This document shows positions 1-64,000 of a stretch of 64,000 nt of DNA, piece after piece; the first letter of the stretch is position 1; each line of letters starts with the position of its first letter. The stretch covers positions 22,059 through 86,058 of the forward strand of contig CAVSZG010000002.1 of NCBI GenBank assembly GCA_963732405.1. The letters are read 5' to 3'. A program made the position numbers and the translations under genes. The notes beneath the pieces were generated by a model that saw only the letters and a program-made list of their open reading frames with translations, searched no databases and was not told the DNA's origin. The DNA is from an uncultured beta proteobacterium. Lineage in GTDB: Bacteria > Pseudomonadota > Gammaproteobacteria > Burkholderiales > Burkholderiaceae_E.

Positions 1-213
1 ACCCAGCGCATCGAACCAACTGATGCGCACCTGCTCCAGATAACGGAAATACACCGTGTTGTTCACATGCCCCATCGCATCCATGTCGCCCCAGCGGATG
101 GGTATGTCCATCTCGAAGACGAACAGGCGCGGGCCACCGCCTCCGACCAGTTCGTGGCTGAGATCAACGGGCAGACGATCGGGGTTGGACGGAATCAGTT
201 CGGGTGAAGTCAT
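1..213 (-). CDS. acyl-CoA thioesterase, YbgC/4HBT hot-dog family (C-terminus runs off the window)
   Basis: Own minus-strand translation from the ATG (complement of 211-213) gives MTSPELIPS...IRWGDMDAMGHVNNTVYFRYLEQVRISWFDALG. This is a typical YbgC-type N-terminal signature. There is no stop before the window edge. Confidence 0.6.
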   Translation of the reverse strand, partial: MTSPELIPSNPDRLPVDLSHELVGGGGPRLFVFEMDIPIRWGDMDAMGHVNNTVYFRYLEQVRISWFDALG

Positions 214-374
214 GGCAAATGGTCATTGTAGCCAGGGTCAGGTACCGATGGGTTGCGGCACGGTTGCATGCCTGGATGTTCGGGCGCATAGTCACGCGAC
301 GACGCACCGGATTGTTGACGGTCACAGACTGTCTGCCGGTGTACGGACTGACCAACAAGACGAAGGGGACGATC

Positions 375-1938
375 GTGGCGAGGACGACCAAATTCATATC
401 CCGAATTCCATTGGGCATCGTGGGCATCACCACGGTTGCCATTGTCGGCGTGGCGGGCTGCGGTAGCGACACGGATGATTCAGTCGATCGCGCAACCAAA
501 GCGCGGGGCGGCAATTCGGCGGTGGCTTGCGATAAGCGGGTCAACAATACGACCGAGGCGCTGACCCAATGCGTGACCGTGGAAGGCGTCAGAGAGCATC
601 AGGCGGCACTCCAGGCGATTGCCGATGCGAACAACGGCATCCGCACCTCCGGTACACCAGGCTACGACGCCTCAGTGGACTATGTCGCGGGGCGCATGAG
701 GGCAGCCGGTTACGACGTCAACATTCAACCGTTCCAGTACCAGACCTTTATCACCCTGTCGCCTACGGTGCTGGAGCAGATCGCGCCCGTGCCCGGCGTC
801 ATCGTCAATAACCTCATGTCTTACTCGGGCAGTGGCGACGTCACGGCCCCGGTCACCGTGCTGACCGGGCCATCTGGAGATCCAACGCCGGGCTGCGAAC
901 CTGGTGACTTCGCCGGCTATCCGGCGGGCACGATCGCCCTGATCAGCCGGGGCGGCTGTACATTTGCGCTGAAGGCGACCAATGCCTCGAATGCCGGGGC
1001 AGTCGGCGTCGTGATCTACAACAATGCCCCGGGAGAAGCTGAACGGCACGTTGGGCAATACCTTCGCACTCGACGTGGGCGTCACCTCGGTCACCCTGGA
1101 GGTCGGCCAGCAGCTTGCGGCGACGCCGGGGCTCCAGCTGCGGCTCAAGACGGATACCTTCCGTGGTGAGGCCACATCCTACAATGTGATCGCTGAATCA
1201 CAAGACGGCGATGCCGGCAACGTCGTGGTCGTCGGGTCGCACCTGGATTCGGTCAATACCGGCCCGGGGCTTCAGGACAATGGTTCGGGCAGCGCGGCAA
1301 TTCTCGAGGTGGCCGAAAACATGGCCAAGGTCAAACCGCGCAACAAGCTACGCTTTGCTTGGTGGGGCGCCGAAGAAGCCGGGCTCGTCGGGTCGACTCA
1401 ATATGTGGCCAGCCTGTCACCCGAAGACTTGGCACGCATCACCCTGTACCTGAATTTCGACATGATCGGGTCACCCAACTACGTGTTTTTCGTCTACGAC
1501 GGCGACAACTCGGACGGCGAGGGCGCTGGTCCTGGCCCTGATGGCTCGGCCCAGATCGAAAAGGCGTTCGAGGCGTTCTACGCGCAGATTGGCGAGCCAT
1601 TTCTGGGTACTGACTTTTCCGGCCGATCGGATTACGGTCCATTCATTGCCCAGGACATCCCCTCCGGTGGGCTGTTTACCGGCGCCGAAGGGATCAAAAC
1701 GCCTGATGAGGCCGCCCGCTGGGGTGGTGTCGCCGGGGAGCAATACGATCCGTGTTATCACCTGGCCTGCGACACCTACGACAACATCAGTCTTCGTGCG
1801 CTTGATGTGAACTCGGACGCGATCGCGGCCGTCACTCTGCGATACGCGATGAACACGCAGGAGATCAACGACGTCAAGGGCAAGGGCAACTTCAAACCGG
1901 GCCGGTTGCGGTTCTCCGGGCCCAGCGCTGTCGAGTAA
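375..1938 (+). pseudogene. M28-family aminopeptidase with PA domain, lipoprotein; apparent -1 nt frameshift near 1027-1033
   Basis: ORFs 204..1169 and 1024..1938 are two halves of one protein (...GVVIYNNAPGE / KLNGTLGNTF...HLDSV...DNGSGSAAILE...WWGAEEAGLVGS). GTG at 375 follows AAGGGG and gives MARTTKFISRIPLGIVGITTVAIVGVAGC, a lipobox. The frame switches at a C4G3 run. Confidence 0.8.
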
Positions 1939-1957
1939 CGACAGTCGTTCGGAGCCG

Positions 1958-1990
1958 GACGCCGCGTCCCATGACGCGGCGTCGCTTTTG
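1958..1990 (+). terminator. Rho-independent terminator after the aminopeptidase
   Basis: Perfect 11-bp stem gacgccgcgtc / gacgcggcgtc with a 4-nt loop (ccat), followed by gcttttg. Confidence 0.6.
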
Positions 1991-2160
1991 AATACGCATC
2001 CGGCCTCGTCGGTCAGTCCGAAACAGACGCAGCCGCCATCCAGCGCGGCCGTTGTTTCTAGGCGCGCCGGCGTCGCCAGTGGTGCCAGTTCCGGAACAGC
2101 CCCCGGCGATCGAGGGCTTCGAACATCTCCTCGGGGCCTTCAGGATCCAGTATCTGGTTG

Positions 2161-3504
2161 TCAGCCAGGAACTTCTCGGTGTCCGAGAAGCGTTGGCGGC
2201 TCGTAGTCGACAAGGGTCTTGCCGGTGCCGCGAAGCTCATCGATGGTGCCGATGAGCGACTTCGTGCGTTGAACTGACGATTCGACGTCTTCAATCGCGA
2301 CGCCCAGATGCTCGGCGATCAGGCTGTCCCGGATCTGACGGATCCGCTCGCTCACCATCGACGAACCGCCAGCGTCGGCCAACACTTCCACATCGCATTC
2401 GGTATCGAGTCGCATCGAGCGATTGTTCAGATTGGACGAGCCGATGCGCAAGACCACATCGTCAACGATCATGATCTTGGCATGGACATAGATATCGCTG
2501 CCTTGCCCGGTTACCGGGTGATAGATCCGAAGGCGGCCGGTGGTATCGAGTTTTTTAAGCGCGTTCCAGATTCTCGCCCGACCAGTGTCCATCGCGATGG
2601 GCTCCAGCCATCCTTCGGCGGTGCGTGGATTGATAATCACGAACTCGGGGGCGCGGGATGACGACAGACGTTTGGCGATCGCTTCGGCGATGCGTCGAGC
2701 ACAGAAGTACTGGCTTTCAATGTAAACGTACCGCTCCGCCTGGGCGATCAGTGCCAGGTATCGGGTTTCCACTTCATGGACCGCTGCCCGGTCCGTCATG
2801 TCGGGCAAGGTCTGCAGAATGTTCACCCGAACGTCGCTGAAATCCTTCGACAGTTCCTGCGGCCATTGCAGCGGCTTATCGGTGGTCACTGGCTCGAGCC
2901 TGTTCCCCGTGGCATGGTTCCAGCGAAGGCGACCCACCTCACCCAACCCGGCTGCTGCCGGCCCGCTCAGCACCATCGCGGCATCATGCCAGGGCGGATA
3001 CGGCTTGTTGCCCGGGAATCGGCGCCTGGGATCGGGGTCGAGATGGTCCCGGGTGTCCCAGCGCATACCCGTGACATCGATCCCACCGCAGAAGGCAATA
3101 CGATCATCCACGATGATGAGCTTCTGATGATGCGAAGCGCCGGTCGGATGATATCCGTCCAGCTTGATGTGAATACGCGGATGCCGGATCCAGCTCAGAT
3201 AGGTCAGCAGTGTCGAGCCCCGCAACAAGGATTTGATGGCGCCGATGTCCCAGCGCAGCAGGAATACCTCCAGTGCACTGTTACGATCGACCAATGAATG
3301 GATGAAGTCGCCGACCTTGGGTGGGCCCCATTCATCGGATTGAACCGCGCCCAAATTCACGCGGGCATCAAAATCCCATCCGATCAACATGATGCGTCGT
3401 GAGGCCTCGTGCATCACGCGTCGGGCATGCTTGAAATAGTCGGCGGCGTCGATGATGACCGAGGCATCTGTTGCCCGTAGTGCCGTGCCTTGCTGATCGT
3501 CCAT
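2161..3504 (-). CDS. phospholipase D / cardiolipin synthase-like protein (two HKD motifs)
   Basis: HHQKLIIVDDRIAFCGGID and HAKIMIVDDVVLRIGSSNLNNRS lie in ORF 2161..3744. The start is set at internal MDDQQG (ATG at 3504), which is preceded by AGGAAA. Confidence 0.85.
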   Translation of the reverse strand: MDDQQGTALRATDASVIIDAADYFKHARRVMHEASRRIMLIGWDFDARVNLGAVQSDEWGPPKVGDFIHSLVDRNSALEVFLLRWDIGAIKSLLRGSTLLTYLSWIRHPRIHIKLDGYHPTGASHHQKLIIVDDRIAFCGGIDVTGMRWDTRDHLDPDPRRRFPGNKPYPPWHDAAMVLSGPAAAGLGEVGRLRWNHATGNRLEPVTTDKPLQWPQELSKDFSDVRVNILQTLPDMTDRAAVHEVETRYLALIAQAERYVYIESQYFCARRIAEAIAKRLSSSRAPEFVIINPRTAEGWLEPIAMDTGRARIWNALKKLDTTGRLRIYHPVTGQGSDIYVHAKIMIVDDVVLRIGSSNLNNRSMRLDTECDVEVLADAGGSSMVSERIRQIRDSLIAEHLGVAIEDVESSVQRTKSLIGTIDELRGTGKTLVDYEPPTLLGHREVPG

Positions 3505-3625
3505 TCGGGTTTCCTGGGTCCGTCTGAATCGGGTTCGACCGATCATATCCGCATTGACGCAGGTCTTGCGAGCGCATCTCGTGGGGTTGATTCGCAAGAC
3601 GCCTGGTACGCCGGCATGGCAGGGA

Positions 3626-4036
3626 TCAGCGCAAGGACTGCCCGCCCGGCAGGATGGACCAGCGGGTCTGAAGTGATTCGACCGCATCCTGCCAACCCAG
3701 CAATTCGGCGATTCGGATAATGACCCATTGCGCTTCGGCTTCATTCACCACCGCCGAGTCGCCGGCCAGTCCGGCATGCATGCGGTCCAGCACATCGGTC
3801 TGGGTGATGCTCAGGTCGAAGATCACATCGCGGGCGTTGTCGCAGAGCAGGAGCGCCAGGTCTTCACAGAGTTCGTAACGCTCGGCCAGCGCGTCGCGGG
3901 CAAGATCGGGCTTGATGCGTCCCGGGGTGGTATGCACCGCCATGAAGCTGGCGGGGATGTTGATCTGGTAATCGTGGTCCACAGCGGCCGTGAAAGGGTT
4001 CGGAAGTAGGCGCGAGGATATCGCATCGACTGTCAA
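3626..4036 (-). CDS. hypothetical protein (start uncertain)
   Basis: This is the C-terminal roughly 135 aa of ORF 3626..4186. The upstream part of that ORF would collide with the pirin start at 4113, so I use the TTG at 4036. I recognise no family. Confidence 0.35.
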   Translation of the reverse strand: MTVDAISSRLLPNPFTAAVDHDYQINIPASFMAVHTTPGRIKPDLARDALAERYELCEDLALLLCDNARDVIFDLSITQTDVLDRMHAGLAGDSAVVNEAEAQWVIIRIAELLGWQDAVESLQTRWSILPGGQSLR

Positions 4037-4112
4037 TTCCGTCTGTCGTCCCCATCTATGGCACAGTATTCCCGTTATGAGGGCCGTTCTGCCCTGACAT
4101 CCGGAGCGTGAC

Positions 4113-4988
4113 ATGAAGAAGGTGCTTTCCTCCCGCAATGCCCCTGCCCGCCATTGGGTGGGCGACGGATTCCCCGTGCACGGCATGTTCGGGTATGACG
4201 AGGGAGCTGCCCAGCGCAGCCCTTTCCTGCTGCTCGACTATGCCGCGCCCACGCATTTTGAGCCAACCACCGCGCGGCGAGGGGTTGGCGAGCATCCGCA
4301 CCGGGGCTTTGAAACCGTCACCATCGTGTACGAGGGGGAGGTCGAGCATCGCGATTCGACCGGTAACGGAGGCGTGATCGGTCCCGGCGATGTGCAGTGG
4401 ATGACGGCCGGATCGGGCATCCTGCATGAAGAGTTTCACTCGGGTGACTATGCCCGCCGCGGAGGTCCGTTCGAAATGGTTCAGCTCTGGGTCAATCTGC
4501 CGGCCAGGGACAAAATGACGCCGCCCGGTTATCAGGCCATCGTCAACCACGACATTCCGGTGGTGCCGCTGAGCGACGCCGAGGGTCAGGCGGCCGGACA
4601 GGTGAGGGTGATCGCGGGCAGTCTGGGTCAGGTCTATGGCCCGGCGCGTCATTTCACGCCAATGAACGTCTGGGATGTCCGGGTGCGTGGAGGGCATCGC
4701 GTGTCACTGGCGCAGCCGCAGGGCTGGATCTGCCTGTTGGTGGTGCTGGCGGGTTCGGTGAGCATCAATGGTGGCACCGGTCTGGGTGCTGCGCAGATGG
4801 CCACCTTGTCGGCCGAGGGCACGGAGATCGCGCTCACGGCCGACAGCGATGCCAAGATCCTGCTGCTGGCCGGTGAGGCGATTGATGAGCCAGTGGTCGG
4901 CTATGGTCCGTTCGTGATGAACAGCGGGGATCAAATCATCCAGGCAGTCAACGACTTCAACAGCGGGAAGTTTGGCCGCATGGGATAG
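4113..4988 (+). CDS. pirin family protein
   Basis: HPHRGFETVTIVYEGEVEHRDSTGNGGVIGPGDVQWMTAGSGILHEE is the bicupin pirin signature. GGAG lies 8 nt upstream of the ATG. Confidence 0.9.
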   Translation: MKKVLSSRNAPARHWVGDGFPVHGMFGYDEGAAQRSPFLLLDYAAPTHFEPTTARRGVGEHPHRGFETVTIVYEGEVEHRDSTGNGGVIGPGDVQWMTAGSGILHEEFHSGDYARRGGPFEMVQLWVNLPARDKMTPPGYQAIVNHDIPVVPLSDAEGQAAGQVRVIAGSLGQVYGPARHFTPMNVWDVRVRGGHRVSLAQPQGWICLLVVLAGSVSINGGTGLGAAQMATLSAEGTEIALTADSDAKILLLAGEAIDEPVVGYGPFVMNSGDQIIQAVNDFNSGKFGRMG

Positions 4989-5585
4989 CGTCATCCTGAT
5001 AGCCGTCGTTCGTATCGCTCACCTCGTTGGCAATGGCCACGTAATATCGTCCCCGCGCCTTGAACGCCTTGAGTCCTTCCGGAGAGACGTCCCCGTCGGC
5101 CACGATCATGTCGACAAACCGTACCGAATGCGGATTGGTGATGTCATAGATCGCCGTTGCTGAGGTCAGCGTGCGTTCCAGGCCGATCACCGATGATTCT
5201 CACGCTGCCGGCCGGATCCGTGGTGGACAGCGGTGAGTTTTCGATCCGTGTGTTTGGCGTTCCTTCGTTAGCCACGAGCAGCTGACGCCCCTCCGGCGTG
5301 AACGTGACCATGTCTGGCAGCGATCCCACGGACACCGGTGCGCCACTTTGCCGACGCGTCTGGGTGTCGTAGAAGACGACGACACCGGGCAGGGTGCGGG
5401 CATTGGCATTCTCGATCGCAAGGGCGGCCAGGTTTCCATGAACAGCAACGCTGTTCACAAGGCCCAGGTTCGCGACATCAATATGTGCAAGCGGCTGTCC
5501 TCTGGCTCTGTCGAGCACATCCACGCCGATCACGCCCGCCATCCAGAGCGTGTCCTGATGCTTGTCACAGGCCACGATCTCGGCC
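4957..5585 (-). pseudogene. remnant of a choice-of-anchor-I / phytase-like beta-propeller protein (5'-truncated, frameshifted)
   Basis: ORFs 5144..5575 (...LPDMVTFTPEGRQLLVANEGTP...DPAGSVRII) and 4957..5190 (...DVSPEGLKAFKARGRYYVAIANEVSDT) are consecutive pieces in different frames. Only about 200 aa remain. Homology stops where the integrase fragment begins. Confidence 0.5.
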
Positions 5586-5905
5586 TTCTGGCCAGGGTTG
5601 GCGACGCGAACGCAGCAGGCGTATGTGTTCGCGGTGGTGAGGCTGGCGCAGCACTATCGTCGGTCGCCCGATCGCCTGAGCGCTGATGAGGTCAGGCAAT
5701 TCCTGCTGATATTGCTCAACGAGCGGCATCGGGCGCGTAGGACGGTCAATCAGTACAGCTGCGCCTACTGGTTTCTGTATGGAACCGTGCTGGGCCGGGC
5801 CGATGCCGATGTGCAGATTCCGGTGGGTAAACTGGAGCAGAAGCTGCCCTAGATCCTCTCGCGTGCGGAACTGGCCCGGTTGTTCGCGCTGGGATACGTG
5901 CCGCG
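5562..5905 (+). pseudogene. tyrosine recombinase fragment (N-terminal SAM-like domain only, internal stop)
   Basis: TRTQQAYVFAVVRLAQHYRRSPDRLSADEVRQFLLILLNERHRARRTVNQYSCAYWFLYGTVLG...KLEQKLP*ILSRAELARLFA. The catalytic domain is absent. Confidence 0.55.
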
Positions 5906-6145
5906 AAACCGCGTCCATAGGAAGTGACACTTTTACTTTTGTCTTCGCGTGTGAAAACGCCGGGCTCGATAGACCGGCCATCCGGGCCGAGTTCAGCCGT
6001 TGGTATGCCGAGATCGTCTGGGGGCCGCACTGGGGTGAGCCGACCGCGGAAGAGTTACTGACTCTGGTCGTGCGTTGAGGAATCGCGATGGGCTATCAAT
6101 GATGCAAAAATAGTGCATAGTAGGTGACCAAATTGATAGTTTTGG

Positions 6146-6553
6146 GTGCCGGTCATGTCCTCCGCCGCCGCAAACCGTCTGGATCTCTCCTTTGATGTCT
6201 TCTTGCGCAGTCTGCAGGATCCGGCGCTTGCCGGCCCGGCGGTCTCGCCGCACCGGTTCAGCGACGCCTTGCAAATCGACCTGCAGACGCTTGCCGAGCA
6301 GGCCGGCGTGCATCGCAACACCATTGCTCGGGCACCCACCTCTCGCAGCATTCAGGAGCTCATGCGCGAAGCGGTCCGGGTGATCCGGGCCGCCACCGAT
6401 TTGTGCGGAGATGTGAACCAGGCGCTGTTCTGGTACCGCAACGAGCCGCTGGCCGTCTTTCAATATCAAACGCCCGAGCAACTTGTGGTTGGCAAGCGCG
6501 GCGATGATCTGCTGCGCTATGTGATGTCGCTCGGAGCGGGCCAGGCCGGGTGA
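6146..6553 (+). CDS. Xre/MbcA/ParS-type antitoxin (DUF2384 toxin-binding domain)
   Basis: The C-terminus ...GDVNQALFWYRNEPLAVFQYQTPEQLVVGKRGDDLLRYVMSLGAGQAG is typical of antitoxins paired with RES toxins. A RES gene follows directly. Confidence 0.75.
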   Translation: MPVMSSAAANRLDLSFDVFLRSLQDPALAGPAVSPHRFSDALQIDLQTLAEQAGVHRNTIARAPTSRSIQELMREAVRVIRAATDLCGDVNQALFWYRNEPLAVFQYQTPEQLVVGKRGDDLLRYVMSLGAGQAG

Positions 6554-6573
6554 TCCTGACATAACTGCAGGGG

Positions 6574-7072
6574 TTGACCGCCTACCGCGTTCATACACCG
6601 CGTTTGGCGACGTTGCCGCTCAACGGAGACGGTGCTGCCATGCCTGGGGGTAGGGCAAACCGCCTCGGGGTGCCGGCGCTGTATCTGTCCTTGACGCTGG
6701 AGACGGGGGCGCGCAAATACCAGCAGTCCTCATCGTTGATGCCGCCGGGAACGCTCGTTTGTTATGAGGTCACGAGCGCGCCGGTGGTTAACTTCAGGGG
6801 CGGGTATGCCCGTGACGATTGGGCGCCACTATGGGAGTCCGTCGCCTGTGACTGGCGTTCAATGTCGTTCGATCAGCGAATCGAGCTGCCCAGCTGAGTC
6901 CTGGGTAATGAGGTGATTGTCAGTGGCGCAAGGGCATTCTGTTCGAATCGACGGTTATGGCCGGTGGCATCAACCTGGTGCTGTTCACGGGGGGCAGCTC
7001 GATGAACAGGATCGGGTTGCTGACTACGACCCCAACCGCGTGCTGCCCAGAGACCAGCGGTCCTGGTCATAG
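6574..7072 (+). pseudogene. RES-domain toxin, disrupted (in-frame TGA at 6895-6897 plus two frame changes)
   Basis: Frame 1 reads ...MPGGRANRLGVPALYLS...ELPS*VLGNEVIVSGA. Another frame continues GILFESTVMAGGINLVLFTG. A third frame continues QLDEQDRVADYDPNRVLPRDQRSWS*. The conserved Ser region lies after the stop. Confidence 0.7.
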
Positions 7073-7289
7073 CGCCGTGGCCGCGTCGAGCCGACACTCC
7101 CGAAACAGGGCCTGACATTGCGCGGTCGCGGCGTGTCATCTCAGTATATTGCTAACTTCAAATATTAGGGCACCAGGATGGGGCGGTGGTCAACGGTTCC
7201 CGCATGCCAAGATATGCCAGAGTTGCGTAACAAGGCCACAATAGAGGCCTGCTTTCAGACATGATGTAGGCTAGAAACAGGAATTCGCG

Positions 7290-7520
7290 ATGGAAAACCT
7301 AGACCGTATTACCCAGCAGCCCGGCGTCATGGGCGGAAAAGCCTGTATCCGCGGCCAACGCGTGACGGTCGGCAATGTTGTATCGCAACTCGGCGCGGGG
7401 CGCACCGTCGACCAAATCCTGGCGGATTATCCGTATCTAGAGCGCGAAGACATCATGCAAGCCATCCAGTACGCAGCCTGGCGGGCTGAGGAGCGCGAAG
7501 TCGTTCTGACCGATCGGTGA
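7290..7520 (+). CDS. DUF433-domain antitoxin-like protein
   Basis: QQPGVMGGKACIRGQRVTVGNVVSQLGAGRTVDQILADYPYLEREDIMQAIQYAA matches the DUF433 pattern. Its stop overlaps the next gene's GTG (GTGA). Confidence 0.8.
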   Translation: MENLDRITQQPGVMGGKACIRGQRVTVGNVVSQLGAGRTVDQILADYPYLEREDIMQAIQYAAWRAEEREVVLTDR

Positions 7521-7892
7521 AGTTTCTGATTGACAGACATGAACCTCTCGCCGAGGTGGATTGACGTCTTGGTTTCCTCTGGCATACCGGCGACCCATTG
7601 GTCTTCAGTCGGTCCAATCAATGCGCCCGACGTCGAAATCATGGATTACGCCCGCCAGCACGGCTACGTTGTCCTGACTCACGATTTGGATTTTGGGGCC
7701 ATCCTCGCCGCCACATAGGGCAGGGCCCCGAGCGTCGTGCAAATTCGCGCCCCTGATCCCAGCCCGGAGGCCATTGGTCCATCGGTCATTTCGGCACTAC
7801 GTCATGCGCGCCCCGAACTGGAAACGGGGGCGTTGGTGACCTTTGAGCCGGCACGAGTGCGGTTGACGCTGCTGCCTTTGCAAAGCCTCTAG
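7517..7892 (+). pseudogene. DUF5615 PIN-like (Mut7-C-like) toxin candidate, disrupted
   Basis: GTG at 7517 gives MKFLID, then the frame is lost. The body (NLSPRWIDVL...VVLTHDLDFGAILAAT) is in another frame. It hits TAG at 7716-7718, and homology continues (GRAPSVVQIRAPDPSP...GALVTFEPARVRLTLLPL) to the stop at 7890-7892. Confidence 0.65.
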
Positions 7893-8081
7893 GGCAAACG
7901 ACCAGGCTATTCCCACGCGGTTTGGAATCCATATTTCAGCAACTTCAGGCACGGCTCTGGCGTATTTGCATGTTGATAACTCGCCTAATCACGATGCTGA
8001 TAAAAACCCCGAAGTCGCGGTATCCTGCGAAATCGATCTGTCAGAATGGCTGACATTTCGCTGCCTTTCCAACGCACTACG

Positions 8082-8108
8082 CGGCCGGGGTGATCGCCGG
8101 CCGGTTTT
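8082..8108 (+). terminator. possible intrinsic terminator
   Basis: 7-bp GC stem cggccgg (8082-8088) / ccggccg (8097-8103), an 8-nt loop, then g + tttt. Confidence 0.35.
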
Positions 8109-8123
8109 CGGGAGCCAGGGTCC

Positions 8124-8489
8124 ATGGCGGACGACGCCGAGCAGTGGCGTAGCGGTCTGAGCGACGGGTATCGCGGCGACGGGGTGTCGCTGAGCCTCGA
8201 CGGTGAGTCGGGGTTTGCGCGGGCTCGGGCGCAGGGCGAGGCCCCGCGCCAGGCGCACGAGCGCGAGGTGGCGATTGCCTTGCAACCGCGAGAGGCGGCG
8301 GGCCGGTACGGGTTTCTGCAGGGCTACCGAGGGGAGGGCGGCGTGGGCGGTCAGCGTGGTCAACGTGGCTTGGAGGCAGAGCCGCCCCCAGATCCCGTTT
8401 ATCCGGAAGCCTGGGCCGAAGGGCGCGCGTTGCGCCTGGAGCATGACGACGCCTTCGAGGCGGCGTTGTGGAACGCAGGGCCGGCATGA
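8124..8489 (+). CDS. hypothetical protein translationally coupled to the integrase
   Basis: 121-aa ORF with G/C-dominated third positions. Its TGA overlaps the integrase ATG (ATGA at 8486-8489). I recognise no family. Confidence 0.4.
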   Translation: MADDAEQWRSGLSDGYRGDGVSLSLDGESGFARARAQGEAPRQAHEREVAIALQPREAAGRYGFLQGYRGEGGVGGQRGQRGLEAEPPPDPVYPEAWAEGRALRLEHDDAFEAALWNAGPA

Positions 8490-10597
8490 CCGACGTCGTG
8501 ATCCCCATCCGCGAGCCGGCGGCAGCAATGCTGGCCGCGGCCGATGCGCCGGCCTCGAAGGGGGGCCGGCCGATCGGCTCCCGCCAGCCGCTCGAGCGCG
8601 GCGTGCGGGCAGTGCACCGCGGGCATTTCGCCTTCATGCGCGCGGTCGTCCAGGGGCTGCCGATGGGCGAGAATTTTCATCGCTACCTGCCGCACGAAGC
8701 CGACGCGGGCGGGGCGCGCTCAGCTGCCACGACGCTGGCCTGGTTGCGCGCGGAACTGGCGGCGGCCGCTCGCAAGGAACATCGCTACGCGACCGCACGC
8801 CTGATGAGCCTGGCCATCCTGCACCAGCCCGACTCGCTGCAAGCGCTGCCGGGCATCGACGAGTGGGCGTCCGCGCGCGGCTTGGAGGTCCATAGCGAGG
8901 CAGAAAAGCTGCAGGCCTACCAGGCCGCGCAGAGTACGGCGACCCGCCACCGGATGGTGCGGCACGCGCGCCTGGTTGAGCAGCAACTGAGCGAGCTCCG
9001 GTGGCTGGAGGATCTGATCGTGCGCCAGCCCCAGGCAGGCGACGCCTGTGGGGCGTGGTTCACGCGCTCAGTGGAGCAGCGCCTGAGCGGCTCGGGCCTC
9101 TTCACCCTCGCCCAGCTCGTCGATCGGATCAACGGGGCCGGGCGTCTGTGGTACCGGCCGATCGCCGGGCTCGGGGCCCGCACGGCCCAGCGCCTGCAGG
9201 CCTGGTTGCGCGCGCATGAATCATCGCTAGGCCGGGCACTCGGCCCCTATGCCACGGTGGCGCGCAGCCGCCTGTATGCGGTGGAACTGGCGGCGGTGCA
9301 ACCGCCGGCCACCGCCATCCGCCCCCTGGAGAAGTTCCAGGTGCCGGCCGAACTGGACGGCCGGGCAGGGCGCTACCGCCAGCCGCAGGCGCAATGCCTG
9401 ATGAGGGCACGCAACGACTACGAAGCGATCCTGGCCTGGTTGCAGGCCAAACGCCCCAAGTCGCCAGCCGCGCAGGCCCAGCAGCGCGCCCGCAAGCGCG
9501 GGCGCGACGCCACCGATCCGGCCGCGCCGCTCGCCTGGCTTGAAGTGCTCTCGCACACCCAGCGATCGTGCCGCAAGGAGGCCGAGCGCTTCCTGCTCTG
9601 GGCAATCCTGGCGCGCGGCAAGCCGCTCTCGTCGATGTCGACCGAGGACTGCATCGCGTACCGGGATTTCCTCGCCGACCCGCAACCGGCCGACACCTGG
9701 TGCGGGCCACGCGGGCGCGAGCGCTGGTCGCCACTCTGGCGCCCGTTCGAGGGGCCGCTGTCGCAATCAGCGCAGCACCTGGCGATTACGCAGTTGTGCA
9801 ACCTCTACACATTCCTGGCGAACCAGAACTACCTGATGGGCAATCCGTGGATGGGGGTGGCGACGCCGCGTCGGCCGGGGCCGGGGCTGGACGCGAGCCG
9901 CAGATTCACCGCGCGGCAGTGGCAGTTGATCCTGGACTACGTGAAGGGGCTGGACGACACCGAGAAGAACCGACGCATCGCGCTGGCGCTGGGGCTGCTG
10001 TATGCGACCGGGTTGCGGCTGGGTGAGGCGGTGAATGCCAAAGTGGCGGACCTGACCTGGGTCGAGTATCCGCCCGACAGCGACGGAGGCGCGCCGGTGA
10101 CCGGGTGGGAACTGAAGGTGCTGGGTAAGGGGGAGAAGCTGCGCGAGGTCGTGGTGCCGGAATCGGTCGTGGCTCTGCTGCGTGGGTATTTGGTCGCAAG
10201 AGGCTTGCCCGGCAATCTGAACGCGTCGGAAAACCCTGAAGCATTCCTGTTGGCGCCGCTCACGCACCAGACCAAGCCGGCGGACCGATTCGGCGTGTCA
10301 GCCGGGCAGGGCGCCGGCGCGGGCCTCGCGGCCGCAACGCTCTATGCATTGCTGAAAACCCTCTTCGACAAATGCGCGGACGACGTATCGGTGCATCATC
10401 CCGCTGAGGGTGATCGAATCCGGCGCGCGAGCACGCACTGGTTACGGCACACTCATGCGAGCCATGCGATTGCGAACGGCGTGCCGATCAAAGTGGCGCA
10501 GGCCAGCCTTGGGCATGCGTCGCTGGCGACTACGACGGTTTATGTCACGACCGAGAAAGCGCGCAGGATGCGGGCGATGCAGGAAGCGATGAAGTGA
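8486..10597 (+). CDS. large tyrosine recombinase/integrase (DUF3701-type N-terminal region + phage-integrase catalytic domain)
   Basis: The C-terminus has ATGLRLGE, LGKGEK, THWLRHTHASH, LGHASLATTTVYV (R..K..HxxR..H..Y). The long N-terminal region (HFAFMRAVVQGL...) is typical of roughly 700-aa island integrases. Confidence 0.9.
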   Translation: MTDVVIPIREPAAAMLAAADAPASKGGRPIGSRQPLERGVRAVHRGHFAFMRAVVQGLPMGENFHRYLPHEADAGGARSAATTLAWLRAELAAAARKEHRYATARLMSLAILHQPDSLQALPGIDEWASARGLEVHSEAEKLQAYQAAQSTATRHRMVRHARLVEQQLSELRWLEDLIVRQPQAGDACGAWFTRSVEQRLSGSGLFTLAQLVDRINGAGRLWYRPIAGLGARTAQRLQAWLRAHESSLGRALGPYATVARSRLYAVELAAVQPPATAIRPLEKFQVPAELDGRAGRYRQPQAQCLMRARNDYEAILAWLQAKRPKSPAAQAQQRARKRGRDATDPAAPLAWLEVLSHTQRSCRKEAERFLLWAILARGKPLSSMSTEDCIAYRDFLADPQPADTWCGPRGRERWSPLWRPFEGPLSQSAQHLAITQLCNLYTFLANQNYLMGNPWMGVATPRRPGPGLDASRRFTARQWQLILDYVKGLDDTEKNRRIALALGLLYATGLRLGEAVNAKVADLTWVEYPPDSDGGAPVTGWELKVLGKGEKLREVVVPESVVALLRGYLVARGLPGNLNASENPEAFLLAPLTHQTKPADRFGVSAGQGAGAGLAAATLYALLKTLFDKCADDVSVHHPAEGDRIRRASTHWLRHTHASHAIANGVPIKVAQASLGHASLATTTVYVTTEKARRMRAMQEAMK

Positions 10598-10862
10598 ATA
10601 TTCAGTCCGCCGCGGCAACTCCCCGGAACATTGGGAAATAAGTGCTAGACAAGGCTATCACGAAAAATTCCCACCACACGCTCCAGCATCTCTAGTGAAG
10701 ATCGAAACGCGTTGGTCATGACCACATCCTCTAGATGTCGTGGTCTCCGAAAAGACCGAGACGGATCAATCCGAAGTTCGAGCCGATTTATTGTGAAGCC
10801 GACACGGACGAAGAGAATAAAAGCAACTAAAGAGGTACCAAAACCAATGTCAAATTCATGGA

Positions 10863-11093
10863 GTGCGCGTGTCATCACCAATTCAATTGACTAATGAAGA
10901 CATCAAGCGCCTAAAGGATACTCAGCTTGTCGAATTGCTATGGCAATTGGTCTATCTAGAACTCACCGCAAATTCAATTGAGCAGTACGACAGTCAGGTA
11001 CCGCTCTCAATCTACATCAAGGACGGAGGTATTGATGGACTCGCGCTGTGGCACGATGGCCCAGATAAAACTGCCATGTTTCCCTGCCTGTAG
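10863..11093 (+). pseudogene. 5' fragment of an Avs-like nuclease-NTPase gene (first half of the Mrr-like PD-(D/E)xK core), cut by IS21
   Basis: ...LSIYIKDGGIDGLALWHDGPDKTAMFPC, then L* read from the IS end. The GTG/TTG start is uncertain. Confidence 0.7.
11083..11088. repeat. target-site duplication, left copy (CCTGCC)
   Basis: The identical hexamer lies immediately outside both IS termini (11083-11088 and 14531-14536). Confidence 0.8.
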
Positions 11094-11145
11094 GTGCCGC
11101 TCAGAACGCGCGACTATTTGCCGCTATTCGCTGACCGACTGATTT

Positions 11146-11189
11146 CACGATAAGGCCGGCGGGACTCGAGTCCCGCCGGCCTTATCGTG
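11146..11189. repeat. perfect 44-bp palindrome inside the IS left end
   Basis: cacgataaggccggcgggactc / gagtcccgccggccttatcgtg, with 22-nt arms and no mismatch. Confidence 0.85.
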
Positions 11190-11395
11190 GCAGCTTGGTC
11201 GGGCGGTTTGCTGCGTTGCAGGGGTGACGCGGGTCCGTTCCAGGCGTACAACGAATCCGCCGATGAGGTGGGGGCAACGCCGGTCAGATTTCGAGGTCAG
11301 TCTGGCGTGGCCCCCGGTACCGTGCGTCCGCACAGCCTGCGCAGTATCGCCGCTGCGTCGGTTCAAGTCCAGCGCTCATCGGCCGGATTGCGCCG

Positions 11396-11884
11396 ATGCC
11401 CGAGTCGATACGCCTGTTCCTGTGCGCCCGCTGCCGGTGCCAGGTGTTCTTGTGCCGCCGATGTGATCGTGGCCAGGTGTATTGCCTTCACGGGTGCGCG
11501 GTGGCTGCGCGACGCCAGTCGCGCCTTCAGGCTGCCCACCGCTACGCGCGCAGCGTCCGGGGCCGAACCCGCAACGCGCTTCGTCAGCGCCGATTTCGCC
11601 AGCGCCGCCGTGATGCGACCGTCCAAACCGACCCTCTCGAAGAGCTCGGCCAGAGCGGCGAACTTGTAAAAGTAACGCATCAGGGTTCCCCCGCAGTGCG
11701 CCTGCTTGCTCTACTGGCCAGCCCGACAAGCAGGACGGTTGCAGCGTCGGTTTCTTCGTCTCCGAATGCGCTGCGCTGTCACGGTTGCGGGAATCAGAGC
11801 GCCAGGTTCGTGCGGCGCGGGTTCTTGCCCCCGCTCGAACGTCGTCGCCGTCCGACTGTGCCCGCCGCCCCAATGCCGCCATGA
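11396..11884 (+). CDS. Cys-rich (zinc-ribbon-like) protein encoded inside the IS upstream of istA
   Basis: MPESIRLFLCARCRCQVFLCRRCDRGQVYCLHGC...CHGCG. Its TGA overlaps the istA ATG (ATGA at 11881-11884). An antisense ORF 11363..11680 competes with it. Confidence 0.5.
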   Translation: MPESIRLFLCARCRCQVFLCRRCDRGQVYCLHGCAVAARRQSRLQAAHRYARSVRGRTRNALRQRRFRQRRRDATVQTDPLEELGQSGELVKVTHQGSPAVRLLALLASPTSRTVAASVSSSPNALRCHGCGNQSARFVRRGFLPPLERRRRPTVPAAPMPP

Positions 11885-13455
11885 CCATAGACCGTGACAC
11901 CCAGACCCGGATCCTGCGCTACCACTTCGTGGAGGGCTGGCCGGTCAACACGATCGCCGCGCAACTGCAGGTGCACCATTCGGTGGTGGACCGGGTGATC
12001 TCGCAGGCCGGCCAGCCCAAGAGCGAACGCACCCGGCGCGCCTCCAAGATCGATCCGTTCGTGCCCTTCATCCTGCAGACCCTGGAGCAGTTCCCTCGCC
12101 TGAGCGCCGCGCGCCTGTACGGCATGGCCTGTGCGCGCGGCTATCAGGGTGCCAGCAGTCACTTCCGCGCCCGCGTGGCGCAGCTGCGCCCACCGCGGAT
12201 CGCCCCGGCTTACCTGCGCCTGCGCACCCTGGCCGGCGAACAATGCCAAGTGGACTGGGCTCACTTCGGCCAGGTGCAGATCGGTTCGGCCAGCCGCCCG
12301 CTGATGGCCTTCGTGATGGTGCTCTCGTATAGCCGGATGCTGTTCGTGCGCTTTTACCTGAACGCGCGCATGGACAGCTTCCTGGACGGGCACGTGCGAG
12401 CCTTCGAGCTGTTGGGTGGGGCCACCCGCTCGTGCCTGTACGACAACTTAAAATCAGCCGTGTTGGAGCGGCGCGGCCAGGCCATCCGATTCAATCCGGC
12501 GTTGCTGGAATTGGCGGCTCATTATCGGTTCGAGCCCCGTGCCGCCGCCCCCGGGCGGGGCAACGAAAAGGGGCGCGTGGAGAGGGCTATTCGGTACCTT
12601 CGCCAAGCCTTCTTCGCCGCCCGAATCTGGTCCGATGTGACCGATCTGAATGCCCAGGCTCAGGCCTGGTGTTTGAACGAAGCCGCTCAGCGTCCCTGGG
12701 CCGAGGGTCCCCAGCGCACCGTCGGACAGGTCTGGCGCGAGGAGCAAGCGCTGCTGGTCGACTTGCCCGACACCCCGTTCTGCGCCCAGGAGTTGACCGA
12801 AGTGCGCGTGGGCAAGACCCCCTATGTGCGCTTCGATCTGAACGACTACACGGTGCCCCACACCCATGTGCACCGCACCCTGACCGTTGCCGCCACCCAC
12901 GAGACCGTTCGCGTGCTCGAGGGGGTGCAGGTTCTGGCGTGCCATCCGCGCAACTGGGGACGCAACGAATGCATCGAGCAGCCCGAACATGTCCAAGCGC
13001 TGGTGGCCGACAAGCGCCAGGCACGCGAGCACCGAGCGCAGGATCGCCTGGCGCTGGCCGCCCCGGCCAGCGTCATGTTGCTGGAAACGGCCGCCGCCGC
13101 CGGGCGGCCGATCGCCAGCCTCGTGCGCGAGCTCGATGAATTACTGGATCACTACGGCGGGACCGAATTGCAGCTGGCCTGCACCGAGGCGCTGGCCGCC
13201 GGGGTGGCCCACACCAACGCCGTGCGCCAGGTGCTCGAGCGCCGGCGCGATGCACGCGCCTTGCCCCCGCCGCTGGCCGTGGCCCTGCCCGACGATGCGC
13301 GGGTGCGCAACCTGGTGGTCAGACCCGCTTCGTTGGCCGCCTACGATCAACTGGGCGCCGCCACGACCGATCCGAACGAGGATCCGAACGCCAACAGCGC
13401 GGCCCAACCCTGGACATCCGAACCGCCTTCTGAGGAGACCTCGTCATGGCCATGA
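11881..13455 (+). CDS. istA: IS21-family transposase IstA
   Basis: An HTH N-terminus, a DDE core (QVDWAHFG...LYDNLKSAV...GNEKGRVERAIRYLRQ) and a length of 524 aa. Confidence 0.95.
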   Translation: MTIDRDTQTRILRYHFVEGWPVNTIAAQLQVHHSVVDRVISQAGQPKSERTRRASKIDPFVPFILQTLEQFPRLSAARLYGMACARGYQGASSHFRARVAQLRPPRIAPAYLRLRTLAGEQCQVDWAHFGQVQIGSASRPLMAFVMVLSYSRMLFVRFYLNARMDSFLDGHVRAFELLGGATRSCLYDNLKSAVLERRGQAIRFNPALLELAAHYRFEPRAAAPGRGNEKGRVERAIRYLRQAFFAARIWSDVTDLNAQAQAWCLNEAAQRPWAEGPQRTVGQVWREEQALLVDLPDTPFCAQELTEVRVGKTPYVRFDLNDYTVPHTHVHRTLTVAATHETVRVLEGVQVLACHPRNWGRNECIEQPEHVQALVADKRQAREHRAQDRLALAAPASVMLLETAAAAGRPIASLVRELDELLDHYGGTELQLACTEALAAGVAHTNAVRQVLERRRDARALPPPLAVALPDDARVRNLVVRPASLAAYDQLGAATTDPNEDPNANSAAQPWTSEPPSEETSSWP

Positions 13456-14243
13456 ACCCATCAAACTCGTCGCGCGTGCCACTTCGCGAGCGCGCCGCGG
13501 CCCTGCAATTGAGCGGCCTGATCGCCCACTGGGATGAACTGCTCGACACTCAGTCCGATTGGCTGGAAGCCCTGATCACCTGGGAGGAGAACGAGCGCAA
13601 CGATCGGGGCCTGCGCCGGCGGCTTCGCAACGCGCGCATCGGCCACTTCAAGCCGATGGCCGACTTCGACTGGGACTGGCCCACCGCCTGCGACCGGGCC
13701 GCCATCACCGAGTTGATGATCCTGGGCTTCTTGCACGACAAGTCCAACGTCGTGCTGGTCGGGGGCAACGGCGTGGGCAAGACCATGATCGCGCAGAACC
13801 TGGCCCACCAGTGCGTGCTGCGTGGGCGCTCGGCGCTGTTCGCCAACGCGGCAGCGATGCTCGGCGAACTGGCCGCCCAGGACAGCGACAATGCGCTGCG
13901 ACGCAAGCTGCGTCACTACACGCGCCCGGATCTGCTCGTGATCGACGAAGTCGGGTATCTGTCCTACGGCACGCGCCACGCCGACCTGCTGTTCGAGATC
14001 ATCAACCGCCGCTACGAGACCAAGTCGACGGTTGTGACGACGAATCGACCGTTTGCCGAATGGAACGAGGTGTTCCCCAACGCCGCCTGCGTGGTCTCGA
14101 TCATCGATCGGCTCGTGCACCATGCCGAGATCATCCAGATCGAGGGCCAGTCATACCGACACAAGGAAGCCCAGGAGCGCACCGAGCAGCGCAGGGCCGA
14201 ACGCAAGCGCAAGGCGATGCCCAACCGAGGGCACAAATCATGA
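13446..14243 (+). CDS. istB: IS21-family helper ATPase IstB
   Basis: Walker A GGNGVGKT and Walker B LLVIDEVGYL. It overlaps the istA 3' end. Confidence 0.95.
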   Translation: MAMNPSNSSRVPLRERAAALQLSGLIAHWDELLDTQSDWLEALITWEENERNDRGLRRRLRNARIGHFKPMADFDWDWPTACDRAAITELMILGFLHDKSNVVLVGGNGVGKTMIAQNLAHQCVLRGRSALFANAAAMLGELAAQDSDNALRRKLRHYTRPDLLVIDEVGYLSYGTRHADLLFEIINRRYETKSTVVTTNRPFAEWNEVFPNAACVVSIIDRLVHHAEIIQIEGQSYRHKEAQERTEQRRAERKRKAMPNRGHKS

Positions 14244-14452
14244 TCTCGCGTCTGGTCATCTACACCGACTGGAATGCCCAACAGGCCGACGCGACAATCC
14301 AACTCCTGAAGACCTTGCTGACCGAGATCGCCGACATCCATGGGGAACAAATCCGGCGTCACCGCGCCGCAATCGTAGAACCTCACAGCGAAATCGACGC
14401 CCAGCTATCGCTTGAACTGGAACCCCACCGGGAGGAACCAACACCGCTCTGA
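14240..14452 (+). CDS. small ORF (70 aa) coupled to istB, inside the IS
   Basis: Its ATG overlaps the istB TGA (ATGA at 14240-14243): MISRLVIYTDWNAQQADATIQLLKTLLTEIADIHGEQ... I recognise no family. Confidence 0.3.
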   Translation: MISRLVIYTDWNAQQADATIQLLKTLLTEIADIHGEQIRRHRAAIVEPHSEIDAQLSLELEPHREEPTPL

Positions 14453-14530
14453 CGACCGGCATCGTGAGAATCCGCGTTGCCGCCGCCAGCAATAGCGGCG
14501 AATATCCGCGGATTTACGCCGTCGTTAACA

Positions 14531-14536
14531 CCTGCC
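14531..14536. repeat. target-site duplication, right copy (CCTGCC)
   Basis: See the left copy at 11083-11088. Confidence 0.8.
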
Positions 14537-17500
14537 GCAACGTCGGCTTTCAAGCAAAGGCCACGGATATGTCTGAAGCTGCATGCCGCAACGAGGTTCG
14601 AGCTAGCGACGGGACACTAAAACCGCAAGTCCGAAGGCTGATCGAGAACGGCGGGTCGTATGTACTGTTTCTTGGCCGTGACTGTGTTCACGCATCTAAA
14701 GAGCCGCGTATCACTTCAATCAGAAATGCAATCGAATCTGCATCAGCCAAGAACAGAGGAACGCCATTATCAGTAGGGAATGTCTACATTTACGACGCTT
14801 CGGAAATTGCCAGTTGGGTCAATGCTTATCCGGCTGCGGTGGCCTCAGTATTTGACTTCTTGGGCAAGCCTGGCGCTGAAGCAAAATCTTGGAGGGAGAT
14901 GTCGGGGTACCCAAAATTCGAAATTTCTTTCTCAGACAAAGACAATAGTAGGAAAGAACTTCTGGAGTCCTTGCGGATTTCTGCAAACGCTGAGCGTAGC
15001 GTAACGCGCCTAACGGGGTCCTCCGGTCTTGGAAAGACTCGGCTTGTCTTTGAGGCATTTCGTCCGCCGAATGCCGCCTCCCAAAACTCTTTACAGGCCG
15101 CTCTCTCGGGCCGATTCTGTTACTTAGATGCGACGAAGACGGAAGATGTTCTTGGAATAGTCCGAGGGTGGCGCCGGTTGAACTCCAAAGGAATTGTCGT
15201 AGTTGATGATTGTCCTTTCGAGTTGCATGAAGATTTAACCGAGGAAATTCGTCGAGGCGACAGCCGATTGTCAATTATAACGATCGGCAACGATCACGAT
15301 CCGACGGCATATGCAGGGACGCCAACTCGATTGCTGCGCTTAGAGGCCGCGAGTTCTGACTTGATAGAGGATCTGTTGGAGTCTTCGTTCAAAGGAATAT
15401 CGCGAGAAGATCGACGCTTTATTGCCTCTGATTTGGCACAAGGATATCCCTTGATGGCAATCTTCACGGCATCTGCTCGCGAAGATGGTGCGCCGCTCTC
15501 AGCCCGGATAACACCGGCGGTATTGGCCAAGCACCTTGGCGGAAGTCTAGAAGAGTCGTCGCGGGAAGCCAAAGTCATCTCAGCATGTGCTTTATTCGAG
15601 CATGTTGGATTCGACGCAGAGGCCGCTGAAGAACGCGAATTTGTAAGGACAGTGTTCTGCCACGACGTTTCAGCCGATGATTTTTACGCAGATATCGTCA
15701 AGTTCCAGAAGCTAGGCGTCGTTACGCGGTACGGTCGGATAATTCAGGTATGCCCTAAGCCTCTTGCAATTCGACTTGCCGCTGATTGGTGGGAAAAATG
15801 TCCACCAGAACGAGCCGCTGAAATCGTTCAACAAAGCTTCCCTCCGCCGCTTGCTGAGGCATTCTGCGAGCGGCTTCGTATGTTGGACTTTGTACCGGCG
15901 TTGGTAAGCATATCTGAGAAGCTTTGCGGTAGGTCCGGCCCTTTTGGCCAAGCGAAAGTGCTCAGTTCTGGACTGGGTTCACAGCTCTTTCGCGCGATAG
16001 CGGAGGTGAATCCGGTTCATGCTGTTGCGGCCCTTGAATGCGCGTTTTGCGACTGGAGTCAGAAGCAGCTCATGGAGTTGGAAGGTGAGACGCGTAGAAA
16101 CCTTGTTTGGGCGCTTGAGAAACTTGCCTTCAGAGCAGCTACGTTTCAACGCGCAACTAAGTTCTTGATTAGACTGGCGGAGGCTGAGAATGAGCGTTGG
16201 TCGAATAACGCGACGGGAGTCCTCATTCGACTGTTCATGGTGCTGCTCTCAGGCACCCAGGCACCCCTCGACAATCGGATCGTGTTGTTGCGCCTAATGG
16301 CTCGGAGTGAAAGCATCGGCATCAGACGCATTGCCGTTAAGGCACTCGCCAGCGCGCTGACCACTGACAACTTTGTGGGGGAGTCCGGGCCAGAATATCA
16401 AGGAAGCGCGGGACCACTCCCCCAGTTTAGACCAAAAACATGGAAGGAAGTATTTGATTATTGGAAGCAATGTTTAGATGAACTTGTTCGATTGTCGCAG
16501 GAGCGAACTGATGTGGGAGATGAGGCTGCAGCCACAATTGCATCCGAAATCCGAGGGCTAGTTAAGCACGGTAGGATGGATGATATGGAAAGCGCCCTTG
16601 TAAATGTGGCCAATGAGATCCGTGCGAAGGGAAAAGTGTGGACGCAAGCCATAGGTTCTATTAAGAATGCGCTGAAGTATGACCTCAAGCGTTCTCCGTT
16701 GGGTACCGAAGAACGTTTGCAGTCTTGGCTCAGAATCCTGGCTCCCTCTGACATACCACAGCGAATTAGGTTGCTAGTTTCTGAGGCACCTTTGGATCAT
16801 ATCGAGGAGAGCGACGGCAGCTGGGTAGATGTTGCCGCACGAAACGCAGAAGAGTTTGGGCGACAGCTCGGCAACGCCTGGGAGCCTTTGATAGAACATC
16901 TGCATTCCACATTGAAAGGGGAACAGCGGCAGGCATTCTCGTTCGGACGCGGCCTTGCAGAGGGCAGCCTAGTCTCAACGTCGTTGTATGAAGCTATTTT
17001 AGAAGTAGTCAAGGTAATTCCGATCGAGAACCTCAACTGCGCATTGTTGTGTGGCTGGTTGTCGGTAGCTGATGAGCAAGATCCAAACTATTGCGACTCT
17101 CTATTTGAGTCACTTGCGAGTAGTCCAGGTTTTTCTCGGTCGCTCCCGAACATTGCCCGTCGGGTGAAGCTGAATGATTTTCGAGTTACAGTCCTAGTAG
17201 GGCTGCTTGATGCCAAACACATAGACTGTAATCAACTGTATGGGCTTTCCTATGGCAAAGCAATGGAGCAAGTGTCCCGCGACTGCGCGGCCAAGCTCAG
17301 TCGGTCACTTATCAAGGGCGGCGTTGAGGGATCATGGGTTGCTCTCGATATTCTCTTTATGTACAGCCATGGCGACCGGGAGCTGATCGCGTCGTTGGAT
17401 GAAGAGTTTAGTGCGATTATAATGACCCCAGACGTGCTGCTATCGGAGCATGCCAAACGTGATTCTCACCAGTTCGAGGTTATTGCTGAACGCCTAATTG

Positions 17501-18120
17501 TTCAATCTGCTGACGTAGCGAGACACCTGACCAGCACCCTCTGCGCATGCGTGATTAGCGAGTTTGAAGTCGACGATCATCTCGCTGGGAACCTGTTTAC
17601 TGTCTTGTTTGCGAATCAGGCGAACATATCGTGGCCGATTGTTCGCCGGGCGATAGTCGTGAGTGAAGGCCTAGACAGGCTGAGGTTAGTCAATTCATTG
17701 GCTGTTCGGGATCGAATCCACGATCGTTCCGCGCCCATAGATAAGCTGGACCTGAAACTTCTTAGAGAATCGTGCTCATACGATCCGATAAATGTTCCGC
17801 CTGTGATAGCGAGAATAGTCCGAATCATCGACGAAGATGAGAATGGGGAGTGGAGGTTGTCCGAAGTCGCGATGATGTTGGTTGACGAATTTTCATTCTC
17901 CGAAGGCGTGTTGGATGCTATCGATGAAAGCCTTCACACCTTCTCGTGGTCGGGCTCGCTTGTTCCCTACTTCGATCGCCTTGTTGTTGTTATGTCTCCG
18001 TTACTTAACCACGGTCGTGAAGATGTACAACAATGGGCACAGCGCGTTATTGAGGGAGCGACGGAGAGCAAAAGGTGGGCGTCTCAACGAGACGACGAGC
18101 GAAATGTTGGCAGGAGGTAG
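14537..18120 (+). pseudogene. 3' portion of the Avs-like gene: second half of the Mrr-like nuclease core, a P-loop (STAND-like) NTPase and about 900 aa of helical repeats
   Basis: RNVGFQAKAT supplies the QxK of D...QxK. Walker A GSSGLGKT is at 15016-15039 and Walker B GIVVVDDC at 15190-15213. A long Leu/Ala-rich repeat region follows. The ORF is open from a GTG at 14464 inside the IS. Confidence 0.75.
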
Positions 18121-18139
18121 ACGGGAAGTGCTTGTATGC

Positions 18140-18325
18140 GTTCGACGAACCGATGAAGCATAACGAAATCTTCTTGAAAGCCTACGACACGGTCGCCGAT
18201 GCCCGGCGCGCAATCGCCGCCTTCATCAATTGGTACAACACCGTCGACCGCACTCTGCGATCGGCCGGATCCCGCCGATGCCTGCCTATGAGAAACTGCT
18301 GCCAACCCTTAGACTGGCGGCGTGA
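18140..18325 (+). pseudogene. IS3-family transposase (OrfB) C-terminal relic, frameshifted
   Basis: ...NEIFLKAYDTVADARRAIAAFINWYNT, then in another frame HSAIGRIPPMPAYEKLLPTLRLAA*. This resembles the integrase-core C-terminus of the IS3/IS407 group. Confidence 0.5.
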
Positions 18326-18518
18326 CGCTGCTGGTGGCCGACCTGACGCTGGACAACCCCAACGTTTGGTACGAACTGGGGGTGCGCCACGCTTTGCGCG
18401 CCCGTGGGGTGCAGCTAGTGCAGGGACCGCAGCCGACCAGTCCGTTCGACATCTATACCGACCGCAAACTGCGAGGCGATGAGGTGATGAAGGCTTTTCG
18501 GGTCTAGGGAGCAACAAA

Positions 18519-20319
18519 TTGAAGATCACACCGACATCATTGACGGTCAACCAGCTGCTTGGTCAGACGAACGAGCGCTACATCGTCCCACCGTATCAGC
18601 GTCGTTACTCTTGGCTCGAAAGGCAGATCGGTGAGTTGATCGACGACATCTCGCTCATCGAAGCCAACGACACGCACCTGCTCGGTAGCATCGTTTGCCT
18701 AGCCGGCAGCCACGTCGCGGACCTCAATGAACTGGAAGTCGTCGACGGGCAGCAGCGGCTCACTTCAGTCAGCATCCTGCTTGTGTGCCTGAAGGAGCGT
18801 CTGCAGGCGGAGGGCCCTGCCGAGCAGTCGACGATTTCGGATATTGAGAAGCTGTCCGTCGCGAAGAGCATGGCCGGCAAGGTGGCCTCCAAGATCAAAT
18901 TGGATTCGATCGACGCCAAGGATTACGCCACGCTTCTCAAATGGCGACGCGGAAGCTGAGGTCGACAACAGGAGCTTGGCCGGCGCCTTCGCTTTCGTGC
19001 GTAAGTGGGTTGCCGATACCCCGATCGACGAGTTGAAGCGCTTCTGGTACCGCTTGGCCAACCAAGCGATAGTTATCCGCCTCGATGTCAGCAATGCCAA
19101 AGACGCGTTCAAGCTCTTTGAGACCATCAATAACCGTGGTCTTCGCCTTAGCCACACCGACATCATCAAGAATTTTCTACTTGGTAACGCTGCCCGCTTC
19201 GGTGAGCCTCAACTCACCTATGCTCGGACAAACTGGGCCAAGGTCGTGCTCAACTTGGATTGCACGGACTCGGACACTTTCTTCCGCTACTACCTGACAG
19301 CGGTCACCAACAAGCGGATCACTGCGGGCAAGGTTGTAACGCAGTTCAAGCTGCTCTTTCACACTCGAGTTAAAGAGGCGAAGAGCCTGCCGGAGCAGCA
19401 TTTATACGACTCCGCGGATGAGGCTGTCGGCGAGGAGGACGATTTCGGTGATGACGGGCAAAGCGACGATAAGGTAATACTGATAACGCACGCCGACCCA
19501 ACCAAGACCGTAACGTTCAAGAAATTCGTTTCAGTGCTTGTTGACTACTCTCGCGCTTACGGCGAGATCGTTCGAGCCAGAACCGGCGATGCTAGGATCG
19601 ATCGCCACCTGTCTAACCTGAGGATGATCAAGGCAGCACAGACGTATGGCTTCCTCATGCATCTTCGGGTCAACGGCTGCAGTGACAAAAACCTCCGTGC
19701 TGTACTGAAAATCACAGAAGGCTTCGTTCTCCGGCGCCATATCTGCAAGGAGCGATCAAACGAGACTGAGACGCTATTTGCCGGCATGTGCGCGGTTGAC
19801 GCGGCAGACCCTGTTTCGAAGACTCGGACCTACTACAGAGACCTGTGCCCATCTGACGAGAAGTTCAAAGAGGAATTCGCGAATACATCGTTCCCCGCGA
19901 ACTTGATCGAGCGTGCTAGGTACTGCCTTGAACAGATTGAACTAGCGGGCCACGGATCGCACGCCGAGCTTGCCGTCTTGGGCGGTGAGGATGTCCACGT
20001 CGAGCACATCATTCCGCAGAAGATCAAGACGCTTGCCGCCAAGGACGAATTTGGAGACTGGGTCACCTACCTGGGTGTAGCATCCGAGGCAAAGCATCAG
20101 CGGTATATATCCCGGATCGGGAACATGACACTGTTTGCCGGAGCACTGAACATCGGAGCATCAAACAATCCATTTTCTCGCAAGCAGCATGCATACAGGG
20201 ATTCAGCGATCAAGTTGACGCAAGAGCTTTGTGATTACCCGAAATTCAAATTTCCGCAGGTAGTGAGCCGATCTGAGTTGCTCGCAACCATTGCTGTGGG
20301 ACTGTGGCCTCGGCCATAG
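18519..20319 (+). pseudogene. GmrSD-like type IV restriction enzyme (DUF262 + DUF1524), frameshifted near 18935-18945
   Basis: ORF 18519..18959 has PPYQRRYSW and DGQQRLTS (DUF262). ORF 18844..20319 has FETINNRGLRLSHTDIIKNF and HVEHIIPQ...GNMTLF (DUF1524 His-Me finger). GGGAG lies before the TTG at 18519. Confidence 0.8.
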
Positions 20320-20526
20320 CCTTCAACAACATCAGTGGCATCCGAATTGTCAACTATCGTAGACGAAAGTAAATCTGGGTCTTCCTCTCTTTGTGTGACG
20401 CTACGGCATGAAGCCTTGTGCCGCACGTGGAATGCGGCTGGTCTTCGAGGTCACTTGACGCTCCGGAGCCCGATCGTTAGGCTCGTGCCTACGGCACGAG
20501 TGACAAGCGGCCGTGCTTCGGCGTAC

Positions 20527-20703
20527 TCGCGGGCCAGTACGCACTGGCTGCGGAACACGCATGCGAGTCATGCCATCGCCAACGGTGTGCCGATCGAAGT
20601 GGCGCAGGCCAGTCTTGGACACGCATCGCTGGAGACGACAACAGTTTATGTCACTACTGAGAGGGCGCGCAGGATGCGAGCGATGCAGGAGGCGATGAAA
20701 TGA
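20527..20703 (+). pseudogene. integrase C-terminal relic (paralogue of 8486..10597)
   Basis: SRASTHWLRNTHASHAIANGVPIEVAQASLGHASLETTTVYVTTERARRMRAMQEAMK is 53/58 aa identical to the end of the intact integrase by my alignment. No upstream integrase sequence remains. Confidence 0.8.
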
Positions 20704-20798
20704 TCATGCAACGCTGGTGCTGACAAATCCGATCTCTTGGATTCGGTTGTTCAAAAAGACGGTTTCGCTTTTCACTATACTTTTGCTTGCCCACGTAA

Positions 20799-21389
20799 AT
20801 GGCTACTACCGGATCCAACATCCACTGGAACTACTTTCTCGCGCTTGAGAGCGATCTTGCCAAGGTAGGACGGTATATCGAGTTCTGTGACGCAAATGGA
20901 GGAGTTTATTCGACTGAATTAGCTCGTCTTCTCTTTGCTGCCTCGTCAGAGGTCGACGTTTTGGCAAAACTGATCTGCAAGCAAATTGACCCGAGGACGA
21001 AAGCGAAGAACATCAATGACTATTGCGATGTGCTCCTGCCAGCAATACCTGACCTGCCGGATGCAACAGTAGGTCTGATGGGGTATGGCATCGGATACAC
21101 CCCATGGAAGGGTTGGGCACCCAACGCCGCCCCGATCTGGTGGAAAAGCTATAACAAAGTCAAACACAAACGTGACGCCCATTTCAATATGGCGACACTT
21201 GAAAACGCTGTTAGAGCAATGTGTGCACTCTTAATTCTGAACTATCACTATTACGCTAGAAAGTGGGCGCCAGACGGTAAGCAAATCCTTGAGCCACGGG
21301 ATACTACTAATCAACTCTATCCGGATTCTAAGCTACTCAGACTGCATCCATTTGGAGACTACTACTACAGTTCGTTGGCGGATTGGTGA
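20799..21389 (+). CDS. hypothetical protein (196 aa) in the island
   Basis: Clean ATG ORF in the low-GC region. The WWKSYNKVKHKRDAHF...LENAVRA segment is loosely HEPN-like but not a canonical Rx4-6H motif. Confidence 0.55.
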   Translation: MATTGSNIHWNYFLALESDLAKVGRYIEFCDANGGVYSTELARLLFAASSEVDVLAKLICKQIDPRTKAKNINDYCDVLLPAIPDLPDATVGLMGYGIGYTPWKGWAPNAAPIWWKSYNKVKHKRDAHFNMATLENAVRAMCALLILNYHYYARKWAPDGKQILEPRDTTNQLYPDSKLLRLHPFGDYYYSSLADW

Positions 21390-21761
21390 AAATTTGAGCC
21401 ATTTGGACTATGGGGAACGCCAACATTCTCACGAGCGTATATGTCAAAGAGAGTGATCCAAACCGCGGGAGGCGTGAATCGCGCTGCCTCGCGCATATAT
21501 GCGTATTTCAGAGCATCGTGGACGGTTGTTTCGCCGATCTTGGACGGCATTTTAGATGGACGTGGACGCAGTTTCAGGCTGATCGTGGACGACGTTCCTT
21601 TCTCGGCGGACAAGACGCCGCAACACCTGGGCGATTTCGACGTCGATCACATGGGGGGCGTGAAGCGACTGATCAGGTTCAAAGACCCGTTTCGCAACCT
21701 TGTCAGCAAGGGGCGAATTCAGCAGGAGTTCGCGCTCAGCCGAGGCATCCATGACAATCAT
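21365..21761 (-). pseudogene. vapC: VapC-type PIN toxin, probable frameshift near 21605-21620
   Basis: The N-terminus MIVMDASAERELLLNSP...SLHAPHVIDVEIAQVLRRLVRR is in one frame. LSAEKG...TVHDALKYAYMREAA...ITLFD is in another (ORFs 21552..21761 and 21365..21613). Confidence 0.55.
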
Positions 21762-21988
21762 CGAGCATCGCGTTCCGAACGGACCGAGTCGGACAGCGAT
21801 TCGCCCGCGTCGTACCTTGCGCGGGAAGCCATACGGTCACGTAGTTCCGCCGGGCTTGGACGATTCGCCAGCGCCTGGACTTCCCGCAACAGGAAATCGG
21901 ACAGCGACAAGCCTTCAAGCGCCGCCTTGGACTTGAGCTTTCGATGCACATCCTCGGGTACGTGGCGGATTTTTATCATTGTTCCCAT
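21758..21988 (-). CDS. vapB: ribbon-helix-helix (FitA/VapB-like) antitoxin
   Basis: MIKIRHVPEDVHRKLKSKAALEGLSLSDFLLREV is the typical RHH N-terminus. Its stop overlaps the vapC ATG (ATGA). Confidence 0.75.
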   Translation of the reverse strand: MGTMIKIRHVPEDVHRKLKSKAALEGLSLSDFLLREVQALANRPSPAELRDRMASRARYDAGESLSDSVRSERDAR

Positions 21989-22011
21989 GCAAAAAAAATA
22001 GTCCTTGCATG
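21986..22011. repeat. 7-bp inverted repeat (catgcaa N12 ttgcatg) overlapping the vapB start; possible operator
   Basis: The repeat is read directly from the sequence. The operator function is only inferred. Confidence 0.25.
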
Positions 22012-22133
22012 TTTTGAGAGCATGCCAACGAAGTCAATCAGTCAATTATTTGACATAATAACCATTATGCGAAGTCAGCGAGACGCCAAAGCAAGCCGGT
22101 CACCCCGATCGTTCGGCCCGACATGAGCTCGAA

Positions 22134-22562
22134 TCACTCGTACACCGGAATCGGCTGCAGATCCGGTTGCACGAAGCGCTGGCGTGCTTGCGGCCCGAAC
22201 AGTACCTCGTGCGAATAATGGGTGTGCATGATCGACGTATCGAGCAGCCTCGCATCATGCGCACAAAACTCATCGAAGGAGCCGGCTGCCGGACAGCGTT
22301 GCATGAAATGCCGCACGGCCAACATCCAGGCCGCCGTCAGTGTCTCGTGATACTTGTCCGGGTCGATGCGATGGCGCATCAGGAACTGCAGGATGGATTC
22401 GCGCATCTGCTGATGGGCACGGTCGTCCGTCGACTCGCATAGATAAACATAAGCAAGGCGCAGATGGTCGCGATGATGGAATCGATCCGTGCCGATCCGG
22501 CCCGCTTCGAAGTCATCGCGAAACCCTCGATCCTCGCTCGAACATTGCATGCGATCGTTCAT
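22134..22562 (-). CDS. hypothetical protein (about 142 aa)
   Basis: This is the C-terminal part of ORF 22134..23129 (MNDRMQCSSEDRGF...YHETLTAAWMLAVRHFMQR...). The upstream extension is antisense to the desaturase and looks spurious. Confidence 0.5.
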   Translation of the reverse strand: MNDRMQCSSEDRGFRDDFEAGRIGTDRFHHRDHLRLAYVYLCESTDDRAHQQMRESILQFLMRHRIDPDKYHETLTAAWMLAVRHFMQRCPAAGSFDEFCAHDARLLDTSIMHTHYSHEVLFGPQARQRFVQPDLQPIPVYE

Positions 22563-22604
22563 ACCGGCTCCTTGACATGGTTGGTGCTGAGCTACCATGT
22601 TGCC

Positions 22605-23555
22605 ATGCCACCCGTGAGTCGCGTGCGTCCACTTGATGTGTTTGCCGGTGCCGACCTGGCCGCACTGCGTCGGGTGTCGCGCTGGCGTGGGCTCGCCCTG
22701 GTCCTGCATGCCTGGCTGGTCGTGCTGACCGTGCTGGCGCTCGCGACCTGGGCCGACAGCCTGCTGGCGGGTTTGCTGGCCGTGCCACTGATCGGTGGTC
22801 GTCAACTCGGTCTGGCCATCCTGATGCACGAGGCCGCTCACGGCTTGCTTCATCCCGACCGGCGCATCAACGAGTTCGTTGGCAAGTGGCTGTGTGCGGT
22901 ACCGGTGGGCGCCGACCTGGCCGCCTATCGCCGCTACCATTTTGAGCATCACCGGTTCACCCAGCAGCCCGAGGATCCGGATCTGGTGTTGTCTGCGCCG
23001 TTCCCGACCACGCCGGCGAGTCTGGGCCGCAAGTTGTGGCGGGACCTGTCCGGCCAGACCTTTTTTCGACAGCGGATCGCCCGCAGCGGCGCCACCATGG
23101 GTCAGACGCCGGCTCGCGATCAGACCCAAGACAAAACGCCGGCGATCAGCCAGGTCGATCGGGATTTCCTGCTGTTTAATCTGGGTCTGTCTGCCCTGCT
23201 CTACGCGATCATGGGTCCGTGGTCGGTGCTGCTCTGGTGGCTGGCCATGATCACCTGGATGCAGTTGGCGCTACGCATCAGGAACATTGCGGAACACGCC
23301 TGTACCGCGACCGGGGATGATCCGTTTTCGCACGCACGGACCACGACGGCGGGCTGGGTCGCGAGGGCGCTCGTGGCGCCCTATTTCGTGAACCATCATG
23401 CCGAACACCATCTGTTTACGTTCATGCCGTGTTATTCACTGCCCCGCGCGCATGGCTTGCTGAAGGCAGCTGGGCTGACCGACCGTATGACCATTGCGCC
23501 TTCTTATGGGGCGGTGCTCAGGCAGGTAACGCGTCCGTTGGAGATGCCATCCTGA
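22605..23555 (+). CDS. membrane fatty-acid desaturase family protein
   Basis: Three His boxes are present: HEAAHG, HFEHHRF and HAEHHLF. The start is set at MPPVSRV. Confidence 0.85.
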   Translation: MPPVSRVRPLDVFAGADLAALRRVSRWRGLALVLHAWLVVLTVLALATWADSLLAGLLAVPLIGGRQLGLAILMHEAAHGLLHPDRRINEFVGKWLCAVPVGADLAAYRRYHFEHHRFTQQPEDPDLVLSAPFPTTPASLGRKLWRDLSGQTFFRQRIARSGATMGQTPARDQTQDKTPAISQVDRDFLLFNLGLSALLYAIMGPWSVLLWWLAMITWMQLALRIRNIAEHACTATGDDPFSHARTTTAGWVARALVAPYFVNHHAEHHLFTFMPCYSLPRAHGLLKAAGLTDRMTIAPSYGAVLRQVTRPLEMPS

Positions 23556-24097
23556 GACTGCTCGATGCAGAATCGTCGGTGCTGGTGCTGGTCGACTATC
23601 AGAGCCGGCTCATGCCCGTGATCCATGACGGCTCGACGGTGCTCGCTCAGGCGCTGCATTTGGCCAATATCGCGCGCGACCTGGGCGTGACCACGATCGG
23701 TACCGAACAGAATCCGGACGGCCTGGGCCGAAATCCGGTGGATATTCGTGCCTGTTGTGCCGTCACGCTGGCCAAGCGCCATTTTGATGCCTGTGCCGAC
23801 GGCTTGCTCGACGCGATGTCGTCTCATGCACCGGCGCGCCCGCGCGATGTGGTCATCGCCGGCTGTGAGGCCCATGTGTGCCTGCTGCAAACCGCGATGG
23901 GCCTGCTCGATGCTGGCCGGCGGGTCTGGGTGGTGGCACCGGCCTGTGGATCACGCGACCCGGCCAGTCATGCGCTGGCCATGCAGCGCCTGCAGGCTGC
24001 CGGTGCGAGCATCGTCAACACCGAGATGATGGCCTTCGAATGGCTGCGCAGTTGTGATCATCCGAAGTTTCGCCAGGTGTTGCAGCGCTTGAAATGA
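23429..24097 (+). CDS. isochorismatase-family hydrolase (start uncertain)
   Basis: SSVLVLVDYQSRLMPVI...VVIAGCEAHVCLLQTAMGLLDAG. The annotated GTG overlaps the desaturase 3' end, so the true start is probably nearer 23540. Confidence 0.75.
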   Translation: MLFTAPRAWLAEGSWADRPYDHCAFLWGGAQAGNASVGDAILRLLDAESSVLVLVDYQSRLMPVIHDGSTVLAQALHLANIARDLGVTTIGTEQNPDGLGRNPVDIRACCAVTLAKRHFDACADGLLDAMSSHAPARPRDVVIAGCEAHVCLLQTAMGLLDAGRRVWVVAPACGSRDPASHALAMQRLQAAGASIVNTEMMAFEWLRSCDHPKFRQVLQRLK

Positions 24098-24123
24098 GCC
24101 CGTCCGCAGTGGACGGCACGCAT

Positions 24124-24873
24124 TCAAGGCGGCCCGACCGGCCCCGGACCCGTCAACGTCATCAGCATGTCGGCATACCACGCACAGTTCAGGCCCAGGG
24201 CCTCGTCGAGTTCCAGATCGCGTGAACCCACGTCCAGGCGCGCCGAATGCACGCCCAGCAGCATCCAGGGCAAGGCCTGATGTTTCGTGCCCGGCCGCTC
24301 GATTCGCATGACCACGGGCGCGCCACTCGTCCCGCGATGGGTGCGGGCATCGGTCAGGAAGTAACCTTCGCCCTGGAAACGCAGGCCGAAGGCCGAGGCG
24401 ATGATCGCCTGCCTGGCCACGGGCATCCGGTTGAGCGTGTCGTGAAAGCCCAATGGAAAGCCGACGATCAGCAAGGGCGTGCCGATGCCGACCTGGTCGA
24501 GCCGGTCCAGCAGGTGATCGGGCGTGAACGGGCGGTTGACCATGGTCTCGGGCAAGGCAGTTCGATCGATTTCCAGCGCGGCGACATCGACTTCGCCCGA
24601 GGAATCGGTACCCTGGCGCCATTGGCTGCGTCCGTCGCGGTACAGCGGCATGGAGAACAAGGTGGTCGCCGCCTGATTGTCCCGATCCAGGTGCAACTCG
24701 ATCTCGAGGCGGTTCGGAAAATGCTGGCCGGGTTCGTCATGCACCACATGGCGGCTGGTGACCAGAAACAACTTATCATCGCGCTCGAACAGGAACCCGC
24801 TCGCATTGGTCAGGCCCTGGTCGCCATTGAAGGTCAGGACCCGTGTGGCGCTCAGCAAGATGGATTCGATCAT
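24124..24873 (-). CDS. trypsin-like (S1/Trypsin_2) serine peptidase, no signal peptide
   Basis: SRHVVHD (His), a later Asp, and THRGTSGAPVV (Ser). The start is at MIESILLS (ATG at 24873). Confidence 0.8.
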   Translation of the reverse strand: MIESILLSATRVLTFNGDQGLTNASGFLFERDDKLFLVTSRHVVHDEPGQHFPNRLEIELHLDRDNQAATTLFSMPLYRDGRSQWRQGTDSSGEVDVAALEIDRTALPETMVNRPFTPDHLLDRLDQVGIGTPLLIVGFPLGFHDTLNRMPVARQAIIASAFGLRFQGEGYFLTDARTHRGTSGAPVVMRIERPGTKHQALPWMLLGVHSARLDVGSRDLELDEALGLNCAWYADMLMTLTGPGPVGPP

Positions 24874-24992
24874 CGGCCAATCATACCTGCGTGGGTGTGC
24901 ATCGGTCCGATGTTTCGCAGCAATCGGGTCGGTGGTTCTTGGTATGCTGATCGAATCGGGCGATTGACCTCGCCCCTGGAGGAGAGACCTTC

Positions 24993-25571
24993 TTGCCAAC
25001 CAATGCCGACGCCGACCCACCGCGCAAAGCCGATTCGCCCCACGAAACGGCCGCGGGCGCGTCGACGGGTTCGCCAGGCGGCCTGCACCGCCGTCTCTGG
25101 CGAATCGTTGACTACACCGCCCTCTTGATGGCGGCACTGGCGGCACTGAGTCTGCTGGCTCTGCTGCTCACAATAGCACTCACGACGATTGCCCGCGCGG
25201 CATTCGATCAGCCGCTCTCCGAAGTCGACACCCTGATGCAGATGATGCTGGTGATGATCGTGTCCGGGTCGATTGCCTTCGGTGCGCGTCATGGTGCCCA
25301 TGTTCATCTCGATCTGCTCGGGCTGCTGGCCAGCGACCAGGCCTTGCGACCGGTGGACTTGTTCAGTCGGCTGCTCGGCACCCTGGTGGTCGGCGCCCTG
25401 GCCTGGGCACTCTGGGTCCAGAGCGGCTGTCAGAGCGACTGCACGGAGTTTGCAGGCATCACCATCGCTCATGCGCCGTTTTACCGTGTGCTCGCCATTG
25501 GTATCGCCTGCTATGCCGCCATGTTGTTCGCCGAATTGTTGTCCCTGGCAAGCCCGGATCGTCATGCGTAA
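24993..25571 (+). CDS. TRAP transporter small permease (DctQ-like)
   Basis: Four-helix hydrophobic profile. It lies immediately upstream of a DctM-type gene. Confidence 0.7.
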   Translation: MPTNADADPPRKADSPHETAAGASTGSPGGLHRRLWRIVDYTALLMAALAALSLLALLLTIALTTIARAAFDQPLSEVDTLMQMMLVMIVSGSIAFGARHGAHVHLDLLGLLASDQALRPVDLFSRLLGTLVVGALAWALWVQSGCQSDCTEFAGITIAHAPFYRVLAIGIACYAAMLFAELLSLASPDRHA

Positions 25572-25583
25572 GGGCATCCGGGC

Positions 25584-26903
25584 ATGACCCAGGGTACGGT
25601 CGGCCTGATCGGTTTTGTCCTGCTCGGCCTGTTGCTGTTGCTGCGCGTACCGATCGGCACTGCGCTACTCATGGTTGGTGCCGGCGGATTGTCGGTGTTG
25701 CATCCGCACGGGCTGACCGGCGCGCTGGACACGGCGGCGGGCGGTGCGTTGTCGGCGGCAACGCTGTATCTGTTGTGCATCGTGCCCTTGTTCAATCTGC
25801 TCGGCCAACTCGGGTCGGTGTCGGGCATGAGTCGCGATCTGTATGACGCGGCCCGGGTCTTGCTGGGGCCGCGTCGGGGCGGCGTCGCCATGGCGGCGAT
25901 CGTGGGCTGTGCGGGTTTCTCGGCGCTCACCGGGTCGTCGCTGGCCGCCACCGCCACGCTTGGCCGCATCGCCCTGCCCGATATGCATCGTGCCGGTTAT
26001 GACGATTCACTGGCCTGTGGCACCGTGGCTGCCGGTGGCACGCTGGGTATCCTGGTGCCGCCTTCGATTGCCCTGGCCGTTTATGCCGTCGTGACCGGTC
26101 AGGCGATCGAGCCCTTGTATGTCGCCGGACTGTTGCCCGCCTTGCTGCTCACCGGGGCATTCATCATCGTGATCCTGATGACGCTCAATCAGCACCCCGA
26201 GCGAGCGCCGATCGTGTCCGGCGCGATCACCCCGACCGAATCGAGAGCGGCTCTGCGGCGGGTTCTGCCGGTGACTGGCATCGTGAGCTTCATGATCGTG
26301 GGCATCGTGCTGCACTGGTTCGATGCCGTGTTCGCCACCGGGTTGGGCGCATTGCTGGCCCTTGCCGTGTGTGTCGCCCGTGGCAAGGCGCAGCGTCGGG
26401 TCATCGTCGAGGTGCTGGCACAAACATTGCGCGCGAGCGCCACCAGCTTCTGGCTGGTGATCGGTGCATTTGCCTTCATACCGTTTCTGACCACGACGGG
26501 CCTGCCCGGGCAACTGAGCCAGTGGGTGCTGGTCAATGGCTACGCGCCGGTCGGGGTGTTGCTGGTCTGCGTGTTGCTGCTCATCCTGCTCTCCATGGTC
26601 ATCGATGGCCTGAGCATCCTCGTGCTGTTCCTACCCATGGTTTTGCCGACCCTGATCGCCCTTGATGTCGATCTGATCTGGTTCGGCATCGCGACCGTGA
26701 TCACACTCGAGATGGGTTTGATCGCGCCGCCATTCGGCATCAACCTGTTCGTGGTTCAAGGCCTGGCACCGAGACTCGACACGGCGGGGCTGTATCGAGG
26801 GGTGCGCGGTTTCTGGCTGGCCATGCTGGTCTGCCTGCTTGCGCTGCTGGCTTTCCCACAGATCGTGATCTGGCTCCCGGGGCTGATGCTGCCGCCACCC
26901 TGA
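25584..26903 (+). CDS. TRAP transporter large permease (DctM-like)
   Basis: 439-aa polytopic protein with GPRRGGVAMAAIVGCAGFSALTGSSLAATATLG, a DctM hallmark. Confidence 0.9.
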   Translation: MTQGTVGLIGFVLLGLLLLLRVPIGTALLMVGAGGLSVLHPHGLTGALDTAAGGALSAATLYLLCIVPLFNLLGQLGSVSGMSRDLYDAARVLLGPRRGGVAMAAIVGCAGFSALTGSSLAATATLGRIALPDMHRAGYDDSLACGTVAAGGTLGILVPPSIALAVYAVVTGQAIEPLYVAGLLPALLLTGAFIIVILMTLNQHPERAPIVSGAITPTESRAALRRVLPVTGIVSFMIVGIVLHWFDAVFATGLGALLALAVCVARGKAQRRVIVEVLAQTLRASATSFWLVIGAFAFIPFLTTTGLPGQLSQWVLVNGYAPVGVLLVCVLLLILLSMVIDGLSILVLFLPMVLPTLIALDVDLIWFGIATVITLEMGLIAPPFGINLFVVQGLAPRLDTAGLYRGVRGFWLAMLVCLLALLAFPQIVIWLPGLMLPPP

Positions 26904-26999
26904 CCATCGAACGCCGGGTGCGGATCGGACCGTCTGTTGTTCGCGCTAGACTTCGGACTCGGACTCCGCGAATCCCGGAGTCGATTGCCCTGCCACACG

Positions 27000-27794
27000 A
27001 TGAGCGACGCCTACTTCACCACGACGGATGATCACTGGTTTGTCCCGACCGACTTCTGTCGTGGTCCCTGGGATGCCCACAGTTGCCATGCCGGCCCGCC
27101 GACCGGAATGATGGTTCGCGCGATGGAGCATGCCCTGCGTGAGTCCGGCAGCGCCCAGCGACTCGTACGAATCACGGTTGATCTGCTCCGTCCGGTGCCG
27201 ATGGCTGGCTTCTCCATTGCCACCGAGATCGTTCGAGCCGGCAGATCGATGTCGACGCTGCGCGCCCGGCTGCTCGATGCCGACCAGGTCGAGCGCAGCG
27301 TGGCCACCGGTCTGGCCTTGCGGGCCGACCTGTCGCGCGAGTTGCCGACCCCGTCGTCTTTTGTCGAGGATTTCGAACGCGCCAGACCGGGTCCTTTCGT
27401 CTTAGACCGAACCTTGCACGGGCTGCGTGGGTTTGCCGACTCGGTGCAGATGCGTTATCCGCCCGAACAGTCACCGTCCACCGGCCCCACCACCTTGTGG
27501 ATGCATGCCCTACCCTTGCTCGAGAGCGAGCGCCCTACCCCGATGCAGCGAATCAGCCCGCTGGCCGACTGTGGCAATGCCGCGTCGCGCAATGCCGAGC
27601 CCTGGGAGATCGGCTTTGTCAATGCGGATCTGACCCTGGTGCTGCACCGGGAACCGGTCGGCGAATGGTTCGGCTCGCGCAGTGTGTCGCATTGGCAATC
27701 CAGTGGTGTCGGCCTTGCCAAGGCGACCCTGTTCGACCGGCACGGCGAGGTCGGTGAGGCCTTGCAGACCTTGTTGCTGCGTCCGGCTGCTTAG
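27000..27794 (+). CDS. thioesterase-superfamily protein (acyl-CoA thioesterase-like double hot-dog)
   Basis: FVPTDFCRGPWDAHSCHAGPPTGMMVRAME and its length fit this family. ATG at 27000. Confidence 0.6.
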   Translation: MSDAYFTTTDDHWFVPTDFCRGPWDAHSCHAGPPTGMMVRAMEHALRESGSAQRLVRITVDLLRPVPMAGFSIATEIVRAGRSMSTLRARLLDADQVERSVATGLALRADLSRELPTPSSFVEDFERARPGPFVLDRTLHGLRGFADSVQMRYPPEQSPSTGPTTLWMHALPLLESERPTPMQRISPLADCGNAASRNAEPWEIGFVNADLTLVLHREPVGEWFGSRSVSHWQSSGVGLAKATLFDRHGEVGEALQTLLLRPAA

Positions 27795-27835
27795 CTTGCC
27801 GGCACGTCAAAAAAAACACATCAATGGAGACAAAC

Positions 27836-28918
27836 ATGGTCAATATCGCCGCCCCGGCGTTGACCCGATTCATCGCGGACCTGTTTGAACGGGCCGGCTG
27901 CTCGCGGGCCGAAGGTGAACGGATCGGCCACTTCCTGGTCCAGGCCAATCTCACCGGGCACGACAGCCATGGTGTGGTCAGGGTGCCTCGTTATGTGGCG
28001 CAACTGGGTAGCGGCGCCATCGTCGCCGACCAGCAGGTCGACATTCTCGTCGATACGCCGGTGATGGCCGTGGTCGATGGCAAGTACGGATTCGGTCAGA
28101 CGGTCGGGCCGGCGGCCGCACGCATCGGGATCGACAAATGCCATGCGGCCGGACTGGCGCTGGTGGCCTTGCGCAACGCCGGACATATCGGCCGGGTCGG
28201 TGACTTTGCCGAAATGGCGGCCGCCGAGGGTCTGGTCTCGGTCATCTTTGTCAATGCGGCGGGCAGTGTGCTGGTCGCCCCCTTCCAGGGCATCGAGCGG
28301 CGCTTCTCGACGGCTCCCTACTGCGTGGGTGTGCCCAGATCGGACGCCAGCCCGTTGATTCTGGATTTTGCGACCTCGGTGGTGGCCGAGGGCAAGGTAC
28401 TGGTGGCCAGTCAGGGCGGCAAGCCCATTCCCGGCGATGCGCTGATTGGTCCTGATGGCGTGCCCAGCGATGATCCTCACCTGCTGTATGGCGACTTCGA
28501 TGCAACCGGACCACGCGATCATCGCCGGGGGGCGGGTGCGATTCGTGCCTTTGGGGAACACAAGGGATCGGGCCTTGCCGTGATGTGTGAATTGCTCGGA
28601 GGGGCGCTGACCGGCACGGGCGCCACTCGCGAGGGCCGCGAATTCGCCAACGGCATGCTGGCGATCTTCATCGACCCGGGCCGGCTCGATACCGATGATT
28701 TTTTCCCGGGTGAAGTGCAGCGATATATTGATTACGTGAAGAGCGCCAGAACCACATCGGCGAACGCCGAGATCCTGATGCCCGGTGAAATCGAAGCGCG
28801 GCGTCGGGCCGAACGACTGGCCGGTGGCGTGCCATTGCCGCCCGACACCTGGCAAAGTATCGTCGACTGTGCGCGGGCGCTGGGGCTGCCGGCCGATGCG
28901 GTTCCCGCCACCACCTGA
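27836..28918 (+). CDS. Ldh_2 family (malate/L-lactate/ureidoglycolate-type) dehydrogenase
   Basis: LTGHDSHGVVRVPRYV...GHIGRVGDFAE...FGEHKGSGLAVMCELLGG. GGAGA lies before the ATG at 27836. Confidence 0.85.
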   Translation: MVNIAAPALTRFIADLFERAGCSRAEGERIGHFLVQANLTGHDSHGVVRVPRYVAQLGSGAIVADQQVDILVDTPVMAVVDGKYGFGQTVGPAAARIGIDKCHAAGLALVALRNAGHIGRVGDFAEMAAAEGLVSVIFVNAAGSVLVAPFQGIERRFSTAPYCVGVPRSDASPLILDFATSVVAEGKVLVASQGGKPIPGDALIGPDGVPSDDPHLLYGDFDATGPRDHRRGAGAIRAFGEHKGSGLAVMCELLGGALTGTGATREGREFANGMLAIFIDPGRLDTDDFFPGEVQRYIDYVKSARTTSANAEILMPGEIEARRRAERLAGGVPLPPDTWQSIVDCARALGLPADAVPATT

Positions 28919-28981
28919 CACCCGCGTGCGAGCCGACCATGTCCGGTCGCACGGCCCATACCATCAATGGAGGACTGCATC

Positions 28982-29389
28982 ATGAAAATCACCGTTCAGA
29001 CGCTGGTCAAGGCACCGATGGTCCGTGTCTGGCAGGCATGGACCTCGCCGGCCGATATCGTTCAATGGAATGCGGCATCCGACGATTGGCATACGACCCG
29101 TGCCGAGGTCGATCTGCGAGTCGGTGGCGTGTTCTGTTCACGCATGGAGGCCAAGGACGGCAGCATGGGCTTCGACTTTGAGGGTACCTATACGACGATC
29201 GTTCCGCACGAGTTGATCGAATGCCGCTTTGGCGATCGGCAACTGCTCGTTGAATTCATTGAAGAGGCCGAGGGCGTGCGCGTACGCGAAACCTTCGAAG
29301 CTGAATCCACGCATTCGGTCGAGCAGCAACGTGAAGGCTGGCAGGCAATTCTCGATCGCTTCGCCCGACACGTCGAAGCCGGCGGCTGA
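28982..29389 (+). CDS. SRPBCC / AHSA1-domain protein
   Basis: MKITVQTLVKAPMVRVWQAWTSPADIVQWNAASDDWHT...FDFEGTYTTIVPHELI. Confidence 0.8.
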   Translation: MKITVQTLVKAPMVRVWQAWTSPADIVQWNAASDDWHTTRAEVDLRVGGVFCSRMEAKDGSMGFDFEGTYTTIVPHELIECRFGDRQLLVEFIEEAEGVRVRETFEAESTHSVEQQREGWQAILDRFARHVEAGG

Positions 29390-29390
29390 C

Positions 29391-30725
29391 TCAGCGAGTC
29401 TGTCCGCTGCCGCCCGCCTTGCCGATCTGACCGGCCACGCAGCGGACATTGCGTGGCGCGGCCAGCCAGATGGCGACGATCGAGATCACGCAGCACACCA
29501 TGGCCACAATGAACGCGGGTCGATAACTGCCGGTCAGGTCGTGAAGATAACCGGCCGCCCACGGACCCGCGGCCCCTCCGGCCATCAGGAATACCGTGAT
29601 CATGCCGAACACCGAGCCAAAATGCGGGCCGTCGAAGATCTCCATGACGATCGGCCCGAGGACCGAGGTCATCGCATAGCCGAGAAAACCTTGTGAGGCG
29701 ATCATCAACAGCAGCAGGGTTTCGGATTGTGTGTGTTCGAGCGCGATCAAGGCACTGTAGGTGATGATGAATCCCAGGCAGCCTGCCGACCAGATCCATT
29801 CCCGTCCGATGCGATCGGAGAGCGCGCCCAACACGATCTGGCCGGGAATGCCGACCATGCTCACCACACCCAGGGCCCAGGCGGCGCGCAGCGGGCTATA
29901 GCCGATTTCGATGAGATACGTCGTCTGATGGACCTGGATCGCATACCAGGCAAACAAGGCGGTGAAGTAGCCAATCACCACCCACCAGAAGCGGCGCGTG
30001 CGGATGGCGCGACTCAGGGTCCAGTCGATCGCGGCCCAGGCGGGGTCGACGATATTGGAGCGGCGTGGCTGGGTGGGACCGGCGCCGACCACCGGCTCGG
30101 TGTCGCCGTCGGGCAGCAGCCCGATCGATTGCGGCCGGTGTCGAACCAGCAGATTCAGCGGCGCGACAATGACAATCACCATGAATGCGAGGGTCTGGCA
30201 GGCCGAACGCCAACCGGCCTGCTCGATGATCGCCTGCAACCAGGGCAGGATTACGATGGCGCCCACCCCTACCCCTGAGAACGCAATGCTGATGGCCATT
30301 GCGCGTCGTCTCACGAACCAGTTCGGCAGGTACAGGGATTGCGCGGTGAAGCTCATCAGGTTGGCGCCGCCACCGGCCATCACCCCCAGCGTGGCATACA
30401 GCTGCCAGGGCGTGCTCAGCGAGGGAGCGAGCAGCAATCCACCACTGAGCATCAGCACGCCGGTCTGGATGATGACGCGCGGACCGTAGCGGTCCATCAG
30501 CTGGCCAACCAGCGGGCTGGTCACTGCCGAGAACAGGAAGCCGGCCGAGAATGCACCGGCAACCAGCCCCCGTTCCCAGCCGAATTCGCTCATCAGCGGT
30601 GACAGCAGCAGCGAGAACGAGGTTCGCGCGGTGACCGAGATCGCCATGGTCAGGAAGGCGATCGCGATGATCAGCCAGCCATAAAAAAAGGGCAGCCGGG
30701 CGACCCAACTCATCGCGCCCGCCAT
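29391..30725 (-). CDS. MFS transporter
   Basis: 444 aa with a 12-TM pattern and the GQLMDRYGPR loop motif. Confidence 0.85.
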   Translation of the reverse strand: MAGAMSWVARLPFFYGWLIIAIAFLTMAISVTARTSFSLLLSPLMSEFGWERGLVAGAFSAGFLFSAVTSPLVGQLMDRYGPRVIIQTGVLMLSGGLLLAPSLSTPWQLYATLGVMAGGGANLMSFTAQSLYLPNWFVRRRAMAISIAFSGVGVGAIVILPWLQAIIEQAGWRSACQTLAFMVIVIVAPLNLLVRHRPQSIGLLPDGDTEPVVGAGPTQPRRSNIVDPAWAAIDWTLSRAIRTRRFWWVVIGYFTALFAWYAIQVHQTTYLIEIGYSPLRAAWALGVVSMVGIPGQIVLGALSDRIGREWIWSAGCLGFIITYSALIALEHTQSETLLLLMIASQGFLGYAMTSVLGPIVMEIFDGPHFGSVFGMITVFLMAGGAAGPWAAGYLHDLTGSYRPAFIVAMVCCVISIVAIWLAAPRNVRCVAGQIGKAGGSGQTR

Positions 30726-30917
30726 TCAAACCCGTCCAAGCTGTCTCCGCCGTTCCCGTGTGCGCCGATCGTAGCACCCTGATCCGACAGGAATCGGGGC
30801 TGGTGGCCGACCCAGAACCGCCATCGTGCGATTTGTCATGTGAGAACAACGAGATAGAGAACTTTCTTCGAAGTTACCTTAGACTTGGTGCAATCCACTT
30901 CATCTGTGGTATGGACG

Positions 30918-33900
30918 ATGCCAAACGACAGCGAGAACCTCCTCCCCGCTGCAGTGCAGAGCCACCCCTCCGCCGAGACCCTGGTCCGGGCGGTGATGCT
31001 CGCCTGTGCTGCGCCCGCCGCATTGCTGGCCGCCACCGACCGCGGTGAGCTGCATCTGCAGGCGGTGACCCGACCCTGTCCCGAGCGGGCCCGTCAATGC
31101 CTGGTCGATGCCTGCAGGATGGCAGCGAAGGCCAACGAACCGGTGATTATCGACATCCACGAACCGGCCTGTCTGCGCTTCGCCGATCCTGGCCATGAGT
31201 CGGGGGCGGCCGCGCCAGGGCGCCTGCAGTTCATCGGCATGGCGGTGCGCGCACCAGGAGGTACCGTACTGGGTGTGCTGGGTTTCTGTCAGCATGGGCC
31301 GCTCGGCCCTACCCATCCGTCGTTGGAGATTCTGGCGTCGATGGCCGAGCTGGCCGCCGCCATTCTGTCAGCCGGGATGAGCCGGACCGTGTTGCCGCCG
31401 CCCCCGGCAGGGCGGCTGGATGCGGCCCGGCAGATTGCCCTGGTGGATATCGCGGCCAGTGAAGCCCGGTTTCGTGCGATGAGCGACGCATCGCCTCATG
31501 GCGTGTTCTTTGCCGACTCGGCCGGCGACTGCGCCTACATGAACCGGCGGTGCCGCGAGATCGTCGGCCTGAGTGCGCCGTCGGGCGGTCGTCAGTCCTG
31601 GTTCGAGACCGTACATCCCGAGGACAGTCCGGCGGTGCATGACGAATGGACGCGAACGGCTGCCGAGCATGTGCCATTCGACATGACCTGCCGTGTGCGT
31701 TGTGACGACGGCATGGTTCGCCGGATTCATGTGCGCTCTCAGGCCTTGTTCGGCCCGGGTGGATCGATCGAGGGCTTCGTCGGCTCGATCGAAGACGTGA
31801 CCGGGCAGGACAGGACCCTGGCACGCCTGTCGGCCAGCGAGAAGCGGCTGCGTCATCTCTATGAGGCAACGCCGGCGCTGATGCAGTCGATCGATCCGCA
31901 CGGTCGAATTCTGGCGGTGAGTGATGCCTGGTTGGCCCGTTTCGACTATGCGCGCGAAGATGTGATCGGTCGGCATGCCGCCGAATTTCTGACCGAGGAG
32001 TCGCGCGCCAACGCGCGAGAAACGTTGTTACCGGTGCTGTTTGAAACCGGTGCCTGTGGCGACATCGAGATCCGCATGCTGACCCGCGACGGCATGATCC
32101 TCGACATGTTGTTGTCGGCGGTGCTGGAGCGTAAACCCGACGGCAGCCCGCTGCGCAGTCTGGTTGTGTTCGAGGACATCACCCAACGCAAGCGTGCCGA
32201 GCGGGCGCTTCGCCTGGAACGCGAGCGGACCCAGCATGCGAACGAACGGTTCGCACTGGCGACCCGCACCGGCGGTATCGGCGTGTGGGAGTTCGACCGG
32301 GTGTCGCGGATGTTCCGGTTCGACGAACAGGTGGCCAGGCTCTACGGCCAGCCGGTGGGCTCAGTCGAATGCAGTCTGGACGACTGGCTCGCCAGTCTGC
32401 ATCCGGATGATCGGCAGGCCGCCGGGCAGGCATTCGAGGCATCGCTCGATGGCGAGCAGGCATTCGATATCGAGTTCAGGATTCAGTGGCCCGATGCCAG
32501 CCTTCATCACATTCGCTCGGCCGGCCGCCTCGAAAGTGCCGAGCTCGAGGGTCCCGGGCGCATGGTCGGGGTCAATTGGGATGTGACTGAATTGCGCAAG
32601 CTGGCGCTGGAGCTGGCCGAGGAGCATGAACTGTTGCGGGTGACGCTCGAGTCGATCGGCGATGCCGTGATCACCACGGATCGCAATGGTGATGTCACCT
32701 GGATGAACCCGGTGGCCGAGCGCATGACGGGCTGGTTGTCCGTCGAAGCAGCGGGTCGTCCCTTGCTCCAGGTGTTTCACATCATCAATCAGGAAACCCG
32801 CGAGCCCGCTATCAATCCGGTGGCCTGTGCCTTGTCCGAAGGACGGATCGTCGGCCTGGCCAATCAGACGTTGCTGGTCTCGCGCGAGGGCACCGAATTC
32901 GGTATCGAGGATTCGGCTGCACCCATCCGCGATGGAGTGGGTCAGATCAAGGGTGCGGTGCTGGTCTTCCATGACGTGACTGAACAGCGACGCCTGTCGG
33001 GCGAGATGAATTTTCGGGCCACCCATGATCCCCTGACCGAACTGTTGAATCGCAGCGAGTTCGAGATGCGCCTGCAGCGATTGTTGCGCGGCGCCCAGGA
33101 AGATCGGGGCGAGCATGCCCTGCTGTTCATCGATCTGGATCAGTTCAAGGTGGTGAACGACGCCTGTGGTCATGCCATCGGCGATCAATTGCTGCAGCAG
33201 GTGGCCAGGTTGCTGGCCCAGGCCGTGCGCGGCCGCGATACCCTGGCCCGCCTGGGCGGTGATGAGTTCGCGGTCATCCTGGAACACTGCAATGCCGATC
33301 AGGCGCAGCGCGTGGCCAGGGAAATCTGCGAACGGATCGACCAGTTCCGCTTCGTTCATGGCGAGCGGCGCTTCCGGATCGGCGCGAGCATCGGCCTGGT
33401 GCCGGTGGACGATCGATGGACCACGATCGCGGCGCTGATGCAGGCTGCCGATAGCGCCTGTTATGCGGCCAAGGATGGCGGTCGAAACCGGGTGCATATC
33501 TGGTTTGACACCGATCAGGCGATTCGCGCGCGAAATGGCGAGACCCAATGGGCCACGCGCCTGGCGACTGCTCTGGACGAAGGGTATTTCGAGCTCTATG
33601 CGCAACGGGTGTTCGACCTGCACGATGCGGCGACCGGGATCAATGCCGAAGTACTGCTGCGTTTGCGCGAACCCGATGGCGAACCGATCCTGCCGGGCGC
33701 TTTTTTACCGGCGGCCGAACGATTCCATCTGATGGGCCGGATCGATCGCTGGGTCTTGCTCAATACCCTTGAATGGTTGGCCGGTATCCGCTCACCCGCG
33801 AAGATCCAGAATCTGTCGATCAATCTGTCGGGTCAGTCGATCGGCGATCGGGCCTTTCACGCGTGGGCGATCGCGCAATTGCGCCAGGCCGGCCCCGGCA

Positions 33901-34337
33901 TCTGCCACAAGATCTCATTTGAGATCACCGAAACGGCGGCGATCACCAATCTGGCTGATGCCTCGGTTTTCATCGACCATGTCCAGACACTGGGCGTGCG
34001 TATCGCGCTGGACGATTTCGGCGCGGGCGCCTCCTCCTTCGGCTATCTCAAGAACCTGTCGATCGATACGCTCAAGATCGATGGTCAGTTCGTGCGCGAT
34101 CTGGCCGATGATCCCCTCAATGCGGCCGCCGTCCGGTGCTTCAGTGATGTCGCCCGGGTGGTTGGCGTGCAATCGGTCGCCGAATTCGTCGAAACCGAAG
34201 CGGTGCTGGCCAAGCTGCATCAGCTGAATATCGATTTTGCCCAGGGCTTCCTGCTGCACCGTCCGGCACCGATCGATCTGCTCGATGAGGAAGCGTGTGG
34301 TCAGATCGGCACCCCCCCTGCCCTGACCGTATCCTGA
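30918..34337 (+). CDS. multi-PAS GGDEF-EAL signalling protein
   Basis: Repeated PAS segments, RLGGDEFAV (GGDEF), and an EAL domain (FEITETAAI, DDFGAGASSFGYLK, KIDGQFV). Confidence 0.9.
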   Translation: MPNDSENLLPAAVQSHPSAETLVRAVMLACAAPAALLAATDRGELHLQAVTRPCPERARQCLVDACRMAAKANEPVIIDIHEPACLRFADPGHESGAAAPGRLQFIGMAVRAPGGTVLGVLGFCQHGPLGPTHPSLEILASMAELAAAILSAGMSRTVLPPPPAGRLDAARQIALVDIAASEARFRAMSDASPHGVFFADSAGDCAYMNRRCREIVGLSAPSGGRQSWFETVHPEDSPAVHDEWTRTAAEHVPFDMTCRVRCDDGMVRRIHVRSQALFGPGGSIEGFVGSIEDVTGQDRTLARLSASEKRLRHLYEATPALMQSIDPHGRILAVSDAWLARFDYAREDVIGRHAAEFLTEESRANARETLLPVLFETGACGDIEIRMLTRDGMILDMLLSAVLERKPDGSPLRSLVVFEDITQRKRAERALRLERERTQHANERFALATRTGGIGVWEFDRVSRMFRFDEQVARLYGQPVGSVECSLDDWLASLHPDDRQAAGQAFEASLDGEQAFDIEFRIQWPDASLHHIRSAGRLESAELEGPGRMVGVNWDVTELRKLALELAEEHELLRVTLESIGDAVITTDRNGDVTWMNPVAERMTGWLSVEAAGRPLLQVFHIINQETREPAINPVACALSEGRIVGLANQTLLVSREGTEFGIEDSAAPIRDGVGQIKGAVLVFHDVTEQRRLSGEMNFRATHDPLTELLNRSEFEMRLQRLLRGAQEDRGEHALLFIDLDQFKVVNDACGHAIGDQLLQQVARLLAQAVRGRDTLARLGGDEFAVILEHCNADQAQRVAREICERIDQFRFVHGERRFRIGASIGLVPVDDRWTTIAALMQAADSACYAAKDGGRNRVHIWFDTDQAIRARNGETQWATRLATALDEGYFELYAQRVFDLHDAATGINAEVLLRLREPDGEPILPGAFLPAAERFHLMGRIDRWVLLNTLEWLAGIRSPAKIQNLSINLSGQSIGDRAFHAWAIAQLRQAGPGICHKISFEITETAAITNLADASVFIDHVQTLGVRIALDDFGAGASSFGYLKNLSIDTLKIDGQFVRDLADDPLNAAAVRCFSDVARVVGVQSVAEFVETEAVLAKLHQLNIDFAQGFLLHRPAPIDLLDEEACGQIGTPPALTVS

Positions 34338-34486
34338 GTCAATCAGGACCCATGCCGGCGTCGCGGTGATCGGCGCGCGCATTGCGTATCATTGACGGTC
34401 GGGGCGAATCGATAGTCGCAACTCGATTTGATTCCGGTGTGCAATGCCGGGCATGCTGCCCGGCGCTTCTCAACTGGAGGAATATC

Positions 34487-34991
34487 ATGAGCAACAAAAT
34501 GCCGTCGATGATGGCGCTGCTCGGCCTGCTCGCCGTGGCGGGCTACAAGAACAAGGACAAGATCAGCGATCTGCTGAGCAGTGCTCAGCAGTCGATGGGA
34601 GGGGCCGGTGCGCAGACGCCGGCCGGTGGTGCCGCCGCGCAGGGCTCGGCCGGCGGGCGGGCTGCTGGGTGAGCTTGGTGGGCTGTTCGGCGGGGCTGCC
34701 GCCGGTGGCACCTTGTCGTCCGGGTTGAACGATATTGTCGAGAAGTTCCGCAAGAGCGGCCAGGGCGATGTCGCCGACTCCTGGGTGAGTCCCGGACCGA
34801 ACAAGGCCTTGCCCGACAACTCCCTCGAACAGGTTCTGGGCAGTGACACGCTGGACGAGTTGAGCGCCAAGACCGGCATGTCCCGCGCCGATATCCTGGC
34901 CCGGCTGTCCAATTCATTGCCGGCTGCCGTCGACGGCTTCACGCCTGGCGGGCGACTGCCCAATGATCAGGAAGCCGCCGGGTTTCGTTGA
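34487..34991 (+). pseudogene. YidB/DUF937-family protein, apparent frameshift near 34651-34661
   Basis: MSNKMPSMMALLGLLAVAGYKNKDK...AAQGSAGG is in one frame. GLLGELGGLFGG...VADSWVSPGPNKALPDNSLEQVLGSDTLDELSAKTGMSRADILARLSNSLPAAVD is in another. GGAGG lies before the ATG. Confidence 0.7.
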
Positions 34992-35024
34992 TCGGCTGCC
35001 CGCGTCTGCCTCGGCCCTGGATGC

Positions 35025-37121
35025 ATGAAGGTTCCGCGTTTTACCCGGTGTCTGATCGGCACGGCGCTGATCGCCATGCTGGCCGCCTGCTCGGGTTCGA
35101 CGCCGGGCGTCGACGCGGTGCCGGACGATGCGGGCGGCGGTAATGCAACGCCCGGAGCAACGCCCGGTCCGGTAACGGAGCCGGGCATTGCCACCGCCCC
35201 GGGTGTGGGCGAACGGGTCAATCAGCCGCTGGATGTACCGGTTGGCCCGGCGCCGGTCGAGCCGGTCCGGATGCCGGCTGCGGCCGGCAACGACGATTTT
35301 CGTCCGAGCGGCTATGACATCCTGCTGCTGGCCGATGAGTTCGACGGCAATGCGCTCGATCGAAGCAAATGGTGTACCCGCCTGCCCTGGGGCGGCGGGA
35401 CCATTCTCGAAACGCCCGATGCCACCTGCACGCGGTGGTTGGGCCAGGGATTCGGCGATTATGCGAATGTGACCGAGAATCAGCGCTTTCGCGAGCGCGA
35501 TCCCGATGGTGAGATCCTGCATGCGGTTGGCGGGGGCACGATCAGGCTGCGGGCGACCCGCTCCTTCGATCATCAACGCACCCGCTATGCGGCTGCGGCA
35601 TTGCGCTCCAAGGCCGTCTTCAAGCCGACCGCGTCCCGAAGCTATTACGTGACGGCGCGGGTCCGCATGCCCAGCGTGCTGGGTACCTGGCCGGCGTTCT
35701 TTCTGATTCCTTCGCTCGAACCGCGTGGCACCAACCAGTGGCCGCCTGAAATCGATATCTTCGAAGGCGCACTCAACGGACAGGGTGACACGATCGCCAC
35801 AGTCACCCAGCATGGGCAGGTCCGGGGTGCCCAGACCGATTCCGCCGTGCCGGAATGGACGTATCTGGCACCGGGCTTCAATCCGACCTGGGGTACCTAT
35901 TCCGCACCGACCAGTCTGCGCGAGCGGTGGCTCGAGATCGGCGCCGAATGGGCGCTCGAGGGCGTCTGCTATTTCATTGACGGCCTGAAGACCGCTTGCG
36001 AGAACTACCGTTGGGTCGACAACGACGGGCAGCCCGGCAATCCGGCCAGTCTCATCGCCTACCTCGCCATTGGCGGTCCCTGGGCGGGCAGTGGCGGCAT
36101 CGATGATTCGCGAATGCCCACCGAATTCGAGATCGACCATATCCGGATCTACGAGGGGGATGGTCGATTCATCACGTCTGCGGGCCCTGCGGTGCTGGCA
36201 ACCACGCCCGCTCCACAGGGGGGTGTAGCGCCGCCATCGTCCATTCCACCCGATGATCCTGACGATGACCATGAACCGGTGGGTTTCACGCTTATCTTCG
36301 ATGAATCGTTCAACGGCGAGCAATTGGATCGGACGCAATGGTGTACCCGCCTGGCAGGTCGCGGCGGTGCGCCGCTTCAAATTGCGGATGCACAATGCGT
36401 CGATCCGATCGGTGCCGGTAGTGCCGATCACGGTGGTGATGGAGAGCGGCAGCGCTTTCGCGATCTGAACTCGGTCGGCCAGCCCCTGCACGAGCTGTCC
36501 GCGGGATCCCTGCGGCTGCTTGCCACGCGTACCGGCGCCGACCCGGCAGCCCCCTGGGAAAGCGGCGCGCTGCGCAGCAAGTTGTCCATCGTGCCCGCGT
36601 ATCTGAAGAGTTTTTACGTGACGGCGCGGGTCAGGCTGCCCGATGTCCCCGGGATACGGGCGGTCTTTTCGATCCTGCCCGAGGCCAATGATGATGGCAG
36701 CCTGCCGCCCACGCCGACCGCCAGCGTCTTTGACGCCGTCGTCGGCACAGGGCCTGATAGCGCGGCCACTCTACGACATCAGAGCATCGTCGATGGACGC
36801 CAGACATCCACCGGGCAACGTCAGCATTCCTTCGCCGGTCCTGGATTTGATCCGGCCAGCGGTCGCTTCACCGCCGCCGAATCACTGCGCGGCCGTTGGC
36901 TTGAGGTGGGCGTCGAATGGACCGACGGCCATCTGTGCTGGTTCATCAACGGCGTTCCCTCGGCTTGCGAAAATTACTTCTGGGTGAGCGCCGATGGCAG
37001 CCCCGGTAATTTTGCAAACCTGAACCTGTATCTGGCCGTGGACGCTGCGAATCAGCCGACTGTCGACTCGGCACAGATGCTGGTCGACCGGATCCGTGTG
37101 TTTCAACGCATCGGCAATTGA
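35025..37121 (+). CDS. lipoprotein with two tandem GH16-like (concanavalin-fold) domains
   Basis: Lipobox LAACS. Domain 1 has the GH16 motif EIDIFE (35748-35765). Domain 2 aligns but reads ASVFDA (36720-36737). Confidence 0.75.
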   Translation: MKVPRFTRCLIGTALIAMLAACSGSTPGVDAVPDDAGGGNATPGATPGPVTEPGIATAPGVGERVNQPLDVPVGPAPVEPVRMPAAAGNDDFRPSGYDILLLADEFDGNALDRSKWCTRLPWGGGTILETPDATCTRWLGQGFGDYANVTENQRFRERDPDGEILHAVGGGTIRLRATRSFDHQRTRYAAAALRSKAVFKPTASRSYYVTARVRMPSVLGTWPAFFLIPSLEPRGTNQWPPEIDIFEGALNGQGDTIATVTQHGQVRGAQTDSAVPEWTYLAPGFNPTWGTYSAPTSLRERWLEIGAEWALEGVCYFIDGLKTACENYRWVDNDGQPGNPASLIAYLAIGGPWAGSGGIDDSRMPTEFEIDHIRIYEGDGRFITSAGPAVLATTPAPQGGVAPPSSIPPDDPDDDHEPVGFTLIFDESFNGEQLDRTQWCTRLAGRGGAPLQIADAQCVDPIGAGSADHGGDGERQRFRDLNSVGQPLHELSAGSLRLLATRTGADPAAPWESGALRSKLSIVPAYLKSFYVTARVRLPDVPGIRAVFSILPEANDDGSLPPTPTASVFDAVVGTGPDSAATLRHQSIVDGRQTSTGQRQHSFAGPGFDPASGRFTAAESLRGRWLEVGVEWTDGHLCWFINGVPSACENYFWVSADGSPGNFANLNLYLAVDAANQPTVDSAQMLVDRIRVFQRIGN

Positions 37122-37144
37122 TCAACGCGCCCCAGCAAGCCTGA

Positions 37145-38467
37145 CTAGCCGGACAGGGTCAGCGTGAACAAGGCAATCGAGGGCATCAGGATCAGCAAGC
37201 CGATGCGCATCAGGTCCGAAATCAGAAACGGTACGATGCCCACGAAAGTCTCGCGCATCGGCACATCCTTGGCCATGCTGCTGATGATGTAGACATTCAT
37301 GCCCACGGGTGGCGTGATCAGACCGATCTCGACCACACTGAGCGCCAGAATGCCGAACCAGATCGCCTTGCCTTCGGGCGAGAGCCCCCAGAGGTCGATG
37401 CCCATGATGATCGGAAAAAAGATCGGAATGGTGAGCAGGATCATCGACAGACTGTCCATGATGCAGCCGAGCACCAGATAAATCGCCAGGATCACGAGCA
37501 GTACCAGCAGGGGCGATAACTGCATGCCGATCACCCACCTGGCCAGCTCTGCCGGCATCTGCGTGAGCGCCAGAAACACATTGAGCACATCGGCGCCCAG
37601 CAGGATCAGAAAAATCATCGCCGTGGCCTGGACGGTGCCATAGATGCAGTCGAGAAATCCGCGGCCGCGTAATCCCCCGGACACGAGTGCGACCAGTCCG
37701 GTGGCAATGGTGCCGATCGAGGCCGCTTCGGTCGGCGTGAAGAACCCACCATAAATACCGCCGATCACGACGAGGAAGATCAGCAGCACGGGCCAGGTGT
37801 CGAGCAAGGCCCGCAGCCGGTTCATCGCCGACAGCTTCTCGCCGGCCGGCGCATGCGAGGGGTCGAGGCGGGCCATGATCGCGATCGCCAGCATATAACC
37901 AATGGCGGCGATGATGCCTGGCACGAAGGCCGCGAGGAACAGCTTGGCGATGTTCTGCTCGGTAATGATCGCGTAGATGACCAGCGGCACCGACGGAGGA
38001 ATCAGGATGCCCAGGGTGCCGCCCGCGGCAATGGCTGCGGTGGCCATGCGAGGTGAGTAACCATGGCTGCGCAACTCGGGCAAGGCCACCTGTCCCATGG
38101 TTGCCGCGGTGGCCAACGACGAGCCGCAGATCGCGCCGAAACCCGCGCAGGCAGTGACCGCCGCCATCGCCATGCCGCCGCGCCAATGGCCGATCATCGC
38201 ATTGCCGGCCCGGAACAAGGCGCGCGACAGACCGCCATGGGTGGCGAACTGGCCCATCAACAGGAACAGCGGTACGACCGACAGGTCGTAGACCGAGTAG
38301 CGCGCGTAGGCAACACTCTTAAAATAGTTGAGCAGGGTTGGCAGACCCGCGACCCAGACATAGCCGATGGATCCTGCCACCAGCATGGCGATGCCGATAT
38401 GCACCCGCAAGGCGAGCAGCACCAGCATGAACACCCCGATCAAGGCGCCCTGCTCGATGCCGCTCAT
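37145..38467 (-). CDS. TRAP transporter large permease
   Basis: DctM-type sequence. The start MSGIEQG at 38467 overlaps the stop of the upstream Q gene (ATGA). Confidence 0.9.
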   Translation of the reverse strand: MSGIEQGALIGVFMLVLLALRVHIGIAMLVAGSIGYVWVAGLPTLLNYFKSVAYARYSVYDLSVVPLFLLMGQFATHGGLSRALFRAGNAMIGHWRGGMAMAAVTACAGFGAICGSSLATAATMGQVALPELRSHGYSPRMATAAIAAGGTLGILIPPSVPLVIYAIITEQNIAKLFLAAFVPGIIAAIGYMLAIAIMARLDPSHAPAGEKLSAMNRLRALLDTWPVLLIFLVVIGGIYGGFFTPTEAASIGTIATGLVALVSGGLRGRGFLDCIYGTVQATAMIFLILLGADVLNVFLALTQMPAELARWVIGMQLSPLLVLLVILAIYLVLGCIMDSLSMILLTIPIFFPIIMGIDLWGLSPEGKAIWFGILALSVVEIGLITPPVGMNVYIISSMAKDVPMRETFVGIVPFLISDLMRIGLLILMPSIALFTLTLSG

Positions 38468-38985
38468 TGTTTGGCCTTGCCGATCTGCTGCCAGAGCGTG
38501 TAGAGCGCGACCAAACCGAGCAGCAGGAAGGACGGACCCATCGGCAGATAACCCCACCAGGTGGGCAGATTCAGCAGCATCGAGGCATCCCGGTTGTTCA
38601 TGAACTCGATCGTGGCCACGGTCGTCCGCCAGGCCAGCGCGAACGCACAGATGGCCAGCAGCAGGGCCGCCATGGCATCGAGCACGGCATTGGTCCGGGC
38701 GCCTGCCCGGGCCGTAAAAAAATCAACGATCACGTGGCCGTTGACCATCTGGCACCAGGGCAAGGCCATGGTCACCGCAACGGCAGACATCATCTGGACC
38801 AGTTCGTAGTCGCCCAGGACCGGCGCATCGAGCAGCGAGCGCCCGACGATGCTATAGACCGACATGAGCGCCATGGCGAGCAGCATGAGCCCGGAGCCGA
38901 TCGCGAACAGGCGACACAGTGCATCGAGAATCCGTCCGACCGGGTCAACCGGACGGGGGACGTTGACCGATACCGCTTCAGACAT
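38464..38985 (-). CDS. TRAP transporter small permease
   Basis: 173 aa, four TM segments, located between the P and M genes. Confidence 0.85.
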   Translation of the reverse strand: MSEAVSVNVPRPVDPVGRILDALCRLFAIGSGLMLLAMALMSVYSIVGRSLLDAPVLGDYELVQMMSAVAVTMALPWCQMVNGHVIVDFFTARAGARTNAVLDAMAALLLAICAFALAWRTTVATIEFMNNRDASMLLNLPTWWGYLPMGPSFLLLGLVALYTLWQQIGKAKQ

Positions 38986-39018
38986 GTCGCCTGTCTCCGC
39001 CCGTCCGCCCTGCCCGCA

Positions 39019-40065
39019 TTATTTGGCGGTGTGCTTGGTGACCAGCGCCCGTGCCTGCTCAAGCAACATCTTGCCATCGGCGCCCTTGGCACTGACCTCG
39101 GCCGCCCACTGATCATCGAGCTTGTCGGTGGCCTTGCGCCATTTTTCCAGCTCCTGACCCGAGATCACCGAGATCTGGCTGCCCGAATCGAGCATCTTCT
39201 GTTTGCCGGGTACGTCAGCGGCGGCCTGAGTCTTGCCCATGAAGGCTGAAAAGTCAGCGCCCGAATTGGCGTCCAGCACCTGCTTGAGCGCCGGCGGCAA
39301 TGATTCATACCGGGCCTTGTTCATCGCGACCACGAACACCGTGGTGTAGAGCGCATTGAAGCTGCGATCCGGTTCTGCGGTGTACTTGGTCAATTCATTG
39401 ACCTTGATACCAGGAGCCACCTCATAGGGAATGACGGCGCCATCGATCACCCCCTTGGACAAGGCCTCGGGTACGGCCGGCACCGGCATGCCCACCGGGG
39501 TTGCGCCGAGCATGGCGAGCATCTTGTTGGTCAGACGGGTGGGCGCGCGCAGTTTGAGGCCGCGGAAATCGGTGATGGTCTTGAGTGGAGCCTTGACGGT
39601 GTAGATGTTGCCCGGACCGTGAACATGTACCGCCAACACATGGGTGTCGGTGAATTCGTCACGTGAGTACCGGTCATAAAACTCCCAGGCCGCGCGACTG
39701 GTCGCTTCAGCATTGGTCATCATGAAGGGCAGCTCGAACACCTCGGTCTTGGGGAAGCGACCGGCCGAATACCCCGCGACAGTCCAGACCACGTCGGCCA
39801 CCCCATCCTTGGCCTGATCGTAGAGCTGGGGTGGGCTGCCACCCAGCTGCATGGACGGGTAGATCTGGCATTTGAGCTTGCCGTCCGACTCCTTGGCGAG
39901 CTTTTCACACCAGCCGCCCAACATGCTCACATGCTGGGTCGATTGCGGCCCCAGAAAATGGTGAACCTTGAGCGTGACTTCCTGGGCCAGAGCGTTACCG
40001 CCCACTGTCGCGATGCCCGCGAACAGGGCACAGGCGGCAAACCGGGTCAATGCTGAGGGCGTCAT
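39019..40065 (-). CDS. TRAP transporter substrate-binding protein (DctP family)
   Basis: Signal peptide, then LKVHHFLGPQS...RFPKTEVFELPF...LRAPTR, a DctP-type pattern. Confidence 0.9.
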   Translation of the reverse strand: MTPSALTRFAACALFAGIATVGGNALAQEVTLKVHHFLGPQSTQHVSMLGGWCEKLAKESDGKLKCQIYPSMQLGGSPPQLYDQAKDGVADVVWTVAGYSAGRFPKTEVFELPFMMTNAEATSRAAWEFYDRYSRDEFTDTHVLAVHVHGPGNIYTVKAPLKTITDFRGLKLRAPTRLTNKMLAMLGATPVGMPVPAVPEALSKGVIDGAVIPYEVAPGIKVNELTKYTAEPDRSFNALYTTVFVVAMNKARYESLPPALKQVLDANSGADFSAFMGKTQAAADVPGKQKMLDSGSQISVISGQELEKWRKATDKLDDQWAAEVSAKGADGKMLLEQARALVTKHTAK

Positions 40066-40141
40066 TTTTTCCCCTGATTGGAATGATTGGCTGAATCAAA
40101 CATGCAGTATATTACATGTAGCACCTGAGTCGTCAACCGAC

Positions 40142-41683
40142 TCACTTCTCGGCTGCCGTCCAGTACCGGTCGCGCAGGCCTCGCTTGTACAACTTGCCGG
40201 TGGGCAGCCGGGGTAATTCATCCTCGAAATCGATCGACCGTGGGCATTTGATCCTGGCCAGGTGGGCCTGACAGAAGTTGATCAGTTCGGTGGACATCGC
40301 CGCCGAGGCGGTTTCGCCCGGGATCAACTGCACCACTGCCTTCACCTCCTCGCCAAGGTCGGCATTGGGTACGCCGAAGACCGCCGCGTCCATTACCTTG
40401 GGGTGCGAGATCAATAAGTTCTCAGCTTCCTGGGGATACACATTCACGCCGCCCGAAATGATCATGAAGCTCGCCCGATCGGTGAGATACAGGAAGCCGT
40501 CGTCGTCAACATAGCCGATATCGCCGACCGTGCTCATGGTGCCGTCCGGCGAGCGCGCAGCGGCGGTCTTTTCCGGATCGTTGAAGTACTCGAACGGCAA
40601 GGCGGTCTTGAACCAGATCTCACCGGGCGTGCCTTTGGCTGAGGGCTGGCCGTGTTCGTCCAGCACGTGCAGTTCACCCAGCAAAACTTTGCCCACGCTG
40701 CCCCGATGGGCAAGCCATTGCGCCGTATCGCAGGCGGTGAAGCCCAGTCCTTCGGTCGCGCCGTAGTATTCATGGATGATCGGGCCCCACCACTGGATCA
40801 TCTGCTCCTTGACCGGGATGGGGCAAGGCGCGGCCGCGTGAATGGCGATTTCCAGGCTGGACAGATCGTATCGGTTGCGCACGGACTCGGGCAGTTTGAG
40901 CATCCGGCTGAACATGGTGGGCACGAGCTGCGAATGCGTGACCCGGTAACGTTCAACGAGCGACAGATAGAGTTCAGGCTCGAAGCGTTCCATGATGATG
41001 GCGGTGCCACCGCTGCGGATCGTCAGCGACACCGCCGCATGCGGGGCGGCATGATATAACGGCGCCGGCGACAGATAGATCATCTGATCCCGGTACTGCC
41101 AGAGCTTGTAGAGAAAGTCGAACAGGGGCAGCGGTTTCTCGGGCGGATTGTCCGGTAGCGGACGCAGAATGCCCTTGGGACGCCCGGTCGTGCCCGAGGA
41201 ATACAGCATCGAAGCGCCGAGCGCTTCATCGGCAATCGGGGTGGTCGGCATATCGGCGATCGCCGCCTCGTAGTCGATGAACGGCAGGTCTTCCGGGCCG
41301 GCATCAACCATCAGGAACAACTTGACCTTGGGACAGCGGGCTGCCGCCTCCAGCGCCACTTCGCGGCGCGATCGCGAGGTGATCAACACCTGGGATTCGC
41401 TGTTGTCCACGATATAGGCGAGTTCATCGGCCGTCAGATAGGAATTGATGCAGGTCACGTACAGACCTGCCCGCTCGCCAGCCGCGGTGGTCTCGACGTA
41501 CTCACGGTTGTTCTCCATCATCACGGCGTAGTGATCCAGGCGCCGAAGGCCGTGCGCGCGCAGCAGATGGGCGAGCTGATTGCTGCGCTCATCGAGTTCG
41601 CGATACGTCATGCTCTGGCCGCTACCCGCCATGATGAATGCGATGCGGTCAGGATGGCGTTTGGCCTGGGTGCCTGGATACAT
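40142..41683 (-). CDS. AMP-dependent acyl-CoA synthetase/ligase
   Basis: MLYSSGTTGRPKG, YYGATEG, GDIGYVDDDGFLYLTDR and LPRLPTGKLYKR. Confidence 0.9.
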   Translation of the reverse strand: MYPGTQAKRHPDRIAFIMAGSGQSMTYRELDERSNQLAHLLRAHGLRRLDHYAVMMENNREYVETTAAGERAGLYVTCINSYLTADELAYIVDNSESQVLITSRSRREVALEAAARCPKVKLFLMVDAGPEDLPFIDYEAAIADMPTTPIADEALGASMLYSSGTTGRPKGILRPLPDNPPEKPLPLFDFLYKLWQYRDQMIYLSPAPLYHAAPHAAVSLTIRSGGTAIIMERFEPELYLSLVERYRVTHSQLVPTMFSRMLKLPESVRNRYDLSSLEIAIHAAAPCPIPVKEQMIQWWGPIIHEYYGATEGLGFTACDTAQWLAHRGSVGKVLLGELHVLDEHGQPSAKGTPGEIWFKTALPFEYFNDPEKTAAARSPDGTMSTVGDIGYVDDDGFLYLTDRASFMIISGGVNVYPQEAENLLISHPKVMDAAVFGVPNADLGEEVKAVVQLIPGETASAAMSTELINFCQAHLARIKCPRSIDFEDELPRLPTGKLYKRGLRDRYWTAAEK

Positions 41684-41716
41684 GACGGGTCTCCGTTAAT
41701 CGGTTTGCAGATCTAG

Positions 41717-44700
41717 TCAGTCGTCCGCCGGTGCGGGGCGATGTTGTGGCTGTGAATGATGGTGGTCGGGCCGGGGCTTGCGCGCGAGCAAGGTGAAGAA
41801 CAGAGGAATGAAGATCGGCGCGATGAAGGTGGCCACCAGCATGCCACCGACCACGCCGGTACCCATGGACTGGCGCGCTGCCGCACCCGCCCCGGTGGCG
41901 ATGGCCAGCGGCAATACGCCGAGCACGAAGGCCAGCGAGGTCATGATGATCGGCCGAAAACGCTGGCGGGCCGCCTGCCTTGCCGCATCGGCGGCCGACA
42001 GGCCGGCCTGCATGCCCTGCATCGCGAATTCGGCGATCAGAATCGCGTTCTTGGCCGCCAGGCCGATCAGGACCACGAGCCCGATCTGGAAGTAGACATT
42101 GTTTTCCATGCCGCGCAGAAACACCGAGAGCAAGGCCCCCAGCACGGCGAAGGGCACGGCCATCAACACTGCCAGCGGCACGCCCCAGCGCTCGTAGAGC
42201 GCCGAGAGAATCAGATACACCATGATGATCGCGAAGCCGAAGGCGAATATCGACGCATTGCCCGAACGCTTCTCCTGATACGCCTGGCTGGTCCACTCGA
42301 TGCCGTAACCGGGCGGCAGCTTGTCACGGGCCAGTTGCTCGACAGTCTCGATGGCCTGGCCGGACGAGTAGCCGGGCGCCGCACTGCCCAGTACCTTGGC
42401 CGACACATAGCCGTTATACCGCTCGATTTGTTCCGGCCCGACGATAGACTCGGTGCGGATCAAGGTGCTCAGCGGAATCATTTCATTGCTGGTGCGTGAT
42501 CGGACATGGATGCGTCCGAGATCCTCGGGTCGACTCCGATAGATGGCATCGGCCTGCATCGTCACCCGGTAGGTTCGTCCGGTCCGGTTGAAGTCGTTCA
42601 CATATAGCGAGCCCATCTGGGCCTGCAAGGCATTGAAGACCTGTTCGACCGGAACGCCAAGTGACAGCGCCTTGGCCTGGTCGACGTCGACCCGAAGCTG
42701 TGGCACGGTGGGTCTGAAGAAGGTCCGCACCCCGGTCAGGCTCGGGATCTTATTCATCTCGGCGACGAAACCGGCGGTCGTGGCGGCCAGACGCTGCGGG
42801 TCGGTTTCGGTACGTCCCTGGATGTTGAACTCGAAGCCACCCGCCGTACCCAGTCCCTGGATGGGCGGCGGATTGAAGGCGAACGCCAGACCATCGGGCA
42901 GACCCATGCCCAGGCCGCTCACCTCTCGCGCCAGATCCATCGATGTCTGGCTGCGTTGCTCCCAGGGAATCATCGGCGAGAAGATGGTCGCCGCATTGGT
43001 CTTGTTGCCCCCGGCGATCAGATCAAAACCGTTGACGATCAGGATGTTTTCGATGGCCTTGTTGCCCGCCATTTTCTGTCTGAGCTGCTCGGTGGCGCGA
43101 CTGGTCCGCTCCAGGGTCGCGCCGTCGGGCAGTTGCGCCACGCCGATGATGTAGCCCTGATCCTCGGGCGGAACAAAGCTGCCCGGAATCTTCGTGAACA
43201 GAAAGCCTGCGCCGACCACCACGCCCAGGAACAACACCATGGACAGCCAACGCCCACGAATGGCCAGGTCCACCGCGCGTGAAAACAGGCGGGTGATGGC
43301 GGCAAGAAACCGGTTGAAGGGGCCGAACAATCGCGCACCCATCCCGTCTGGCGCATGCGCCTTGAGCAACAGGGCAGCCAGCGCCGGCGTGAGCGTCAGC
43401 GCGACGAAACCGGACAGGAACACGGAAATGGCCACGGTCACCGCGAACTGTCTGTAGAGCTGGCCTGCAATACCACCCAGGAACGCGACCGGAATGAACA
43501 CGGCTCCCAGCACCAGCACGATACCGATCACCGCACCCTGCACTTCCTGCATCGCTTCGATCGCGGCGGCCATCGGCGACATGCCCTCCTCGCGCATCAG
43601 GCGCTCGACGTTCTCGAGCACGACGATCGCATCATCCACCACGATGCCGATCGACAGCACCATCGCGAACAGGGTCAGGGTATTGATCGAGAATCCGGCC
43701 AGCCAGAGGCCGGCGAACGTGCCCAGCAGCGAAACCGGTACGGCCAGCATCGGAATCAGCGTGGCACGCCAGGATTGCAGGAAGACAAAGACCACCAGCA
43801 GCACGATGAGCGCCGCTTCAGCCATGGTCTTGGACACTTCATAGATCGATGCCTTGACAAAGCGCGTGGTGTCATAGGGGATCAGGTAGTCGACCTGAGC
43901 GGGAAAGCGCGTCTCCTTCAGATCGCTCATGCGGGCGCGGATCGCGTCGGCCACATCGAGCGCATTGGCGCCCGATTGCAGGAATACGGCAATCGCGATC
44001 GAGGGTTCACCATTGACCGAGTTGGCCGCGTCGTAGCTCTGTGCGCCCAGTTCGATGCGCGCCACATCGCGCAGGCGCAGCGAGCCTCCTGTATCGGTCG
44101 AGCGCAGGATGATGTTGCCGAACTCCTCGACCTCGAGCAGCCGTCCCCGGGCCGTGACGGTATAGACAATGTCCTGGCCGGGCAGCGCCGGCTCTGCGCC
44201 GATCTTGCCCGCTGCGTACTGGGCGTTCTGGGCATTGATTGCCGCCGCGATGTCATCGGTCGTGATGCCGAGTTGGGCCATCCGGTCCGGCTGCAGCCAG
44301 ATCCGCATCGAATAATCGCGCGCGCCGAAAATGAACACATCGGCGGTGCCTGGTACGCGCTTGAGCTCATCGACCACATTGAGCGTGGCGTAGTTCGACA
44401 GGAACAAGGTGTCGTAGGCTTTTTCCTTCGCCCTGAGCGCCACCACCAGCAGGATGCTCTGCGACCGTTTGGCCACCGTGACGCCGGTGCGGCGCACCTC
44501 GTCGGGCAGGCGCGGAGTGGCCAGTTGCACGCGGTTGTTGACGTTGAAGGTGGCCTTGTCCGTATCGGTGCCGACTTCGAAGGTGGCGGTGATCGTGACC
44601 TGGCCGTTGGACGAAGACTGCGAACTGAAATAGAGCATGTTCTCCACGCCGGCGAGCTGTTCCTCGATCGGCGCGGCCACGGTTCGGGCCAGCGTCTCGG

Positions 44701-44860
44701 CGGACGCACCGGGATAAACGGCCGTGATCGTCACAGTGGGCGGCGAAATCTGGGGGTACTGGGCAATCGGCAGGATCGTCAGACACACCAGGCCGGCCAG
44801 CACGATGATGATCGACAGCACGGCCGCGAAGATGGGCCGTTCGATGAAGTAGCGTGACAT
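41717..44860 (-). CDS. RND multidrug efflux permease (AcrB/HAE1 type)
   Basis: 1047 aa beginning MSRYFIERPIFAAVLSIIIVLAG, the canonical AcrB N-terminus, with 12-TM architecture. Confidence 0.95.
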   Translation of the reverse strand: MSRYFIERPIFAAVLSIIIVLAGLVCLTILPIAQYPQISPPTVTITAVYPGASAETLARTVAAPIEEQLAGVENMLYFSSQSSSNGQVTITATFEVGTDTDKATFNVNNRVQLATPRLPDEVRRTGVTVAKRSQSILLVVALRAKEKAYDTLFLSNYATLNVVDELKRVPGTADVFIFGARDYSMRIWLQPDRMAQLGITTDDIAAAINAQNAQYAAGKIGAEPALPGQDIVYTVTARGRLLEVEEFGNIILRSTDTGGSLRLRDVARIELGAQSYDAANSVNGEPSIAIAVFLQSGANALDVADAIRARMSDLKETRFPAQVDYLIPYDTTRFVKASIYEVSKTMAEAALIVLLVVFVFLQSWRATLIPMLAVPVSLLGTFAGLWLAGFSINTLTLFAMVLSIGIVVDDAIVVLENVERLMREEGMSPMAAAIEAMQEVQGAVIGIVLVLGAVFIPVAFLGGIAGQLYRQFAVTVAISVFLSGFVALTLTPALAALLLKAHAPDGMGARLFGPFNRFLAAITRLFSRAVDLAIRGRWLSMVLFLGVVVGAGFLFTKIPGSFVPPEDQGYIIGVAQLPDGATLERTSRATEQLRQKMAGNKAIENILIVNGFDLIAGGNKTNAATIFSPMIPWEQRSQTSMDLAREVSGLGMGLPDGLAFAFNPPPIQGLGTAGGFEFNIQGRTETDPQRLAATTAGFVAEMNKIPSLTGVRTFFRPTVPQLRVDVDQAKALSLGVPVEQVFNALQAQMGSLYVNDFNRTGRTYRVTMQADAIYRSRPEDLGRIHVRSRTSNEMIPLSTLIRTESIVGPEQIERYNGYVSAKVLGSAAPGYSSGQAIETVEQLARDKLPPGYGIEWTSQAYQEKRSGNASIFAFGFAIIMVYLILSALYERWGVPLAVLMAVPFAVLGALLSVFLRGMENNVYFQIGLVVLIGLAAKNAILIAEFAMQGMQAGLSAADAARQAARQRFRPIIMTSLAFVLGVLPLAIATGAGAAARQSMGTGVVGGMLVATFIAPIFIPLFFTLLARKPRPDHHHSQPQHRPAPADD

Positions 44861-44879
44861 GGTCTGGGAAGCCCCTGGC

Positions 44880-46002
44880 TCAGCCGGCCGGTGTTTGTGT
44901 GCTGCTCGTCGCCTTGGGCGCGACCCCGACGCCGGGTCGCAGTTTCATCAGGTTGTCGACGATCACGCGCTCGCCAGGTTTCAGGCCGGTCTCGATGATC
45001 CAGTCAGCGCCCTGCCACTCGGCCGCTCGAACCGGTCGCGGCTGTGCCTTGTCCTGCTCGCCGACAACCCAGACCACGGTGCCGTCGGCGGTCTGACTGA
45101 CCGCAACCTTGGGCAGGCGATAGGCCTGTCGCTCGCCGGCTTCGATGCGCAGTTGCACGAACTGGCCGGGCAGCACCGTCAAGGCGGGATTGGCGAAGCT
45201 CGCACGCATGGCCACCGTACCCAGCTGGGCATCAACACTGGAGCCCGTGAAATTGAGCTGGCCGCCATCGATCAGCGAGTCGCCCGATCGGGACATCAGG
45301 CGCACCCTGGCCTTGTCGGCATCCCCGATGCTGCGCATCTGTTCATCATCCAGCGCAAATCGCACCCAGATCGGGTCGGTGGCCACGATGGTCGTGAGGG
45401 GTTCGGTCGCGCCGGCGTTCACCAGGCTGCCCTCCGACCGTGCCGAACGACCCGTGATACCGGCGATGGGTGCAGCGATCAAGGTATAAGACAGATTCGA
45501 GTTCGGCCGCCGCCACCCGCGATTGTTCGACTGCAAAGGCCGCCTCGGCGGTACGTTCGGCGACCAGCGCATCGTCATACTCGCGCTTGCTGATCAGGCT
45601 CTGCTGGTTCAGTTGACGCAGCCGCTCCCGTTGTCGACGGGCCTGATCCACCCGGGCCCTGGCCTGATCGGCAGCCGACCGTGCCTGGGCCAGCGATATC
45701 TCGAACGATGCCCGTTCGAGTTGATACATTGGCGCGCCGAGGGCTACCCGCTCTCCTTCGTTGAACAGGATCTTTTCGATCACGCCGCTCACCCGCGCGC
45801 GGATCTCGACCTGCTTGGAACCTTCGGCGCGACCCGCCGCGTCGAGTGTCAACGGAATGTTTTCCGGTTCGACAGCCATCACCGTGACCGGCATCGCCTT
45901 GGGTGGACCGCCGACGGCGCCCGCTGACGGTGCATTGGCCTTGTCCTGACCACAGGCCACCAATGAGGCGATGACCACGCCGATGCAAAGGCGCCCAGGC
46001 AT
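44880..46002 (-). pseudogene. RND periplasmic adaptor (MFP) lipoprotein, +1 nt frameshift near 45498
   Basis: ORF 45346..46104 gives MPGRLCIGVVIASLVACGQ...AAFAVEQSRVAAAEL. ORF 44880..45578 continues NLSYTLIAAPIAGITGRS.... Removing one nucleotide restores AAAELNLSYT. Confidence 0.85.
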
Positions 46003-46214
46003 TCGTAGTGCCGCCCGGATCCGGGCCCACCCGGCCACACCGCGTCTGCACCCACGGTCGGCGGACTGGTGGATCGCATGATTGTCTCGCTGGACTATTG
46101 TCATTGTCTCGTCTTGCCGATCAAACGATGTGCGTCGGAATCGAGACTGTCGACAAGACGCAGAGACGACGATTATAGGGATGCGCGGCGCCGATCCGCT
46201 GCGTGAGGCCGGCC

Positions 46215-46817
46215 TCAGCGGTTCAGAAACCGGCCCGCCATGCGCAGCAGATCGTCGACAGACGATCCGTCGCGATTCTGATCGAGGATCGGATTGAGCA
46301 TTCCCATCAGCCCATCCAGTGGCGAGGTCGGTGCGCCGGTGCTGGCCGAGGCAGGTTGCGGCTGCGGGCGCGATGGCGCATCGGGCGCTGCCACCATCCC
46401 GTCACGGCGGGCGCCCTTGGCCAGCACCCCCATCAACACCGTGGCCAGCACCGGCAGGAGCTTGCGCAGTACATCGGCGCTGATGCCGCTTTGCGAGGAT
46501 GCGCGGCTGGCAGCCTCCCGGCTCACCGATTTGTCGCCCAGCAGATGACCGAGGATGTCGTTGCCATCTTTGGTCGTGGCCGGCTGAGCCAGCGAATCAG
46601 CGCGATCGACATAGCGCTCGTGCTGGCCGCCGGCGAGCGCACCCAACAAGGAATCCAGACCGCCGCCGCGAATGTTCTGCGCGACAGCGCCGGCCAGAAT
46701 CGGCAGCAAGACCTTGGCTGCCGTCTGCACCTGTTGCTGATTGAGGCCGAACTGAGCGGCGAGCTGGCCCACGATACTGCTGCCCGCCGGCCCCAGAAGA
46801 TTGTCCAGAATGTTCAT
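46215..46817 (-). CDS. DUF937-family protein
   Basis: MNILDNLLGPAGSSIVGQLAAQFGLNQQQVQTAAKVLLPILAGAV...GISADVLRKLLPVLATVLMGVL. Confidence 0.7.
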   Translation of the reverse strand: MNILDNLLGPAGSSIVGQLAAQFGLNQQQVQTAAKVLLPILAGAVAQNIRGGGLDSLLGALAGGQHERYVDRADSLAQPATTKDGNDILGHLLGDKSVSREAASRASSQSGISADVLRKLLPVLATVLMGVLAKGARRDGMVAAPDAPSRPQPQPASASTGAPTSPLDGLMGMLNPILDQNRDGSSVDDLLRMAGRFLNR

Positions 46818-47066
46818 TCGTCAGTGCTCCGAATGCAATGAAGGATCAAACACATCAAAAAGACTGCCCGCGTCGTGATCGACCACCGGCCGGGCTTGGT
46901 CAGTTTAGCCTCAGGTGACAAAGATCACTTGTCTGGCCCAACACTCGGTTAATGTGTACGCCGATAGGGCGCCAGTCCCCGGGAGAGCAACGTGAAGAGT
47001 CATCGCGCACAGGCCTTTGGGCCGTCCAGCGCATCGGTCAGCACCAGGCTGTCGATGGACCTGACA

Positions 47067-48014
47067 ATGAATGAGCGGCATCGGCGTGATGTCGGCGCAG
47101 GCCTGTTCGTGCTGGCACTGCTGGCCTGTGCATCGCCGGTCGATGCGGCGGGCGCCCGGTCAGGCAGTCTTACCCAATCCGCGCCGCGCCAGCCTGCCGT
47201 GGTGACGAGTACGGCCGGTCATGCACGGAGTACGGCCGGCCATGCACGGTCCGTGGCCATCGGCCCGAATCGCCGCGAAGGTCGACCCACGCTCGCCGTG
47301 CCGCCTAATCATTATTTTGAGCGTGGGACCCGCTACCCTGCTGCCCTGGATTCACCGATCGGTACCTGGCGCATCGTGCCCCCGGTACCCTCGGTGGCCG
47401 CCCCTGCGCCGGTCTCACGCCCCACCGTGAGTCCGGTCAATGGTCAGACGGGTCGGGCGATTGCCGGCACCGCCGAAGGCCCGGAGCGGCGTGCCTCGTC
47501 GCGAATCCGGGTTGACAGCACTCGCCATCACCGGCCGCATCATCGCATCGACCCCGACGCCCCGCATGCCGCGCGCGACTCATCGGGCATCGGCTTCGGC
47601 CCGATTCCGGTCACCCGTCCCTTGCTGAGTCCGCAAGTGCCTTACGCGAATCCCGATGTGTCGTTGGCCCACGGCCATGACCGTCACGGGGCCCGTCATC
47701 AGCGGCATGACCGTCGGCATCCCGTGCTGCCACACGCGCCGGGCAGCATCGGCATGGTGCCTGGCCAGCCCGGACTGACGATCTGGGCCATGGCTGCCAT
47801 TCCAGACTATGTCGTCGAGCCCGCCGCCGATCAGAGCCCCGATCGGCAACGTCGAGATCGGGATGACTGCATGGCGCGCGCGGCCCGCGACTCAGGTTTC
47901 GACCCGTCATTGGTGGGTGGCGGCGTCGAACCGGCCGAGATGGTGATCGGCCAGCAGGCATTCAACGTTCTCTTCGGTGAATGTCTTATTGAATATCGGT
48001 ACGTCGTTCGATAG
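47067..48014 (+). CDS. low-complexity hypothetical secreted protein (weak call)
   Basis: MNERHRRDVGAGLFVLALLACASPVDAAG looks like a signal peptide. The rest is Pro/Arg/His-rich. I recognise no family. Confidence 0.3.
   Translation: MNERHRRDVGAGLFVLALLACASPVDAAGARSGSLTQSAPRQPAVVTSTAGHARSTAGHARSVAIGPNRREGRPTLAVPPNHYFERGTRYPAALDSPIGTWRIVPPVPSVAAPAPVSRPTVSPVNGQTGRAIAGTAEGPERRASSRIRVDSTRHHRPHHRIDPDAPHAARDSSGIGFGPIPVTRPLLSPQVPYANPDVSLAHGHDRHGARHQRHDRRHPVLPHAPGSIGMVPGQPGLTIWAMAAIPDYVVEPAADQSPDRQRRDRDDCMARAARDSGFDPSLVGGGVEPAEMVIGQQAFNVLFGECLIEYRYVVR
47208..47249. repeat. 21-bp tandem duplication (x2)
   Basis: agtacggccggtcatgcacgg / agtacggccggccatgcacgg, encoding STAGHAR twice. Confidence 0.8.
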
Positions 48015-48099
48015 ATGCGGTTCAGGCCCGATGGCCGCCATGTAATACTAGTTGTCAGGCCCGACAAACGATCGGGCTGCACAACAGGAAGGAAGGAAC

Positions 48100-48894
48100 A
48101 TGGCCATCGTGCAAGTGAATGGTGTGTCGTTCAACGTGCGCATCGACGGCCAGGAGAGCAATCCCTGGCTGATTCTGTCGAATTCGCTCGGTTCGACCCT
48201 CGCAATGTGGGACCATCAGATCGACCTGCTCACGACGACCTGGCGCGTGCTGCGTTATGACACTCGTGGTCATGGCCGCAGCGAGGTGCCTCCGGGCCCC
48301 TATCGTCTCGACGATCTGGTGGCCGACGTGATCGGCCTCATGGATGCCCATGCGATCAAGGAGGCCGCGTTCATGGGCTTGTCGATGGGCGGCATGACCG
48401 GCCTGGGGCTGGCACTTGCCCATCCGGACCGGATCCGCCGGGTCGTCTGCTGCGACACCCGGGCCGATGCGTCCGAGGGCTGGGCGAAACTCTGGAACGA
48501 TCGGATTCAGTTCGTCCGGGACAACGGCATGGCGGCGATGGTGCCGACCACGATGCAGCGTTGGTTGATGACCTCCACCCGATCCGCCAAACCGGGTTGT
48601 GCGAAATGGCTCGGCGACATGATTGCCGCGACGCCGGTCGAAGGATATATCGGATGCGCCGCAGCGATCCGCGAGATCGACTATCTCAAGGATCTGCCCA
48701 GGATCAAGATCCCCGTGTTGTATGTCGGCGGAGATTCGGATGCCGGGGCGCCGCCGGACGTGATGCAGGCCATGGCCAAGGCCACACCGGGAGCGGCCTA
48801 CTACACCGTTCCGGGGGCTGCACACATCGCGAACATTGATAATCCAGGGGGATTCAACGCCGCGATCTCGACATTTCTCGATCTGCGCACCTGA
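48100..48894 (+). CDS. alpha/beta hydrolase, 3-oxoadipate enol-lactonase-like
   Basis: LILSNSLGSTLAMWDHQ...RYDTRGHGRS...GLSMGGMTG...GAAHIANIDNP. A GGAAGGAAGGA RBS is present. Confidence 0.8.
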   Translation: MAIVQVNGVSFNVRIDGQESNPWLILSNSLGSTLAMWDHQIDLLTTTWRVLRYDTRGHGRSEVPPGPYRLDDLVADVIGLMDAHAIKEAAFMGLSMGGMTGLGLALAHPDRIRRVVCCDTRADASEGWAKLWNDRIQFVRDNGMAAMVPTTMQRWLMTSTRSAKPGCAKWLGDMIAATPVEGYIGCAAAIREIDYLKDLPRIKIPVLYVGGDSDAGAPPDVMQAMAKATPGAAYYTVPGAAHIANIDNPGGFNAAISTFLDLRT

Positions 48895-49020
48895 GTCAGA
48901 CGCTCCGCCTGTTCGATCGGTCCTGGCGGGCCAATCGGTCGTCACAATTGCGCGATCGGTCGGCGCAGTGTCAGAATGGCCCGATAACGAACAAATCACT
49001 CACGAGGCAGGAGAGACCCG

Positions 49021-49809
49021 ATGAAATCGAATGCGGTCAAGGCGGAATGCATGGCGGGCGAAAGCGTTGCCGGGGCGATGGTCTTCGAGTTCTTTTCACC
49101 TGGCATCGCCACCATCCTGGTCAACGCCGGTTGCCGCTTCGTGATCTACGACATGGAGCATAGCGGCCTGGGTTACGAGTCTCTGAAGACCCTGTTTGCC
49201 AGTTGCCGGGGTCTGCCGATTGAACCCATGGTCCGGGTCCCGCGCGGCGAATACAGCTTCCTGGCACGGGCGCTGGACATCGGGGCGCGTGGCGTGATGA
49301 TCCCGATGGTTGAGGATGAAGCCCAGGCCCGGGCGATTGCCGAAGCCTGTCATTACCCGCCGATGGGACGACGAGGCGCGGCTTTCGGGATGGCTCATGA
49401 TGACTACAGCGGCGGTTCGGTCAGCGACAAGGTTGCGCTGGCCAACGAGCGCACCCTGGTCATCGCACAGATCGAGACCGAGCGGGGGCTGAACCATGTC
49501 GATGCCATCGCCAGGGTGCCGGGGATCGATGTGCTCTGGCTCGGCCATTTTGATCTGTCCAATTTTCTCGGCATTCCCGGCGCATTCGACGATCCGCGTT
49601 TCGACGAGGCGATGAAACAGATTGCCAGGGTTGCCCGAGCCCATGGCAAGGGCGCCGGGTTCATGGCGACCGACGCCCGGTGGGCCGACAGGGCCCGCTC
49701 GGCCGGTTACAACATGATTGCGGCTGGCACCGATCATGGCCTGCTGCAACTGGCCGTGACTGATCTGGTCACGCAAATCAGTGGCGCCGGCCAACGGGGC
49801 AAATCATGA
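49021..49809 (+). CDS. HpcH/HpaI-family aldolase
   Basis: VIYDMEHSG...VRVPRGEY...GVMIPMVEDEAQA...AQIETERGLNHVDAIA. Confidence 0.85.
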   Translation: MKSNAVKAECMAGESVAGAMVFEFFSPGIATILVNAGCRFVIYDMEHSGLGYESLKTLFASCRGLPIEPMVRVPRGEYSFLARALDIGARGVMIPMVEDEAQARAIAEACHYPPMGRRGAAFGMAHDDYSGGSVSDKVALANERTLVIAQIETERGLNHVDAIARVPGIDVLWLGHFDLSNFLGIPGAFDDPRFDEAMKQIARVARAHGKGAGFMATDARWADRARSAGYNMIAAGTDHGLLQLAVTDLVTQISGAGQRGKS

Positions 49810-50795
49810 GCTTTCGTGTCGGCCTGACCCGCGATCTGCTCACGCCGTCGGGCGATCCATCATTCGGCAACGGCCCGCTCGAGATCCTGGATTCGTGCGA
49901 GCGCATTCAGTGGGAGTATCTGCCCGAGACAGTCGACGAGATCACACCCGATATCGCCGCGCGCTACGATGGGCTCTATGTGAATTCGCCGCGAGTGACT
50001 GCGGCCTCGGTCGCCCGCGCGGACTGCCGCGTCAAGATCATCGCGCGTCACGGCGTGGGTTACGACAGCGTCGATGTCGCGGCGCTGGCCGGACGGGACA
50101 TCATTGTGACTAACACGCCGGTTGCCGTTCGGCGCCCCGTGGCAGTCGCCGTGCTCACGCTTGCCTTTGCGCTGGCCGGTCGCTTGTTCGCCAAGCATGC
50201 GCTCACCCGCGAAAACCGCTGGCACGAACGCACCGGGCACATGGGCCTGGGGCTGACCAGCCGGACGCTCGGCGTGATTGGTGTGGGCGGTATCGGAAGC
50301 GAGCTGCTGGCACTGGCCGCGCCGTTCGGGTGGCGAATGATTGCGCACGATCCCGCCGTTGATTCGGATCGCATGGCCGCCCTGGGCGCGACCAAGGTCG
50401 ATCTCGAGCAACTGATGGGGGAAGCCGATTTCGTGGTGCTGACCTGCATTCTGTCGCCGCAGACCCGGCACCTGATCAACGCGGGCCGGCTCGCACGGAT
50501 GAAGCCCACCGCGTTTCTCATCAACATGGCACGCGGTCCGGTTGTCGATGAAGCGGCCCTGATCGAGGCATTGCGGGCCGGTCAACTGGCGGGGGCGGCT
50601 CTGGATGTGTTCGAGCAGGAACCGGTGGCGGCAGACAATCCGCTACTCACCATGGACAATGTCATCGTCACGCCGCATGCCTTGTGCTGGACCGACGAGT
50701 GCTTCGACCAGATTGCGCGGGAAGGCCTGAACTGCCTGGCTGATTTCGCTCAGGGGCGGCGACCTCGCTCCGTCGTCGCCCCACCAGCGAGCTGA
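49806..50795 (+). CDS. D-isomer-specific 2-hydroxyacid dehydrogenase
   Basis: GVIGVGGIGSELL (NAD fold) and ARGPVVDEAALIEAL...LDVFEQEP...TPHAL. An ATGA overlap links it to the aldolase. Confidence 0.85.
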   Translation: MSFRVGLTRDLLTPSGDPSFGNGPLEILDSCERIQWEYLPETVDEITPDIAARYDGLYVNSPRVTAASVARADCRVKIIARHGVGYDSVDVAALAGRDIIVTNTPVAVRRPVAVAVLTLAFALAGRLFAKHALTRENRWHERTGHMGLGLTSRTLGVIGVGGIGSELLALAAPFGWRMIAHDPAVDSDRMAALGATKVDLEQLMGEADFVVLTCILSPQTRHLINAGRLARMKPTAFLINMARGPVVDEAALIEALRAGQLAGAALDVFEQEPVAADNPLLTMDNVIVTPHALCWTDECFDQIAREGLNCLADFAQGRRPRSVVAPPAS

Positions 50796-50817
50796 TCGGA
50801 AACGGGAGGCGCGGCGA

Positions 50818-51957
50818 TCAGTTGGTCTGTTCACCGCGTTCGAACACCAGGTTCGCCCGACCCACGATCAACGGATCGACCGGACCGATGCGCTCCAGAT
50901 CCTTGCCTGGGTACGGCATCTTGTGCAGCACGTAGCGCAAGGCATTCAGCCGTGCGCGTTTCTTGCAATCGGATTTCACGACCGTCCAGGGGCAGTCTGC
51001 CGTATCGGTGTGAAAAAACATGGCTTCCTTGGCCTTGGTGTATTCGTCCCATTTGTCCAGCGAAGCCAGATCGACCGGGCTCAGCTTCCACTGCTTGAGC
51101 GGATGCGTCTTGCGCTCCAGGAAGCGTCGTCGCTGTTCTTCCTGGCTGACCGAGAACCAGAACTTGAGCAGATGGACCCTGCTATGGGCCAGGTGCCGCT
51201 CGAATTCGGGACACTGACGCATGAACTCGAGATACTCCTCGTCGGAACAAAAACCCATGACCCGCTCGACGCCCGCCCGGTTATACCAGGAGCGGTCAAA
51301 CAACACCATCTCACCCGCGGTGGGCAGGTGTTGCACATAACGTTGGAAGTACCATTGCCCACGCTCATCGTCGGTGGGCTTGGCCAGAGCAACGACCCGG
51401 GCGCCCCGTGGATTCAGGTGTTCCATGAAGCGCTTGATCGTGCCACCCTTGCCGGCTGCATCGCGCCCCTCGAACAGCATCACCACGCGCTGGTTGGTTT
51501 CCTTCACCCAGTTCTGCAGTTTGAGCAGTTCGACCTGGAGCTGATATTTCTGAGCTTCATATCGACGGCGGGACATCTTGTTCCTATACGGATACGCGCC
51601 AAGGCGCCACTGGTCGGACAACTCCTCGTCGGGGTGGCTCTTGTCGTTGCCCGACGCGCGCGACTGCAGGGCACGTCGCACGAGATCCAGTTCATCGATC
51701 GATGCATCGCCCAGCAGCGAATTGATGGCAGCCCGAACGGTTTCATCGCCGTCCTTGGCCAGTGCCCCGGAAACATCCTGAACGGCCGCTACCTGGGTGA
51801 GCACCGCGCCTGCGCCGGCATCCTCGACCGTATTGCGCCGATGTGTTCTCGCGCTTTCGACCGGTTTGCGTTTGATTGTCTGGACCCGATCGGCAAGCTC
51901 GGGCGCACCGTCCTTACCGTTGGCGGATTTTCGTAAGGCGTTGGGACGACTCGTCAT
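50818..51957 (-). CDS. ppk2: polyphosphate kinase 2
   Basis: VVMLFEGRDAAGKGGTIKRF...RGQWYFQRYVQHLP...LFDRSWYNRAGVERVMGF. AGGAGGAAG lies before the ATG at 51957. Confidence 0.9.
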   Translation of the reverse strand: MTSRPNALRKSANGKDGAPELADRVQTIKRKPVESARTHRRNTVEDAGAGAVLTQVAAVQDVSGALAKDGDETVRAAINSLLGDASIDELDLVRRALQSRASGNDKSHPDEELSDQWRLGAYPYRNKMSRRRYEAQKYQLQVELLKLQNWVKETNQRVVMLFEGRDAAGKGGTIKRFMEHLNPRGARVVALAKPTDDERGQWYFQRYVQHLPTAGEMVLFDRSWYNRAGVERVMGFCSDEEYLEFMRQCPEFERHLAHSRVHLLKFWFSVSQEEQRRRFLERKTHPLKQWKLSPVDLASLDKWDEYTKAKEAMFFHTDTADCPWTVVKSDCKKRARLNALRYVLHKMPYPGKDLERIGPVDPLIVGRANLVFERGEQTN

Positions 51958-52044
51958 TGAACTTCCTCCTGGCAATTGAACATGGTGCCTCGTGCTGGTT
52001 CGCGAGGAATTGATTCAGGTCAATGAATTTCCGGTCGGCCGGCC

Positions 52045-54039
52045 TCACAACGGCGGCCTGACACGCAACACAGGTTCCGGAACCGGCCGAAAGCCCGAGG
52101 GTGTTCCGGGCTGCTCCAGCGAGCTAGCCAGTGCGTCCAGGGCAGCGATGGCCTGGAGCAGCGCATCGCGCTGAGCCGTGCTCATGGCTGCGACATATCC
52201 GGGTGGGCCCTGGACCGGGTCTGATCTGCCATCCGACTCATATCGCATGATCAGATCGTTGAGTTTGGTCGCATGAGGCAGGTCGAGTGCCAGGCCCTCG
52301 ATCAGGCCCGGTGCGCGTGCCTCCAGCATTCGCAGCAGCACGCTCAGACGGATGAAGCGATGCTCGTCCCATCCGCCCACCTTGCCCGAGCGTGCATCCG
52401 ACGGTGCAAACCGGGTGATCAACTGCTCGGCCGCCCATTCACCCAGTGAGGCGAGCCGAGTCATGGTCGAGAGGTCCATGTCCAGATTCAGTCCGCCCTG
52501 GCCCTCTGGCAAGGCGACCCTGACGACCCGGTCACGAACGCCGGGCATCCGGGCGAGTGAATTGTCATTCCAGTTCTGCATGGCCGAGACGATGGCCAGG
52601 CCGAAGCCGAGCAATCGTCCGAATGCCGTGCGCTGGTCGGCGAACCGATTCCATCGTTCATCGTAGCCCTCGTCGTATCGAGTGGGCAGATAGACCGGCT
52701 GCGACGATGGGGTTTCGCGTTCGAGATTGATCGCGAAGGTGGGCCAACTCGGCAGCAGGCTGTCGAACAGATGCACCGGAAAATTGGAGCTGATGCCGCC
52801 ATCGGCGAACCAGCACCGCCGGATGGAGGGCTCGGCCGACCCGCTGCCCGTGTCATGGGCATACAGTGGTACGGCGGACAACAACAGCGGAAAGGCCAGG
52901 CTCATGCGGGCCGCCATCAGCACCGGCAGATCACCGGCTGTTGGCAGCAGGCGCAGATGGGCATGCGTGTCGAGCGGGCATTGAGCAGAACGGCCATTCA
53001 TCCAGATCACAACGCCGGCGGGAATCAGCCGAGCGAGTTCGACCGGATCATAATAAAGACGCTCTCGACCGAACTCGCCATTCTCCCCATCGTCATCCAC
53101 GGCGAGCGGGAACACATACGGCCGGCCGTGACTCAGATTGGTTGAAAAAGTTTGCAGGTCGATCGATCGGTTGCTGTTATCGCTGCTCAGACCGGTACTC
53201 TTCAGTGGCGACCCCTCGGCCTGCCAGAGGTCCTTGAAGGTCAGCGGATCATCGTCAACCTGGCGGCCGGCGGCCTCCTGCACCGTACGGTGAAGCCAGG
53301 GCGTCAATGCCTCGACATCGTCGCGCTCGGACATGCCCGTACAGAGGCCGAAGCCATTGGGTACGACGCCGCGCAGCAGATCGGCCAACAGCCAACCCAC
53401 CATGCCAGCCACCAGGCTGATCGTCGTGACTGAAGCACTGGCCAGAACACTGCCCGACAGACGCAGGACTGTGATGCCGGCCACCACGGCGACCAGGACG
53501 ACCGGCCAGTAGGCCGTGACCATGGCTTGCGCGATCTTCAACCCTCGCTGCCAGGCCGAGCGTCTGTTCAGTGCCAGGGCCAGTACGTTGAACAGGCGAC
53601 GGGTGCCTGACTGGGGTTGAAACAGTTTGAACAGGCGGCTTCTGTCCTCATCAGAATCGCGCCGACCCAGGTAGTCGGGCAGTGCGCCAAGCAGTTCGAA
53701 GCCGGCATCACCCCTGCCGCAGCGACGTCGATACTCGGCTGCGGCAGCAATCACCGCCGCGATCGCGCCGACTGAACTGCCACCGATGCTGTGAAAGTGA
53801 TAGGTCTTTGACAGACGCCAGATCGCCCTGGGGTAGACGACACCGCTGGCAATGCCACCTTTCATCACGAGGTCGCAGAATCGGGGCGACTCGCCTGGCT
53901 CGGAGTCGGGCATGAGCTTCACGCGGAATGGCCGTGCCAGTTGCACGGTTCCAGCATAATCCGTTCGATCTCCGGGCACCACCCCGAGACGGGATAAGGG
54001 TCGTCCTGCCCCATCCTGATCGAGTCCATCGTGTTGCAT
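52045..54039 (-). CDS. patatin-like phospholipase with an inserted hydrophobic region
   Basis: KGGIASGVVYP (oxyanion), IGGSSVG (GxSxG), FADGGISSNFP (DGG). An alternative start is MPDSEPG at 53913. Confidence 0.8.
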   Translation of the reverse strand: MQHDGLDQDGAGRPLSRLGVVPGDRTDYAGTVQLARPFRVKLMPDSEPGESPRFCDLVMKGGIASGVVYPRAIWRLSKTYHFHSIGGSSVGAIAAVIAAAAEYRRRCGRGDAGFELLGALPDYLGRRDSDEDRSRLFKLFQPQSGTRRLFNVLALALNRRSAWQRGLKIAQAMVTAYWPVVLVAVVAGITVLRLSGSVLASASVTTISLVAGMVGWLLADLLRGVVPNGFGLCTGMSERDDVEALTPWLHRTVQEAAGRQVDDDPLTFKDLWQAEGSPLKSTGLSSDNSNRSIDLQTFSTNLSHGRPYVFPLAVDDDGENGEFGRERLYYDPVELARLIPAGVVIWMNGRSAQCPLDTHAHLRLLPTAGDLPVLMAARMSLAFPLLLSAVPLYAHDTGSGSAEPSIRRCWFADGGISSNFPVHLFDSLLPSWPTFAINLERETPSSQPVYLPTRYDEGYDERWNRFADQRTAFGRLLGFGLAIVSAMQNWNDNSLARMPGVRDRVVRVALPEGQGGLNLDMDLSTMTRLASLGEWAAEQLITRFAPSDARSGKVGGWDEHRFIRLSVLLRMLEARAPGLIEGLALDLPHATKLNDLIMRYESDGRSDPVQGPPGYVAAMSTAQRDALLQAIAALDALASSLEQPGTPSGFRPVPEPVLRVRPPL

Positions 54040-54070
54040 ACTCTGGGTTCACCAACCTGCCGAATGTCGA

Positions 54071-54964
54071 ATGTCGAGACTGTTTTTTGCCGTCGTGGCT
54101 CGACGCCTTTCACTGCTCGGGATCGTCGTCGTGCTGGCGGGATGTCAGGCCATTCCGCTCAGTACCGGGACCGAATCCACGCCGGCGGGCCAGGCCTTGT
54201 TCATCGCTGCGGCCAGTGCCCACGGCCGGGACCGGTTCGAACGTCTGGTCGACATCAGCGTGCGCTACGACAGCCATTGGTACCGACTGGTCAAACGCCT
54301 GCAACCCGTGCTGGTCGATGCCGGTTACCGCGGCGGATCGGAGGAGCGGATCCTGCCGCGTGAATCACTGATCGCCCAGATCCATACCGGCGAATCCGGA
54401 CAAAAATATGTGCTGCGCTCTCGGGGACCAGCCGGGCGGATGGTCAAGGTGAGCTATGACGGCCAGCCCAGCAGCAATGATGAGGTTCGTGACGCGGCGT
54501 CGCTCGTGGCCGATGCGTATCGCGTGTTTCTGCTCGGCCCGCTTGCCTTCCTGGACGGCCGACAGGTGTTCGAGGATATCGGGCCGACAACCCTCGCGGG
54601 TCGCCTGACGGATCGGTTGTTGATCCGCGCCCGGCCAGGTCTTGGCGTGTCGACCGAAGATCGATTCATTCTGTACCTCGACCGTGAGGATCGGCTGATG
54701 CGCCGGGTCCGATTCTCGCTCGAGGGCCTGGCCAGCACCCAGGGAGCGATCGTCGAGGTCGATACCACCGACCATATCGAGCGTGCCGGCATCATGTGGC
54801 CGACGCGTTTTCACGAGCGCATCCGACAACCCATCCCATTGCTGCCGGCGCATCGATGGTCTCTGATCGGCCTGGATCTCGATCGTGGCTTCGGTCCTGC
54901 CGATATCAATCAGGGGGCTTTCACAGCGAACGCCGCCGCTCCCGCACGAGCTCTCGAACCATGA
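54071..54964 (+). CDS. hypothetical lipoprotein
   Basis: MSRLFFAVVARRLSLLGIVVVLAGCQ has a lipobox. I recognise no family. Confidence 0.5.
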   Translation: MSRLFFAVVARRLSLLGIVVVLAGCQAIPLSTGTESTPAGQALFIAAASAHGRDRFERLVDISVRYDSHWYRLVKRLQPVLVDAGYRGGSEERILPRESLIAQIHTGESGQKYVLRSRGPAGRMVKVSYDGQPSSNDEVRDAASLVADAYRVFLLGPLAFLDGRQVFEDIGPTTLAGRLTDRLLIRARPGLGVSTEDRFILYLDREDRLMRRVRFSLEGLASTQGAIVEVDTTDHIERAGIMWPTRFHERIRQPIPLLPAHRWSLIGLDLDRGFGPADINQGAFTANAAAPARALEP

Positions 54965-55458
54965 ATCGTCTGTCGACTTATTTATCCGGCCTGCTCATCC
55001 TCGTCTTGCTCTCTGGCTGCGCGTTGTTTGGCGGATACCAGGAGCCCATGGTGAAAGTGGTCGGACTCGACCCCTTACCCAGCGAGGGTCTTGAACTGCG
55101 ATTCGCGCTCAAGATGCGATTACAGAATCCCAACGAGACGGCGATCGACTTCGACGGCGTGTCGGTATCTCTGGACATCGATGGTCGAGGCCTGGCCAGT
55201 GGCGTGAGCGATCAACGAGGCACGGTGCCACGCTTCGGCGAATCCGTGATTGATGTGCCGATTTCCATTTCCGCGTTCACGGCGCTGCGGCAGGCCTTGG
55301 GCATGATGAGCGAGACCCGTACCGATTCGGCGCTGCCCTACTCGTTACAGGGCCGCTTCGGTGGCAGCCAGTTTGGCGGGCTACGGTTCAGCGGGGCTGG
55401 CACCATCGATCTGCCGGCACTGGGCGGCCAGGCGCAAAAGCAGAAAAATTCCCGATGA
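54961..55458 (+). CDS. LEA_2/WHy-like lipoprotein
   Basis: Lipobox LLSGCA. The segment VKVVGLDPLPSEGLELRFALKMRLQNPNETAIDFDGVSVSLDIDGRGLASG is typical of LEA type-2. An ATGA overlap links it to the upstream gene. Confidence 0.6.
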   Translation: MNRLSTYLSGLLILVLLSGCALFGGYQEPMVKVVGLDPLPSEGLELRFALKMRLQNPNETAIDFDGVSVSLDIDGRGLASGVSDQRGTVPRFGESVIDVPISISAFTALRQALGMMSETRTDSALPYSLQGRFGGSQFGGLRFSGAGTIDLPALGGQAQKQKNSR

Positions 55459-55488
55459 GCGCCCACGTGCGTGCGAGAAGCCTGCCCG

Positions 55489-56328
55489 TCAATCGGCCAT
55501 CCTGGGCCGGATCATCATGGTCTGAGCGAATTGTCGGTCGTCGCTGTCGACTACCCGCACCGACATCTCGCCGTCGCCCTCGGGCATGACCCAGAAACGA
55601 AAGTTCGGATTCTCGCTGATCGAAAAATCGATATCCGCTTCGAGTACGGCAGCATTGCCATAACGAACCGAAAAATGCCGCACGAAGTGGGCAGACTGCG
55701 GCTGCTGGGTCGACGGGTTGATGGCGAAACCCGATGAATTCGGATGCCTGACCATGAGTTGCGCGAGCAGTGGCTCGCCCTGCACGGGCGTACCCCTGAG
55801 TCGCAAACGAACGTCGCCGTAGTCGGGTGCCTGGCGATCGGGATCCTTGTTCATCGGCACCGAGCAGCCGCCCGATGCCTGCACATGATGCGCCGCCTGA
55901 TGCAGACTGCCGTCGCTCAGGCGCGCAATCGCCCGCACCTGACCCGGCTTGTCGATTCGCACCCGGGTTTCGATATCGGCGCGTGCGCTCAGTTGCATGA
56001 ATCGGAATTCGGCGGCCAGCGGCGAAGGATTGCCGTCAATGACCAGCCAGATCCGTTCGATCCGTCGGCTGTCGTCCCGCAATAGCCGCCCTTCTATCCC
56101 GACCGGAACCACTGAGGCATCCATTGCCCGGTCGGGTACGTTCAGCGTTATGACCTGACCCGCGGTATCGCTGCGAATCTCGTCCGCGCCAAACAACTGG
56201 AATCTGAGCGCCTGCCACACCGCAGAGGGATCGTTCTGCGCGCGCGCAGAGCCCCAGGTCAGCGCGGCGGCTACGGTGGTGAAAAGGATCAGGACCCGCG
56301 CGGCTGCACCCCGCCTAGCGAAATTCAT
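55489..56328 (-). CDS. SoxYZ-like carrier protein associated with quinoprotein dehydrogenases
   Basis: A SoxY-like half with a GGC motif plus a SoxZ-like half (VRHPNSSGF...FRFWV). It lies next to a PQQ dehydrogenase and a cytochrome c. The start is MNFARRG at 56328. Confidence 0.6.
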   Translation of the reverse strand: MNFARRGAAARVLILFTTVAAALTWGSARAQNDPSAVWQALRFQLFGADEIRSDTAGQVITLNVPDRAMDASVVPVGIEGRLLRDDSRRIERIWLVIDGNPSPLAAEFRFMQLSARADIETRVRIDKPGQVRAIARLSDGSLHQAAHHVQASGGCSVPMNKDPDRQAPDYGDVRLRLRGTPVQGEPLLAQLMVRHPNSSGFAINPSTQQPQSAHFVRHFSVRYGNAAVLEADIDFSISENPNFRFWVMPEGDGEMSVRVVDSDDRQFAQTMMIRPRMAD

Positions 56329-56830
56329 CGCATTGGCGTTTGTTCTTGCCCCAGAAGGCTTCACACTCAGCATAGGTCGGTGCCCCCCTGCCCTTGATCT
56401 GGGCGACGACATAGGTGACAACAGAGTCGATCTGCCGGTCGCTGAGCAGCTTGGGTGCCAGCGGTGGCAGGTGGTCGCCGAATTCGACCCGGGTCCGGTC
56501 GTAGCAGCCCTTGTCATCATCCTGCTGATAGGACTGGCGCCCGTGGTAGGGCATGCCCGTGCCCGGTATGCCACAGCGAACCACCCGCGCAATGTTCTGC
56601 GCGTCCAGCTGAGTGCCACGCAGCGACAAGGCTTTGCCGCCATAGCCACCGCCACCTTGTCCATGCCATTTGTGGCAGCCCATGCAATTGGCCATCTTGA
56701 ACACCTTCAGGCCGGCCTCGATGTCAACCGCATTGGCTGACAAGGCAGGACCCGCGGTCAACAACATGGCCAGCACGGCCACTGCAGATCCACAACGTGC
56801 GGCGGTCGCGTTGATCCCGGTTCGTCTCAT
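56315..56830 (-). CDS. c-type cytochrome
   Basis: A signal peptide and the haem motif CMGCH. Confidence 0.8.
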   Translation of the reverse strand: MRRTGINATAARCGSAVAVLAMLLTAGPALSANAVDIEAGLKVFKMANCMGCHKWHGQGGGGYGGKALSLRGTQLDAQNIARVVRCGIPGTGMPYHGRQSYQQDDDKGCYDRTRVEFGDHLPPLAPKLLSDRQIDSVVTYVVAQIKGRGAPTYAECEAFWGKNKRQCDEFR

Positions 56831-56860
56831 CCAGGCGATTCCTTTCAAACCATCCACGAT

Positions 56861-57274
56861 CTACTTCTTCCCCGTGTCCTGGCGCTTGATGTTGCGATCG
56901 AGCACCTTGGCGACGATGTCGAGCTGGAATTCGCCTGCCGCCCCTACCACATTGGTAATGACGATACCGTCACCCTTGATTCGGGCGGACAGGCTTTGAT
57001 GGCCAAGATCGGACAAGACCTGCGCCGCATCCTGCCTGACCGAGAACCTGACGGGTTCGGATTCGACGTTCCGAACCCGCCAGATGAGCTGGACCGTGTT
57101 GTCGGGCCAGACCACCGAGAACGGTTGACTGTAAGCACCGCTGCCATCGGCCTGGGCCGACACCTGGACCGTCAACAGCAGGTCTTCGCGGAAGGTGGGA
57201 TTGTTGTGGGCCCAGACCGGGGCCCACAACATGGCTGCAACAATCAAAACCGGCACCCATCTGACCAGATTCAT
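56861..57274 (-). CDS. hypothetical periplasmic protein in the PQQ-ADH cluster
   Basis: Signal peptide MNLVRWVPVLIVAAMLWAPVWA. I recognise no family. Confidence 0.5.
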   Translation of the reverse strand: MNLVRWVPVLIVAAMLWAPVWAHNNPTFREDLLLTVQVSAQADGSGAYSQPFSVVWPDNTVQLIWRVRNVESEPVRFSVRQDAAQVLSDLGHQSLSARIKGDGIVITNVVGAAGEFQLDIVAKVLDRNIKRQDTGKK

Positions 57275-57293
57275 TCAGTCAACCTGTCTTTGC

Positions 57294-59069
57294 TCAGAGT
57301 GAGAAGACGAACAGCATCGAACCCGGCTCGACCTTTTCCAGGCCCTTGGTGCCGTCCACGAACCACTTGGGCCATGCGCCGCCCAAACCGACCAGCAAGG
57401 CCACATACTGCTTGCCGTTCACGCTGTAAGTCATGGGCGGGGCATTGATCCCGGCGTTCAGATCAATGCTCCACAGTGACTCGAGCGTTTTCGCGTCCAG
57501 CGCCATCAATTCGCCCGAGGGCTCACCGGTGAACACCAGTCCGCCCGCAGTGGTCAACATACCGCCCAGCATCGGGTAGAGGGTTTCATGCTTGCCCACG
57601 ACCTTGCCGGTGGTGACATCGATCGCCGTGACACTACCGGTGATCTGTTCATGCTGCGACGGGCCGCCACCCGTGAAGAATTCCCGCTTTTTGTACGACT
57701 CGCCCGGCTTCATGGGCTCGTTGGTCATGGTGTTGCAGCTTTCGATGACCGGGATGTACCAAAGATTGGTCTGGGGATTGAAGGCCGTAGGCGGCCAGTT
57801 TTTTCCGCCCATGTTGCCAGGGCAGGACACGCCGACCGGCGTGCCGCGAGTGGGTGCGGTACCGGGCAGATAAGCCTGGACCTTGGACTTGGGATCGTAG
57901 TCGAGCGGTCGGCCGGTTTCGGGATCGAGCCCTTTTGTCCAGGTCAGTCGTTTGACGAAAGGCGTGCCCCAGACAAATTCGCCATTGGTTCGGTCAAGCG
58001 CATAGCCAAAGCCATTTCGGTCGGCATGAAGCGCCAGCTTGCGATCCTTGCCCCCGACCTTCGCATCGATCAGGACATGCTCGGCCACCGCGTCATAGTC
58101 GTAGGGATCGTTGGGCGTGTACTGGAAATGCCATTTGACCTTGCCGGTATCGGCATCCAGCGCCAGTGCGCTATTGGTGTATAGATTGTCGCCCGGGCGA
58201 TAGTCAGGATCCCAGTCCGGTCCGGGATTACCGACGCCCCAGATGATGGTATCGGTCGCAACATCATAAGAGCCGGTCACCCATGTCGATCCACCGCCGT
58301 TCTTCCAGGCGTCATGAGAATCGGCCCAGGTCTCGTGACCCGGTTCGCCGGGCCCGGGAATGGTGTGACGGCGCCAGACTTCCTTCTGGGTTTCCAGGTC
58401 GGTGGCCGCGATCCATCCGCGGATGCCGTATTCCGCTCCGGCAACACCGGTAATCGCCATGTTCTTGACGATGAGCGGGGCTGCCGTGATGACTTCCGCG
58501 ATGCCGGGGTCAGCGACCGGACGCTCCCATTCGATCTTCCCGGTTTCCTTGTTGGTGACGATCAAGCGACCGTCCAGCGTGTGCGAAACGACCTTGTCCT
58601 TCCACAACGCGATGCCGCGATTGTTCACGCCACAACAGGCCACCGCGCCCGACCAGTCTTTGTCCGTCTCCGGGTTCATCTTCCAGAGCAATTTGCCCGA
58701 TTTGCCGGTGGCATCGATCTTGTAGACCGAACCCCAGCCGTCGGTGACATACATCATGCCGTCTTCGACCAGCGGCGTGCCTTCCAGACCGCCGTGCGGC
58801 CAGATGCCACCGCCTTCGATGCCACCCAGCGCCATCGTCCAGGCCAGTCGCAGATTCTTCACATTGCCTGCGTTGATCTGGTCGAGGGTCGAGAAACGAC
58901 TCGCCGAATAATCCTTGTGATGGTTTAGCCAGTTTTGTGGCTCGCTGGCCGATTCCTGCAATCGCTTTGCCGTGACTTCAGCCATGGCTGGCGTCGAGAG
59001 AAGGGAGACCGCCATCAGTACGGCGGCCGACCCGGCGCAACGGCGCCAGGTGAATCTGGGATCATCCAC
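57294..59069 (-). CDS. PQQ-dependent dehydrogenase, methanol/ethanol family
   Basis: A signal peptide, repeated W-motif propeller blades, the vicinal Cys pair AVACCGVNNRG, and the active-site stretch TPNDPYDYDA. Confidence 0.9.
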   Translation of the reverse strand: MDDPRFTWRRCAGSAAVLMAVSLLSTPAMAEVTAKRLQESASEPQNWLNHHKDYSASRFSTLDQINAGNVKNLRLAWTMALGGIEGGGIWPHGGLEGTPLVEDGMMYVTDGWGSVYKIDATGKSGKLLWKMNPETDKDWSGAVACCGVNNRGIALWKDKVVSHTLDGRLIVTNKETGKIEWERPVADPGIAEVITAAPLIVKNMAITGVAGAEYGIRGWIAATDLETQKEVWRRHTIPGPGEPGHETWADSHDAWKNGGGSTWVTGSYDVATDTIIWGVGNPGPDWDPDYRPGDNLYTNSALALDADTGKVKWHFQYTPNDPYDYDAVAEHVLIDAKVGGKDRKLALHADRNGFGYALDRTNGEFVWGTPFVKRLTWTKGLDPETGRPLDYDPKSKVQAYLPGTAPTRGTPVGVSCPGNMGGKNWPPTAFNPQTNLWYIPVIESCNTMTNEPMKPGESYKKREFFTGGGPSQHEQITGSVTAIDVTTGKVVGKHETLYPMLGGMLTTAGGLVFTGEPSGELMALDAKTLESLWSIDLNAGINAPPMTYSVNGKQYVALLVGLGGAWPKWFVDGTKGLEKVEPGSMLFVFSL

Positions 59070-59332
59070 GTATCGTCTCCAAGTTTGGAATTATTTGAAC
59101 GCGCCTGAGCGCGCTATTCCGATTACTGCCAAGAGCTGTCGACGGGCTTGATGACGAGTACACTCAACCGCGTCGTCACGCAAATTAACAAACAACGACG
59201 CTTCTATGCAAGCAATTTTGAATGTTTGGTAAACATGGCTGCGCGGATACTTTTTGTTACGATGGCGCTGCGCCCGACCCAACGATCTGCAGTGTCCCTG
59301 TGGTGTCCTTTTGCCATTGATCGAGAGGCCTC

Positions 59333-60046
59333 ATGAACTCCCAAGCACTTACGCCTGGCCCCGCTGTGTCGACCGCCCTGTTGCTGTTGCTGTCGTGTCT
59401 GATTGGCCCAGGCGCGCTCGCCGCAGAAGATCCCGATGAGGGCGACGTTCGAAATCTGCGAATTGGCATGCATGTCGCAGACATTCGCTCCGACGACTAT
59501 CGGGCTGTCAGTTGTGCGTCGACAAATGATGCTGAATCGGCGCCGCTCGCGGCCATGGAGCAATTCAGGGAGTGCCGAGCGGATTCACGCGGGCTCCACC
59601 CGCTCCGGATGCATTACGCCCCTATCCAGCCCTGGTCACAGATCAGCAGTCGATTCAGTGGCACCAAGATTGCGGGCCATCCCGTCAATCTCTGGATCGA
59701 TGTCGATACGAATGGCCGGGTGCAGAGCATTCGAGCCGAGACCGACGAGGCTGCCAGTCGATATTTGCGCAAGAAGGCCTTTCTGCTGGGGCTCAGGGTC
59801 AAGGCCCGATATGGTCGGGAGAACTGGACCTGCGAGCGTGCCAGCCCGGACCAGAACAAGTTGCGGGTGGGCGGCATGTTCATTGACGAGGTGTGCGAAA
59901 AATCGCTCGACGGACGCAGACTGATCCTGCAGACCAACCTGTATCGAGCCCAGGGTCAGGAGGCTGATGAATTCGTCGGCTCAACGCGGCTGCAGTTTCT
60001 GGCCAAGAACGTCGCCCCGGTCGCCATCGACGAGCAGCGAAACTGA
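59333..60046 (+). CDS. hypothetical secreted protein
   Basis: Signal peptide ...LLLLLSCLIGPGALAAE. I recognise no family. Confidence 0.45.
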   Translation: MNSQALTPGPAVSTALLLLLSCLIGPGALAAEDPDEGDVRNLRIGMHVADIRSDDYRAVSCASTNDAESAPLAAMEQFRECRADSRGLHPLRMHYAPIQPWSQISSRFSGTKIAGHPVNLWIDVDTNGRVQSIRAETDEAASRYLRKKAFLLGLRVKARYGRENWTCERASPDQNKLRVGGMFIDEVCEKSLDGRRLILQTNLYRAQGQEADEFVGSTRLQFLAKNVAPVAIDEQRN

Positions 60047-60070
60047 TGACGTCTGGTCAGGCGGACGGAC

Positions 60071-61243
60071 TCAGGCAAACGCCCGCTGCAGTCGATCGAC
60101 CGCATCGTTCACGCGATGCCGCTGGGTGGCGAAATTGAAACGAAGGAATGTCTCACCGCCCGCACCGAAGCTGGGCCCCAGGTTGACCGCGATTCTGGCC
60201 GATTCCTGTACCCGCGCTGCGATAGCCGATGGCTGCAGGCCGAGTTGCGCAAAGTCGACCCAGGCCAGATAGGTTGACTCCAGTGTCATTGACCGCGCGC
60301 CCTTGATGCTCTGGATGCCCGCCTCGAAGACGCGCCGATTGTCATCCAGGTATGGCAACAAGGCCTCGAGCCAACGAACGCCTTCCGGACTGTAAGCGGC
60401 CGTCACCATCGGCATCGCAAAGGCGTTGGGTGAGATGCCCAACGCCATCATTCGCGCGGCGAAGCGGCTGCGCATGGCAGGGTCAGCGATGATGACATTG
60501 CCGATGTGCGCGCCGGCAATGTTGAAGGTTTTGGAGGCGGCCGACAGCACCACCGTCCGGTCGATTGCATCAGGCGCTGCCCTGGGCAGAATGGTGTGAT
60601 GATGACCGGCATAGACGAGGTCATGGTGAATTTCATCGGACACCAGGATCAGCTTGTTGTACCGGCAAAATGCCGCCAGGTCACGTAGCTCCTGCGCCGA
60701 CCAGACCCGACCGCCCGGATTATGCGGCGAGCACAGAATCAGGATCTTCTCTCGACCGCTCAGCTGCTGCTGCCATGCCGCCAGATCCATTTCATAGCGG
60801 CCATCGACCAGGCGTAACCGGCATTCGAGCAGTTCACGGTTGGCCGCATGGATGATCCGGGCGAAGGCATGGTAAACGGGCGTCATCAGGACCACGGCAT
60901 CACCGGGCTCGCTGAACGCATCGATGCACAGCGCCGTGCCATTGACCAGGCCGTGCGTACTGAAAATCCAGTCCGGCTCGATGCTCCACTGATGTCGCGC
61001 GTTCATCCACCAGACGATGGCATTCAGATAGTCGGCGTCATCGCCAAAGTAGCCGTAGATGCCGTGACCCGCCATGGCCTGGACTGCCCGCTGAACCGCT
61101 GGCGGAGGGCGAAAGTCCATGTCGGCGACCCACATCGGTATGCCGTCAACTGCTGACACGCCGTGGCGTGACTGCATGCAATCCCACTTCATCGAGTGCG
61201 TCCCGATGCGGTTGATTGTTTCGTCGAAATTGAATTCACTCAT
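60071..61243 (-). CDS. MalY/PatB-family PLP-dependent C-S lyase (class I/II aminotransferase fold)
   Basis: FDETINRIGTHSMKWD...GIPMWVADMDF...SPHNPGGRVW...SASKTFNIAG. Confidence 0.85.
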   Translation of the reverse strand: MSEFNFDETINRIGTHSMKWDCMQSRHGVSAVDGIPMWVADMDFRPPPAVQRAVQAMAGHGIYGYFGDDADYLNAIVWWMNARHQWSIEPDWIFSTHGLVNGTALCIDAFSEPGDAVVLMTPVYHAFARIIHAANRELLECRLRLVDGRYEMDLAAWQQQLSGREKILILCSPHNPGGRVWSAQELRDLAAFCRYNKLILVSDEIHHDLVYAGHHHTILPRAAPDAIDRTVVLSAASKTFNIAGAHIGNVIIADPAMRSRFAARMMALGISPNAFAMPMVTAAYSPEGVRWLEALLPYLDDNRRVFEAGIQSIKGARSMTLESTYLAWVDFAQLGLQPSAIAARVQESARIAVNLGPSFGAGGETFLRFNFATQRHRVNDAVDRLQRAFA

Positions 61244-62096
61244 GAGCGTCCTCGCCGGCCTGCCAGGATAACGGGTCTACGCAATAGTAACCGCGCAGAA
61301 CCTGATAGAGCTCGGGATGATCCCGATGGAGGCGTTCGGGCCGCTCGAAGAAGGTTTCAGATGCAACGGCAAAAAATTCCACGGGATCTTCAGCGCCGTA
61401 TTCATCGAACAGGGTTTCGAATCCGGCATCCAGATCGGTACGAAGCCGGGCGAATTCAGCTTCCAGTACCTGCGACCATCGATTGGCCTGACGAGCATCG
61501 ATCGGTTGAGGAGCGCCGATCGCCGCGCCAGTCCGCTGATCCAGCTGATGGGCGAATTCGTGTATCACCACGTTATAGCCGTCGCGATCATCGCGAGCAC
61601 CTTCGACCACGTCGGCCCATGAGAGGACCACCTGACTGTCCGCCCAGGACTCTCCGCTCAATACATTGGCGTGACGCGACACCACGCCCACCTCGTCCTG
61701 TTCATCCCGATCCACCAGGAATTCGTCGGGGTAAACCAGAATCTCGGTCAGCGAATCAAACAGACTGGCAGGACGATTCAATACCAGCAGACAGGCCTGG
61801 GCGGCGATCAGCAGCCGGACCCTCTCGGTGATCCTGAAGCCCTGGCATCCGACGAAATGCTTCTCACGCAGGAAGATCTGAATGCAGGCCTGCAACTGCC
61901 GCTGCAAATTCACCGGCAGACGCCGGTACAGCGGCATCTCCTGGTCCAGTATCTGTCGCCATTCGGCTGGAAACGGCGCCACGCTCTGACGCCGCCGACG
62001 CCATCGGACCAGCAGCGGCTTGCCCAGGATCCAGGCCAGGAGCGCGAGGCCGATGGCCATCAGTGCCCACAGGCCCGTCGCGTCCAAAGCCGGCAA
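61236..62096 (-). CDS. mtfA: M90-family zinc peptidase (MtfA-like)
   Basis: An N-terminal TM segment, HEFAHQLD and ...FFAVASETFFERP. Confidence 0.8.
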   Translation of the reverse strand: MPALDATGLWALMAIGLALLAWILGKPLLVRWRRRRQSVAPFPAEWRQILDQEMPLYRRLPVNLQRQLQACIQIFLREKHFVGCQGFRITERVRLLIAAQACLLVLNRPASLFDSLTEILVYPDEFLVDRDEQDEVGVVSRHANVLSGESWADSQVVLSWADVVEGARDDRDGYNVVIHEFAHQLDQRTGAAIGAPQPIDARQANRWSQVLEAEFARLRTDLDAGFETLFDEYGAEDPVEFFAVASETFFERPERLHRDHPELYQVLRGYYCVDPLSWQAGEDAHE

Positions 62097-62133
62097 TCAC
62101 CTGGCTGTGGCTGGCACGAGGTCGTGCGCCAGA

Positions 62134-64000
62134 CTACTTGCGATAAACGCGCACATGATCAACCTCCATGTGGGCCGGGAAGGCGCTGTCATCGATCCCG
62201 TTCAGTCCGGCCCACGGGCCACCCACGGCAAGGAACATCAGAATCGTCGCGGGGTTGCCGCTGCGATTGTCGTTGGTCACCCAGCGATAGTTCTCGCAGC
62301 CCGTCCTGAGCCCGTCGATGAAGTAGCAGACTGACGATTCGGTCCATTCGGCGCCCACCTCGAGCCAGCGCCCGCGCAGATTGCCGGGTGCGGTATAGAA
62401 GCCGTGATCGGTATTGAATCCAGACGCTGCCTCGGTCCAGTCGGGCCGACCTGTCCCGGTCTGCGACCCGCGGACCTGACCATGCTGGACCAGTGTGCGC
62501 TCGTTTTCACCCGGCGTACCGTTGATCGGCGCCTCGAAAATATCGATCTCCGGCGGCCATTGACCAATGCCCGAGGGCTCCAGCGACGGATTCAGGTAAA
62601 ACGCGGGCCAGATCCCCAGCACCTGCGGCAGCTTGACCCGCGTGGTGATGTAGTAGCTCGAGCCGCCCTGGGGCTTGAAGGTGAATTTGCTGCGCAACGC
62701 AGCCGCTTCAAAACGCAGGTAGGCATCAGCGCCTGTGCGGGTGGCGCGCAGACGGATCGTTCCGCCGCCCACGTCGTGAAGACGTTCACCATTGCGATTG
62801 AAATCGCGGAATCGCTGGTTTTCCGATTCATTTGCGTAGTCGAGGTATCCCTGCCCGATGAACTTCGTGCACTCATCGTCGGGAACCTGCAGGGCGGGCC
62901 CGCTGCCATAGGGTAGACGGGTACACCATTTACTCCGATCCAGTTCGCTGCCATTGAATTCGTCGGACATCACGATCTGGCTGTAACCGGCGGGTCGGAA
63001 ATCCGATGTCGCTGGAGCGGGTGCAGGCGCCGGAGCCGGCTCGGGAGCAGGTGCTGGCGGGGGCACGGGCACTGGAGCCGGCGTGGGCACGGGCACTGGA
63101 GCCGGCGTGGGCACGGGCACTGGAGCCGGCGTGGGCACGGGTACTGGAGCTGGCGCGGGCACGGGTACTGGAGCTGGCGCGGGTACTGGAGCCTCGGGCA
63201 CTGGAGCCTCGGGCACTGGAGCTGGCGGAGGCACGGGTACTGGAGCCTCGGGCACCGGTTGGGGAGCCGGCGTCGGAGCGGGCTCAGGCGCGGGCGCTGA
63301 CGAGTTCAGCGTGAGTCGCGGGTGCAGAATCGACTCGTTTCGAGCCAGCCAGGGGCTCTGCACCTGAATGCTCAGCGACTCGATGCCGGGCGGCGCAATG
63401 AAGCTTGCTGCACGCTCGGCCGGTACTTCGAGATAGCCATCGCGGAACGCGACCGAGTCGCCCGACAAGGCGACCAGATTTCGATTGCCATCGTAGGCGA
63501 ACAACAAGATGCCAGCCTGTGCTGTCGACCCGGGAACGCTCAAGGTGTAAGTCGATCCCGCTGCGAGCTGCCGGGCGAAATGATTGACCGCCACGACCTG
63601 ATTCAATCCGTTGCTGGGTGCCGGTATCAGCAATCGTCCGGCCTGAGTATCGACGAGCACGCCAGTTGGCCGGTTCTGCCAGTCGCGCCACTCACCCTCC
63701 AGCTTCAACAGGTTGCCAGCTGTATCGACATCCGGTGCAGGCGTGGGCACTGGCGATGAATCGCCGCGTGGCGAACCGGTCATGCGCAGTTGCGCAGCCA
63801 GGTTGTCGGCGGCACCGGCTTGCCAGGCACCCTGGACCTGCAGATAGAAACCGACGACTCCGGCTGGCGCCACAAAGCGTAGCGGCTCGCCATGACTCGC
63901 TTTGCCCCAGTCCGACGATTGACCGGTATCAGCATTGCGCAGCGGCAGAATCGCACCATTCTCATCGAACAGAAACAACACGGCGGCAGACTGCGCCTGA
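62134..64000 (-). CDS. GH16-like protein with N-terminal repeated beta-domains and a Pro-rich linker (5' end outside the window)
   Basis: The C-terminal domain is paralogous to 35025..37121 and includes EIDIFE. The frame stays open to the window edge (QAQSAAVLFLFDENG...). Confidence 0.75.
   Translation of the reverse strand, partial: QAQSAAVLFLFDENGAILPLRNADTGQSSDWGKASHGEPLRFVAPAGVVGFYLQVQGAWQAGAADNLAAQLRMTGSPRGDSSPVPTPAPDVDTAGNLLKLEGEWRDWQNRPTGVLVDTQAGRLLIPAPSNGLNQVVAVNHFARQLAAGSTYTLSVPGSTAQAGILLFAYDGNRNLVALSGDSVAFRDGYLEVPAERAASFIAPPGIESLSIQVQSPWLARNESILHPRLTLNSSAPAPEPAPTPAPQPVPEAPVPVPPPAPVPEAPVPEAPVPAPAPVPVPAPAPVPVPTPAPVPVPTPAPVPVPTPAPVPVPPPAPAPEPAPAPAPAPATSDFRPAGYSQIVMSDEFNGSELDRSKWCTRLPYGSGPALQVPDDECTKFIGQGYLDYANESENQRFRDFNRNGERLHDVGGGTIRLRATRTGADAYLRFEAAALRSKFTFKPQGGSSYYITTRVKLPQVLGIWPAFYLNPSLEPSGIGQWPPEIDIFEAPINGTPGENERTLVQHGQVRGSQTGTGRPDWTEAASGFNTDHGFYTAPGNLRGRWLEVGAEWTESSVCYFIDGLRTGCENYRWVTNDNRSGNPATILMFLAVGGPWAGLNGIDDSAFPAHMEVDHVRVYRK
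63061..63180. repeat. 24-bp tandem repeat, 5 copies (3 identical + 2 identical variants), in frame
   Basis: gggcacgggcactggagccggcgt x3, then gggcacgggtactggagctggcgc x2. It encodes PAPVPVPT-type repeats on the minus strand. Degenerate 15-nt repeats continue to about 63260. Confidence 0.9.

Follow-up and report, generated by a model that had tools for sequence, protein, structure and literature searches.

An antiphage STAND NTPase gene of the Avs8 (PD-lambda-4A) family, probably inactivated by an IS21-family insertion, in an uncultured betaproteobacterium

What gene now lies in two pieces around an insertion sequence (IS) in the genome of an uncultured betaproteobacterium, and is it still functional? 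The stretch of DNA analyzed, 64,000 nucleotides of contig CAVSZG010000002.1, is called the window below, and position 1 is its first letter. The first-pass annotation had proposed that a single gene was split by the IS and could be restored exactly, and this was confirmed. Removal of 11089–14536, comprising the IS and one copy of its target-site duplication, joins the 5′ fragment (10863–11088, + strand; codons 1–75 plus 1 nt, with the DGGxD half of a nuclease motif) to the 3′ fragment (14537–18120, + strand; codon 76 position 2 to the stop, with FQxK and the remaining part of the nuclease domain, followed by the NTPase and sensor). The resulting 3810 nt encode 1269 codons and a stop, with no internal stop codons. 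The junction of the rebuilt protein (KTAMFPC/RNVGFQAKAT) gives a gap-free alignment with 57 intact homologues, DNA alignments against four intact orthologue loci stop at the IS boundaries and then continue collinearly, and the repaired protein falls on the family median length of 1266 aa; together these observations indicate that the reconstruction is not a product of chance. The true start of the gene is probably GTG 10869 rather than 10863. This second in-frame GTG has a GGAG 5 nt upstream, and its product would be 1267 aa, which is the length of the nearest orthologues. No consensus promoter for the native gene was detected in the promoter scan.

The inserted element is a 3442-bp member of the IS21 family (11089–14530, + strand). 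It begins with TG (11089), ends with CA (14530), and is flanked by direct repeats of the 6-bp target sequence CCTGCC (left copy, 11083–11088; right copy, 14531–14536). Sub-terminal inverted repeats are located 20 nt inside each end (11109–11128 and 14491–14510; 85% complementary). The two main genes are istA (11881–13455, + strand), encoding a 524-aa transposase (Pfam rve, 2.1e-7; Mu-transpos_C_2, 1.5e-23), and istB (13446–14243, + strand), encoding a 265-aa helper ATPase (IstB_IS21, PF01695; 4.8e-59). Like other IS21-family members, the element has overlapping istA (DDE transposase) and istB (AAA+ helper) genes, TG...CA ends, repeats just inside its termini, and a short duplication of the target; it differs in the approximately 790 bp before istA, where a perfect palindrome of 44 bp and an antisense open reading frame (ORF) of 105 aa are located, and in its length, which exceeds the usual range for the family. 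An ORF of 70 aa spans the istB stop codon. The element is the only copy of this IS in the window. Its closest plasmid relatives, at 71–76% identity, are in Burkholderia, Paraburkholderia, Alicycliphilus, and Aromatoleum, and no copy with at least 80% identity was found among the PLSDB plasmids.

The insertion lies within the N-terminal effector domain. The motif residues are encoded at 11022–11024 (D54), 11034–11036 (D58), 14551–14553 (Q81), and 14557–14559 (K83), which places the IS between the aspartate half-motif and the QxK half-motif, as first proposed; the motif positions originally given, including those of Walker A and B, were exact. D54, G56, D58, Q81, and K83 are invariant across 58 family sequences, and the E. 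coli Avs8A protein carries the same catalytic motif (DGGID...FQAK). In the AF2 model of the N terminus (pLDDT 86), the predicted order of elements is alpha-beta-beta-beta-alpha-beta, with the aspartates before beta2 and QxK on beta3, i.e., in their canonical places. Searches with profiles and folds were not significant. Foldseek of the N-terminal model against the PDB gave no match at E ≤ 0.001, and the relevant top matches, all non-significant, were EcoT38I (probability 0.54), Bse634I, and Avs3 (TMq 0.38). Pfam searches of 27 N-terminal domains returned no nuclease family and no Mrr_cat, just DUF4365 at 0.19 in two of the 27, and a PDB sequence profile search of the domain returned nothing relevant. 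The Mrr-like PD-(D/E)xK core suggested by the first reading is therefore supported by the D...QxK motif, the topology of the model, and published work, whereas the fold itself was not confirmed by these searches.

The remainder of the protein agrees with the three-part Avs architecture that had been proposed: a D...QxK nuclease-type N terminus, a STAND-like NTPase, and approximately 750 aa of alpha-helical repeats. The NTPase core (15016–15213, + strand) contains Walker A (GSSGLGKT, 15016–15039) and Walker B (GIVVVDDC, 15190–15213), and residues G239, G241, K242, R244, D299, and C301 are invariant across the 58 sequences. Its best PDB sequence match, the NB-ARC domain of NRC1, is weak (E = 0.0025). 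In the AF2 model (overall pLDDT 90.5), the secondary structure runs from the NBD strands to a helical domain and then a winged-helix hairpin. The Walker residues, the matches to NB-ARC, Avs3, NLRP14, and SAMD9, and this modeled order of elements identify the NTPase as a predicted STAND-type P-loop module. The C-terminal sensor (15868–18117, + strand; residues ~520–1269) is modeled as an all-alpha solenoid of the HEAT/ARM/TPR-like type (~750 aa, pLDDT around 90). The best PDB match of the combined NTPase-plus-sensor model was Avs3 (8dgc_A; E = 4.3e-9), NLRP14 and SAMD9 were also matched, and the alpha-solenoid matches after Avs3 were CAND1, karyopherins, and SF3B1. The repaired protein had no significant match in Pfam or NCBIfam (AAA_16 at 0.14).

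The gene was at first thought to represent a possibly uncharacterized family, and this suggestion was not upheld: it is a divergent, inactivated member of the already described Avs8 (PD-lambda-4A) family. The PADLOC check proposed in the first-pass annotation assigned the repaired protein to PD-Lambda-4_A, with model PDLC03991 matching from end to end (E = 9.2e-99; residues 9–1254 of 1269 against profile positions 6–1268 of 1283) and a second model, PDLC03990, matching at 9.7e-29. No other PADLOC family was matched at E ≤ 1, so none of the Avs1–5 models fits. The DNA of a locus bearing a fragment, together with the RefSeq collection for E. coli, led to the full E. coli Avs8A gene; a 182-aa E. 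coli NTPase segment used as query had returned short fragments alone. BLASTP against E. coli Avs8A gave one HSP (9–1252 against 6–1262; 22.4% identity, E = 1.1e-42), with domain identities of 25% (nuclease), 24% (NTPase), and 22% (sensor), and the NTPase segment of WP_000963924.1 aligned to the repaired protein at 28% identity (E = 5e-13). Comparison with E. coli Avs8A (WP_000963924.1 from ECOR07; WP_096096413.1 from strain GE3) shows the same length class (1269 versus 1283 aa) and domain order, and DGGxD...FQxK and the Walker A and B residues are kept in both proteins. They differ in sequence (22–25% identity), in host (an apparently high-GC betaproteobacterium here, an enterobacterium for E. 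coli Avs8A), in the lack of an Avs8B partner here, and in that the copy described here is a pseudogene. Homologues (n = 113) form a continuous series from 63% down to 20% identity, and the nearest intact ones are 1267 aa long at 63% identity. Residue invariance was scored on the 58-sequence alignment, and the search for related loci used 24 closer sequences and returned 80 loci. Some relatives carry esterase/lipase or MqsA-like N termini on the same NTPase and sensor; swapped effectors on a common NTPase and sensor are typical of Avs families.

Avs8B (WP_000443183.1, tblastn) was absent from the 64-kb window (best E = 1.1) and from loci L001–L084. No same-strand neighbor of the homologues was conserved across 57 loci, and a conserved partner gene in the clade was rejected as a candidate because neighbors are not conserved and Avs8B is absent. 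Although the original definition of the system included Avs8B, this gene is reported to be dispensable for defense, so its absence does not exclude membership of Avs8.

We conclude that the region most likely (probability approximately 0.85) represents a single-gene antiphage system of the Avs8 (PD-lambda-4A) family, encoding a STAND NTPase, that became a pseudogene when an IS21-family element inserted into the N-terminal nuclease domain. The insertion, the exact rebuilding of the gene, its family membership, the motifs, the NTPase and sensor fold, the absence of Avs8B, and the defense context support this reading directly. E. coli Avs8A is triggered by binding of the HK97-fold major capsid protein and responds with ATP- and Mg-dependent degradation of dsDNA (bioRxiv 10.1101/2025.07.02.662641; 10.64898/2026.01.04.697583), and by homology with that protein, capsid sensing, oligomerization, and DNase output would be expected of the intact 1267–1269-aa protein. 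Its C-terminal alpha-solenoid may bind a monomeric phage structural protein, with the HK97-fold major capsid protein the likeliest candidate; binding would lead to ATP-dependent oligomerization via the STAND module, which would in turn activate the N-terminal D...QxK (PD-(D/E)xK-type) nuclease to degrade DNA and abort the infection. Each domain is only 22–25% identical to that of E. coli Avs8A, so capsid specificity here is an extrapolation. Avs3 and Avs4 (AVAST; PDB 8DGC and 8DGF) combine an N-terminal PD-(D/E)xK-type nuclease, a STAND NTPase, and a C-terminal helical-repeat sensor, as is predicted for the protein here, and Avs3 is the best structural match noted above; they differ from it in that no PADLOC Avs1–5 model matched it and global TM-scores are low (0.21), and Avs3/Avs4 sense terminase or portal rather than capsid. 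Because the IS parts D54/D58 from Q81-x-K83, no active effector could be formed, and the system would be dead in this genome.

An outside chance is left, jointly, for two other outcomes: that the betaproteobacterial 1267-aa clade is a distinct solo lineage sensing a protein other than an HK97-fold capsid, or that the truncated sensor-NTPase is expressed as a decoy or dominant-negative modulator. The clade shares at most 63% identity with its nearest relatives and approximately 22% with E. coli Avs8A, and it is always without Avs8B. Slightly less likely is a distinct, uncharacterized Avs-like family that has just the general STAND architecture in common with Avs8 and recognizes a different phage component. 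Such a family would fit a sensor only 22% identical to that of E. coli Avs8A, the lack of any Pfam or NCBIfam family covering the repaired protein, and a clade without Avs8B; however, the end-to-end PD-Lambda-4_A match (E = 9e-99), the single collinear HSP over ~1250 residues between proteins of similar length with the same catalytic motif, the unbroken homologue series, and the reported dispensability of Avs8B all argue against it.

The genomic surroundings of the inactivated Avs8-family gene are consistent with a defense function. A tyrosine recombinase/integrase lies just upstream (8468–10597, + strand; DUF3701, PF12482, 1.3e-19; Phage_integrase, PF00589, 3e-16) and marks the locus as integrative-element cargo. 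GC content drops from 0.70 at the integrase to 0.50–0.58 across ~10.6–22 kb. No att-like direct repeats longer than 13 bp flank this low-GC island, and a megablast search of plasmids with 24 kb from the window found no related replicon. Downstream is a GmrSD/HEC-06-like type IV restriction gene (18519–20319, + strand; DUF262 plus DUF1524) with PADLOC HEC-06 matches of 2e-23 and 3.8e-50 and Pfam GmrSD_N and GmrSD_C; it carries one frameshift near 18940 and is a second decayed defense gene. Low-GC cargo adjoining an integrase, together with the frameshifted GmrSD-like gene, points to a decaying defense islet. The homologues also adjoin known defense genes, in line with the context first predicted for them: five of six sampled large neighbors were known defense proteins (type I REase, HEC-05, SIR2, PD-Lambda-1, and pAgo).

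The 3′ fragment could in principle have gained a new role, as a nuclease-dead sensor-NTPase made from GTG 14464 or ATG 14569 under an IS-borne or hybrid promoter and acting as a capsid-binding decoy or dominant-negative regulator; we regard this as improbable. The ORF 14464–18120 is open, as had been pointed out, with GTG 14464 a purely mechanical start, and the public annotation starts its 3′ gene at M87 (ATG 14569), giving a 1183-aa protein 100% identical to M87–R1269. IS21 ends can supply a −35 element to hybrid promoters. However, expression of the truncated product gained no support, as no sigma-70-like promoter was found in 10550–14750 on either strand, IS right end included. The window also contains no further avs8 gene that such a product could regulate, the adjoining defense gene is likewise broken, which fits decay, and IS disruption of this kind is seen repeatedly among E. 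coli strains. Least credible of all is a mis-join through a repeated IS, with the gene intact in the real genome: IS elements commonly cause mis-assembly and the frameshift in the GmrSD-like gene, at an AAA run, could be a sequencing error, but both IS–gene junctions, a perfect 6-bp duplication, and complete IS termini are present, indicating real transposition rather than a collapsed repeat, no other IS copy occurs in the window, and the truncated product is the same in a public annotation made independently.

Since the family is already described, the finding is an ordinary one, though the reconstruction is correct. The locus is a clear-cut case of an IS shutting down a costly abortive-infection sensor, beside a second decayed defense gene on integrase-linked cargo. 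The repaired gene is a further, divergent Avs8 homologue, one that lacks Avs8B, and it could be used to probe the reach of capsid recognition across the family. An IS-inactivated sensor fits the rapid gain-and-loss dynamics of defense islands, and E. coli Avs8A meets the same fate. Both genes are chromosomal, IS-flanked, and often IS-disrupted; at least 20 of 152 E. coli carrier genomes have partial copies of Avs8A only, and in others the gene is split by IS1, IS3, or IS21.

An ORF scan of the window placed the avs8A-like gene in two pieces, a 5′ ORF of 76 amino acids (10863–11093) and a 3′ ORF of 1218 amino acids (14464–18120), separated by a high-GC insert. The insert (11089–14530; 3442 bp) is an IS21-family element, present as a single copy within the window: it begins with TG, ends with CA, has sub-terminal inverted repeats 20 nt inside either terminus, and is flanked by a perfect CCTGCC target duplication (11083–11088 and 14531–14536). 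Its products were identified by Pfam as IstA (rve and Mu-transpos_C_2) and IstB (PF01695, 4.8e-59). Joining 10863–11088 to 14537–18120 produced a 3810-nt reading frame of 1269 codons and a stop, uninterrupted by internal stops. The rebuilt junction (...KTAMFPC/RNVGFQAKAT...) gave gap-free alignments with 57 intact homologues. In DNA comparisons, four loci carrying intact orthologues matched the window up to 11083 and became collinear again past the IS. An IS-split gene with an exact in-frame repair was proposed in the first-pass annotation, and these data bear it out; the motif coordinates given there were also exact on recheck. The second in-frame GTG (10869) is likelier to be the true start than the first, judging from a GGAG 5 nt upstream and a resulting product of 1267 amino acids, the same length as the nearest orthologues. 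GTG 14464 is a mechanical ORF start only; in the public annotation, the product of the gene (P0001, 100% identical) begins at M87 and comprises 1183 amino acids.

Pfam and NCBIfam searches with the repaired 1269-amino-acid protein returned nothing significant. PADLOC, however, matched it to PD-Lambda-4_A end to end (E = 9.2e-99, residues 9–1254 versus profile positions 6–1268 of 1283) and to no other family, with the Avs1–5 models unmatched. PD-lambda-4 has since been renamed Avs8 (bioRxiv 10.1101/2025.07.02.662641). We recovered an intact E. coli locus from strain GE3, in which a 1283-amino-acid Avs8A is followed by WP_000443183.1, the accession given for Avs8B in the same study (bioRxiv 10.1101/2025.07.02.662641). 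The repaired protein and GE3 Avs8A share the DGGID...FQAK motif and a collinear, whole-length alignment (one HSP, 9–1252 versus 6–1262, E = 1e-42), although identity is only 22% and is even across three regions (25%, 24%, and 22%). The NTPase segment of WP_000963924.1, from a survey supplement, aligned with the same positions of the repaired protein (28% identity, E = 5e-13). The earlier suggestion of a possibly uncharacterized family finds no support here: the window gene is a divergent, IS-inactivated member of the already known Avs8/PD-lambda-4 family and, unlike the E. coli operon, its locus is without Avs8B.

E. coli Avs8A is described as combining an Mrr-type nuclease with a P-loop NTPase of the STAND class and a repeat sensor (bioRxiv 10.1101/2025.07.02.662641), and the same Avs-type architecture, as read in the first-pass annotation, is right for the window protein. 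The nuclease motif residues D54, G56, D58, Q81, and K83 never vary in a 58-member alignment, and the same holds for G239, G241, K242, R244, D299, and C301. The AlphaFold2 model of residues 77–1269 (pLDDT 90.5) had terminase-bound Avs3 as its top PDB structural match (8dgc_A, E = 4.3e-9), with further matches to HEAT/ARM solenoids (CAND1, karyopherins, and SF3B1) and STAND proteins (NLRP14 and SAMD9). When the family profile was compared with PDB sequences, the best match was to NRC1, a plant NLR, at its NB-ARC P-loop region (E = 0.0025). Secondary-structure elements in the model of the N-terminal domain (pLDDT 86) run alpha-beta-beta-beta-alpha-beta, as expected for a PD-(D/E)xK enzyme, and the motif residues occupy canonical positions. 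Fold and profile searches with this domain gave no significant match, so we grade the Mrr-like PD-(D/E)xK fold as no more than likely, on the strength of the motif, the predicted topology, and the published DNase activity of the E. coli homologue. On the model and coordinates, the IS separates residue 75 from residue 76, falling within the loop that precedes the QxK-bearing strand.

The protein collection searched contained 113 homologues, and species-representative bacterial and archaeal genomes yielded 339 relatives. The nearest intact homologues (63% identical, 1267 amino acids) are uninterrupted orthologues from Azohydromonas, Accumulibacter, and Dokdonella. Some relatives (P0084, P0086, and P0087; P0089, P0095, P0098, and P0099) keep the NTPase and sensor, with the nuclease replaced by an alpha/beta hydrolase of the esterase/lipase type or by a domain resembling the MqsA antitoxin (PF15731). 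Such effector swapping is typical of Avs families; the swapped Avs8-like variants appear to be uncharacterized.

Disruption of avs8A by IS elements is commonplace, given its recurrence in E. coli. Of 5426 complete E. coli genomes, 152 carry avs8A DNA, and at least 20 of these have only partial copies; the gene is broken by IS21 plus IS2/IS3 in PSS-15 (AP027709.1 1246897–1259844), by IS1 in EC6622, and by IS3 in A39 and TW10590. Insertion sequences also lie directly upstream of the closest intact orthologues: an IS21 in Azohydromonas caseinilytica (locus L001, 5128–7464), with no detectable DNA similarity to the window IS, and an IS3 in three metagenome contigs.

The homologues do adjoin defense genes: five of six sampled large neighbors are known defense proteins (type I REase, HEC-05, SIR2, PD-Lambda-1, and pAgo). 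No conserved same-strand neighbor was found in 57 loci, nor any Avs8B homologue in the window or any fetched locus; outside enterobacteria, the system thus consists of a single gene. The window gene (GC 0.50–0.55) is within a low-GC stretch at approximately 10.6–22 kb. Directly upstream, abutting this cargo, is a DUF3701-containing tyrosine recombinase/integrase (8468–10597; 709 amino acids by longest ORF, 70% GC); no tRNA genes were found across the window, nor any flanking direct repeats longer than 13 bp around the cargo. Just past the avs8A stop are a remnant resembling an IS3-type transposase C terminus (18130–18300; weak rve_3 match, E = 0.006) and a 61-amino-acid ORF (LVADLTLDNPNVWYELGVRHALRARG..., 18322–18507) that had no PADLOC match and may be a piece of another gene. 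Further downstream, a GmrSD/HEC-06-like type IV restriction gene (DUF262 + DUF1524; 18519–20319) is read as two overlapping ORFs (18519–18959 and 18844–20319) because of a single frameshift near 18940, beside an AAA run; this is either a second decayed defense gene or a sequencing error.

E. coli Avs8A is reported to bind lambda gpE (KD ~127 nM) as well as other HK97-fold major capsid proteins; binding leads to dsDNA degradation that needs Mg and ATP, nuclease active-site mutations abolish defense, and Avs8B is dispensable (bioRxiv 10.1101/2025.07.02.662641). A second, independent study likewise groups Avs8 with the Avs families that sense capsid (bioRxiv 10.64898/2026.01.04.697583). By analogy, the intact ancestor most likely acted in the same way: the solenoid would bind monomeric capsid protein, the STAND module would then oligomerize with ATP, and the nuclease would destroy DNA. 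The present data establish architecture and homology; because trigger and output are taken from a homologue at 22% identity, we give capsid specificity a probability of roughly 0.5–0.6. A different trigger for this clade, or a role for the truncated product, is improbable. A nuclease-dead 3′ product had been envisaged, and ORF 14464–18120 is indeed open, but the idea lacks support: a scan of 10550–14750, IS right end included, revealed no sigma-70-like promoter. The present allele cannot yield an active effector, since the catalytic half-motifs are on separate ORFs.

At 3442 bp, the IS is unusually long for the IS21 family. Approximately 790 bp precede istA (11089–11880), including a perfect 44-bp palindrome (11146–11189) and an antisense ORF of 105 amino acids (11363–11680) with no match in Pfam or PADLOC. 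A 70-amino-acid ORF (14240–14452) begins at an ATGA overlapping the istB stop, and both extra ORFs may be passenger or accessory genes.
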